Shown here piece by piece: positions 1 to 64,000 of a stretch of DNA of 64,000 bases (position 1 is its first letter; the number at the start of each line of letters is the position of its first letter). Made by a program: the position numbers and the translations under genes. The DNA is from Kudoa neothunni (Eukaryota; Animalia; Cnidaria), in contig OZ199840.1 in NCBI GenBank assembly GCA_964304625.1, forward strand, positions 6,823,252 to 6,887,251, read 5' to 3'. The notes beneath the pieces are model-generated. The model had not been told where the DNA came from. It made no database searches and worked only from the letters and a program-made list of their open reading frames with translations.

Positions 1-440
1 GAAGAAAGACTGGAAACAGGTGGAGATCGATGTTCATTATTGAACGCCGATCAAAAAAAAGTTTATTCTAATGAGGTGGATGACAACTGTACCCTATCCC
101 TTACATAATTATCTGAACGGGTCTTCGAGAAATACTCCATTCGGGTTCCTCTACAAACCTTCTTCAGGGTCCTGAATGAATTTCACTATACCCTGAAAAA
201 ATATCATTAGTGCTAATGGACAAGAATTCTCTTAGAACTATTTCATTAAGATACGAGTATAAAATTAATGTTGATAATTGGCTTATGGTTTTCTTAGTTA
301 CGTGAACGAATACATCCGCCTGGAACCAGAATATTCCGAAATTCTATTTTTTGACGAATCTAGGTTTTCTCTGTCAATTCGACGTTCTCGAGGCAGATCA
401 CTTACGGGAGCTAGAACAAACTTAAAAGTGAAATCTATTA

Positions 441-1472
441 CAGAGGTGGCCAATTTTAAGGTTACCTCAATTTTCAAGAGCTGCAAGACATTAAAATCAT
501 TTATGTACCCCTTCCTTAGTTAAAACTTATATTTTTGGAAAATTTTTGTAAATATTAAGATATGATGTTGTAGACTTATAAATAAAGGTTTTTCAATTTT
601 TTTATTCAGAGAATCACTGGAAAACTTACATATAATTTTTACAGGCATAACCTATGATGGTTTTTCCAAAAAAGTAGATTAGTAGTTAATAATCCAAGAA
701 ACTCGTTCTCATTGAAAAAGGTCAAAAACTTAATAAAATATTTTTCATATTTAATTATATAAAGTAGTCTGACAAAAAATAAAATTAAATATTTATGAAT
801 AAAGTAATAACATAACATTAGGATTTAATATTTTCGAACGTTTTTTTTAGAAATTGTTTCTAATTTTACAAGTTATTTATGTTTCTGTATTATCAGTGAG
901 CTGATGGTAAGCTGGTTCGTACGTTGTTAACGCTGTACGAATTAGTTCTGTTAGGTGTTTATTTGCGAGAGGAGGTTCCAGATGCTTCGATTGTACAAAC
1001 TTTATTGTTGAATAAATAGACTCATAACAATAAGTTGTTCCAACGGTAGTAACAAATTTGAAGCGAATTTCTTTTAATTTGGAAAATGTAGTTTCCAGAA
1101 CGTATTTCCACAATTCGGTTGGTAAGTTGGAATTACGAGCCATATCTAAAGCTTTAATGCGCGTTTTATTCTTTCGACGTCTATCACTTTGGTAATGGAT
1201 AAACACTAGTTCTACTTGTATTTCCTAATGGAACTAGTAATAATTCAAATTTTCATCAAATCTTAAAACTATACGGTAATTTTTACCTATGTTTTCTAAT
1301 CAAATATATTATTTAGTTTACGATTAGAGAGTTCATTTCTTCACTTGATTAAGCAGTTCAAACTTTGTACTTTTGTGAATAAACGTTACAGTGAATTACA
1401 AAAAATTAAACTAAAAAAAATTTTTTCAAGAGCCATACCATAACGTTCAAAGAGTCACAGTGGCCACCCTTG
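441..1472 (-). mobile_element. Internally deleted hAT (Buster/Charlie-type) element
   Basis: TIRs cagaggtggcca (441) and tggccacccttg (1461-1472). Perfect 8-bp TSD ATCTATTA (433-440 and 1473-1480) with central TA. ORF 877-1206(-) resembles the hAT C-terminal dimerisation region (GTTYCYESIYSTIKF...HLTELIRTALTTYEP). Confidence 0.92.
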
Positions 1473-1623
1473 ATCTATTAGATCCTAAAATATTACGTTA
1501 ATAGCGACCATGAGCAGTAACAAGATTTGAGGATTTAAAATTTACACAGGCGGTGCGAACCAATTTGTTTTTTCCCTCATTTATGAAGGATCTTTTTGGA
1601 AATTTTTAAGCAAATTCAATTAA

Positions 1624-3547
1624 CCCTCCGTCACATGCATGGGGTCCAATGGAGCCACGTGATTTCAATCTGCAAATAGCTATCGTTGTGTTGTTTGTGG
1701 TAGCACTAAAATTAAAATATTCATGTTTTTTTACGTTTTCTTCAAAATGAAAATAGGAAATGGATTTTAGATAATTTTTAAAAGATAATTTTGATGATTT
1801 GTTTTCATCAGACTCGGACACGAGCAGTACTTATTCTGATTTTGATGATTGTTATGATGAAAAAAAGCGACGATTCAAGCTCAGATGTATCGTCAAAAAG
1901 TAATATTATAGAATAAATAAATATTTCTTAAATAAAGGGTTTAGGTGATAGCGAACATTGGTTATACTATAACAATTTTGAATGGAGCTCAAAGCCTGTG
2001 GGATTATTTTCAAGAAAGAGAAAACACGACATTATAACGGATAAATATGAAGTAAAAATTCCTGATGATGTGGAATCTGAGTCTCAAATCTGGAGTTTGC
2101 TTACCACTGGGAACATATTAATTGAAATATTGCAATGTACCAATTACTACCTTCGAAATATCCAACCAAATTACAAACAATCGCGGGTTTGAATGGCATT
2201 TGATATGTGTGAATTAAAAGCTTACATTGGTTTGCACTATTTTCATGCGGTGAAGAAAGCTAATCTTACTCATTTGAATGAATTATGGGCAGATGACGAC
2301 TTTGGTTTTCCAATTTGCAAAAAATATTCAACCAGAATAGACTTTCCTTGTTAAAAAGATGTCTACGTTTTGCAACCGGTTCAAGTAATTCAAATGAAAA
2401 TAATCAAGATAGAGTGTCAAAAATCAGAGATATTTTTAATCAAACAAATTCTAATTTCATCAAATATTATATACTCACCGAATACTAGACGATCGATGAA
2501 ATGCTTAGATCATTCCGGGGTCGCTGTATTTTTAAGCAGTATATACCTTCTAAGCCAGCGAAATATGGAATTAAGATTTTTAACCTGTGTGATTCTTAGA
2601 CTTTTTACACCCTTAATCTTGAAGTTTACCTGGGAGCCCAGAATAGTGTCCCATATAAAGTTGATAACTCATCCCATAGTTTAGTTATGCGCCTGATTCA
2701 ACCAATTCTGGGCTCAGGAAGAAACATCACTGTTGACAACTGGTTTACATCAGTTCGTTTGTTTCAGAGGTTATTAATGAATGGAATAACTGCTCGTGGT
2801 ACCATTAGAAAAAACAAGAAAGAAATACCTCCTGAATTCCTGGCTTCAAAAACACGCGACATATACTCATCTTTTGCATTTACGAAAGATCTAACGTTAG
2901 TGTCTTATGTCCCCAAAAGAAACAAAGCCATTACACTGTTGAGTTCGTTTCACCACAAGTCAACCGTTGATTTGAACCATCCTAAAGAGCTACCAGAGAT
3001 CACCTCTTTTTACAATTCAACAAAAGATGAGTTGATACAATAGATCAAATGTGCGGGAACTACTCTACTTATCGAATTACAAGATGGTCTGTTGTCATAT
3101 TTCATACACTTCTAGATATTGTAGCCATAAATGCATATGTTTATATATTGCATAAAGGCCGATAAAATTATTCGTCGGAAGGGGTTTTAAGTCGTCGAGG
3201 ATGCAATTAATAGTCCTCAATTGAATAAAAATGTTAATACATTGATAATTTGTTTAAACTTAAATTTAGTAGAAATCCAAAAACCTGCCAATATGGAACC
3301 AAATAACTCTCTCGTTGACAGAGAAAGATGCTATTTATGCGCCCGTCTACATGATAAAAAACAAGAACAAGTTGTCAGAAATGCTCAAAATTTGTCTGTA
3401 AAATGCATTTAAATATCATTTGCAATAACTGTTTAAAAAATAATTGATTTACCTAATTATTAGTATTAAATCACTGTTTCTTTTTGATGGAGTCCATGGA
3501 CCCCATGCGTGTAACCGCGTACAGTTTTTCGCGCGTGTGACGAAGGT
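1624..3547 (+). mobile_element. piggyBac transposon with frameshifted transposase pseudogene
   Basis: TIRs ccctccgtcacatgc and gcgtgtgacgaaggt, with subterminal ggggtcca..ggacccc palindromes. Flanks are TTAA (1620-1623) and TTAG (3548-3551). ORF pieces include GRNITVDNWFTS, GTIRKNKKEIP, LVSYVPKRNK and a Cys-rich C-terminus. Confidence 0.93.
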
Positions 3548-4214
3548 TTAGAAAAGCCATTTTAATCATGGATAACGTGTCATTCCACAAAACTGAAATT
3601 GTAAAGGCATTGATTGAAAACAGCCTCATAAATTGTTGCTGTTACTACCCTATTCGCTATTCCTTAATCCAACTGAGGAGGTATTTGGACAACTTAAATC
3701 CATTGTGAAACGGATGGGACCCAAAACACATTCAAAGCTACTCAAATGTACCTGAAAAAGTCCAGAAGAAAGAACAGAAAACGAACTGTGAGAATTATGT
3801 GAAGCATTCAAAATCTTATTTCTCGGCTTCCTTGAAAGGGAAGAAATTAACAATTAGAAATACAAAAAATATACATGATTAAAATTTATAACATCTGTTA
3901 TTTCAGCGTTACATTACTTTTTTTAAAATTTTAAGTGACATTTGTAAAAGTAAGTGTAACATTTTAATAGATATGTGCCATGTTTGCATCTCGGTCGTGA
4001 AATACAGTACTTTTCTCTTTATGTTATCGGAAAAACAAACAACTAGTTTAAATTCACAATCATCATTTTATTATTAAACAAGTGTGGTGTCAAGAAAACA
4101 AGTAATGTAAATATTTAGACAAACCCTATAGCACATATCCTGTCCAAGTCATAATCGAGCATTTTACTGGGTAGGACCTCTAAAATTAAATTAACCCAAC
4201 CAGTATGCGTCAAC

Positions 4215-4687
4215 TTACTCTCCACCAGGAATCATCTATTAGTTATTTAATTAATTAAGAAAGAAAGAAAGAAAGAAAATAATAATAATAATTACCATTG
4301 TGATATTATTTCCATTCAAAAGAATGCAATCCAATTGAGTTTTTTTATCAATTTGTGAGCTACATTACACTAGAAAGAAAGATTGTTAGGTTGGATTAAA
4401 GAGCAAATAAAAAAAATACTATTCAGTCACGTCACTCAATACCATATCTAAATGCAATGGTTCAATTATTGCCACTTTAATACAACGACTAGTACTGATG
4501 TAATCGTCGAAACCCTTGAGTGTTCCAACAATTTCTTTGTTATTTTTCATAATAACATGTATTTTTGAACCGATACATTTATCGATTAATTCTAAATACA
4601 AAACGTGTGTTTTAGAAGCGATTAATTCTGTTAAAATATACCTAAAGGTAAAAGCTGAGTTCCAAGTCTAGCGCTGTCTTCAGCCAT
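4215..4687 (-). CDS. LSM5: U6 snRNA-associated Sm-like protein LSm5 (5 exons)
   Basis: Manual splicing at GT-AG introns (e.g. 4592-4641) gives [84 protein letters not shown], which carries LSm5 signature motifs. Confidence 0.95.
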
Positions 4688-5171
4688 GTTTTTTATTTGC
4701 GCATGCCAAGTTCCTAAAACAAACTTCCATTAAAATATAACATTATCTACCTACCTAAACGTTCATCGATCACCATTTGGTTATTGGTTTATAATGTTTA
4801 AAAAATCAGGATTGAATTAGTCAACTAACTTTTTGTAGCTGGACTACATCAGCTACGTTGACGACTTCAGTTTAGAACTTGAGTAAAATCACTCTAACCA
4901 CTGCAAAACCCAACAAGATTTAAGCTGATTTCAACCAACCCACTGGTTCTAACCTTTTGTGGCATAATGGAGCGAATCAATCCAAACTTGAGTTTGAATG
5001 CGCTGTACACTGAGTGAAAAGAATAACCCACCCAGCACCTTGATTTAAATTGTTTCGGTAAATCCATTTGGTCAACAAGACATGCCGTTATGATAGTAAT
5101 AACAGAAAAACAACTTTTTGAATCAATAAACAAATTAAGTCTAACAAAGTCTAACGACTAAATTGTAATTG

Positions 5172-5425
5172 TTAAACTTTGATTCTTCTGGCTTCTCTTT
5201 CAGTCTCCATCAAAATAATAACATCGCCCTCTCTAACAGGACCTTTCACATTTCTTAGTAGGGTACGTTTGTCGTGTTCGGACAACAACTCAACTCTAAC
5301 TTGTGTACATTGACCTTGGGAACCAGTTCTTCCAAGAACTTTGATAACCTATAAGTGTGTTTGGTTGAAAAATACTAGATCCCATTTTTGAAAAGGCTCA
5401 CTTTTGCAAAAACTTCTTTATCCAT
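5172..5425 (-). CDS. RPS28: 40S ribosomal protein S28 (eS28), 2 exons; absent from the ORF track
   Basis: With intron 5349-5401 removed: [66 protein letters not shown]. Confidence 0.97.
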
Positions 5426-5861
5426 CACCAAGCTTCAGTTGAACGATTTAGCACGTTGGACCGACAACAGACCGATTGCATCCGACATCCACGTTTTTTC
5501 TTGATGTTAGCTATCGATCTTTGTTTAGGTTGTTGTTTAATTTTTTTGTAATTTTTAAAGTTAATAAATTACAAAATTAGAATTAGGGATTATTTCATAC
5601 CTATTGCTAATTGTTACCGTTAAAATTAAGTAAATTAAATGAACTGAAGCTATGTTTGCATCGTCATTCCATCTGATCCACGGTTTCAATATATTTAAGA
5701 ATGTTACAAAATTGCCCTACGATTTATTGTTAATGAAATAATTTTATTTAGATACTTTTTTATTATCAACGTATGTTAATAGTGAGATTAAATGGTTTTA
5801 ATTCTTATATAAAAATTTTAACAATTATCTACTGAAGAGAACACGCTAAAAATAATGATAA

Positions 5862-7753
5862 CTAGTGCGAACTACCCAGCGTTTCTTGGGAACGATTTCG
5901 TATAGAGACCTTTCTTAACTACATTCAAAAAATCAACCTAAAGAACAGTGTTTCCCTACAAATTTTACACTCGTACCCTCGTGCTAATTTCCTCACTCAC
6001 TTCGCATCACCTCCTCCATGTAAGAGTCAAGGCTTTATTTTACCTATTATTTAAATGCGAATATAATAATATCAATAAAAAACGTTTTTAAATTATACTT
6101 TTTAATATTTTAGATGATACTAGCGCAAAAGCCCCGCTTCGCGAAGGCTTCCTTGCCCAGCCAAATAGGCTAACACCTCTGGTGCAGACTGTAGCCTTTT
6201 TGATTTTTAAGTAAATAGCGCTAATGCCCAGTTTTGCTTGGTACAGTGTGATGGAAAATTTTAACTTTAATTTTATTTTTCTATTTTAAATTATGCATTT
6301 TAAAGCTTGTCATTATTTTTGCAATGTGATGATTTAGAAAAACAAAATTATGCCCCCACTTTATATTCAATATAAATAGAGGTATTGAGGGAAATTAATG
6401 AGTATTTTTAAGTTTATTTCACAAATTATTGGCCAAAACTATGATGACCTTAATTTTATGAGCAATTTAATTAACGATTAAAGTTCAGTTATTTATTAAA
6501 AAATCATTAAGTAACTTAAATAGGACTTTCAGTTCCTTTCAAAATTTTGAGATAAAAATTAATCCTTCTAGTTATAAAATTTATTATTAGCCTACAAACG
6601 ATAAAAAAGATAAAATCAACCTAAGATGCTTCCGAAATATAAATATTAATTGTTATTCCTTTTTTCGCAATTTTATAATGATGCCAATGATGTTTTGAAA
6701 AGCTGTGAGCAGTAACTTACGTATTCATTATTGTAACAAAATTTCCCTACTTATAAATAAATCCAACATTGCTTTTTATCAAGAATACTTACTGGTTCAA
6801 AAATATACACATTTAATTAACAAAATACGATTAAATCAAAAATGTAAAGGTGTTTTTGGTTTGAAAAATTGCAGTAATGCTTAAACATCAACTGGTTTTC
6901 TTGAAGGATGCACCCTTTTAAAAATTAACGTACTGTTTGACTCCCCTAAAAAAATCTCTTCGTATTGAACTATTCTTAGATTAACGAAAATTTTGTGAAA
7001 ATATCGGTTAGATCGAATAGACCAATAATTTCTTATTAATTTACATGGCACGCATTGAGAAGGGACTGTATTTTTATGCAGCTTTTATATCATAATGAAT
7101 TAATGCGAGCCTAAAGAAAACAACATATTGATTTGAATATTAACCTCAAGGTCCAGGGTAAGGAATAATTAGGATACATATGGAGACTCAAATTATTCCG
7201 ACGTGGCAACAACTTGTTATCTCAAATTATGTGTTTTATTTAAAATGATCATAATCTATTTTGCTTAAATATATCCATGACGCTCGGAAAGAGAAAATAC
7301 ATACCAAATAACTTGTTTATGCTTCAAATTTTAAGGGAAATGCGACAACTCTTGTAAATGTGACGTTAATAGTTTTATTTGTCTCAAAATTTCTCCGAGC
7401 AGGCATACGTAAAATTTTTAGAACATTCTACACCATAATTAAGAGACTCTGTTTCTATATAATGAGTAAAAGTTCATTTTATTTGGCTATCAATCAGAAG
7501 TAAACAAGCATCAATATTATGCAGGTGTTTTTTATCTGCTATTTGTGTAGACAATCAGAAAATACCTTACTTCGGAATGTGTTATTGACTATATTTATAC
7601 TTCTAAGTGAATGATCGATTTTCATTAATGGTTTTATCTATTCAAATACAAACTTACAGCTATATTTAAAGAAAATTTCTCCGTGGCACATGCGTACTAC
7701 TGCAAACTGACACACACACACGGACACTACTACTTTATATATATAGATATAGA
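5862..7753 (-). mobile_element. Non-autonomous Helitron composite with two 3' ends
   Basis: Minus-strand 5' end TCTATA(TC)TATATATAAAG...gtgtccgtgtgtgtgtcag. GC-rich hairpin plus CTAG-T termini at 6120 and 5862. Termini are homologous to copies at 53564-54699 and 57013-58862. Confidence 0.75.
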
Positions 7754-8539
7754 TTTTAACTTCCAGAATTATTTTTAAAATGCATCAATCGAAACAAAAA
7801 ATTTTTGATCAACTCAATTTTCTACGCACAATTGAAAAAGAAAATATATCTTTTCCAGCCCCATGATTTAACACTCAACGATTGAAGCTATTATTTATTC
7901 CTGTTTGAACATACCATTTTTATGTAAAGCAATAAACAATTCTGACTGAAAAATGTTATTATAATTATTTCGAAATATTAGAAACAACGAATTTATATAA
8001 AAGTAATACTGGATTATACTAATAAAAATTATAGTCACTTGATTAAGTTCTATACTTAGAGGAGCAATTTAAATATGTCAAATAATTATAACCAATCAAT
8101 ATAGTTTACGAAAAACTCACCATTTCAAACAAAAATGTTATTTGGTGTTTAATTGAGCTGGCGGGTTTCTAGCTCTTGCCAGTTTTTGATAAGTAATTCA
8201 AAGAGTGGAACATTTTTGGGAAATGATACTTGTAAATCGTTTGGGGGTTCAACGAATTCCGATACTTATTATTTTTGTACGATAGAGTCAAGAAGCCTGC
8301 CCATATATCATCCTGTGCGGAAAACTTGGCGAATTCCTTATTCTTTATTGAGTCAGATTTTAAATTACACATTGAGGAAATGGGTTCAGAAAAATTCAGA
8401 AAATTTAGAACAGATGCCTTCTTAATGTAACTGAATAAAAAAACTAATTATTCTATTAAAATAGACATTCGTTTATTTAATTATATAAATAGATGCTCTG
8501 ATTTTTGCTGTAACAAAATTTTTAAAGATAATTTAGTTA

Positions 8540-9069
8540 AAATTCACATTAGAGACCAGGTACAAATTCGCGTACAAAACCTAAAATGTAGCATAATAAA
8601 GAATTTTCAATTGAACGGTGGATTTCAAATTTAGGCAAAGGACAAAGTTTAAACCTTATCGTAATTTTATTTTCAAGGATCCAATTTATTTCTAAATAGA
8701 TAAAAATGCCGATAACCTAGTTACAGCATAAGCATAAAAATATGTTACTTTGAAGGACAACACAGTTACGATTTTACATGATAATAACGAGTGATAGATT
8801 TTTTAGGCTGAATAGGCTTAATATAAACTATTGCTTTACTGCCCCATTTCGTAGAATTAAGTAAAACAAATTATAAATTTAATAAATTTTCCTATCTCAT
8901 TTTTTGAATAGAAAAAAATTGATGACAAAATAACTAATATTATTATTACACGCATGGCGTCCTTATATGATTTAAACGGGGACTACCAAAAATTACGAAA
9001 TGAATACATTAAGATTAATTTTTAAATTTATTCTAGAATGACTCCCGCATCCCGTGTAGAGAAACACTG
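8540..9069. mobile_element. hAT-like MITE fragment, second copy at ~31080-31608
   Basis: About 500 bp of direct similarity between the two loci, both ending in gactcccgcatccc...gaaacactg (hAT-type TIR). Left boundary approximate. Confidence 0.6.
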
Positions 9070-9129
9070 CTATAGAAGCAATAAAACTAAAAAAAATTTC
9101 AAGCACCTTAATTAATGACTTGGATTTTG

Positions 9130-9600
9130 AATTTTAAATCCTGATCATTTCAGTGCATGGATGTACTATAATCCCGGTGTTAAATTAACGATTACGTTGC
9201 CCGGCACCAACGCTAAATAATTTAAGGTTCACGTCATATTTTTCTACATTCTCGAATTATTAAAACTACCTTAAAGTGTTAGCTAAAACGTTATTTTTTT
9301 GCCCGGGGATTTTTCAAAATCGATTCTGGCCCGGCTCGAAAAGTTTTCGCCATATTTTTTTGGGAAGTAAAGAAAGATATAGAGATGGAAGGAAATTTAC
9401 GAAAATTGATTTTTATTACTCAAATTAATATCTTTTTGCCTGGCGCACTCTTTCCCAAGAACACATACGAATCGTGTCAATATCAACATAATTATTTTAA
9501 ATAATAAGACGGAATAAAAATAAACCGCCTGCATTGAATTCAATCACGGAAAATTCAACTTTGCGAACGATTTCAACTAAATTTACGGACATTTGCTTTT
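9130..9600 (-). mobile_element. Internal fragment of the local Helitron family
   Basis: Collinear similarity to 53720-54170 (gcccggcaccaacg, ctcaaattaatatct, tgcattgaatt..aatcac, cgatttcaa..aaat.tacggac). Confidence 0.65.
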
Positions 9601-11219
9601 TGACAATATAAGACTTTATCGATCGAAATTATGCTGTAAACAAAACAATTTAACAAAACTATTCAGTAACCTAATGCATTGTAACTTACTGTGCTTTTGG
9701 ATTATTTTTCGAAACAAATCAAATCCTGACGTTATAAACTTGAAGATACAAGTCTAAAAATTATAAGAAATAAAATGTATAAAAATGCAAATTTAGACAT
9801 TTATAAGCATAACGTCCATATTACTTTTTTCAGATAACTTTGTGAAGGATCCTTATTTGATTTTAACCGAACGTCTGTGAGCGGAAAATTAGAGTTTCGA
9901 TATTTTAACGAGATTTTTAAACTTTTAAATCAATCTATCCATCCTTCTTCAGACAAACGCCATTTAGTCCAAAGAATCAATCAACCGTATATAAAAAATT
10001 ATGATTTAATTGATGATTTGCATGTGCTCTTAGCTTGAAAATATACAGTTATGATTCAAAGTCTACCGATTTTCTCGATTTAAGGTTTTCATTTAAAGAT
10101 GAACATATTATTCAATCGTTTTGGAATAATTTTTTTAATTAGCTGTTTCCAAATTAATGAAAACTTTTTAATATTATCGGCTTGATAGAATAAACCATTA
10201 GTTTCTTATTTACTAACAGATTAACGATTTACAAAAAAGAGTGTCTTTTTAATGATAATAGTTGATCCAGATTCCAAAACTATCTGTAGCATAAATTAAT
10301 CATATTTCTATACAATTCTTCCTGTTACACACATTTCTTTTTCGAAAACTTTTTAACTTTTGTTTTTATCACAAAAAAATAACTGAGATTTACTAGCTTT
10401 TAGACCAATAAAAATTAACTTGTAAATCGGAAATAAATCTTAAGTCGAGCACATTCCGATGCACGTAAAGTCTTCATGTTGTTGAGAAATACATCAAAGC
10501 AATTTATATTTTTCCATAATTTTAAAATTATTCTTATTCAAAAATCGTTAATCGATTTTTTTTATTTGTATCTGTTAATAACAAGTGTGTAAAGGTCCAA
10601 TCTTGTGACTTGGTATTCTAAAAACAGAACGTTCTGATTTATTCTATTCACAATTAGAACGAAGATTTTTAAATTTAACGATAGTATTTTCCAATGAATT
10701 TTTTAGGTTGTAAATTATTTTGATATTTTATTCTTGCTAAAAAAAATTTGTTCCAAAATTCAAACATTAGAATTGTTAATTTATTTTATTTAGTTATCTT
10801 TTCATTTACATACATTTATTAACTCGTAAAAAATATTTAATGAGTATTTTTCAAGTAAAATTAACTTTAAAATAAAGTAATCGTCACAAATCCAAGTTTA
10901 CGATTTTATAGTAATTAAAGATCAGTCAATCATAGAGGTAATGCATGTTTGGAGCATTTTTTAAACTACTCATCTTAACAAATTAATAATGATATAGAAT
11001 CTAAAAATAAACATTTTATAATAAGATTTTCGTTATAAGATGTAACTTTACGTCATTTTCTATCTATTAAAATACCAAAGTATAATATGTGAATACATGA
11101 TCTATTAAGATTTCTTGGCCGTAAATTGTTTCTATTCATATAGTGTGTTCATATAAATGTATGTTTGAAGAAAGAAGACACTAATATTAATATTAATGAG
11201 TTGATTTTAATTTTTTTAA

Positions 11220-12831
11220 GACAGTGGCTATTCACGTGGAAATGAATAACTCCTCCAGTATAGGCGATATTTTAAATCTGACTTCATATTTGAATTGAGC
11301 TATTTTTAATCTACTTTTTTATGTAAAAATTATTTGAAATTGAAAGAATAAAAATTCAACACTTTGCCTGCCCTATTTACACTGTTCATTAGTAGTACAC
11401 TCACGTTTTTGAGTCTAATATTATGTAATATAAACAGTATAATTGAAATGAAAAGTAAAAACATTTATTAATAAGTAGAAACTGTTCTGTTCATGCATTC
11501 TTGTGTCACCCACCATGTCTGAATATGCGCGTGAATCCTATTTGGTTGTGGGACGCTCTATTTCGTGAGACTATTCGTAAATTTAAAAAAAACTTTGAAA
11601 TAGCTGAAATCTATAGGACAAGTTTATACAGTATATTAAATTTTAGAAGAGAAATTTAAGCTTTTGTAAGATATAAAATAACAATTGCATGGAATAAGCC
11701 TGAAAAGTGGTGTCATTATTGCTTCCTATGAAGCGCTTTTAAATTGATTTTCTCAAACTTATACCTTTTATTAAAAAATAATATTGTACTGTTAAAATTT
11801 CAAATGTGGTTATTTTGGAGAAACTTTTCGGGCGCACAGCTAAACAACCATGTCGGGTGGATAAGTTGATCAATTCTTCATTGGAGTGAAAATTGATTTT
11901 TCTGAACTATAAAAATTACACATCCCTCAGTATCAGGAAATAAATGTTTACAATCTTAAAATGAAATTTTTCAGAACAATTCAAAATGCTCAAGGACGAA
12001 TTAACCGTTATTTTAACTCCGACATTGTTTATTATAATACTTACTACATTTCTTCGTTGGCTCGCTTTACAAAAGCCAAACAAACGTACCCCAAAAATCA
12101 CCATTCAAAAATTTTCATTTTATAAATCTACCCCTTGAGACGATACCAGAGGAATTAGTGCAGAAAATTCAGAATCACCCTGCTTGTTAAAAATTGATAA
12201 TTGAGTTTAAATCAACAAGTATAGGTTTACTCTTAAATTTAAACTCATAGGTTCCTGTATTTATAAGTTCTGTATTCACGAGTAGGCACCATGAAAATCT
12301 TTCTCGTACTTCTGATTAAAGTAAATACATTTGTAGGGATAAAACAACGAAAATTCACCGAAATTATGGTACAATCTTACAGATACATATGAAAAGTGGT
12401 TTACATCGGTGTAAAATGGTTTGAATCCAATTAATATCCATTAATTGCCGACAATTTTGTTAAATTTATATTAAAAAATGTTTAGATAGAAACATACACG
12501 TTTCGTAAATGATTGGAGATGACTTATTCTAAGTTAACTGCGTGCGTTGAAAACGTATTAAACTAAAGGTTTCTAACCATGATTAGATATGTTTACGTTT
12601 CATTTCAATTATAATGTTTATGTTACCTAATATTAGACTAAAAAACGTGAGTGTACTACTAATGAACAGTGTAAATAGGGCAGGCAAAGTGTTGAATTTT
12701 TATTCTTTCAATTTCAAATAATTTTTACATAAAAAAGTAGATTAAAAATAGCTCAATTCAAATATGAAGTCAGATTTAAAATATCGCCTATACTGGAGGA
12801 GTTATTCATTTCCACGTGAATAGCCACTGCC
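11220..12831. mobile_element. Non-autonomous Mutator-like element (MULE) with long TIRs
   Basis: 11222-11410 is the exact reverse complement of 12641-12829 (189 bp), with degenerate similarity extending to ~240 bp. Perfect 9-bp TSD TTTTTTTAA (11211-11219 and 12832-12840). Confidence 0.92.
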
Positions 12832-15027
12832 TTTTTTTAATTTAACATGTACTAAGATTAAGACGCGGAAACCAATGAGTTATCTGATAAATCTCCGTTA
12901 TTCATTATAAATATATTTTTGGAATAGTATATATAAATAACTTTGTTAAAACACAAAAAGTAAAAGAATTTAAAATTTTTCTTAATCAAATGGAGATAAC
13001 ACGTGGGCCCGGTTTCGCCCGATTTAAGATTTCAACATTACTTTTTTGGATCTGAATTTTAGTTATTTAATGTTATTTCTTTATAACAAAAACAATCGTG
13101 AAAAATTATAGCTTAAAAACTTTCAAATACGATGAATATTTAGATCAATCTACTAGCAGATTCCCGTAATCCCGATAGGAAATTAACCGAGATGTCTAGC
13201 TTTAGAAAAACATCTACTTTCGAAAATATTGATTCAATCACTCTATTTGACTAGGCTTATTTTAAAAATAATGTAGTGTACACTCTCAAAACCCTTACAA
13301 ATCTTGGTCTCTTAAGAAGCCATCGAAAATGTGTGTGGCGCGTCAATAGGCATTACAGCAAGAAAAGACACATGAGGATGGTTTCATTATCGCATGATTG
13401 TACAAAACCATATTTCAAATATTCCAGGGAATATTGTCTGTTCTTTCTCTTTCTAACTGTGGGATTCATTATGAATATTATGATACCTGCCGAAAAATAG
13501 AGAAAGCGTGCCAAACAATATCTCAGATATTACGCGAGGTTTCACGCGTATATATTCGCGCAATTGCTACAGTTACGTCGCAGGTATACTGACGCCTATT
13601 TATGTAGCTGTCTTTAAATCCCTTCCTCATTAATAATGTGGAAGATATCGTCATTTCAGAGTTTCAATTCGTGATATTTTAAACGAGAGAAACCTATGAT
13701 TTGACTTCAGTTAAGGAAATGGCTATTTTCGTCTACGAAGATATTCGGGAGTTGTAGTTTGGACTATAATTAATTATACTTAACTCTTGTAGGCAAAAAA
13801 TCAACCAAAAATAAAGGATGGCAGTATTTTCAAAGAAACAAAATTTATATGTCGGCTACCAATAGGAATTGTTAGGATTCAAAATAACGAACATTATTGC
13901 TAAGTTCAAATTTATAATTAAGATTTTCCGCGATAAAAACATTTTCTCTATATTGTTGAAAGCTGGTTAGCTGACCTTAAAATGATTAATAACATTAAAT
14001 GTATAAACCACCTGGTCATGGGTTGGGTGTATACTTGTCTCAATTCAAAACCAAATTAATAAAATGTTTGAGGCTTCCTCAGTTATATAGTTTCATGACT
14101 CTTATTATTCAGAGATATAAAGTATCGATTACACTCAGATACCATTATGATTAGGCGTCTCTAGGGTGTTCATTAGTTACTGGAAATGTATTGAATGTGT
14201 GACAAGTATGCTAAATCGTAATATTAAGCTTGGTACCAACCGGCAACTTTAATAGCTATTCCTTAACTGTTTTACTCTTAACAAAAGCGAAATGCATCAC
14301 AATGAATCTGTTTCATCGTAAATCGTACTTAATAGGTCTCTGGAGTTAGGTCGCTTGTATGTGATTATAGTTACACACTTTTGCAAGAAATATAAATACA
14401 ACGGAATATTTTAAGAATGAACTACATCGTATATAGAATGATTAATATTTGCTCATAACTGTCTCTAAAACTTAATAAGAATATCTTAATCTTTATTTTA
14501 AGATAATGTTCCGTAGCTTGAGGTCGCATGAAGAGCTTTTAAGGTGCCCACAGGCGGTGGAACAACAATTGCAGATTATTATAATTATTCTCGGAGCTTT
14601 TATAATGTTAATTCAAATCAATTTTAAAAATAAGACCTATCATTCTTAGTCAATTAAAAACTTAATACTAACTATCGTTATTGTTGTACATATTGTTGAT
14701 AACAATTAATATTAACGATCATTTAATTGTAAGAAAAATAGTGTTCGTTAGTTTTTTACGATTTATCAAGTGTATCTATATTAATTAAAAAAATAAAATT
14801 ACTTAACTACGACAATTGGAGATTGATTTTAACTTAGAAAATATAAACAAAACATAAACATCAGGGCTAGTCGTTAATTAATTGTATTTAAAAATGTAGT
14901 AAAGTGTAGAAAAGTGGGAAGAATTACCTTAAACCCGGAAAATATAATGCATTCTCTATAACACGCATCGACCCCCATTCGACTCCTAACGTAATTATCG
15001 ACCAGTTTGGAGACTCCTGTGTTAGAC

Positions 15028-15852
15028 CAGTGATTTTCAACCTTTTTGGAACCGCGGAACCCCAAAAAGATTAAAATTTTTGCGCGGATCCCAACATATA
15101 AAATTAAACCCAAATGAAGAAAATATAGGTTTTAAAATTTTCATTCGCGCTTAGTAATAAAAATAAAAGAGATAATACATATAAAATTAAACCTTAATAA
15201 ATAAGTATGTTTTAAAGTTTGCACGCACGTTCACCAAAAAATTAACGGAGGTATTTCCAAAGTTTATTTATATTCAAAATAAATAAAAACTAATATAAAA
15301 TTGGTGGTTGGTGACTTCGTATTACAGCTACAATATTTGGATTTTTTTTCTCCGCGTTAAAGCGTTGAATCAGAAGCGATAACTTTTTAAATATTGTTCA
15401 AAATTGAAAGCAAGCATGGGCCATTCACTTTCTGTTGTTTCAATTGCGACAGAACAACACAATCTCTGATATCGCAAAATGCTTGCTATACAGAAAATTT
15501 TTAAAGAAAAAAAGACGGAACGATAGCAAAATTTGATGAATTTCGGACTCTTGCATTCAAAAAAGGATTTAGATTATTGAAGCACCACTACCAGCATTCA
15601 GTGGGGTTTTAACAAATTAAAAGTTTTGAAATCTTTATTATTAAAATTATTCTAAATTTAGGTAATTGTTATGAGAATAATGATTAATTAAAGTGGAAAA
15701 ATTGTTCATATTCAATATCGCCATACATATAGGTAACATTTATTTAAATTTAAGTGCCAATAAAAAATTTTCATGTGTATTCCTGCCGCGGATCCCCTAG
15801 ACGAGCTTCACGGAGCCCCTCAGATCCGTAGAACCCCGGCTGAAAATCACTG
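15028..15852. mobile_element. hAT MITE
   Basis: TIRs cagtgattttcaacc and ggctgaaaatcactg, gcggaacccc subterminal motifs, 8-bp TSD tgttagac/tgttcgac. Confidence 0.88.
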
Positions 15853-16545
15853 TGTTCGACAGTAGATCGTCATGGCACTATAAAAGATATTATTATTATT
15901 ATTAAGCGGTTAATTGATAATGGAGATATTAAATATTTTAAAATTATTTTTCAATAACTTAAAAACGACTAGAATTATAAATTACAATTGAACAAATCTC
16001 CTAATAACTTAATAAAGAAAATAAAAAAAAATTTTTAACCTGCTGCTGTAAAACTCATTGAGGAGAAACACGCACTTTTAAATAGAGTTCATTTATCCAA
16101 TGATAAAAATAGGATTAGATCTTTTAATAATGTAATTTTGAATTATATAATATTGAAATTTAACCATGTATATTAATGAAATTGGTTATAATTAAATATT
16201 TATTTAATTAACTCCTGAATTCAACACTAAAATTCTGGCTGAAAGGTAACTAAAAATTATTGACCGAATCGAAAGTTAAAGCTGTAAATTTATTTGAATT
16301 AATGGAAAATACTTTATTAATTCATATAAATAAAAATTCTAGAAAGGAATAGTTAATATTTATTAGAATATGAGTCTTGTTGTGTATTTATTTTAAGAAT
16401 GTCAATCTAAAAAAGATTGATTATTGTTGTTGTAAAATTAGCGTGAATGTTTCTCTATCATTCATAATAATTTTCAAACATTTGTTATACCTATTAACAC
16501 TTTCTTATAACATAAAACAAACTGAATAATTTAAAGAAATTGTTA

Positions 16546-19500
16546 TTAGGATGGATGGTCCAATTTTCTTTCATTCTTCTTTCGCTTGAACTCGTTGATT
16601 TGATCCTTTACATGTCTGATTAGATTTGAGGTGCTACTTCGTTGTTGATTAAAAGCCAAAAAATCATTGCTACTGCCAAATAAAGGTTGTTTGTCAAGGG
16701 AATGTAGAAGGTCTTCCTCATTGGGAATTAGTGGAAGTGAAGACCCTGCCTTAAGAATCTCATTTTGAGGTGGATCTTCGAACAACAACCAACTGGTGGG
16801 TTGTTCTTGTGAATTATCTCCTGATTCTACGTTCCGCTCTATATATGACAATTATTATATTATTATAGGATCTGAAGATTATACCATCTAGAATGGTTAT
16901 CTGTTGTCGTAGTAGATGTTTTTCTAGTAAACAAATCTACAAAGGTCATTAAGATATTAAAAAGTATACGTTGTTCATATAGTAGTTTTCCTTCGTTAAA
17001 AGCTTCTGTGAAAAATTCATCGTCAATAAAAAACATGGACATTTTGAAAAATTTTATCATTCGCCTTCCAAAGCCAAACAAACTAGTTCCAAACATGATA
17101 CAGGTAACCATCGGAAAATAGACATATATGTATTTAGTGAATCGACGCAAAAGATTTTCGTCGCCCAAAATCTATTAACTAGATATTTAATACAATCACT
17201 CACCAAAAATACTAACACTTGTATAAGAGGTCTTGGGGTGGTCATGATTGGATCCATTGTTTCCTTTGAAATCAAAAAAATTCATGTGAGACATGGCAAG
17301 AAAATTAAGTAGAATTGCTCCAGCTAGCTTGGATAAAAAACTACGATAATAATAATTCATATACACTATTCGTCTAATATACTTTGCACTGAACAACAAT
17401 GATTGAGCATTTGTGTGATATATTTCAAAATAGCAATAGTTTGTAAACTTGAGCATAAACACAGCCACGAATGAACAACATGTCACATATAGTAACGTGA
17501 AACTTATAATGGTCTAAATTAATTCAGTTAAACCATATCAAACTATTACTCTTATAAAATTTTATAAAACAAAATATTTCGTGTTGTGTTTGTATTCCAA
17601 CGCATACTTATGTGTTGAAAAGGGACAAACAGATTGAATTGAAAAACATAATTAAATTTTAATGATACATATATATATATATATATATATAGATAATTTG
17701 ATTGTTATAACGAGATAAGAGCAGTAAAAAGTATTCCTAATAGTACCTCTAATAATGGTAAATAATTTCCCAACTTATTATTTGTGATTATGAGGGCAAA
17801 TACACTGAGTGTGGGATTTGTGGTGAAAAAGGTCACTTCACTCCACAACACAACTAGAGATATGACAAAGAGAAATATGGCGACAAATTTTAAACAAATC
17901 GGTCTCATTCGACAATACCAATACCATTCTATTTAAAAAAATTAAAAATTATTGTTGCGCTAATTTACCTATCATTGGTAACCAATTTTTTGTGCAATTA
18001 CTGTACGATTTAGGTGGAAAGCTAATAAACCTAGAAAAAAATTAACATTTCTTCAAGCTAATTTGAAAGCACTTTTGCTTCTTCCCATTCAAAATAATAT
18101 TTTCTTCAAAAAGAAGCTGTTTTACTGTGTTGTTGAAATTGCTAAATAACAAATTCATCAATATCCTCTCCTATAATACATTACTATTCGCATCGTGTCA
18201 ACTCCACTTTAACTCCTATAACTCGTTTATGCAATTGGCAGAGACTGGATTCTTTATTCCAATCTTTATCGGTGTAAATTTGTGCATCCATGTAATTATC
18301 AATATCTTGAAGACGGTCGGTGATTTTTTTGAAAAATTTTTTGATTCCTTGATTTTTACACGTAGCAATAGAGTTTTTGGTATGCGGTGTATCAGCAACC
18401 GAAGTAGTAGGGTAATCGTTGGTGGTTAGTATGTCCCCAGCTATGTCAGTAGTAGAATCATTGGTGATATCGCTGTAATAATCAACCGGAAACTAAATTT
18501 ATTGTTGAGAATAATCCTAGAAATGACAAGTTTCATTGCTTAAATTGTTTGGGGCCGTAATTAAATCGACAACAGAAATTAAATAGGTGGTTATTAAAAA
18601 ACCTATTAAATACAATTAAATTTGTAAATAATTGCAAGAAATTAATAATATATAGTTATTTCATTTTTTCGTTGATAATTAGTATTCTCATCAAAGCATA
18701 AATTATACAAATACCTTTGTTGCAATGGTGCAAAGGTATTTTCGTAAATGGTTGTTGCTCGATAAAATAGATCGATTAGCTTCTTTGTAGTTCTAAACAA
18801 AAAGACCTTTTATCAACTAAATTGCTGAAATAGGGTGATAATACATTATACAGAACATCTAATTTCTCTTTTGCCACCGTCTTTTTTTCAAGAGAGTCCA
18901 TAAGTTTGAATATTAATCGCTCAAATTCTTTATGAGCATCCGACCGTTGCCATTGTCTCTTTGGAATATACACAAGTCCATAGCCAAGAAGTAGAGTGAA
19001 AATGAGCATTCCAAATGTATTCGATAACGAAATTATGATGGTCTTTAATGATAACCTTGTTAAAAAGAACAAAGAATTCATAACAACCTCCGACTAACCA
19101 AAACCCTACCAGGTAATAGAATGTACACCGTCTCTCACCGCGATATATATCACAAATACTATAAAACAACAAATATATAGCAGAAACCAGCACAGCTGGA
19201 AAATAAAAGCTTCCAAAAGCCGACCCCTGTACGTGAACTTTCCCGAATTTAAATAATGTCTAGTAAAAGGTACAATAATCCTAGAGTAGAGTATAGTTCT
19301 GGCGCCGATAAAAATTTAGGTACCATGTGAAAATTTGTAACAACCAATACACCACCATCCATAAGTATGAAAGCAACTCGCTGTTGATGTAAGTAAAAAA
19401 GTAAGGTCTAGACGAGTCGGTTAAGTTGGTGGTATTGGTTTTTGCGGCAGATATAGCCTACATTTTGCATTAGAGCAATAGCTTGATATAGGATTACCGA

Positions 19501-19683
19501 TGTTATATCAAGAGAAAGTAAAAAGATTGAAAATATAGTCAGCCACCAGCAAACAAATACGCAACATAAAGGGAAAAAATGTATTTTACTGTATCTCGCA
19601 TATTTACGAAGCCAATAGACAACAATAACACCACTAACTACTGCTATCAGTGACAGTGGTATAGCTTCCTTAGTGGCTGACAT
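16546..19683 (-). CDS. LMBRD2: LMBR1 domain-containing membrane protein 2 (multi-exon; internal junctions not all resolved)
   Basis: Ordered exons match recalled LMBRD2 motifs: FLLSLDITS, LWMVVYWLLQIFTW-IIVPF..YLNSGKFT, SNTFGMLIFTLLLGYGLVYIPKRQW, VVLWSEVTFF..PTLSVFA, HTNAQSLLFS, LNFLAM, YIYVYFPM. Introns are short GT-AG. Confidence 0.88.
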
Positions 19684-20398
19684 AAAGTTCAAATTAATGG
19701 CTAAAAATTGCGTAGTCTTTGTATCCTCTTAGCCACCAATCAATCAATCAACGATAGGATTAGCTCGACAATCTTATACTGCCGTTTGATTTCACTTGCA
19801 TGTTTAATATTACGAATTTTAATATTAGAATCGTGATGAACGTATAAGTGATGATGTTTAAAAATAATGTTATATTTTTTATTCTGGCTTATTCAATCAA
19901 CATTTAATTTATTAAATATCTTTATTTTATACAACGTTTCTCAGGAGCTCGTATTCCCTCGATAGAATTGAAATTTCCTGAAGGGGATGTTTTAAAAGTG
20001 TTTGTCATAAATGTTAGATTATCAGCGTGACTATTAAACACATAGATCCTATGTGATTTAACCCTCGAAAGCTCAGTGGGCCCCTTTTTGGTCCAAGTAT
20101 AAATTGATCAAATAGAGTCACCTAATTATCGTAAAGTATTTTTTTATAGATTATTTAACTTTAAAGGATAAACAATATTTTTCATTCTAATTTCAGGAAT
20201 TTGTAAACTATAAATATTCTTGGAGAGTGATTTTTGTAATATTTAGTTACTCATCGAATCTTTTAATTCTTTATCATAAATTAAAATTGATTTGAAAGAA
20301 ACAAAGGTTAAAATGCAGAATAATGGCCGAATTTTCAGATTGTAGATTAAAATTAGTTCGAATATTAATCCTGTCTTTTGGATGGTGTCTATTAGCAC

Positions 20399-23300
20399 CC
20401 GCGTTGTCAGAATTGGTACGTTCGTACCAAAATGGTACTTTTTCATCGTCAAGACAAGATTTTTAATCCAGTCGATGATACTCTGTTTCCGGTTAGGTAA
20501 TAGTAATGAATATAAAGTAACATTAATGGCTTATTTAAAAATTTATACCTTTTACATTTATTTATTGTTATTCCAGTGTATAGATATAAATTATACGAAG
20601 ATATGCAAAATATGTCTTGCTGTTGAATCCGATGTTATTTTAAATATCCAACCTATCCCTTTAATGTTTTGTCTCATAAAGAAAACAAAACACAATTAAA
20701 TTTCAATATATTACCATTTGACAAAATTTTATAAAACTAAGCTTGTTCTTTCTTCACTTGTATGTAAAATGAGTTTCTGACCACTAAAATATTATCTATT
20801 TATTGCTATAAATGAAACGTCATTCGATTTCATGGTCAAATCAGTTCCACGTAATCCCAATGTATATTTAACCCTATACATGGGAAATTAGCTCATTTAC
20901 TTCACAAAATTAATTTTTCCGTCTACATGTTTTATACTTTAGGGTTTTAAATGTTTTTTTAACGAAAAAAAGTCTGGCTAAAAAGAGTTATCAAATTTAA
21001 TTATCGCTAAAAAAATTCCTTAAAATGTTAAGTTTATACATTTCTAATCAGAGGAATTGTTAATAAATTATATTTTTTAAAATTATAGCTATCACTGACA
21101 CCCGAAAATATTTAAATGATATGAAAACGAAGTGAAAGAGGAAAACAATATCCGGAATGTGATAAGGATAAAATTTTATACACAAACACTTATTTTAACG
21201 TACAAATTCATTCTTAATAACGCGCGTTTTAGTAATTTACTACAAAGTTTTTGTATTCAACAAGTCGAATTAATTTCTGTAACTTTTATTGTGTTATACA
21301 TACTGTAATATTTTGTGGGTTAGTAATTCTTGATGGCCTTTAATCAAAACGGTAGCGACTGCGAAAGCGATATAAGTAACACACTAAAAAAGAAAATATA
21401 TAAAGGTTACGAACGCAAGGTAAGAAGAGAATGGTTGGAAAATCGAAGATTTATCCAGTGGATTGATATGAGTAAGGATATCAAGGAGAAAGTGTTCTGT
21501 AAAATGTGTAAAAGTGAAGTTTCGGGGAGTATTTCACAAATCGAAAGACATGCAACAACTGAAAAGCATTTAAGAAATATGAGACAATCCACAAATAATA
21601 TGAAAATAGATGGTTATATAGAATTAAACAGTTCTGCTGTATATGATCGAAAAATAGCTAAAGCAGAATTGAAAGAATGTGTCTTTGTTACGGAACACAA
21701 TTTGCCGTTGTCATTCTTGGATCATTCGCCTGGTTTAGTTGCCAATGTTTGTGAAAATTCTGCTATTTGCAAAGATATTAAATGTGCTCGATCGAAAGGC
21801 AAATGTGTTTTTTGTCATGTTATTAGGAAATATTACTTAAAAAACTTAATTTTAAAATTACAGACAACCCAATTTTCATTAATAATAGACAAAACCACAG
21901 ATATGATATATCCACAACTAAACAACTAGTTTTAGTAGCTCGATATTATGATGACGATGTTAAAAAGACAATGAACAAATATTTGGTCATGTTGGAGATA
22001 ATGAATTGTACTGGCAAAAGAATTTTCGAATCATTAATAAATTTTTTTAAAACTAATATCTCCATTCACAATCTTATCGGATTCGCCAGTGACAATGCAA
22101 ATGTTATGATAGGTAACAAAAGTGGTGTCCAGCGTTTGCTGAAACAAATAATTCCTTCGCTTTACGTGCAAGGTTGCGTGTGCCACTCAGTAAATTTGTG
22201 CTTCAAGAGCTTGTGTCATCAACTTCCAAACAAGTTGGAAAGTTTAGCTATAAGTTTTTACACATATATTTCGAATAGCCCAAAACATTTGAGTGAATAC
22301 AAGGAATTTCAAAAGACAATGGATATTTGTCCTATAAAGGTATTACGCCCTTGTAGCATATGATGGTTGTCACTCGAACAATGGAATGCACTTAAAATGT
22401 TTTTCACTTCTGCAGTATCAGAAAATGATTTTGAATCAGCAAAATTAATAAATCATAAACTCAATAAACCAATCAATCATGTATTTTGAATTCTTAAACT
22501 TTATACTCCCCATAATGAATCAACTTAACCCTGAATTCCAATCAGAAACCTTTCGAATGCACAAGCAAAAAAATTCAATTAGTGTTACAGTAAAAGTTAT
22601 TCTCAGCTTATTTATGAAAAGAGAAATCATTAAAAATCTGGATATTTGGAATATTAATAACTCTTCAAATTATCTTCCATTAGATAATGTTTGTCGCGGA
22701 TCAAAAGTGACTTGCATCTATACAATGAATTCTTTCATAATAAATTCACAAGAATATCTCCAATATAAAATAAATACATTTAATTTCTATATTTCCTTAA
22801 TAAATAAAATATTTGATCCATTTTTATACAATAATTCATTTAAAGGACTTGAATTGTTTGAAGAAATGGATCCAAGTAACGTAAATGAAGGTAAGCCCAA
22901 GTCTATCATACCCCTTGCAGTAAGATTCCCCAATCTTATATTGGATGAATACTACACCAATGTGGATATTGAATGGAGACAATTAAATTTCGAAGACTCA
23001 ACTCTCTTTTCGATATGTGACCACGAAAAATTTTGGTACGATGTATCAGAAAAAAGAATTGGCAATGTTCCTAAATATCCATTAATTTCAAAACTAATGA
23101 TGAGCTTGCTTTCATTACCTCATTCTTCTGCTTGTGCCGAAAGAGTATTTTCCCAATTGAACATAATCAAAATGAAAAATGGACCATTATTGAATACCTA
23201 AACATTAAACAGCTTGATTTATTCGAAAAGTTAATTTTATAATACAGATTGTACAAAATAGAACCCGCCTAAAAAGTCAGTAGCAGCGTTCATAGAGGCA

Positions 23301-23464
23301 AAACTTTATGAAGATAACTGTAATGAAACAATTTCGTTTTAGATAGATTAAAAAACATTTTATATAACTACGTTTTTTCTCCTTAATCTCTTTTTTGTTC
23401 AGATTGACTGTTGGTACGTTTTACTTGATTTTGGTACTTTTTCGCTAATCCTCTGACAACCCTG
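20399..23464 (+). mobile_element. hAT (Tip/Ac-like) transposon with transposase pseudogene at 21330-23200
   Basis: TIRs ccgcgttgtcaga and tctgacaaccctg; TSD attagcac/atttgcat. BED-like FCKMC...HATTEKH, FSLIIDKTTD, GFASDNANVM, CVCHS and PHSSACAERVFSQ, broken by stops and frameshifts. Confidence 0.92.
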
Positions 23465-24841
23465 ATTTGCATTCCTTCGGTGTATGCGCGGAGGATTAAA
23501 GCATTACTCCTATACGTGCTTTTCTCTTAGATTAGTTGTTGAAAACCACTAATTGCCCAAAACAGTAAATAATATATTTCGAAAAATGAATAAAATGATA
23601 AAAATATTTTTTTTACTTTTTAATAATCAACAATTTTTTAATTGTTTTAGTCTTCCTTTTAATTTAATGGAACGAACATTGAAATTATACTAGTTTGAAT
23701 TTTTTTTATTTGGTCGATTTATGTAAAATGTAGTTTTATTCTCGTACTGATATTTTAAATTTTTTAGGCCCTTGCAAAATTCGTTGTGTTGACTACCACC
23801 AAATGTACTTAATTGATCCAATATTTCAGAACATAATTGTTTGTTGTTTTTAAACATTGATTTTAAGTGTGTATTGGTTGGTAAAACATTCAAGCCGATA
23901 TTTTGTGAATCAATGCCGGGGGAGTTTATAGTTGTTGAAATAGCGTCGTTTGTTATATTGCATATATGATTATAGCCGAGAAATATATCATAGTTTTTTT
24001 AAGATTACCTTCCAATGCATATAGAATCAAAAGTCAAAATTGAAGATTTTATCGTTGCGATGAAATATTTGAATGGGAGAGCGTATTGTTAAACAAATGT
24101 ACGATCACGCTTGTATATATAATCTTGAAATGTAACCAGTGCTGAACCAGATACAATGTGAACTAAGAAAATGTTTTTTAAATTCCAAATTGATAATAAT
24201 TTCAAATTTTGAGTCTCTAAGTTGATGGTATCGGCAACAAAAATGGACAAATGATTTATTATTGCCAAAATATCAATATCAACTTTGTTCTTCATGAGAA
24301 TCAGATCATCTTTTTATAAATCATCACGATGGATGGACTTACAGTAATTGAGTATTGAATTAACGATGATTTTGACATAAATTTTTTGATCTTGTCATGC
24401 TCTTGTTCAATCCTGTTATTTTTATTTGAACCAAATGTCGGAGCATCGAGACGATGAAAATGAACCCAAATATTTTGAATATTAATCCAGTTTTTTTCCA
24501 AATATTAAAAATACATTGGATTGGTCGAATATATTTCTTTCAAGATGAAGTAAAATGAGTCAGCATTTTCATTATATATTCACATGCGTTTTTCTTGTAA
24601 TTATTATTTAACCACTTTTTTATTTCTAATACGTGAAAGTTGGCGTAAAATTTTGTTACGGAGTAAATATGACTGTAATTTTTACGATATATAATTGACG
24701 TACGGTTTTAAAAGTCAATTAAAAAAATATTACCTGGCATTTTCAGCCGTTATTATTTATTTGAAATGACTAATATAAGAGTAAAAGCACGTATAGGAGT
24801 AATGCTTTAATCCTCCGCGCATACACCGAAGGAATGCAAAT

Positions 24842-25430
24842 CGGGGCCGCCAGGGCGTGGGGTTTTCCCCAAGATCTTGGGATTTTTATGGTCACCTTGG
24901 GTTCTTGGAGTTTTTTTCATTTTGTAAAAAATGAAAAAACTTCATTGAATAATAACACAAATTTTATTATGTGCGACATTAATATTTATATTTTTAATAA
25001 CGTATCCTATTCAGATTATATCGTGCAGGGTTTTAACATTTACGATATTGAACAACAATACAATAGATTGTTTAGCATGTCGCCATTACACAATTCTTCA
25101 GTTAACATTGTCGCATATTAGAAAATTTAACGTTATTTCAAAATATATCTTGAACTATGAATTAATTAATCCATTCATTCATTCATTCAACGTGAGCATA
25201 TTGATCTATATCAGACATTATGTTTAAGCGAGTGTTCGCGTCAATAAATTCCAATAATACGACGATAAATTTAAATTTAATATCTGTAGATGTAATTACA
25301 GACTCGGAAGATGACTAAAAACTGTAATGGATACGATTCTATTTTGTTGTATTTTAGACTTGCATTTTTCTCGACTTTTGATTTTTTATTTAAACTTGGG
25401 TTTTTTCTAAAACCCCCGCTGGCAAACCTG
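24842..25430. mobile_element. hAT MITE (same family as 57053-57628)
   Basis: TIRs cggggccgcca and tggcaaacctg, subterminal cccaag repeats, and full-length inverted similarity to 57053-57628. Confidence 0.88.
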
Positions 25431-25438
25431 GCGAAAAT

Positions 25439-27486
25439 TAGGGGTGGAAAATTCGTGAGTTTCGTTCGTGTTTGTTCACACGAACTAAATTTCAATTTAA
25501 AATTTTTCCGGCCTTAAGGATCTTCACTCTGAGGGAGTCTAAATATATGGATCGCTTAACCCTTGAAGGACCGGGCTCAAAAAACTTGCGCGTGTAACCA
25601 TGGGGGTACCCCAGAAGTTTTCTGCAAAAGCGATGGTATTTTCTCTTAATTCTTTAAATTTACAAATAAAATATTTAGGACTATTAAAAACGGTATCTGA
25701 ATAATCAAATTAATAAGTGAATCAATAGGAAATTTAATGAACATTTCAATAAGTGTTATAAATATAATCTCTTACAATCTATTTTATTGTTAAGTTATAA
25801 GATAGATACAAATACTTCAAATTCTTTTCGAATGGTAGAAGATAAAATAAATGCTTCCCGGTTATTCTTTTCGCAAATAATAACACAAACGGAGGTGAAT
25901 CTTGCGGGTTACGCACACGGTTGATCTCGGTAATCTCTATGTTGATTGGTGGATTATATTCGATCTTATTCACTGAACGGAATAAAAATGTATGTTATGG
26001 TCCAAGTTTTAATTAATGTTCCTTTTGGGGGTTTTCTCATTAAGTTATATTTCCTCAAAATTAGTTTATTCTTTTCTTCATTCAGTTACTTTTGCGCCAC
26101 ACTAATTAAATATTTAAAACTGAATCGAAATTGCATAATTTGATCCATTATGATAATGTTGCACATAGAAAGAAAATATGTAGGGGTGTTCAAGGACAAA
26201 TTGGAGCGTCATGTTTTAATAAGTGATAAACATTAATGAATGTTATCAAAACATCGAAAATATGATACCGCCTTCAATTATTTAGAATTAGCACGTTTTG
26301 GTAAGTATCAACGTGATTCCCTAAAACTATCCTTTGACATCTTCGAAATCCAATTATACAACATGAGGGAAATCAAAACTATAACGTTCTCCTTATATTT
26401 TTAATTTATTCGTGTCATTATAGTTACTTCACTGCTGTATAATAAAATAGCACTTGATATTACGCTTAAAAAATGATTTCTATGGCGAGTTAATTAACCG
26501 ACGGCCCGTTGAACACATTTTTAACCAGAATATATGCTGTTTCTTTTTAAAAAGTTAATATAAACAAAAGTTGAACAATTGTAAGACGTTACACGAACTT
26601 ATAAGTTAGAATTTAGAGTTTTGATAAGGAAAAACACAGATTTAAGAAAATTGAGGTCTCGAAAGACCCCGCATGGTCCGGGAGGGTTAAGGACGTGTTG
26701 GTTTTTAAAGACAATTAATTGGATGTTAACGAACTATATCTATATTTAATTCCAAAAATATATTGCATTTAAATTAAAGCTTATTTTTATTGGCTGAATA
26801 ACAATTTAAATTGGTCCAATAGCTATGTTAGCGGCTCTGTGTGAGAAATATGGTTTATGATATTTCCTAACTATCCCTGAAGCATTTGGGCGATTGCTAG
26901 ATCAAGGTTGGAGGATAATAACGTCGTTTTTAATTTTGATCGAAACGATTTTTTGATTAGTTTATCACGATATTGACATATTATTTTACCATTTTCGCCG
27001 TATATTCTCTAACGCGGTCTTAAGCAGACTGCATGAAAGAGTTCCACAACCAATAACTCAGGTGGTTACAGAAATTTTTTCAATTGTTAGAAAGATCGAT
27101 TGTGATGTGAAATTAAAAAGAATCAATAACTGTTTTATATTGCACATAACTATTAGTTGGATTTATTAACTTTATTGTTGGAATAGGCCGACACTTTCAG
27201 TAAGGTCAATGAGCTCATGCATTAACGATCCTTTTCGCGGATTTTTTCGCTATTAGAAAAAACCCTCTCGGATCTCGATTTGCAGATAGGTCTCGAAAAA
27301 ATAACTGTTACCAACTTTTTTAGATTTCGATATTTAGAATCTTCCAATAGTCTAAGATGGGGATGGTAAGTTCGTGCTCGCTCGCAAGTATCCAAACGTT
27401 CAAAAAGTACTAATGAACGAACGAGAACGAAATTACAGCTTTAAACTTTTTTGAACGAATGAACCCGGACGAAACTGCCATCCTTG
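25439..27486. mobile_element. hAT-like non-autonomous element containing a piggyBac remnant
   Basis: Termini taggggtggaaaattcgt and acgaaactgccatccttg with ttcgttcg/gaacgaac subterminal repeats. Flanked by gcgaaaat and ttgcaaat. Confidence 0.7.
25560..26686. mobile_element. piggyBac non-autonomous remnant
   Basis: TTAA-cccttgaaggacc ... ggtccgggaggg-TTAA, with internal ggggtacccc and gaggtctcgaaagacccc subterminal palindromes. Confidence 0.8.
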
Positions 27487-28919
27487 TTGCAAATGGACAC
27501 TATCTTTTTAAACCCAGATTAGCGTTATATTTATGTTATAATTTTTGCCAGGAATGACTTACTTTCATTCAATATATTATTTTTGATATTATGGTTATGC
27601 ATTCGCTACAATTGAACACCTAATGCTGGCATAAAATACGAATTCTTCTTTTCTTATAGTCATACATTTAACAATAGGCAATTGCTAAGGATGAAATATG
27701 ACAATCCAACAAAATTAAAATCGTCCTAAGTAAATTATACAACACCAAGCATGCTTTACCTGGCTAACTTAATTGGTGGTATAGCCCGTCGAAATAATCG
27801 CGAGGGGCTAGGAGTTCTCTGCATTAATAGATTACTGCAAATGCTATTGTGATGACAAATAGCGGTCGCTGAAAGTATCCCACTGATGGCGCAACACTGA
27901 TCCGTACTCATTATTAAAAGGTTCAACGGGTTCGTCTTTGTACGTTGTCGCTGATTTAGATTACGGCCACTATGATACATTTTTACCAAATATTCCCATC
28001 GCCAATCGACCAATGATAGGTCTCTAATCCCTCTTAATTTTTGCTGAATCAACAAAACATATTTTATGCTATCTTTTATACAACGATTGGTTATGTTTCC
28101 TTTAAGCAATTAGTTGTAAAGCTTTTATCTAATTCAGATTATGCTTATCTATAGTATAGGTCGTCAATTATTGGCAATACGAACCAACAGTGGGACACTC
28201 ACGATCACATTATCGTTTTACATAATTGAAAGCCATAACAATACAATTGAGGACACCTGTGATAATTGGTTCATTACCGTAACGAATTTCGTATTGTAAG
28301 CAATCTGGGATAATAAATCAACAGTGTTAATTCTTATAACATTGAATGAGCTGCGTAACAAGGGTGCGGATTTCATTGCCTCGCTCTCTTCCGAGTGTTT
28401 CCAAGGCAGCTGACCAGCGTAAACGGAGATCAATCATAAGGTATCTCTACATTTTTAAGCTTGATATGATATTTATGGTTTAAATCCTTAAAAGTTTATC
28501 CTCTTTATTATTATGTTTAGTTCTGCCGAATCGGGCTTCTTTAACGTAAAAGGTAATAATTCGTATACAAAATAAAAATCAGATTTATTTACGTACTAAT
28601 AACAATTAGCTAATTCGATAACAGACAACACTTAGTTGCGATATCCTCTGAATGGGCCAAAAATGTTTAAATTTTAAATAACAATTTAAAATCAAACGCT
28701 TTATTATGGCTTAAAGTTTTTCGTTAAAAGATGCCACTTGTAGGTACCAGAATGTGTAATGGTACAGACCAATCCAAAATGCTCTCACTCAAATCGGTAC
28801 CCAATAGTAGATTAATTAGGGACAGTCTTAAATGTAACTGATGAGATTTGTTGGAAAATTCCAATAAATATTGCCGTCACATTTCGCTATTAATATCATT
28901 AGATTCTGTGCGAGCTCAT

Positions 28920-29703
28920 ATGAACAAAAACAATCCAATTCCATTCCCTGCTGACGAATAGTATATCTCTATGTGGAATATATTTACTAAATACGCATCA
29001 AGTGACTTGTATGCTTTGTTAGGTGTTAGCAAAAATGCTACACCACATGAAATAAAATTATCATTCAAAAAAGTATCACGAATATTTTATCAAATAAACG
29101 ATTCATTCTATCTATTTTATGTAGTTAGCTTTAAAATACCACCCGGATAAAACCAAAAACGATGTTGCCTCTTCAGACTATGTTTGTTTGATTAATTGAT
29201 GCGTACAATGGATTGGATTAATTTCATGTAGTTTCAAAAGATATCCAGAGCCTACCATATTCTAATTGATCCAAGTAAAAGAAGAATATACGACGATTAC
29301 GGACCTCAAGGAATAAAACTTATGGAAAGTTGTGGGTGCCATGTATCGATTTTATATGTGAAACTATTTCATTCCTATCCATTCATTATAGAATGAAAAA
29401 GCTTTCAAAATTTTATCCAAAAAATGGTTTATTGGACTCATGGGAGTTCTCGCTTGCTTAACATGCTGCTGCTTTGGGTGTTGCTGCTGTTTATTCTGCT
29501 GCAATTTCTGCTGTGGAAAATTCAGCCCCCGCAACGGTTTCAATAGTGACGACGAAGACCTGGCGTTGTGTAGTAGTGACCATGAAACCGTCACATTCGA
29601 CAGCAATCAAACATGAATGCTTACTTTCGTTTGCTTGTAGTGTTTATTCCTTATCGAAATACATATAGACCAACCTATATCCCTGTATTGTAAAGAATTG
29701 TAA
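28920..29703 (+). CDS. DNAJC5: DnaJ homolog subfamily C member 5 (cysteine string protein); start and last exon uncertain
   Basis: Spliced J-domain DLYALLGVSKNATPHEIKLSFKK|LALKYHPDKTKND...|FQKISRAYHILIDPSKRRIYDDYG, followed by the cysteine string LTCCCFGCCCCLFCCNFCCGKF. If the final putative intron is retained the stop falls at ~29615. Confidence 0.93.
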
Positions 29704-31079
29704 GTTATCTCTAGTTTCCACCACTTTGATATGTGTTTTTTACAAAAAATAAATATTTATGAACATTTTTTAAAATTGATGATAGAATGTTCTATGTTAA
29801 AATCTTGTTGTTTCTGCAAACTTTTTAATTAAACAACAATAAATACGTGTACATTTGTTTCTTTTCAAATCATGGTAAAAACACTCCATTCTTATCTTTT
29901 ACCTAATGGATGGAAGGAAATATTTTGTAATGATATTTGTTCTTTAGAAATTGACCATAACTTTCTGAGTACACGTGAATCGAGGACCTTTTGAGTAAAA
30001 TAGGGTTCATTTGTAAACTATAGATTTTTACCTTTTTATTAACGCAAGTATTTTTTACCTATTCTAAAAATTTTGAAGGGAAATTTAAATAATGTGGTAA
30101 TTAATTCTTCTTTAAATTATTTTACACTCAATCATTCTTGTACAGAATTTCCATTTAAAGCTCTAATTCAGGGGCTCTCAAACGTATTTGTAAATTTACC
30201 ATCTTGTCCTAATGAAAAATCAAAGTGTACCCCATTAACTTGTAAGCTAAATTTGCGTCTACTTTAAGGTTGTGTACTTAATTAAATATTATTAGGCTAC
30301 GCCCTAAAAAGATAAATGAGGCTGAAAATAATTTTATAAATAATAAAATTGTTAAATACTTACTCTAAAGAAAATTTTAAGCGTTTCCGCCAATATCTTA
30401 ATCAACTTTAATGGCTCTGAATAATATAACTTCCTAGAGATTCTTAAGTACGTAACAAATCGAATTATTCAAAAATTGCCTCTATCCAATTTGATTTCAC
30501 TTATTTTACTACCTGTCATCTAAAATTTATCAGGGATAAATTTACCTCTGGTTGAGAACCCCTGCTCTAACTGATTACTTTTATAGGACTGATTTTGATT
30601 ATCTAAGATAGTACAATAAGGTTAATATTGTAAAACATTTGAGCCATTTTATCTTTACATTCGTATATGAATCACATCCGTAGAGTAATAGAATAAAAAA
30701 TCGGAAAAATTTCTTGGTTTTACATATCAGTTTTGTTAAATAACGTACCAAGAATTTATTCGTTTCAAGTCACATATCAGAACCTATTCCACTTTATTAG
30801 TCCTTTTTTATGTCAGCTATTTTTCATATCTCCCCGCCTGTATACCTATAAATGTTTTCTAAAATATATTTATAAATTTTATAATAAAATACTTTCCTTG
30901 AACATTTTAATTCGTAGACGTTTTCATCTTTGACAATAATGTTTGAATAAGAATAACTAATATATGTTGTTAAAATTGTCATTCATTTATTTATGTGTAT
31001 GAATGAATTCTTTTATTCTTGTTTTACCTATACTTTAAAGAACAATTCAACTTATATTTATATCAGAGACAAGATACAA

Positions 31080-31608
31080 ATTTGAAAGTAAAACTTGAAA
31101 CGTAGCATAATAAAAACTGTGAAATTAAATGATGGATCTCAAATTTAGACATAAGACAAAGTTAAAACTACATCGTGGTTTTATTTTCATGGATATAGAT
31201 TATTTCTAAGTAGATAAAAATGCTGACAACCTAATTACAGCTTATTCATATAAATACGTTATTTTGAAAGATAATAAAGTTACAATTTTACATGGAAATA
31301 GAGATAGTTAGATTTTGTACGCTGAATATGTTTAATATAAACTATTACCATACTGCGCTATTTCTTAGAATCAATTAAAATAAGTTATCATATCCCATTT
31401 TTGAATAGAAACTAACTGATATCAAAACAACCAAAAATGTTATTACACGCATTACGTCCTTACATGATTTAAACGGGGGTTAACGAAAATTGCTAAGTGA
31501 ATAAACTAAGATTAATTTTTAAATTTATTCTTGAATGACTCCCGCATCCCCAATGATGGCTCTTCGCACCCTTAAGAGATGAGGGAACTCCCTGTAAGGA
31601 AACACTGT
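31080..31608. mobile_element. hAT-like MITE fragment (paralog of ~8540-9069)
   Basis: Direct similarity to the 8540-9069 copy, ending in ggaaacactg. Confidence 0.6.
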
Positions 31609-33094
31609 CTTATAGGATCTGATAAAGTATAGATGAAGATAATCACCCATTCATTCGCGGATGGCATCAACCCCAAAACTCTTTATTTTCCCTAAAACAA
31701 CGATTTTTCTTAAAATTTTATTGTGTAATTGAAATTTTTCTTCGGTCATCGTAGCAATGACAAGCAGCGTAGCACGCTTTTGAATTGTTTTACACACGAA
31801 CATTGTGTTAATTTTTAATAGTGGACGTACGCTGTATTAGCTGTTCAAAAAAGTGAGCTGTCCCATCCAAATTTAACATGTCCGGATTGTATCTTGACAA
31901 AATCTCGGGAAAATTCCCCATCCATTGATAAATATATTTTAAATCAGCGCTCTCCTCCGTGCGATTTGAGTTTTTCAGATCGTAACGCCTTCTGCAATTA
32001 TTAAACTAATCCTCGGTTCCGCTAAAATCTTTTATTCAAATATCTTTGGCAATAATACAAGATTATTCGATCATCCAAAAAATAAATAATATTTGTTTCT
32101 CGCATTAAAAGTACCCAATTGTAAAGATTAATTTATTATCTTCATATTTTCCGGGCTTATATATTTTTCAGGGTTTTGAAATGTTTTAATCTATGGTTTC
32201 ATCTTGTTTAAAAAAAACTTCTATAAAGACTTAAGTAACCTATTTTAAATTATCGAAGAATATTGAAGTTAATATAATTTGGTAAACCGAAACGTTTTAC
32301 AATAATTTCATGAGCCCCGCATATAGATTTACAAAATTATAATAATCAATTACTTTTATTATATTCTCTTTAGTTATTTGAGGGCTTACGATGCTTTTTA
32401 TTGTGTATCCATCTTATTAAAAAGATTAAAATCAAAAAAATGAATTACGCAATAACGAGGCACATGATTTTTCCTATTTTGTTTGATATCCGCTCGTTCA
32501 AAATTTTTGTTTTTTGTATAATTCTCCATTTAGGCATACTGAATGTGATTCGTATGTTTTATTTAGTGAATTAAAGCACATAATACCAATAAAGTTAAAT
32601 CACGCAAAACCGAGGCACAACTGTATATAGATAATTTTCAAAAAATATGAAAAACATAAAATCCACATGAAGTCTTTCTAATCCTGATATTAATTAATGT
32701 AAAAAGAAAATGGCATTATGATTTGATAGCGTTCGTACTCTAAAATAATGTTGAACCCAAGGATCTGAAAATGGGCTTCTAGATTTAGACTCCATAAGAA
32801 GGCCACAATAAAATATGATGGGATTTTAATTAAATTCCTCGTATACATTTGGTAAATCACAATGTCATAACTTAAAATAACTCAACTATGGCAACTTTAA
32901 ATTTTGAATAAATTTCAAAATTCTAATCAATTCTGAAATCTTCAGATTTATTTTTCCATCAAATAAATTCACTCAATAACCTATTTAATGTCTGAACAGA
33001 ATTTTCATCCCGTATCTCATCCTCGTAATTTTTTCATTAAATGATAATAACACTTTATGATGGTAATTTAAATTTTTTTCTTTACACGGTCAAA

Positions 33095-33563
33095 CTCCTG
33101 GCCTAACTTCTTAGGTTGTGAAGTTAGGGTTGATTAGGCCTTCATCGTCTACGTTGTAGGCACCGCAGCATCATCATATTAAGGCAACTTACGTTTATGC
33201 GATAGTGCGGGATTTTTACCCACTAAACATCCTCGTTTCGGAGAAACCACCCCGACCATACCCTGGACTAACCCAGAATTAGTCTGATAAAGTCGTCTGA
33301 ATGCGGGCGTCAGCCATACGGAGACGCATACTCGGCTTTATTTCGTTCCTGTAGCCGGTGTTTACGAGCGACCGAGTTCTACCCTTCCACCAGGCTCCCC
33401 TCCCAGCTGCAAGCAAGACCACGATAAATCGTAGATCCTTGCGATTACTACAGCCTTCCTATTTAATTTTGGAGTAGGAGCACAGGAACGCCTGGACTAG
33501 GCCTCGAATCGCAACCCCAAGGTATGCAAGATCGACTTAACCACCACTACGCCACATTGTCCA
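33095..33563 (-). mobile_element. Putative tRNA-derived SINE
   Basis: GC-rich island. The minus-strand head GGACAATGTGGCGTAGTGGTGGTTAAG...GGTTGCGATTCGAGGCC has Pol III A-box and B-box-like motifs in a degenerate tRNA fold, followed by ~390 bp of unrelated structured body. Only one copy is in the window and no TSD was identified. Confidence 0.6.
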
Positions 33564-33580
33564 AGCCTAGGTAATTTTAA

Positions 33581-36070
33581 CTTTCCGAGCGCGTTGAGGT
33601 CATTTATGACCCCAGAGCATATTGCAACATGATTTTAATATCTTTTATATAGTCAGAAATGTCTGGTATTACGTCTATTCTCCTAAAAACAACGCTCAAA
33701 ATAATGTGAGAGAAAAGTTTTTTAATTATCAAAATTAATAAGAAGATATGCGTACTTTATACATTTTGGCTTTTGGGGTCATATGAACCCAGGTTTTTTT
33801 TTCATTAAATAATGCGAAAAAATTGTAAGTATCATAATCTAAAGTTATAAAGAATTCTATCGTTAAAATAAAGAGGAAACTAGAAAAAACCATCCCCAAA
33901 TTCATGTGAGTAAAGGCGAAGCGAGTTAGTTTAGAATGATGAATGATTTTGACGAAAGAATATTCTACCGACTTTGAGAGTGACTGTAGCGAAATTTTTG
34001 ATACCATCCAATATAGTGATCCTTAGTCCGATTCATCAGATTCTAATTCAGATAAAAGTGTCGTTAATTCGACTTTGCATTACGACAAAAATAATGCAGT
34101 ATGGACTACAGAGATGCCTAAATCATCCAGAGTATGCAAGGAGAATATCATGGATAAAGCTCTGGGCGTTACCGCGTTTGCAGCACATAGAATATCTGAA
34201 TTAGTGAATTGCTTCCACATATTTATCAATGAAAATTTTTATGAAACCGTTGAAATGTACACAAATCAATTTGATGTACATCATATTAAAGAATGCTGGA
34301 AAGAGTTATCAAAAATAGAATTTAGAGCCTATATAGGTATTCTTGTATATATGGCGATATTCAAATCAAAACTGGAGCCGTTAAAGCCGTTGTGGAGTCT
34401 AGATAAGGGTGGGGATATATTTCGTCAAATAATGCCTATCAGAAGGTTTATTGAAATTACCAGAGCACTTCAATTTTGACGACTATAACACCAGACTTGA
34501 AAGGAGAGAACGTGATAAATTTTGCCCCATTCGCGAAATTTTTGAGAATTGGAAAGAGGTGCTTTCAAAATGTTTGATACCACATTCTGACCTGACCGTT
34601 GATGAGCAGTTAGTTGCTTTTAGGGGTAAATGCCCTTTTAAGCAATATATGCCATCAAAACCGGCTGTTTATGGAAACAAATTTTTTTTATTAGTGGATC
34701 CAATAACAATTTTTTGCCACAACATCTCCGTCTACTTGGGAAAAGTTAACGATCAAAGGGCCACATGTCTGGGTGAAACTGTTGTGTTAGACCTTGTATC
34801 TGACTTGAAATCAACTGGTAGAAACATTGTGTTTGACAATTATTTTACCTCAGCGCCCCTTGCTGAGAAATTACTAAATCAAGGACTAACTATGGTTGGA
34901 ACAATACGGGCTAACAAACGGGGACATTCCTGAATTGATGAAGGCGAATAAATCAAGGGAGGTATATAGTTCTCTTTTCTCTTCAATGGAAAGATGTTAG
35001 TTTCTTATGTACCCAAGAAAAATAAGGCCGTCCTATTATTAGTTACTTCGTCAAACGAAACGGGTATATCCACGGATGAGCAAAAAAACCGGACATTATC
35101 AAATTCTACAATAAAACTAAAGGAGGTGTCGATACAGTTGATCGAATACTTGCATCAACTAGCGTCAAAAGATATACGAAACGTTGGCCGACAGTGGTGT
35201 TCTTCAACATTCTCGATATTAGTCTTATTAATGTCTACTGTTTGTATAAAATTGTATTGAATGATAACAGAATCAAGCGAGCCCAATTCTTAGAAAAACT
35301 TGCTGACATACTTGTTCAACCATTTCTTTCAAGCAAACAATTTTCAAATCCTAATCGACCAATTACAATAAAACCATCACATCTCTATCATAAAAACCCG
35401 AAAAAGATGTTTCAAATGTCCCAGAAATAGTGACATCAACGTTGGAATTTCATGTGCTTCGTGTATGAAACATATCTGTAAGCAACATTCAATTGTCTGT
35501 TTGCCATGAATGTTCATCGGAACTTAAAAAATAGACTTCCATGGTTATTAATATAAACATTCTCTCTGATATACGTATGTTCTTTGCTATTTGTTATTTC
35601 TTTAATTTGTTCATGCGCTGCCGGCCATACAATTTTAACTCGATCGTTTTTTAAATGTCTTATTCTAACACTGATCCTTTTACAATCAATTGGATCCAAA
35701 CAATAGAAACATTATTTACTGCATAGCTAAAAACTTAATTTTACCAATATGGCATTACAACTATCTATATCAAATATAGGTTTATTTATATAATTAGCCA
35801 ATGGGCGTTTAAAAAAACAAATAAGATGGAAACGACCAAAAATTGAAATGTTAATAAACAAACCGACCCTGTATCCAGATCGGAGCCAATCGTATTTCCT
35901 CGGGGTATATGTTTTTTCGAAATTCGGTATGAATTCACCGATAGATTTCTTTTAAATTTTATTAACAAGTTTATAAATATTTTTTAATTAAAAAGGTGCA
36001 AGAAAATTTTGGGGTCATATATGACCCCAAAAGCACAAAGTGTACAATAATTTTTGGAGCGCTCGGAAGG
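33581..36070 (+). mobile_element. piggyBac transposon, full length, transposase frameshifted
   Basis: TTAA TSDs (33577-33580 and 36071-36074). TIRs ctttccgagcgc and gcgctcggaagg, ggggtcatatatgacccc subterminal palindromes. Motifs LTVDEQLVAFRGKCPFKQYMPSKP, RNIVFDNYFTS, YNKTKGGVDTVD and KRWP. Confidence 0.96.
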
Positions 36071-36982
36071 TTAAAGAACAGCCCCCCCCCCCAGACTGGC
36101 TTTTTTGACGGGTTAATCAGCGAAAGAGAGAAACGATGTTCCTGTCTTTATCAAAGAAATCAACGATGACAGATGATCGTTCATACAAATTACGATTTCT
36201 CCCTCCTACATAAAATAGAACGTTTAAGGCACCAAAATGCCCAAGACTGAGGGCCATAGGAAATTTATAGGATCGTATTTAACTCTCCCTGTACGGCACC
36301 AAAAAATCACGCGGGTGCCGATGGGGTCACTCTCGTACCCCAACATTTTAGAAGATAAAATTTCTTAAATCATTTCTTAGTGTGTCAATAATATCTCGAC
36401 ATATATATCTAAGGGTTGATGGTTCCAATTACTTTGATTAATAAGCTTAAAATGGCAAAAAAACGACCACCATTTTTGGATGGATGAATGTCTACTAGTT
36501 GCATTTAATCAATTAAAATGTATATGTATGAAATATAGAAACATTTTTATATAAGAATAAGAAGAAATTTAATAATGAAATTGAAAAATAAATGAGAGAG
36601 ACTGGCCTACAGGGAAAAACGCCATCAGCCAAACCTCCGACTAGGTTCGGATCATGTGATAGGATTAGATTGTCTTATGGTGGCCTATTAGTTTCAACGA
36701 ACGAACGTTTACAGCGCTGTATAATTATATAAGTCATAATATGGTTAAAATAATGAGTTTATCAAAAATTTAAATATGTTTACTGTAAAATTTCAAATGT
36801 TTTGTTTAGATAATACCATATACGACATTTGAATAAATATAATTGTATACATTAATTATAATGAATACTTCTTTATTTCATCACTTTGTTTATAATTTCA
36901 TTCTGTTAGATATCATTATGCTAATAAGAAAAGATCGTTTAAAAATCTCGTTCAGTTTTCGATTGAATCGAAATCTCTAAAA

Positions 36983-39900
36983 CAGCGCTTCCCGATTGGG
37001 GGTCCGAGGTCCATAAATGAGTAAAAAAATATAGGTTAATGTTTACAATATCCCCAACACTCGGGGGTTTCGTTTCCGAGGTCACACGGCTCCCAAAAAA
37101 CCACGAATGCTTCCCGCTGTTTATTCAACTAATAATTTAGATGAACTAAACTTTGAAGAAATAACATATTTCAAAGATAGGAAGGATGAACTGTCGAAAT
37201 TTTTAATTGAAATTGGACTTTTGCCTAGAGAGAGAGTATGCATTTGTGGATGTAGGATGGTTATGGTGATTCGACCACGATATCCAGATGGATACAGTTT
37301 CAGATGCCATGATAGTGGTTGTCTAAAAGAACTATCCATCAGATATAATAGTTTCTTTTATCAATCGAAACTCTCATTATATCAAATTTTAAAAATTATA
37401 TATCTCGGTGCAATGAGATGCAGAGTCAACGTATCCTCATGAAAGAATGCAGATTAGAGTCTACTAGGACGGCACGCGACTGGAAAAATTTCATGCGGGA
37501 CTTATGTCTGAGTTATTATATCATGAACCTCACTAAAATAGGCGGCCCCGGAATAAAAGTGCAAATTGACGAAAGTCAAATTTGCAAAAGAAAGTTTCAT
37601 GTTGGAAGGATCTTGCAAACTCAGAGTGTATGGATTGTCGGAGGTGTCGATGAAAATGGATAGGTTTTCATGGTTCAAACTGAAATTAGCCCTCCATATC
37701 AGAATCGGTGGTACCCCTGTGCGCATGCGCAAATCAGGTTCGCCCTAAGCGAGAAATCGCCTGATATTCTGTAGCTGGCGCATTCGTTTATGTTTCAAAC
37801 AATATTTTCACGGCTATTTTAGTTTGAGGAATTTTTTCAGGGTTATATGTCAACAATATTGACGTCAAAATCCTCAAAGACTCTAATCACCAATCATAAA
37901 TCATTAATTTTAAGAACTAAAACATGGTTATTGCAAATTAGCAATACTTAAATGTTGTTTAAATACAAAATCAATAAATTTAATAAAATTAGTTTATAAT
38001 TTTGAAAATTAAAATGTACAGTTTTCAGTCTTTATGCTTTGCGCAGCGCTTCGTTGATTATCGGAAACGAAAAATACCGACTGCTGGGGATGCGGTAAAC
38101 TTTTGCCAGAAAATGTATATCCTAGCATTGTAACGAGGTTTTGAATATTGTAACGGTATGATATATTATAAACGCAGTTCCTAATAATTTATTTATGGAA
38201 AATTATATTTGTTGTTATTTTATTTAAAAAAAATGATGCCGAGTGTAATAGTTTCGTTACGAACATCTTTTGTAATGTACGTGAATCTGAATCGGCGACA
38301 TTCGGATCAACCTTTAATTGTAATTATGTTTTTATTGATTTTATATTCTCGCGAAATTATCTTACTTCTTAGATTTAACTTTAGTTTAATATTATATATA
38401 CATATATTCCATAAAAATATGACAATTAATTATAATTTAATTTGATGTAGACAGATGCTAATAATAAAAATACTTGGATCTCTTGTTGGATATGACAATT
38501 AAATTATTAGTTTTAGATAGTTTGTAACTATAAAATATTTCGAGAAATCTTAGATAAGCCACGCGAACCTAATTTCACCCTATTTTTCGTTTAATTTAAT
38601 CCCAGCCTTTGTTTCAACATGGTGAATCATCCGAAAATTAGGAAATTGAATGAAGAATACACCCAGCATGGTTTTACCAAAAGAGTAATTGATGGAATTG
38701 ACAGACCCCAATGTATTCTATGCGATATATTATTTTCCAATTCAAGTTTGAAACCATCAAAACTACATGAGCATTTTACAATTAAGCATGGTGGAACATC
38801 AAGAGCAGGGAATGATTCTCAATCTATGGCCACTAAACGGATAAAATTCGATTCAAGAATGACTCTCCCAACGTTAGGTTTTTCTCCCCTTTGTAAACCA
38901 TTTCTTTTGGCGTCATATAAAATTGCGAAGAAGAAAAAGCCACACACCATTGCCAAAACTCTTATTAAACCTTGTATTTTGGAATCGGCACGAATTATTT
39001 TGGCCCCAAATGCCGCTAAAAAGCTTCAAATGATTCCACTCTCAAACAATATTATTCGAAATAGAATTAAAGATATGAGTGCGGACGTACTCGATCAAGT
39101 TCTTTCAGATGTGAAAGCCTCGCCTAGAAAAATCTCCGTCCAGCTGGACGAGTTAACCGACGTGGCTAATTGTAGCCAGCTAATTGCAGCCAGCTAATTG
39201 CAGCCAGCTAATTGCTTTCGTCCGCTGTTACATCAAAAGTTATCGATGAAGAGTTTCTCTTTTGTAAACCCTTAACAAAAACTACCACTGCGAAGGATAT
39301 TTACGACATGGTCCATAACTTTTTTGATAGAAACAACATACCTTTCCAGCTTATTGCGTCTATTTGTACGGATGGTGCTCCGCTCCGGCCATGCTTGGAA
39401 AACGATCCGGTTTTGCTATTCTAATGCGAAACCGAATTCCCGACGTTACTATTAACCATTGTATCCTTCATCAACAAGCTCTCATGTCAAAAACGATGCC
39501 GGAAACTTTGAGAAACGTTATGAACTCTTGCAAAAAATTGTAAATTTTATCAAAGGCAGAGCTCTAAACCACAGACTCTTCAAGGCATTTTGCAATGACT
39601 CGGGTGAAGAAGCATCTGCACTTCTGTACTATACCGAAGTCAGATGGCTTTCACGAGGCAAAGCTTTAACTAGATTTTTCGAACTTCGAAACAAAATTCA
39701 GAACTTTCTATTCGAACAAAAATCTGATCTTGCGCGTACTTTTGATATTCCCAATTTCTCATCTATTCATTCTAGCCTACTTGGCAGATATTTTTAGTCA
39801 TATCAAGGATTTAAATTGCTCTATTCAAGGAAGAGGGATAAATGTTATAGTCGACAGTGACAGACTGCGCTCTTTTAGGGAAAAATTGATGTTGTGGAGA

Positions 39901-40629
39901 TCCAGAATCGATTGTCAAAACTTGGCGAATTTTCCTTCTCTATAAGAAATCGTTTTGAATGATACGAGCATTGTTTTTGAGGATTTCAAAAAATATACAT
40001 GCGAGCGTTTGGATCGATTGAGAAATTCATTTGATGATTACGTCACCCCTGGGGAAATACATGAGTCAGAGAGTTGGATCATTAACCTCTTTGCATTCAA
40101 ATTAGACAAAATGAATGATAATGACGAAGAAAAAGAGAATCTGCTCGATTTGCGAGAATGCCATTCCATCAAATTGTTATTTGATTCTAGTTCGCTCGAA
40201 CATTTTTGATGCGGAACTTTAATTCAATATCCTACCCTTTCCAAAAGAGCTCTCCAAATATTGGTTCAATTCTCAACAACTTGGCTTTGTGAAGCTGGAT
40301 TTGCCACACTTCCGTATATAAAAAATAAATATCGAAATTCACTCAATCCCGAAAATGATATGTGTTTACCATTATCCAATAAAGAACCTCGCTTTGATTT
40401 TTTTGACTACAGTTATTATATTTCGTTGTTATGAAAAGCATTGTTTCATTTTTATTTTTGTATAATATTTGGAAAACTTCTGTTCGAATTTAACTAACTT
40501 CATTTTCTATTAAAGGTAGATCTGTTTTCAAATTTCTAATTCAATGGGGGTCCGGAGTTAAATTTATTAATTGTGGGGGGAGGGGGGGGGGGGGGAGGTC
40601 CGAAGTCTTAAACGAATCGGGAAGCACTG
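36983..40629 (+). mobile_element. hAT Buster/Charlie-type transposon with transposase pseudogene (38619-~40400), containing a nested Merlin
   Basis: TIRs cagcgcttcccgatt and aatcgggaagcactg; TSD ctctaaaa/ctctataa. BED finger RPQCILC...SLKPSKLHEH, KKPHTI, LSNNII, SVQLDELTD, ICTDGAP, TEVRWLSRG and LAYLADIF. Confidence 0.95.
37034..38107 (+). mobile_element. Merlin (IS1016/ISXO2-like) element with 3'-truncated transposase
   Basis: Imperfect ~45-bp TIRs (ggttaatgtttacaatatccccaacactcgg..tttcgtttccga versus the reverse complement of 38061-38107). Flanks aaaaaatata/agaaaatgta. ORFs contain CxCG...FRC...SIR and KIGGPGIKVQIDES...WIVGGVD. Confidence 0.88.
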
Positions 40630-40637
40630 CTCTATAA

Positions 40638-40946
40638 CAATGGTGAGCCCAATTTTATGTCTCGGGGTTTCATCAGCCAATTACAAGCTTCCAAAGGGCC
40701 ACAAGTTATAAAGTATTGGGATAATTCCAAACATAAACCGATACCTTAATTGCATACGGATAAAAATAATCTAAGTTAAATCTATGGAATCACTTTTTTT
40801 ATAATTTTATGATTATATGATGTAAGTAAACAGGTGAAAATTCCAAATATTGCATTGAATACACCAACGTTTTTAAATTTAACTTAGGCCTTTAGCTCCA
40901 TGGGCCACATAATAAGTGCTCTGGGGCGGCATGTTGTTCATCCCTG
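40638..40946. mobile_element. Short hAT MITE in tandem with the preceding hAT
   Basis: Termini caatggtgagccca and gttgttcatccctg, flanked on both sides by CTCTATAA (40630-40637 and 40947-40954). Confidence 0.75.
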
Positions 40947-42583
40947 CTCTATAAATAACAATTATTCATCCATAATTAAGGTCACAATGCGTATTAAAGA
41001 TCTTAGAGTAATGTCTTAAACTAAAGTTGTTTTATTCGCACTTAGCTGTAAGAGCATAACCAATGTGATTCTTTAGTTGTGCATTATAGGTTATTTTATA
41101 ACGGTTCAAGAAATTTTATTACAAAAACTGAAAAATTCAAAAGTTTCATAATATTTAAACACACTCACATCACCGATTTACTTTAATTTTTAAGCCTTTA
41201 AATTCATGTGAGCTCCCAAAATTTTCAAACTCCCTCACGCGTGTAAATGAGATTGGGATATCAATTAAAGTATAAGCTTCATATGTTTAGAACAATAATC
41301 AAATATATTAATTTTCCGTCTCAATAAAAAAATCTTCATTTTTTGGGAAATCCGCTTTATTTAGATTATTTAAATTATAATTTGATATTTTCGGGTGCAA
41401 CTTTTAAATTCCTTTTAAGAAAATGGAACGCGAGTCGATAACTAAATATAACTTAGGTTTTTATGTTATACGATTCATGCGTCTTAGCCCCTCTCTGAAA
41501 ACTAATTAGGCTGCATAAAAATAAAAAAATCGAAACGATAATTTGAAATATATTAAATAACGAACCCAATTTTTACAATAAATGAGTTTTTTCTGTATCC
41601 TATAATCGCGACAAAGATATTTTGCGCAACTAGAACAAGTAATCAAATATTTTTTCTTTGTCTCGAGGGCAGAAGGAACATCTGTTTCTTTTTATTTGGG
41701 TTAAAATAAATTCTGGAATTATGGGTTCTTCAGCACAATACGGTTTTTCGAACATTTCGAACCTGCTTTTTACAAGAGTTGATAAGTTACTTGATTTAGC
41801 TTGACGAAGGGTTACATTTGGTGAGGCTAATTCAATTGAAAGTTGGCGTATGAATGTTTGTCTTCTATTTCGGTCATGCTTTTTCCATTCTGGAAATTTA
41901 TTTATCCAGACAACATATGAGTTTAATACAGCGATATCTACTAGATCCATAAATACCCTAAAAGGCCATCTGCGAGTCGGCTTCGCACATGTATATAACG
42001 TCGTCATTTTGTCAGCGTTGTCTACGCCTCCTTTCGTTTTATTATAGCGCAATATTATGTTGGGCCTTTTTCGATTTCCTTCTTCAATTGAAGAGTCATT
42101 AAATTCAATAGATAAGAGGATCACCGCATAGTTTTTTTAGACATGTATGAGACCATAGTGAGTTTACCATTAAAAACAAACATGGAAGAAAAGACTTCAC
42201 GATAACGATATGGTGCTTTCAAAAACTGACTAGGAATCTCACTTTTGTTCGAACGAATAGTTCCCGTTAGTGTTATATTGTTCTTTAGAAGCTCCTGGGC
42301 AAGTGATACAGATGTAAAATAATTATCGACGGTGACCCCTCTACCAATCCCATAAAAAGGACTAATTAGGTCAGTAACCACTCTTTCTCCTTCGTTAAGC
42401 TCCCTAGCACCTTCTATCTTGCCAGTATATGACTGAATATTCAGAAGATAGGAAGTCTCAACGTCGGCAGCAACTCAAAGTTTTAGCACATATCTACCAG
42501 GCTTATTTTTCATGTAGACGCGAAAAGGGCATCTACCTCTACATTTTGCCAAACGTTCATCTACTGTAAGATAAGGACCTGGT

Positions 42584-42671
42584 TGTAGCAATTATAATAA
42601 CCTTGTTATTAGTTATCATTCGGGACGGCTTTTTATTATTATAATCAGAAGGTTTCTTGCAGCATATTACA
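42584..42671 (+). repeat. 5' LTR (88 bp)
   Basis: TG...CA termini; 4 transition differences from the 3' LTR. Confidence 0.97.
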
Positions 42672-42672
42672 T

Positions 42673-42682
42673 TGGTGCCGAA
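42673..42682 (+). promoter_or_regulatory. Primer-binding site, tRNA-Phe-like
   Basis: TGGTGCCGAA starts 1 nt after the LTR and is complementary to the recalled 3' end of eukaryotic tRNA-Phe (TTCGGCACCA). Confidence 0.75.
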
Positions 42683-42690
42683 CGTTTATA

Positions 42691-43470
42691 ATGAAATTCA
42701 ATTTCGAATTTGACTTTACAAAACCGATCGCTGATCAATTCAAAACCTTAGAACTGATGGCAGTGGCCAATCAATGGAATGATGAACAAATATATGCCTT
42801 CAATGCCTTGGCTATTCCTTCTGGGGAGCGACCTTCCCTCCTACCAAATGAGGCAGAGGCAGCGGAATTCGGAAAGTTGGCAGTGTTACACCAGAAGATT
42901 ATCCGTTTTTCTCAAAATAAACAAAACCCTGTGGATTCATGGAACAATTTTCTCAACTGCTCGATAAAACCTGGCGAAAATATAAATTTATATGCCAATC
43001 GATTCCTTGGATATATGCGAGTAGCAAGACCGAATATAACTAGTAACGATATTAATTTCCTCCTAAGACCTAAAATCATTGATTGTGTTCAAAACGAAAC
43101 CTTTCGACTTACTCTCAAAGCTGATACAAATTTAACCCTTAACGATGTTATTAATAAAGTGGAAATGTATTCTAAGCTGATCACAAACAATGAGACAGTC
43201 AACATGGTTATCAACGAAGAAGAGGAACAATTAAATATCGCAACGATCTACCCCCATAGAAATGATGTGAAAAAACATCAAAAACACAGCTACAATCAAA
43301 ATGGATGCATGCGCTGTGGAAGTTTTAACCATCAAACAATTGTTTGCAAGGGGGATTCTATACGCTGAAACTGTGGTCAAAAAGGACACCTGAGCAGAAT
43401 ATGTAGAAATCGGCCGGGAAACGTGCGAAGGGGAGTTCGCCAGCTTGGGGGACTTCCCCGAAACCATTAA
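42691..43470 (+). pseudogene. gag: gag with two CCHC knuckles; premature TGA in the second knuckle
   Basis: CMRCGSFNHQTIVC, then R*NCGQKGHLSRIC (stop at 43366-43368). The natural stop is TAA at 43468-43470. Confidence 0.85.
43416..43459 (+). promoter_or_regulatory. -1 programmed ribosomal frameshift signal
   Basis: G GGA AAC in the gag frame, 7-nt spacer, then stem ggggagttc/ggacttcccc. The -1 frame is open into pol. Confidence 0.85.
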
Positions 43471-46442
43471 ATACCGAATTTATCGCATTCACCACCGAGC
43501 GTGATATCTCACCTACTCATCCTTGGACAACAAATATATCATTTCCTAATGTCTCAAAATGCTTTGACGCTATCATAGACACCGGATCCGCCTATACAAT
43601 AGTAAATTCTTCGATTGTACCGCCAAATTGCCCATGCAAACCTACACCTATGCATCTATACACCGCTTCGGGAACCCCAATCAAAATTAGTTCATTAGTT
43701 ACCAAAACTCTTATATACGATGCTATAATTGGCCGTGATTTCCTAAAATGCGTTGATTCGAATGGTATTTTTATTGAAATTGCTGATGCATCTGTTTCAA
43801 ACGTCAACGTTACAAACTCAAGACACAATGGTAAATACCAAAAGATTGTTAATGATATCTTCAAAGAATTCAAAAGCGTATTTGCGAATGATATAAATGA
43901 TCTACAAACTGCTAAAACAATATATCATTCAATTGATACTGACGAAGCAAAACCTGTAGTTACAAAACAAATAGAGGCTGCTCTGCTGAATAATATAATT
44001 AGACCCTCAAGTAGTCCGTGGTGTTCTCCAGTAGTTATGGTTCCCAAAAAGGATGGCAACATTAGAATGTGTGTTGACTATCGGAAACTTAACAGCATAA
44101 CCCGCAGAGATGAATATCCTCTCCCTAGATTAGAAGATACGCTAGATATTATGGCCGGATCTACTGTGTTTACCACGCTCGATCTTCAATGCGGCTACTG
44201 GCAAATACCCTTGAAAGAAGAAGATATCCCTAAAACGGCATTTTCTCCGGGAAATGGTCATGGTCTCTATGAGTTTGTGAAAATGCCATTTGGATTGTCT
44301 AATGCACCTGCTACATTCCAACGTGGAATGGATAAGCTCTTTGAAAATATTCCGAACGCAATGGCCTACCTAGATGATATTATTATATTTTCAAAAAATG
44401 AAGTAGAACATACCAAACACGTCCAAAATGTACTCAGTGTTTTGGAACGAGAAAATTTACGCATCAATTTTTCTAAAAGTGTTTTCTATCAGGAAGAATT
44501 AAAGTATTTGGGCTTCATTATCTCCAAAAATGGGATAAGATGTGATCCGAGCAAGATAGAGGCAATAGCGAACTGGAAAACTCCTACGAATAGAGATGAA
44601 TTGAAAAGTTTCCTTAGAACTGTCAACTTTTTGCACAAACACTTAGAGAATCTTGCCGACGTTACCGCCCCATTAACTCAACTGCTTGAAGGTTCATCAA
44701 AATTCCAGTGGGATGATAAATGCCATAATCACTTTTTACGAACCAAGAAGCTAGTTCAAGATTCGCCCATGCTACATTTTCCTGATTTAAATATTGATTT
44801 CTGTATCGAGACCGACGCATCAAATACTGCGAGTGGAGCGATTTTGTTCCAAGAAACCAAAAATAATGTGATAGCCTACACTAGTCGAAAATTTACCAAA
44901 CCTGAACAGAGATATGCAACTATAGATAAAGAAGCTTTGGCTATCATCCACGCAGTTCGAAAGTTTAGACCATACCTACTTGGTCGCCGCTTTACAATAT
45001 TCACCGATCATAACCCCTTGGTATATTTAAAAACAATAAGGGATCCTCGCGGTCGCAGAGCGCGTTGGATGTTAGAGTTAGAGGAATACGAATTTGAAGT
45101 TAAGTATATTCCTGGATCTAAAAACCATTATGCAGACTCTCTTTCGAGGAGTTGCGCGACGATAATGCCAAACATCAATTCTGATGAGCTCAAAGAGGAA
45201 CAATCAAAGGATCCAACTATTTCAACAGTGAAAATAGCCATAGAAGAATCTGATCCAACAAATTTGAATACTATTACCGCTTTGGAGCTTTGGCAAAGGA
45301 AATCTAAACTTGAAATTATCAATGGAATATTATTTCATAAATCTAGAAGTGGGAAATTACCTGTAATCCCAAAATCACTACAGCTACAGCATCGCATGCT
45401 AGAATGTATCCATGGTGAATCAGCTCATTCCGGTGTCAACAAGACACTTAACAGATTGAGAAAAACATGCTATTGGACGAAAATGGATACTGATTGTGTG
45501 AAATATGTTTCACAATGCGAAACATGTAAGAGAGTTAAAGGCGAAAAAACCAAACCGAAAGCACCGCTGGCTCCTATACCTGTTAACTCCCAAGCTTTTA
45601 TGTGGCACGCTGACTTTATGGGTCCTCTGGAAAGCACTAAGAGAGGGAACCGATACATATTATTGTTTGTGGACCAATTTAGCAAATGGGTCGAAGCTTG
45701 TCCCCTGCGTGTTATTGACGCAAAGTCAACAGCCGACGCATTGATTTCCTTGATTATTTCAAGACATGGTGTTCCTCATCGTATCCACACTGACCAAGGT
45801 TGTCAGTTCGAATCTTGTCTCTTCAACGACGTCTGCACCTCACTTGGAATCAACCATAGTCATCCCACCGTTTACCATCCGGAAGGGACTGGTATGACCG
45901 AAAGGCAGGTTAGAAATTTAAAAACAAAACTTAAGGCGTTAGTTCACGAAGAGAAAAAAGATTGGGATGAACTTCTTGATTATGCCCTATTCGCCATCAG
46001 GATCACTACGTCGGCAACTACAAATTATACACCTACAGCCTTATTATACGGAAGAGAGCTCCGGTCTCCCAGCCAAAATATTTTAGAACTGAATCAATCT
46101 ACGAACTCTAACTATCATATATACGCCGATGATATTAAAAGACGGTTAAAATCTTATACAAAAGCAGCTTCCGAGAACACAAAAATATCCCAACAAAAGC
46201 AATCCCTATATTACAATAGAAACTGCACCAAAAGTTTTCATAACATAGGAGAGTTCGTTTTAGTGAAAAACCGAAAGCCAACAGCACCTTCACCTAAATA
46301 TGAAGGCCCCTACCAAATAATGGAAAGGCGCGAATATGTCTACTCCCTCCAAAAACATAATGGAAAAATTCTCAAAGTACATTTTAATGACATTATTAGA
46401 ACATCAAAACCTTTCAACGCCGCACATACTGATAAACTATGA
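43416..46442 (+). CDS. pol: pol polyprotein (protease, RT, RNase H, integrase) in the -1 frame relative to gag
   Basis: AIIDTGSA (upstream of the listed ATG), IIGRDFL, RMCVDYRKLN, MPFGLSNAPATFQ, YLDD, ETDAS, FTDHNPL, HHCC zinc finger, HADF..HTDQG..E and GPY. Confidence 0.95.
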   Translation, partial: GKRAKGSSPAWGTSPKPLNTEFIAFTTERDISPTHPWTTNISFPNVSKCFDAIIDTGSAYTIVNSSIVPPNCPCKPTPMHLYTASGTPIKISSLVTKTLIYDAIIGRDFLKCVDSNGIFIEIADASVSNVNVTNSRHNGKYQKIVNDIFKEFKSVFANDINDLQTAKTIYHSIDTDEAKPVVTKQIEAALLNNIIRPSSSPWCSPVVMVPKKDGNIRMCVDYRKLNSITRRDEYPLPRLEDTLDIMAGSTVFTTLDLQCGYWQIPLKEEDIPKTAFSPGNGHGLYEFVKMPFGLSNAPATFQRGMDKLFENIPNAMAYLDDIIIFSKNEVEHTKHVQNVLSVLERENLRINFSKSVFYQEELKYLGFIISKNGIRCDPSKIEAIANWKTPTNRDELKSFLRTVNFLHKHLENLADVTAPLTQLLEGSSKFQWDDKCHNHFLRTKKLVQDSPMLHFPDLNIDFCIETDASNTASGAILFQETKNNVIAYTSRKFTKPEQRYATIDKEALAIIHAVRKFRPYLLGRRFTIFTDHNPLVYLKTIRDPRGRRARWMLELEEYEFEVKYIPGSKNHYADSLSRSCATIMPNINSDELKEEQSKDPTISTVKIAIEESDPTNLNTITALELWQRKSKLEIINGILFHKSRSGKLPVIPKSLQLQHRMLECIHGESAHSGVNKTLNRLRKTCYWTKMDTDCVKYVSQCETCKRVKGEKTKPKAPLAPIPVNSQAFMWHADFMGPLESTKRGNRYILLFVDQFSKWVEACPLRVIDAKSTADALISLIISRHGVPHRIHTDQGCQFESCLFNDVCTSLGINHSHPTVYHPEGTGMTERQVRNLKTKLKALVHEEKKDWDELLDYALFAIRITTSATTNYTPTALLYGRELRSPSQNILELNQSTNSNYHIYADDIKRRLKSYTKAASENTKISQQKQSLYYNRNCTKSFHNIGEFVLVKNRKPTAPSPKYEGPYQIMERREYVYSLQKHNGKILKVHFNDIIRTSKPFNAAHTDKL

Positions 46443-46548
46443 ATTCCGTCTGGAAACTGAACTCAACAAAACAAACCCAAATTCTCCTAATGCCTGGCAC
46501 ATGATGATGCTCCTTATAGTACCTATGCTATAAAATGAAGGGGAGGAA

Positions 46549-46636
46549 TATAGCAATTATAATAACCTTGTTATTAGTTATCATTCGGGATGGCTTTTTA
46601 TTATTATAATCGGAAAGTTTCTTGCAGCATATTACA
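46549..46636 (+). repeat. 3' LTR (88 bp), TG mutated to TA
   Basis: Directly follows the PPT at 46537-46548 and is followed by the TSD CTGGT. Confidence 0.97.
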
Positions 46637-47992
46637 CTGGTGCGTAATATTTTAAACAATTATCGTTAAAAATTTGAAAAACTTCTTCGTATTGGTTCAA
46701 ACTTGTCCTTTGAAATGCGAAACCGTTCAACTCTAATGGATTTATCGTCAAATCTCAACATTTGGTAAATGTGAGTGAACCTATCTCTAGACAGTGCCGA
46801 TGAAAAATAAAATTGTTTAAACAAGGGATTCGTTTCCCACATGTTTCGGAGAACCATCGTTCGACCATTCGATCATCCTGATGCAATTAGAACACCAAAC
46901 AACGCTTTGATCTCATCTATAGATATATTATCGTTTTCAAATACTCTTTCCTTTCTAAATTCGTTCGTATGCTTTAGTATAATATTTGTAATAATATCTG
47001 AAATAAATAATTCAAAGGTACCAAGAATTGTTGTAACATTCTTAGCATCCCCAAGTATACCAGGAGGATTTGTAACCATGTTATATATAAGACTCTTTGT
47101 GGGAAAAATGCGCCTAGTACTCCATTCGAAACCAGATCGAGAAACAAGTGTAGCATCTGGATCAGTATTTTTGAAACACTGTTAGAGTAATCAAAAAAAT
47201 TGTTTTCGGTGTTGTCATCATTATCGCTCTCATTAATTCTTTTATGTAATCTTCGGCAGATAAATCATAGATTGCAGATATTTCAAATTCAGAAAAATCA
47301 TCATCAGTGAAAGAATCTTCCAATAGCTTTTCGACGTTATCGTTGTAATGCTTGTTGGTCATAATTTTCCTAAATATACGTTTAACTCAATTTCGAATAA
47401 AATTTGATAGTTTAAATACCGCTTTTATTCAATCACAAACAAAGCGTGTTGGGTTGAAATTGTGGAATATTATCGGATTAAATTTCGGTTAATCTCCTAC
47501 GTGTTTAGGAAGTAATTTATCAGAACTTCTTCCATATAATTCAGTTATTTAAGAAAATTAAAAATTCTTAGAAATTATGTGGTAAATTTGTAACAACACA
47601 AAAACCTTCAATGTATTCACTATTCACTCAAAAAGTAATTATTTTTAAAAAAATTAAAAAAAAGACGTATTGTAATATGTTGGATGCATTCTTAAAGTCT
47701 TGCAGTGAGCGGAGTCATCTTATCGAAACTATCAAAAAAATAACAAACTTGGGGTAACAAATATACCCCACTCCGGACAGGGTGGGTTAATCTTAAATCT
47801 TTACTAGAGTTTTAAATGATATAAAAGAAGCTTAACAACGAAAATATCGTCACAATAATGTGAGACGCTGAATAAAACCAGTGATAATAATCAAAAGCAT
47901 TAGATAAAATAGTCTCTCATTACAGGTCAAATAATATATATATATATATATAGCTATGTTGAACAAACAATCCACTAATATTTAATTCACAG

Positions 47993-50820
47993 CTACTGTT
48001 CTTTATCAAATCTGAAAGACTTCACAGTCGTGCTTATGACTCCACCAGTATATGAACCTCGCTTTTTCTTTGTTTTTTCATGCTTGAATTGCTTTCCTTT
48101 AACACTACTAAAACTATTGTGAGCTTTCACGCCAAAATCCCTTTTGCTTTCTGGCTAAAATACACATTAAGCCCCTGACTCTATATGGTCGTCCGTACCT
48201 TATAGCTATTGTCGGCAAGTTCAATCGGCAAACTGTCAGTGGAAATCTTCACTCTTTTAAAACTTTCCTTTTAACAGAATTAATGCATAATAAATACGTA
48301 TATAACTTTACTTTATTTGAATCTTTCTTCGAACTTAGCGAGTCTATAAATTTATTACTTAAAATAGATAGACAACAATAGCTTCCGTTACGTTCATTAT
48401 CTCCCTTGTTGAGGGATGCCAGAGGAGTGGATGTTGATGTTATTGGCAGGCTATGATTCGATTTAGTCACTTTAGATAACAAAGACGATTCATCAGCCTT
48501 TTTCGATCGTTTCACAGGTGTTTTGGAGATCTATACCACCACTATAATAACTTTAATCATACATTTAGAACCTCAGAATCCTCCTCCTCCTCTTCATCAT
48601 CAGTGTCCGTTGACACTTGGCCTGGTAATAAATGACTTTGGTTAGTGGATGATTTAAGTTTAGACCTTTTTGCGTTCTCCACTGCATTAGAGTCAGTTGA
48701 CGAATTCACTTCAACAAATGATCTTTTCTGCTTAGTAGGTGTCGTCGCATCAGTCTTTGGTTTACGTGGCTTTGTGACTTTTCGTAGGACTGGGCCATCA
48801 TCACTACTGCTATCACTGTCAGAACTACTAACTTCAGCATTTTTCTCAATAGTTGATTTCTTGATAGACGTAGAATCATCCAACTTTGAAGTTTCGCTCA
48901 AAAGTTTTTCAGAGATAGGCGTTTTCTTCGAAATTGGCTCGTCATCGCTACTACTGTCACTATCAGAGCTACTCTCAGACTTTTTCTTAATGGATGACTT
49001 TGACGTAATAGACGCATTAAGCTTAGAAGGAGCTCTAGTGAATTTTGCAGGAGTAAGCGTTTTCCTTGGAACTGTTCCACCATCACTACTGCTATCACTA
49101 TCGGAGCTACTTTTAAATTTCTTCTTAGTAACTAGCTTGGATGTAGTAGACGTATTCAACTTTGTAGGAGTCTTCGAGGATTTTACAGGAGTAGGTGTTT
49201 TTTTCAAAGTTGGTTCGTCATCGCTACTGCTGTCAGTATCTGAGCTACTATCACCTCCTTTCTTAACAAATGGCTTTTTTGTGGTAGAAGATGCATCAGC
49301 CGCAGTGGACGTATTCAACTTTGTAGGAGTCTTCGAGGATTTTGCGGGAGTAGCTATTTTCTTCGAAGCTGGCTCGTCGTCGCTACTGCTATCGCTATCG
49401 GAGCTACTCTTAGATTTTTTCTTAGTAGCTAATTTGGATGTAGTAGACGTATTAAGCTTAGAAGGAGCTTTGCTAGATTTTACAGGAGTAGGTGTTTTTT
49501 TCGAAGTTGGTTCGTCGTCGCTACTGCTGTCACTATCAGAACTGCTTTTAGATTTCTTCTTAGTAACTACCTTAGAAGTAGTAGACGTATTCAACTTAGT
49601 AGAAGTCTTCGAGGATTTTATAGGAGTAGGTGTTTTTTTCGAGGTTGGTTGGTCATCGATACTGCTGTCAGTATCTGAGCTACTATCACCTCCTTTCTTA
49701 ACAAATGGCTTTTTTGTGGTAGAAGATGCATCAGCCGCAGTGGACGTATTCAACTTTGTAGGAGTCTTCGAGGATTTTGCGGGAGTAGCTATTTTCTTCG
49801 AAGCTGGCTCGTCGTCGCTGCTGCTATCGCTATCGGAGCTACTTTTAAATTTTTTCTTAGTAACTAGCTTGGGTGTAGTAGACGTATTCAACTTAGTAGA
49901 AGTCTTCGAGGATTTTGCGGGAGTAGCTATTTTCTTCGAAGCTGGCTCGTCGTCGCTACTGCTGTCACTGTCTGAGCTACTATTACCTCCTTTCTTAACA
50001 AATGGCTTTTTTGTGATAGAAGATGCATCAGCAGTAGTAGACGTACTGAGTTTAGAAGGAACCTTAGAGGGTTTTGCAAGCGTAGGTGTTTTCTTCGAAA
50101 CTGGTTTGCTGTCGCTGCTGCTGTCATTATCAGAACTACTATCGGATTGTTTATTAGCAGGGGACTGTTTAGTCGCATAAACGATTGAAGTAGAAAGCTT
50201 TGATGAAGTTTTCGAAGATTTTGCCGAGGAAGGTGTTTTCTTAATAGCCGGTTTGTCGTCGCTACTGCTGTCAGAACTTCCGCCAGATTCCTTTTTTGCC
50301 ATTAAATTATTATTATTTAGAGGCTTGATTGGCTTGGATAGGACCGTTTTGGACTTAGAAGTAGTCGTAAGTTTCTTCAGGGGTGGTTCATCATCACCAG
50401 TGCTATCGCTGTCAGAACTGCTAGAAGGTTCATTTTTCTTGTTTTTACCATTTAGTTTGACGTGGTTACCCGTCGAAGCTGCTTTCGCTGTCAGATTACC
50501 ACTTTTTGCTTTCTTTTTTCCGTCCAACTCGTTAATAGCATCCGAAGATACATCTGGTTGAGATTTCGTCAGTTCCTTACTGCAAAAATAAAATTATCAC
50601 AACTATGACTATAATACGTTAGGAATTTTTTCTTTAGGAATTCATTTGAATTGCTTTTATTATGTAGGATCTAAACCTGATTATCAAATATTCTACTATA
50701 GACGTATACAGTTGGAACTTTCTTCTTGAGACTTTCTGCAATATCCTTCAAGTCGTGTTGAGAGAGATAGCCGTAAATATGTTCTAGAATCAGATTCTTC
50801 TCAGCATCAGCCTTGCCCAT
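47993..50820 (-). CDS. NOLC1: Nucleolar and coiled-body phosphoprotein 1 (Nopp140/SRP40 family), multi-exon
   Basis: N-terminal LisH-like MGKADAEKNLILEHIYGYLSQHDLKDIAESL, central alternating SSSDSDSSSDDE and K/P/T-rich repeats, and an SRP40_C-like tail FGVKAHNSFSSVKGKQFKHEKTKKKRGSYTGGVISTTVKSFRFD. Confidence 0.93.
48770..50290 (-). repeat. Coding tandem repeats within NOLC1 (138- and 159-nt units)
   Basis: The anchor tcttaacaaatggc recurs at 49261, 49696 and 49993 (spacings 435 = 138+138+159 and 297 = 138+159). Confidence 0.85.
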
Positions 50821-50930
50821 AATGATAGACCACGTGGCCAACTGCTGGTTCTCGGCGTTGACCGCGGGGAGACGTATGTTAACAATTTAAAAGGAGCACA
50901 TTAATAAAAAGAATTTACATATTTATTTAA

Positions 50931-52589
50931 CCACCCAAGTGTCTTTCGGTTTTATGTGGCTCTAGACGACTTTCAAACGTATTTTTAACCAAGTTATACT
51001 TTATTGTTTTTAAAACTTCAACTATTGTCCTAAAACTTAATTTCCCTTATAAATTAAAAGTAATAAAGGAAATATAATCATAAATAAGTCTTTTACACAA
51101 AAAACGCGGTTAAAATTTATAAGTTCCTTATTATCGAAGAAACTCGTATGGACGCATTCGGCAATTTTCGAACAATGCCAACTAATATTTAGACGCCGAA
51201 AATCTATAGAACCACGTTATTTAAAATATGTTACAGTCAGATATCGATACTCTATAGCCCCATATTGCGTAATTTAATGTCCATTTTCACTTTATCATTA
51301 ATTTATTCATTTAAGTGGGCCATTCGTTCGTTATTATCCAAAGATATCTAAAATATATTTTTTAATGCAATTATTATTAATTAGGGGTAAAAATTTATCA
51401 TAATGGCCGTAATCTAAATCAGCGACAACGTACAAAACCGAACCCGTTGAATATTTTAATAATGAGTATTGATCAGTGTTGCATCGTCAGTAGGATACTT
51501 TCAGCAACCGCTATTTGTCATCACAATAGCATTTGCAGTAATCTATTAATGCAGAGACCTCCTAGCGTCTCGCGATTATTTCGACAGGCTGTATCACCAA
51601 TTAAGTTGGCCAAGTAAAGCATGCTCTGTGTTGCAGAATCTATGTCGGACAACTCTAATTTTGTTGGATTATCATATTTCACCCTTAGCAATTGCCTATT
51701 GTTAAATCTGACTATAAGAAAAAAGAATTCGTATTTTATGCAAGCATTAGGTGTTCAATTGTAGCAAATTCATAACCATAATATCAAAAATAATATATTG
51801 AATGAAGATAAGTCATTCCTAACAAAACTTATAGTACAGTCAAACCTCGATTATCCGGAAAATTTGGGACCGACGATTTTCTTTCCGGATTGCGAGGTTC
51901 CGGTTAATCGAACATAAACAATGTCTTGTGCGCGCGCGATTTTCCAACATTTCTGCTTAAAAGATTCTTTACATGATTATTATGCAATTTCTTACTACTT
52001 ATTAATTAGAATATTTTAACATCTGTCATTTAAATTAAAAATGTTGACATATCTATTAACTATGAATATGGAGACAAGGGAAAAACAGTACATAATTATG
52101 ATAGTTTTTACACTTCTACAGAGGAGTAATCTGTTTTTTTAAATAATCGGTAATTAATGTATGTTTAATGTACATAAAGGCCTACATTCAGATATAACAC
52201 AAATTTATATAAGAACTGGATGTTTAATATAAGTTTTAAAAGAAAAATCTGTTAATAAATAATCTAGAAATATGTTTTTTTTGAATATTTCATTGGTATA
52301 TATGCTACATTTTATTTGTAATACGGTGATGAGTTATACTTTTATCCAGAAATATGATTAAATAGTTTTTCCGGTTTCCGGATAATCGAGGTTCGACTGT
52401 ATAAATATAATGCTAATCTGGGTTTAAAAATACAGGATTAATATTCGAACTAATTATAATCTATAATCTGAAAATTCGGTCGCTACTCTGAATTTTAACC
52501 GATCCAGCTAATTTAACGTTTTAAGTGAGCAGTGAATTTAAGTGAAAGATGGCTTGAGGTCCATTTGGACCCCAAAAATGCTTGGAGGA
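50931..52589. mobile_element. piggyBac-like non-autonomous element
   Basis: TTAA-ccacccaagtg ... tgcttggagga-TTAA with a gaggtccatttggacccc subterminal palindrome. Paralog at 20062-28100. Confidence 0.7.
51837..52399. mobile_element. Tc1/mariner (pogo/Tigger-like) MITE
   Basis: 25-bp TIRs cagtc(a/g)aacctcgattatccggaaa with TA on both sides. Absent from the paralogous site near 27530. Confidence 0.92.
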
Positions 52590-53563
52590 TTAAAGTTTCA
52601 ATACTCCAAAGTATAAACATGGTTATCAATGATAATCCTAATTAGTTAAAATTTAATTTTCTAATTTAAACATCTTTTTTAATGCAAAAGCAGTAAATAG
52701 CAACTATAAGCGAGGAATGAGATAATTATTATATCCGAGTTAGCATTTAACTTACTAGATAAAATGAGAAGAATAAAAATAAATTTAGGTAAGTGTTATA
52801 TTTAAAAAAATTTGTTTAAAAATCAGAACGAAAGAAATTTTAAAAGGATATAGGCATAAAAAAGATTAACCATGTCAAGGGTTGATTACATGAGGAGGGT
52901 AAGTTTCTCTCCTAGTCATCGATTAAAAAAATAGAAAACTCTGAGGTTTAAACAGATTAAATTTTTCTTCTAGGCAACTTGATTCATGACTGAAGTTATC
53001 CGATAAAAATGGAAAGATTTTTACCTGAGACCAATGTTCTTCACATCTAGAGTTTGATTTAAATATGTTTAGAAGAGAAATTTTTGGTTCAAACTACTTT
53101 AAAAGCCTGGTTCAACTCATCCATCTTGGAATTACGTAAAGTTTTTGAAATATAATACCCTTAAATTATATGTAATAAATATTAATTTGATGATATTTTG
53201 GATCATGTATTTTAACAAAAAAGTTCAATAGCTCATAATCAATAAATTTCAAACGATAAAAAAATTATTAAAAAAACATTAATTTTCAATAAAAATATTT
53301 AGATATTGAATTAATTTATTACATAAAATTTTAAATACTAATATATTTGAAACTCTTGTTAATTTTACTAATAAAGAACTTTTAGGCGTTCTTGTTATTC
53401 ATTTCATAAGAGAACGAAATTAAGAAATGAAATATTGTGATAGAAAACAACATCGAAAATTAAGAATTGATAGATTATTCCATAATAAATATGAAGTGTA
53501 GGGATGTGATGAAAATCATGAATTCAAGATAATTGACGAAATATTTTTAGTTTTAGAATCAAA

Positions 53564-54699
53564 CTAGCGGGAACTGCCCAGTGTTGCTTGGGGAAGATTT
53601 CTCATAGAATCGTTTCTTAATAATATTCAAAAAATATATTCAAGTTACAAATTAACCCACAGATGCAAAATAATTAAAAATTTTTAAGTGACATTCAACG
53701 ATTCGGATTAGCGAAATTTAATTGATGATCATTTCTGTGAAGGAAAGTGTCAATCTCGGCGTTCATTTAAAGATTTTGCGGCCCGACACCAACGGTAAAT
53801 AATTTATTGTCAGTGCCGTATTTTTGTTGCATTCCCGAATTATTTAAATCGCCTTAAAATGTTACTCTAAACGTTAATTTTGGCCGGGCTCCGAAAGGTT
53901 GTGCACCACTGTTTAAGGGGACGAATAAATAGAAAAAGTTATAGAGTTAGAAGAAAATAGACAAGAATTAATTTTTATTGCTCAAATTAATATCTCTTGA
54001 TCCGGCAGGGGCTTAACGCATTTTTCCCAAGCAAACAGAAAAAAATCGCTTCAATATCAACATAAATAATTTATATAATTAGAAGGAATGAGATTACAAC
54101 CATCTGCATTGAATTTAATCACTGAAAGTTCAACATAGCGGACGATTTCAATGAAATCTACGGACGTGATGCATGTATTAAAAGTTCCAATCTATCTGAC
54201 TATAGAATTCCTTATCAAATCGCTATTAATGATGCAAACATAGACTTCCTTCCATATTTTAAACCATTAATAGAACTTTTAAAATATACTCATCAAGTCA
54301 TATACGTTAAAACTCCACAAATAAGGAGTGTATTTGTATATAATCCCAAATATACACGCCAACATTGTATAAAAAATCAGAAGATATCGCTTAATTTAAA
54401 TTTTATAAAGTATATAAGGAGGAAAGTTAACTTCAACCCACCACCAGCATGTCATAAGCAGGTGTTAATGCTATTGTTGAACTCAAGTAATCCGTTTAAC
54501 AATCTTTGAATCGACAAAATCATCATTTTCTAAACACGTTTGGGAACATTTGATAGTGTGAAAACGATTTAAAGATTTTTTGAAACATTGTAATGTTTAC
54601 AAAATTTCATAAATGTTTCTCTATAAGGAAAAAATTTTGAAGGCACATGCCTATTTGTTGACTCACACACGGATACTTCAGCTTTATATACATAGTAGA
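53564..54699 (-). mobile_element. Non-autonomous Helitron
   Basis: A|TCTACTATGTATATAAAG 5' end, hairpin cccaagcaacactggg then CTAG|T 3' end, no TSD. Confidence 0.85.
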
Positions 54700-54704
54700 T
54701 AATA

Positions 54705-56450
54705 GGGTAATAGAAGAGTATCCAGCTCCCTAAATTCGGCTTGTTCCGCGCAACTAATCTCCCCCTATTTCCGCGTGAATCAACTTATCACGATTTTAAA
54801 ATATGGTCACGAATAAAAATTTAACAAAATTTGTAGTCTTAACAATTTCATAAAAACACGCGTTGGGGCGTCATCGTTACACGAACATTACAATACGCAT
54901 GCTTCATCATTTAAGCTTTCACTCACAAGTCTGTGAGGAGCTTTCAAAAAATGACCTTGTTTAAGTTTAAATATATTTCTTTTAGATTACAATTTTTGCA
55001 TAACTCGAATTCGCGTAATACTTAAGTTATCATGAATAAACTATATCAGCTTGTGTTCATTTTTATATTTATATTGTTCGATAAGTTTCCGTCACATTAG
55101 GAAGTTATAACTTTAAACATTATCTTCAGATTATTTTTATACTCGAGTTTATTATTTAGCATAGATAAAAATAGAAATTTCATCCGCTACAGAATCTTAG
55201 ATCATATTTTTACATATTTTGCTCGTGTGAGACAAAACCATGAATAGGAACTACTAATAAACAATCGAGTTAACTTTGATCATAATATATACGCATTGAG
55301 TTATTAAAATGCTCAAAAATTTCCCATGAATTTTTGAATTTTGAGCGCAGCCATGCCTCAATTAGGTATGAGTTTAAATAAACTCGAGGAACATTGTCCT
55401 TTCTTCGAATAGTTTTTGTTTTTAAATGGTGCCCCTCAGGGGTAACATATTCCCTTGAATGATTCACAGTTACATGGTTATAGTCATGAATCCTTAATGT
55501 GGAATACCCCATCCATTCGTCTGTGAAAATAGTCGTTCCCCTCTCCGCCTCTTGTATAATTAGACGAATCAAAGTTTTTTGTCTTATTTATTGACAACAA
55601 AAAATCTTGACTCTAATAACTTCCGGTTTCCTTGAGGGTCCACAGAACACTCACATATACCAACAACCCAAAGCCCATTTACACGGTTTTGATATCGTTC
55701 AGCTCGCTGTCGAGTGATATTTGAGATGGAAGTAGTTCTTAACACACTGGAACGTAGAGTGATATTTGGAGTTGCTCTCCAATGATCCAAACCCCAAGAT
55801 CGGCCCCGATTATATTTTCGTCGACCACGGAGCAAACATTCGTCAATTTCGATGATTTTGTTAATACCGCCCATTTTTTCTCTTCTCTGAAACTTTGATA
55901 ACAAAGTTTTATTATTTTGGGAAACCAAAAAGTGATTGTTTTTCAGTTATGTTGACTAACATTGTAACTCTACAACATTGCTCTTCCATGCACCAGAGAT
56001 ACAATAATTTAAATATCTGAGAAACCGTGACTTGCGATGTGTTTCTATCCGAATTATTTTTCGTTTCAAAAAACGTGTTGGTTCTAGGGAAATAATGAGT
56101 TCGACATCTGCAATGATTGAGAATGAAAGTATGTATAATTTATTTAACTTACTTTCTACAAATATAGGTAAACTTTTCAGCGTCGTCAGTGAGTAATTGG
56201 CCAGATGAATTATGAACTCTTGTCCCTACTTGTAAACTAAATGTGTTGCGTCTGCGACAATTTGGACACCTCGTTGGCATTTTATTAATCAATCCTTTAT
56301 CCAACAAGAAAATTAATAATATATTCACATCAAGTAGAATAGCATTAAATCGTCTTTGCGTCATAATGTCCGCCATGAGGTGATCCACGTTAACGAGAAT
56401 TAAGTTGGGATATGATATTAACAATCAGACTACACATAGGAATATTAACG
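54705..56450 (-). mobile_element. Merlin/ISXO2 transposase pseudogene; element boundaries uncertain
   Basis: CPNC zinc ribbon, KMGGINKIIEIDECLLRGRRKYNRGR, WVVG, GTTIFTDEWMGY, HVTVNHS and LNSYLIEAW. Confidence 0.88.
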
Positions 56451-57012
56451 AAATCAAATATTCTTACATTTAAAATACACATCTCTGTCTACTATATGCG
56501 CAACTGTATTTTCATATTTATATAATTCCTTTTCCTAGTTATCATAGCTACATACATGTGAAGAATTTTAGCCAATTTGGCATTTCATCTGTTATTATGT
56601 TCAATATTTAATGGTAAAATAATTATCGAAATGTCGACCGAATACTTACATTCATTGAATTAAACGAGTAACTCTACTACTTCTTCAAGGTTACGTTTTT
56701 AAACACATATTTTGCCTCCCCAACGTTTAATTACGTTATAATGAATTAGAGAATATATTGTGCATTACTATTAATAAATTAGATATAACATTTCATAAAC
56801 ATGATTGTCTATGGGGTTAACATATTATTAGTGATACCTCAAATAAGTTTAAAAATTGAAATTTATTCAAATATATGACGAGAGAATCATAAAATGATAA
56901 AAAATTGTTTTTATGAAAAAAATATTTTAAACATTCAATAAAGTGTAAAGTGACAAAAATATATTTGTATTTCTAATACGAATTTTTTGTATATCGTAAA
57001 ATTTATCCTTTA

Positions 57013-58862
57013 TCTACTATATATATAAAGCTGAAGTGTCCCTGTGTGTGACCAGGGCTGCCAGCGGGATTTTAGAAAAAACCCAAGGTCGAGAAAAACG
57101 CTAGTCTAAAATACAACGAAAAATAAAGTCATATCTATTTAAGTTTTTAATCATCTTCCAAGTCTTCAAATACGTCTACAGATATTAAATTTAAATTTAT
57201 CGTCGTATTATTGCAATTTATTGGCGCGAACACTCGTTCAAACTTAATGTCTAGTATAGATCAATATGCTCACAATGAATTAATTAATTCATAGTTCAAG
57301 ATATATTTTGAAATATCATTAAATTTTCTAATAATGTACGACAACGTTAATTGAACAATAGTGCAATCGTGTCCCGTTAAACATACTATTGTGCTGTCGT
57401 TCAATATCGTAAATGTTTAACCCCTGCACGATATAATCTGAGTAGGATACGTTATTAAAAATATGAATATTAATGTCGCACATAATAAAATTTGTGTTAT
57501 TATTCAATGTTTACAGGTTTGCAATAAAAACCCAAGATTTTGTAAAAAATGAAAAAAACCCCCAAGAACCCAAGGTGACCATAAAAATCCCAAGATCTTG
57601 GGGAAAAACCCAAGCAGTGGACGCCCTGTGTGTGGCAGCGAGTACGCATGTGCGTCAGTATTTTTTCCTTATAGAGAGACATTTATGGAATGTTTTTAAG
57701 TTATAATGTTCCTAAAAATATTTAGAAAATAGTGATTTTGTCGATTCAAAGTTTGTTTATCGGATTACTTGAGTTTAACAATAAGATTAACACCTGCTTA
57801 TGACCTGCTGATGGTCGGTCGAAGTTAACTTTCCTCGTTATATACTTTATCAAATGTAAATTAAGTAATATCATCTGACTTTTTAAATAATGTTGGCGTG
57901 CATATTAGGGATTTTGTGCAAATACACTCATTTGTGGAGTTTTAACGTATTTGGCTCGATAAGCACACTTCGAAGGTTCTATTAATTGTTTTAGATATGG
58001 AAAAAAGTCAATATATGTTTCGTTAATGACGAATTTGTGGAGAACGTTAAAATCAAATTGATTGAAGCATTATAATGGAAATACTGCGTCCGTGGATTTC
58101 ATTGAAATCGTCCGTTTAGTTGAACTTTCCATGATTAAATTCAATGCAGATGGTTGTACTTTTATTTCACCTAATTATTTAAATTGTTTATGAGAAAAAG
58201 CACGTTAAAGTTTATGTCGGGCCAAAGAATATTTATTTGAGCGATCAAAATTAATTTTACTATGTTTTCTATCTCTATATATTTTTTATCTCCCATGAAC
58301 AGCTGTGCATAAGCTTTCTGAGCCGGGCCGGAATTCGACGTTGAAAACTCCTAGGGTCAAAAAATAACGTTTTAAATAACACTTTAAGGGAATGTAAATA
58401 ATTCGGGATGCAAATTTAAATACGACACTGACGTTAAATTATTTAGTTTTGGTGCCGTGCCCCGATATTTTTAAATGAACACCGAGATTGGTATACTCCT
58501 TCATAGATATGATCAAAATTTAAATTTCATATTCACAGTCGTTAAAATATAAAGCTTTAAAACAATTTTTTGTTTGATTGCATCTATAGCAGCGCTTCTC
58601 AACTAAAATTGAACTAGCATCCCCATTTGATGTCAAAACGAGATTCGTACCCTTTGCATACGGCAAGGTGTAACTGACTCTAAATTTCTCAAAAATTATT
58701 TTCAATTTTGATCGGATCTCGTATCTCCTAAGGTACGAGCGCCCCCAGTTGGGAACACGTGATCTATGGGTCACTTTGACATATTAATATCGTTTTTGAA
58801 TGTTATTAAGAAACGTATCTCCGCGGGATTTGCCCTAAGCGAAGTTGGGCGGTTCCCGCTAG
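57013..58862 (+). mobile_element. Non-autonomous Helitron, unit 1 of a tandem pair
   Basis: A|TCTACTATATATATAAAG 5' end; gccctaagcgaagttgggc hairpin plus CTAG 3' end; body is the inverted paralog of 53564-54699. Confidence 0.85.
57053..57628. mobile_element. hAT MITE nested in the Helitron
   Basis: TIRs cagggctgcca and tggacgccctg; TSD tgtgtgac/tgtgtggc; paralog at 24842-25430. Confidence 0.9.
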
Positions 58863-61016
58863 TATATATAAAGCTGATTTTCCCGTGAGTGTGTCAGCTA
58901 GTACGCTTGTGCGACAAAACTTCCTCATCATATAACCTTATTCATGAAACTTTTAACAGTTTTTGATATAGTGAAAAATCTTTCAATTATAATTCACTCA
59001 TAAAAGCTCCAAATGTATTTAGACAATGGTGATTTTATCGGTTTTAAGTTTATTTAACGGATTACGCGGTTTCAACAATAAGATTAACAATCACTTATTT
59101 CAGAGAAGGAGTTAGTTGGAGTTAACATTATCCCCTAATATGCTCTAATCAATTATTAAATTAATGATACCGTCTATTTCAGGGGTCGGCAGCCGATATG
59201 ACCGAATGAGCCAATTATTGATGGTGGGGAAAATTTATTTACTTCCAGAGCCGCGCATTAAATTTAGACTCAAAAATAAAAATATTTAACTTTGAAACCA
59301 TGAATATATGCATTTCAGAAAAATCAGGAGAAAATTATCAAATTAGTCTATTTACGCATTTTTCTGTAACTAATTAACATATTTTTATTATTAGTATTTT
59401 AATGCAGGGATAAATAATAAAAGTAAAAACAGTATGCGCTTGAATTTGTCTGATTACTTCAAATAACATTATAATTTCATTTTCAATAATTTCCATTATG
59501 ATGAATTAGACATTTTACCATTGACTTGTATACAACAAATATACAATATAAAATTCACTTTCATGAATAATCTTGTCAACAAAAAGAAAGTTTCAACCAT
59601 ATAATTTAACCTTTTAAAATTGAAGGAGTTACTTTCTAATGTATTTTCCTGAATTTAATTATTTCAACGACATATATGGGGTTTTCATTGTATTAAAATT
59701 AAAAAACTTTTAATATTACAAGAAAATGCTTTTTAATGGATAAAATTTAATGAAAATGTATGTATGTATGTATGACTACTTTTTTGTGTAAAAAATTTGA
59801 GTCAACAAAATTTTGAAACTGGAAAAACTATCAACAATTGAACAAGTCTAATTTAAAGGTTTAATAAAAGTGGTGCGTGTAAACAAAAAAGATGTACTCT
59901 GTGTAGTACTCGAAAAATATATTTTTAGGTAGTTTCAATTTAATAATAACCTTTTTGTTAAGGAGGAATTTTGATTTACGACAAAGAATAATTTTTTTAT
60001 TTGAAACCGCAGATAAAATTGGGAACATTTAGAGTTATTGTGCCTCATTAATAATTGTATATGCATAGGACAATGTTCTATGAAGAATTTTTAAAATTTA
60101 AAATTTGTTTGTATTTGCTGAATCATTTCTTTATATATTTAACTTTTAAATTGCAAATTAAGAAAATTAGTTCAAGTTGATGTGAATTGGAGTATCATAC
60201 ATTCTTTCAATATCCATATATTTCCCCTAAAAAATAATTTATGTATGATGAAAATTCAAAATTTGAACGTAATAACGAGTTCATCGACTGGGAATTATAT
60301 AATTTCTTCGCGTTTTAACCTTGGATATTGTAGTTTATATTATTCACGTAAAGTGGGGGAGCCTCAGGTTGCAGTCCCCTGGTCTATCTGTATACATAAA
60401 ATGGGCCCGCCTATTTATAAGGTGTGCGTTAGTACACTCTTTAAGCAGAGACTTTATATATTTGACTTGATAGGTACATCTTAAAATCCCATTAATGGTT
60501 TAAGTGCAATGAAAAGGTAAAAATTTGTTAAATTCATGATGAATTGGTATCGTTAATTACAATCAGACAGATTAAAGCCCTAAATATTTGGACTTGATCT
60601 TCAAATTTCATTAAAACGCCCTTAAAATTTAACCTTAAGCGATAAGATTTAATGTGTATTTTGAAATTTTACTTTACATAATTATTTATAATATTTATGT
60701 TGATTTCAAATGGCTAAAAAGCTGTTTGAAGAAAGAGTGACAAAAATATGCCGGATAAAGGAATGTTAAGTTGAATCAAAAATAAACCGCCGCAATTTAT
60801 CATCGAGTGATATAGTTTTTTCTATTTTTAGGATCACCTCAAAATGATCATAATTTTAACTGTGATTATCATGGTCTTTAAAAGTGATATATACAAAAAA
60901 TTTAGTGTAAATCCTTCTGCAAGTTAATTGAAAGGAATCATATATTTTTTTATTATTAAACATGTTCTCATGATAAAATATTTCCGATCCTTGCGAAACT
61001 GGGCCATTCGCGCTAG
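58863..61016 (+). mobile_element. Non-autonomous Helitron, unit 2 (diverged), containing a hAT MITE
   Basis: Begins TATATATAAAGCTG...gtgtgtcagc directly after the CTAG of unit 1. The homologous body resumes after 60389 and ends ...gggccattcgcgCTAG|T. Confidence 0.75.
59180..60381. mobile_element. hAT (Buster-type) MITE
   Basis: TIRs caggggtcggcagcc and ggttgcagtcccctg; TSD gtctattt/gtctatct with central TA. Confidence 0.85.
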
Positions 61017-61518
61017 TTAACATATCTAGGAATAAATACGGGTTTTTTAAGTTGGTACGAATGAAAAAGTATTTATCTCTTAATTCTAATTTTAACAAAT
61101 TTATTTATGTTACACTACATTATTTAGTTAATATTTTAAATTGAATTAGATAGCGATAAAACTTCTCTCATATTTTTTTACAACCATAGCAAAATATATT
61201 TATTTGACCCAAGAGTTATCATTTTAATAGGTAGATTTAAAAGGGTTCGATATACATTGTTAAAGGCATTTTTGAATGTTTCTCAGTCTGTTGATTGGTT
61301 TGTCGAGGTACAATAGATTTCTCATTAACTTCACATTCTACACAGTGGTTTCGAACAATACTTTTTTGCTACCAGGCCGCTAATACACATTACATTTAGG
61401 AGGACTGATTAAAAAATAATACGTATATTAAACAACTGAAAACAATTATTCATTATTCGAAAAGTATAGAATTTATTTATCGTAATTGTAACTTTAAATA
61501 TGCAAGAGAGATTGTGAT

Positions 61519-63774
61519 TCAACATTGACAAGTTGGAACTCTTGGATAATGACTATAATCTTCCAAAATTTCTTCAGGACTTCTGTTATACGTTTCAGCC
61601 ATAAACAGCCAGACATATAAAGAAATCAAGACGTTTACTACCAAAAACAAGATCAGAATATTCATTCCAATTTTATTATAAGGCTAAAATGTTGATAGAA
61701 TCAAAAAAACAACTAAGTAATATACAATTAAAAAAACAATAGCGTTGGAAAGCCAATTTGCTATGACACCTAAACTTTGAGCGCTTGCTATTGCGTTTGG
61801 AGGAAAAACTTCCATCGAAATAAACCAGACGAGAGGACCTTATAATATAATTCATTTTATTATATATATATATATATAAAATTTACCGGGACCAACTTGG
61901 AATATTACCACGAAAAATGCAAACGATCCTATTATCGCTCCAACATGAACCTAGTCTCAATTGATCGAAATAGGTAACCAATTGAATACATACCGTTCCA
62001 ATATTATAAAATATCACTATTAAGGTAGTACATACTGCCATTAAGCCAAACCCCAATATCAGAGTTATTTTTCTTCTGAAACGAGTGACTGCAGGTGCCT
62101 ATCAGTGAATATTGGATTTAACATAAAATTTGAGAATTCCAACTATAAGTATACAAATATGCAAGATCCTAGCAGTCCGGATCCAATTATCATGAGGGAC
62201 TTGAGGTCTGGTCTTGTTACTTGCATATTTTTGAGAAGATTAGGACAAAACGCCATAACCGCATTTATCCCACTAAGTTGTTGCGCTGCATTGATAAATA
62301 TGCAACTAATAGCAGCTAGTCGGAATTCCCCTCTTCTGAAAAGCTCAAGCATTGTGATATTAGAAGCTTTGGTATTTTCTTGATCAGCTGAGGTTTGGAT
62401 TTTTTGTAAATATGACGGAGCATTATCACCATGAACATCCTTTAAAACTAAACAATTAATTCTATAAAGAATTCCATAAATCCAATAATAAGGGTTACTT
62501 TTGAGGGTTTTAACAGGATCTTTATACTTCGAATATACAAAAATTGGACTCTCAGGAAGAATAAATGTTACCACTCCCAACACAATACTCAAACCAGTTG
62601 TGATCAAATATGAAAATTGGTAAACAGACCCCATTGTTTCAGGGACAAGCAAACAGCAAATGGACAAAATTCCAAAGTTGATCAAAATTTGAACCATTGG
62701 TTTTGCGTATTTAGCGTGTGAATCGTTCATCAGCTCAAACATATGAACCACCGCTGTCACCATGATGCCAGCTATCGAAAAATTTTTAAACATTGAAGCA
62801 ACAACAACTTGATAAACTAACAAAAATTCACATACATGATCCAATGCCATCGAAAAATCTTCCCGCAATAAGGAGCCAGAATGATGTGTACACTGATATA
62901 CATTTGAAAACTGAGCCAAGAATCACCGACACTATGTACAGATATGTGCCCTTTTTTCTACCCAAAGTGTTGACCACGAAGTTTGCACTTAAAGCACCAA
63001 CCAAGCCTCCCAATGGATAGAGACACACTGAACTTGCATAAGCCGTAGGAAAATCATTTCTTCGCACGTCTAATGGATTTCTTCCGTCTGAAAACCCCAT
63101 TTTGACTGAAAAATACCCCAATACTTCCTATGATGTAGATACTAATAAATACGTGCTCATCAATCAATAAAATATACATCTTCATTGAATAAAGCACTTA
63201 TATGGAAACCCATAATAAGAGGAGCAGTTAGTAAAAGAAAAGACAAAAGGTGATATTTGTTGAATCCTTCTGATTTCATCTCAGCTACGTCAGGTTGTGA
63301 TTCGGCAGCAGGAGCAGATTTATTAGCTTTGTCTAAATAATTATACGATTAGACATAGAAATAATAATTATATCGGATTTTTAATAATGCTTTGATATAA
63401 AATTTGGTTAATGAATGAAAGCATCAAATAAAAATCTACCGTTTATGTTTTGATCTTCTGATTCGGATTTTTTGTCATTGCTGGTGCTGCTTCTGCTTTT
63501 GCTACTGCTAGCGTCTTCTTCTTTAACAAGTTAATTTAGATTTTTATTTATAATTCCAATACGTTTGTTTATAGGCAAATAATATTACTTACCAGAGGAT
63601 ATTTGTGATTCTGTCGCCCTATCTTCACTTGATATAGAATCGTTGCTTTTTTCGTTATCACCTATCAAAAAGTAAAGTATATCAAAATAAAATACTATAT
63701 GTAAATTAATGAGAGCTAAATTAATTAACACGATCCTAGCTAAAATTAACATCAATTGAATTACTTCCAGACAT
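61519..63774 (-). CDS. Divergent facilitated sugar transporter (GLUT/SLC2A-like, MFS sugar porter family), multi-exon
   Basis: Motifs GGLVGA, LGRK, GRFFDG, PESP, QQLSGINAV, FQVGPG|PLVWFISMEVF, ANWLSN and AET. Short GT-AG introns. Putative start exon ATGTCTGGAA at 63774-63765. Confidence 0.88.
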
Positions 63775-64000
63775 CTTATCTTTAACTTATTCGTTCACTC
63801 TAAATACGTATAGATTAATAGGTTTCTCACATAAAAAAATTAAAAATTTTTACTCAACAAGTCTAGAATGAAATAATAACTTCGTTATTAATCCCAAAAT
63901 GGAATTAACGTAATTACGTATTAATTCAGATTGAGGGGAACTTTATGTGGGTTAAAAATGAATTTTTACTATTATCTTGTATTTCTCTATATTGATGAGT

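Follow-up and report, generated by a model that had tools for sequence, protein, structure and literature searches.

A Site in the TIRs of a Mutator-Like Element Is Struck Repeatedly by Five hAT Families in Kudoa neothunni

The hAT elements Hermes, Tol2, TcBuster, and Ac are considered to integrate almost at random, which is why they serve as gene-transfer tools. A weak target consensus, nTnnnnAn, is found in the Ac/hobo/Hermes group and a central TA in the Buster group. Literature of the late 1990s reportedly describes plasmid targets in which hobo and Hermes integrate at the same hot spots, depending on the flanking sequence. Maize and rice MITEs form nested insertions and show a preference for self-insertion, and the bacterial insertion sequences IS30 and IS1397 target inverted repeats or REP elements. 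Few transposable elements (TEs) insert site specifically; among them is the piggyBac element Pokey of Daphnia, which is specific for a single site in 28S rDNA (PMC3849761). The target preference of Hermes is nTnnnnAn, and one dimer integrates across the 8 bp (PMC10368747).

A full-text literature search of limited coverage turned up no account of hATs inserting into the TIRs of Mutator-like elements (MULEs). Here we report that nucleotides (nt) 11 to 18 of a MULE TIR have received at least 30 independent insertions, from five hAT families, in a 40-Mb genome. The window, a 64,000-nt stretch of K. neothunni DNA, contains a nonautonomous MULE (20380-27504) with three inserts, F1, F2, and F5, all of the hAT type and all at this same octamer. 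The first-pass annotation had placed three hAT inserts at one 8-bp site in both MULE TIRs, and all the junctions read as it described; the site is 10 bp inside the terminus, not the 11 bp or so that it gave. The family consensus of the terminus is GATRGYGTCT-ATTTGCAC. The features are as follows (TSD, target-site duplication).

20371..20379, unstranded: left MULE TSD copy, CTGTCTTTT, an 8/9 match to 27500-27508 (CTATCTTTT)
20381..20390, plus strand: outer 10 bp of the left MULE TIR, GATGGTGTCT, severed from the remaining TIR
20391..20398, unstranded: hAT TSD copy 1, ATTAGCAC, 7/8 against the family octamer ATTTGCAC
20399..23464, plus strand: F1, an autonomous-derived hAT with broken ORFs, ends CCGCGTTGTCAGA...TCTGACAACCCTG
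23465..23472, unstranded: hAT TSD copy 2, ATTTGCAT, followed by the inner TIR
23473..24833, plus strand: MULE body, subfamily A, inner TIRs and noncoding interior
24834..24841, unstranded: hAT TSD, ATGCAAAT, inner side of the right TIR, reverse complement of ATTTGCAT
24842..25430, plus strand: F2, hAT-type MITE of 589 bp, family termini CAGGGCGTCCACTGCTTGGG / CAGGGCTGCCAGCGGG
25431..25438, unstranded: degenerate TSD common to F2 and F5, GCGAAAAT, 5/8
25439..27486, plus strand: F5, hAT-type MITE, ∼913 bp without its nested insert, family termini CAGGGATGGCAAATTCGTG, CAGGGATGGCAAATTCGTGAGTTTCGTTCGTG
25560..26686, unstranded: putative piggyBac-like element nested in F5, 1.13 kb, TTAA at 25556-25559 and 26687-26690
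27487..27494, unstranded: hAT TSD, TTGCAAAT, outer side of the right TIR
27495..27504, minus strand: outer 10 bp of the right MULE TIR, GGACACTATC (reverse complement GATAGTGTCC)
27500..27508, unstranded: right MULE TSD copy, CTATCTTTT
52400..52480, minus strand: paralogous unfilled MULE insertion site, inverted, both flanks rejoined with CTGTATTTTT between them

The inner TIR arms of this MULE, 71 nt long, are 94% complementary. The G at 20380, one base before the start of the family consensus terminus, is flank or filler. On the right, the outer 10 bp match the family terminus GATAGTGTCT at 9/10 positions, and because the MULE TSD overlaps their last 5 nt (CTATC), the right boundary is ambiguous by 5 nt. 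The empty site that had been noted near 52420-52440 is real (∼52424-52434, inverted), but it is a paralogous copy, not an allele, because its flank belongs to a repeat family; for the same reason neither it nor the public-run X2 contig can be taken as proof of a presence-absence polymorphism. In the paralogous unfilled copies, 10 nt separate TTAATC from AAACCC, and the unfilled copy implies a 9/10-bp MULE TSD, CT(G/A)TCTTTT, at 20371-20379 and 27500-27508.

The termini of the window F1 match the F1 family termini CAGGGTTGCCAGAATTGGTACG / CAGGGTTGYCAGARGATTAGCG. The TSDs in the window match at 6/8 positions for F1 and at 5/8 for both F2 and F5. The first-pass annotation considered the middle TSD the weakest link, and its match is indeed only 5/8, but the F2|F5 junction is spanned by short-read contigs from public runs and is not a mis-join. 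Mis-assembly as the source of the nested arrangement was rejected on these contigs and on the presence of the same architecture at >30 loci. The insert previously listed as hAT-like at 25439-27486 is of the hAT type but is really the ∼913-bp F5 MITE with the nested 1.13-kb element inside it: used as a query, it splits into F5 proper (1-117 plus 1249-2048) and another repeat (118-1252). The nested element, with termini CCCTTGAAGG...CCGGGAGGG between the TTAA copies and at least 20 copies genome-wide, appears to be piggyBac-like, a superfamily assignment made from TSD and termini only.

The GATRGYGTCT decamer occurs in 98 to 114 genomic copies, and intact MULE copies begin GATRGYGTCT-ATTTGCA(C/T), as had been supposed. 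The family has the long TIRs of Mutator-like elements (TIR self-matches of 72 to 123 nt in other copies), and its 9-bp TSD falls within the 9 to 11 bp typical of them; the TSD is perfect in L003, L011, L021, L023, and L081 and 8/9 in L001, L019, and the window copy. There are at least 34 copies of the subfamily-A body, at 70 to 86% identity. A 2.5-kb copy of sister subfamily B, L069, with ends GATAGTGACT-ATTTGCAC, has ∼610 amino acids of ORF in four broken pieces. It matches the Pfam families MULE (PF10551, 26.5 bits against a cut-off of 27.6), ZSWIM1-3 RNaseH-like, and ZSWIM3_N, all just under the cut-offs, in the case of MULE because the ORF is broken, and a SWIM-like CxC...CxH motif can be picked out by eye in the broken ORF. 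Sister subfamily B is thus predicted to encode a broken MULE/SWIM transposase; no intact MULE transposase gene was seen.

The occupants have the hallmarks of hATs. At 12 other MULE loci, and at non-MULE loci as well, the two copies of their 8-bp TSD match perfectly or at 7/8 positions, and their short TIRs start (C/T)A(G/A)NG (F1, CAGGGTTGCCAG; F2, CAGGGCGTCCAC / CAGGGCTGCCAG; F3, CAGGGCGTCCAA; F4, CAGGCACGTGCC; F5, CAGGGATGGCAA). The F1 ORF at 22479-23198 contains the hAT dimerization domain PF05699 (E = 1e-6, above the cut-off) and weakly matches the C terminus of Hermes transposase. The same domain is present in F4 (E = 1e-9), whose architecture is DUF4371 plus hAT dimerization, presumably that of Buster/Charlie-type hATs; F1 is without DUF4371. 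F2, F3, and F5 are noncoding MITEs. F2 has at least 222 candidate copies, with 8-bp TSDs at other loci, and among 25 non-MULE F2 sites, position 2 was T in 9 and position 7 was A in 13, and there was no central TA. The earlier designation of the families as non-Buster holds at best for the elements in the window, given the architecture of F4.

All of our censuses are samples, consisting of pattern matches with ≤2 to 3 mismatches among the matches listed. Genome-wide, among the matches listed, 33 of 98 outer MULE termini are occupied directly by a hAT end, 62 are intact, and 3 are unclear; among unique subfamily-A ends, 14/47 are occupied at exactly the same base pair, mostly with clean TSDs. 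These numbers support targeting, one of the two options, with preferential retention, that the first-pass annotation had offered. When the sequence abutting ATTTGCAT in other copies was tabulated, as it had suggested, the occupants were F1, F2, F3, F4, and F5, and in most cases the 8-bp TSDs were clean. The structure GATRGYGTCT-ATTTGCAC-[CAGGG...CCCTG]-ATTTGCAC-TCCC... is repeated at another 12 loci, and at several of these the TSDs are perfect. Insert sizes at occupied ends range from 503 to 3340 bp, and some sites have been struck twice by hATs.

Sampled hAT ends at the MULE site numbered 6 of 33 for F1, 5 of 30 for F2, 5 of 61 for F3, 4 of 19 for F4, and 1 of 9 for F5. The site thus holds 8 to 21% of the sampled ends of each family, ∼4×10^4-fold over random. 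The probability that 21 of 152 sampled ends would fall on ≤150 genomic positions is ∼3e-89, and chance as the cause of the shared site is excluded. By this measure, hATs enter this 8-bp spot of the MULE TIR, a natural target of one transposon for another, ∼40,000 times more often than chance predicts. The specificity is not obligate in the manner of Pokey or Dada: 79 to 92% of the copies are elsewhere, with TSDs unrelated to ATTTGCAC.

The target consensus is ATTTGCAC, or more generally nTTTnCAC. About 1,500 ATTTGCAC octamers are expected genome-wide versus ∼100 in MULE ends, but all 15 to 17 ATTTGCAC-like TSDs among the sampled hAT ends were in MULE context, and no sampled end had a ATTTGCAC TSD outside it. 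The TIR context, not the octamer alone, is targeted. Across ∼52 kb of subfamily-A DNA, all hAT insertions were at the octamer site only, and the seven internal insertions were of other TIR families at scattered positions. Retention alone cannot explain the site because it cannot yield base-pair precision within neutral TE DNA. Subfamilies A, B, and C have all been struck; A and B differ in the 8 to 9 bp just inside the octamer, and a block, GTGCATGCGCGGAGGATTAAAG, is conserved 8 to 10 bp inward of the site in all three. Subfamily C, whose octamer is CTTTCCAC, is struck less (1/16 versus 32/79 termini among the matches listed; Fisher P = 0.009), which could be due to sequence or age, and its CTTTCCAC sites have also been used at least 4 times.

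The best explanation as a whole, to which we give a probability of roughly 55%, is that hATs integrated independently into nt 11 to 18, captured through the local DNA context of the TIR. A hAT complex with a normally weak nTnnnnAn bias would take this stretch as its target with much greater efficiency than DNA elsewhere. The context would consist of the outer decamer and the octamer, perhaps with the GTGCATGCGCGGAGGATTAAAG block, and its DNA sequence or shape might lend itself unusually well to binding and bending. In that case the staggered cut across 8 bp would be placed at the same position each time. Counting against this explanation, the flanks of the site are not palindromic, unlike a simple dimer-symmetric target, and the sequence just inside the octamer differs between subfamilies A and B although both are struck. 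A ∼20- to 40-bp DNA context used at 10^4 to 10^5 over chance could show how hAT target capture is made specific. We also considered that the MULE end acts as a pseudo-end. The MULE decamer GATGGCGTCT matches the F2/F3 terminus CAGGGCGTCC at 7/10 positions, and the MULE end matches F3 at 11/18 over 18 nt, but the likeness is probably chance because the decamer matches F1 at only 5/10 and F4/F5 at ∼3/10. Inspection by eye turned up no subterminal motif common to the hATs and the MULE TIR that might act as a BED-finger homing signal; the hAT subterminal repeats are GGTAC (F1), CTTGGG (F2/F3), and TTCGTTCG (F5).

To our knowledge, an enrichment of 10^4 to 10^5 is larger than that of any described hAT hot spot, and its size may point to a protein partner. 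MULE transposase bound to the TIR, or a host repressor, would then bend the DNA or contact the hAT transposases, with integration at the edge of the bound region. Targeting of Ty3 beside TFIIIB and of Tf1 beside Sap1 provides parallels. We consider such guidance possible although doubtful. The base-pair precision and the ∼4e4-fold enrichment agree with it, as do the use of one site by hATs as distant as F1 and F4 (without and with DUF4371) and the position of GTGCATGCGCGGAGGATTAAAG in all three subfamilies. F3 also recurs at a second fixed position, in the TIR of an unrelated Tc1/mariner-like repeat, which fits a TIR-bound protein better than one DNA word, but this case may be an amplified composite. 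Moreover, double insertions and footprints adjoin a hAT already in place, which has displaced half of the context, no orientation bias was seen, and the only MULE transposase gene seen, in L069, is broken. In its broader form, the tentative idea is that hAT transposases are actively steered to the TIRs of other DNA transposons by a protein or DNA structure that marks the ends, at the MULE site and possibly at the Tc1/mariner-like TIR. If true, the steering would be transposon-on-transposon homing, which would provide hATs with safe places to land in a compact genome and at once cripple rival elements.

Multiplication of one or a few MULE copies already carrying a hAT in a TIR, through MULE transposition, segmental duplication, or gene conversion and with no target choice, is very improbable as the source of the recurrence, and spread by descent is already largely refuted. 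There are duplicates among the occupied ends (L012/L013, C2:4797095/4828416, and C2:6586402/10331699), and the window's left junction has an inverted paralog at C3:6798782. Once duplicates are dropped, however, at least 30 occupied ends remain, with five hAT families, both orientations (seen for F1, F2, and F3, the families scored), and differing insert sizes, subfamilies, and loci. The host copies are at distinct loci, each with its own 9-bp TSD, and F1 at the left end of L002 is in the opposite orientation to F1 at the window's left end. The five F2 copies in MULEs are scattered among the non-MULE copies on a 27-copy F2 tree, where they need 5 changes, and are therefore independent events. 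Least probable of all is that ATTTGCAC is itself an ideal or better-tolerated hAT target and the MULE the main carrier of the word: it conforms to nTnnnnAn, and the CTTTCCAC-bearing subfamily is struck less often, but non-MULE copies of ATTTGCAC have no sampled hAT end, CTTTCCAC sites are struck too, and retention cannot select one base pair.

Insertion at this site has consequences for both partners. The outer 10 bp are split from the transposase-binding TIR, and the MULE is probably immobilized; for the hATs, the MULE end is somewhere to insert without harm in a compact genome. Recombination between same-family hATs in the two TIRs could remove the MULE interior and leave behind a hAT with MULE tips at its ends, and L081 has a perfect 9-bp TSD around a 10-mer, the octamer, F1, the inverted octamer, and a 10-mer. 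The palindromic junctions at L045 (ATTTGCAA-TGCAAAT-TTTGCAT) and L043 (GTGCAAA-C-TTTGCAC) look like footprints of later hAT excision, in which flank hairpins leave palindromic nucleotides. The pattern TCTATTTGCA-N(0-30)-TGCAAATAGA, used to search for a mini-MULE or excision product, gave no match. The 40-Mb genome thus offers a case of TE interaction that combines a haven for hATs, MULE inactivation by TIR splitting, and new composites, including MULE-tipped hATs.

Among known systems, Pokey is similar in being a cut-and-paste DNA transposon that repeatedly enters a single defined site, in a target that is multicopy and harmless to hit. It differs in that its target is rDNA rather than the TIR of another transposon, in that it is a piggyBac element whereas here several hAT families with 8-bp TSDs share one site, and in that 8 to 21% of copies at the site make a hot spot, not an obligate target. 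As on the hobo and Hermes plasmids, different hAT transposases pick the same 8-bp site, and sequence beyond the TSD matters; those hot spots are modest and on artificial plasmids, whereas this one is a natural genomic site, enriched ∼4e4-fold, in a mobile element, with long evolutionary use. In maize and rice MITEs, too, DNA transposons lie inside DNA transposons above expectation, but there the target words are short (TA, TAA) and common in AT-rich host MITEs, and here there is a single position for which the octamer is insufficient. IS30 and IS1397 resemble the hATs in that a transposase directs integration to fixed positions in terminal repeats, whether of mobile or of repeated elements; they are prokaryotic, with unrelated transposase families, and IS30 targets its own ends, whereas the hATs described here target the ends of a foreign superfamily.

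Direct reading of positions 20380-27508 of the window found every junction that the first-pass annotation had described there, at the same coordinates. A MULE carries members of three hAT families (F1, F2, and F5) at one octamer in its TIRs.

Layout of the composite in the window (all features read directly)
20381-20390: outer left MULE TIR, GATGGTGTCT; flank precedes
20391-20398: hAT TSD copy, left end, outer, ATTAGCAC
20399-23464: F1
23465-23472: hAT TSD copy, left end, inner, ATTTGCAT
23473-24833: inner left TIR, 1.2-kb interior, and inner right TIR
24834-24841: hAT TSD copy, right end, inner, ATGCAAAT
24842-25430: F2
25431-25438: octamer between F2 and F5, GCGAAAAT
25439-27486: F5
27487-27494: hAT TSD copy, right end, outer, TTGCAAAT
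27495-27504: outer right MULE TIR, GGACACTATC; flank next

The inner arms of the TIRs span 71 nt with 94% complementarity, and the two hATs at the right end have a common middle TSD, which has decayed. The ends of the F1 copy fit a family with termini CAGGGTTGCCAGAATTGGTACG / CAGGGTTGYCAGARGATTAGCG; in the F1 open reading frames (ORFs), a hAT dimerisation domain scores higher than the Pfam cut-off, and the same region matches the Hermes transposase C-terminus. F2 is a MITE (at least 222 candidate copies; termini CAGGGCGTCCACTGCTTGGG / CAGGGCTGCCAGCGGG) that makes 8-bp TSDs at every location where it is present. F5 is a MITE of ∼913 bp (family termini CAGGGATGGCAAATTCGTGAGTTTCGTTCGTG), enlarged in the window by a nested 1.13-kb element (25560-26686) with TTAA copies on either side (25556-26690). 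Because of these TTAA flanks and its CCCT...AGGG tips (CCCTTGAAGG...CCGGGAGGG), the nested element, which has at least 20 copies genome-wide, looks piggyBac-like.

At least 34 copies of the host interior (23465-24841) are present in the assembly (40.26 Mb, 4 contigs), and a census of the inner-TIR pattern gave 37 ends, nearly all within these known copies. Intact ends of this subfamily (A) read N-GAT(G/A)G(T/C)GTCT-ATTTGCA(C/T)-TCCCTCGGTGCATGCGCGGAGG; that is, they begin with a decamer followed by the octamer, as the first-pass annotation had expected. The uninterrupted ends place the MULE terminus at GAT..., and thus the octamer occupies nt 11 to 18 of the TIR, 10 bp from the MULE end and not 11 bp as first described. 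The 9-bp MULE TSDs are perfect at five loci (L003, L011, L021, L023, and L081) and match at 8/9 positions at two (L001 and L019). A member of the 2.5-kb sister subfamily B with identical tips, GATAGTGACT-ATTTGCAC (L069), has ∼610 codons in four broken pieces, which match the MULE domain, ZSWIM1-3 RNaseH-like, and ZSWIM3_N, every score being slightly below the Pfam cut-off; a CxC...CxH SWIM-like motif was spotted by eye. Based on the family termini, the 9-bp TSDs, and these transposase remnants, we class the host as a putative non-autonomous MULE, an assignment that is suggestive rather than formal on the transposase side.

The sequence CT(G/A)TCTTTT at 20371-20379 and 27500-27508 fits as the MULE TSD of the window copy. 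Because the right TIR ends in the five bases with which this TSD starts (CTATC), the right MULE boundary lies at either 27499 or 27504. At ∼52400-52480 both MULE flanks are rejoined in inverted orientation, and in a contig from public run X2, GTTCGAATATTAATC immediately precedes 27500; TTAATC to AAACCC is 10 nt in both. On the left, the MULE is flanked (20180-20305) by the 126-bp TIR of a MITE family whose members measure ∼790 bp and number at least 107 candidate copies; elsewhere in the genome, this TIR occurs as inverted pairs ∼670 bp apart. Therefore, the window MULE is itself nested in repeat-rich DNA, and unfilled sites are paralogous repeat copies; the proposed empty site near 52420-52440 does have the rejoined flanks, but as such a copy it is not proof of an allele. 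The left MULE/F1 junction has an inverted paralog ∼24 kb before the window begins, at C3:6798782-6798816; this paralog shares the odd CCGCG hAT tip and the ATTAGCAC TSD variant, which points to a segmental duplication that would have included the composite. At 43650-46442 of the window, a Ty3/gypsy element is represented by a 930-amino-acid ORF with reverse transcriptase, RNase H, and integrase domains. Of two large WGS runs of raw reads with the same species label (X7 and X8; ∼1.9 Gb sampled from each), neither had a read on the stretch; the label may include another organism or a distantly related strain.

Our censuses of the octamer position consist of pattern matches and samples. For subfamily A, 10 kb beyond each interrupted end was fetched; nearly all of these ends read GATRGYGTCT-ATTTGCAC-[CAGGG...CCCTG]-ATTTGCAC-TCCC..., the TSD often being perfect, and 14 of the 47 unique ends carry a hAT at the site. 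The outer 18-mer GATRGYGTCTATTTGCAC (≤2 mismatches) had 114 genomic matches versus 3 for the reversed control. Among 98 outer termini listed with 16 downstream bases, 33 lead straight into a hAT end, 62 into a TIR of MULE subfamily A, B, or C, and 3 are unclear. The 33 occupied termini, which include three pairs of segmental duplicates, divide roughly into 9 for F1, 11 for F2, 10 for F3, 2 for F4, and 1 other.

Sampled hAT ends that adjoin the MULE site
F1: 6/33
F2: 5/30
F3: 5/61
F4: 4/19
F5: 1/9

With at most ∼150 such positions in 40 Mb, the enrichment is ∼4 × 10^4-fold (overall P ∼3e-89). This tabulation (14/47 and 33/98) bears out the earlier proposal that several hAT families prefer one site in the MULE TIR: hAT-type integration, with its 8-bp TSD, occurs at one fixed position. 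Most sampled ends lie elsewhere, so the families fall short of obligate site specificity, and the site is thus a hot spot.

The insertions at the site are many independent events. Five hAT families with distinct TIRs are found there, with inserts of 503 to 3340 bp, and the occupied hosts belong to three MULE subfamilies at separate loci, each with its own TSD. Both orientations are seen for F2 and F3, in about equal numbers, and F1 at the left end of L002 runs opposite to the F1 copy at the left end of the window MULE. When 27 F2 copies were placed on a maximum-likelihood tree, those in MULE ends, five in all, did not cluster: they were scattered, the five rows requiring five changes. All copies are old, with terminal branches of 0.02 to 0.12.

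The target is the TIR context, neither the octamer by itself nor MULE DNA generally, as four observations indicate. First, sampled hAT insertions away from the site have unrelated TSDs with only a weak T2/A7 tendency. Second, the expected number of ATTTGCAC octamers in the genome is ∼1,500, and among the sampled hAT ends no ATTTGCAC-like TSD was found beyond the MULE context. Third, subfamily C, the octamer of which is CTTTCCAC, has been used at least four times, although its sites are rarer targets (1/16 versus 32/79 for the others, P = 0.009). Fourth, hATs in ∼52 kb of subfamily-A DNA are confined to the site; the seven internal insertions there (L001, L002, L011, L016, L023, L024, and L026) are other TIR elements at scattered positions with ∼9-bp TSDs and tips such as GGTATGGAGAATTTTTGCCGG... 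and GGTAATGGTATAGT....

Outside MULEs, F4 ends are often in (TG)n-like DNA: 6 of 15 TSDs are of type GTGTGTGG or GTGTGTAT (e.g., C1:11194539, C3:5323124, and C1:16273545), and a few F2 and F3 sites resemble these. One possible reason is that flexible DNA is preferred.

Some loci have more complex structures. At C1:5394730 another hAT end (...CCTG) is followed by ATTTTCAC and then by F4. The inner TSDs at L045 (C2:317800-327799; ATTTGCAA-TGCAAAT-TTTGCAT) and L043 (C1:5546910-5556909; GTGCAAA-C-TTTGCAC) have palindromic inverted flank copies at the hot spot. hAT excision proceeds via flank hairpins and leaves inverted flank copies, and both junctions look like footprints of excision or aborted excision. 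At L081 (C1:17107600-17109190), a perfect 9-bp MULE TSD, GATAATTAT, surrounds GATGGCGTCT-ATTTGCAC-[F1, 1357 bp]-GTGCAAAT-AGACACTATC, and L080 (C1:2013900-2014990) has the same arrangement with F3 in place of F1; in each, one hAT is capped on both sides by inverted MULE octamer and decamer. Since recombination between same-family hATs in both TIRs would leave such inverted octamers, these loci probably arose in that way, with deletion of the MULE interior. A pattern search of the genome for a mini-element of this MULE family gave no match.

F3 MITEs are also found repeatedly in the TIR of a Tc1/mariner-like repeat, at one position ∼61 bp into that TIR, TACAGTAAGAAACCAATTTCATGTAATCCCCTCGGGACC...AAATCG/GTCACGTC/ (L082 to L098, e.g., C3:6889084-6890250, C1:12553634-12554800, and C1:6466016-6467180); a sister subfamily of the repeat has ...TATTAAAC/GTTGCAAC/ there. 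The TSDs are clean 8-bp duplications, and this site accounts for at least 16 of the 63 F3 ends sampled. Given the biased orientation (about 11 to 2-3) and a tree without resolution, this recurrence may be the amplification of one composite.

How the context acts may be by direct recognition, in which the hAT complex would read the DNA sequence or shape of the TIR. We favor this explanation, at a probability of about 0.5, because the site is common to distant hATs (F1 lacks DUF4371, F4 has it), because orientation is free, and because sites beside a resident hAT are used. Hermes prefers nTnnnnAn, and one dimer integrates across 8 bp (PMC10368747). A serious rival, which we consider less likely, is that a TIR-bound protein, either the MULE transposase or a host factor, guides the hATs; the extreme enrichment and a conserved block 8 to 10 bp inward of the site are in its favor.

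Site-specific DNA transposons are few, and the nearest parallels are the shared hot spots of hobo and Hermes, nested cereal MITEs, and IS elements for which inverted repeats are the target. Pokey has been described as the only rDNA-specific DNA transposon (PMC3849761). Our full-text literature search found no description of a hAT insertion hot spot in MULE TIRs, and, unlike the case described here, none of these parallels, Pokey included, is known as a natural hot spot for several hAT families within the TIR of another superfamily.
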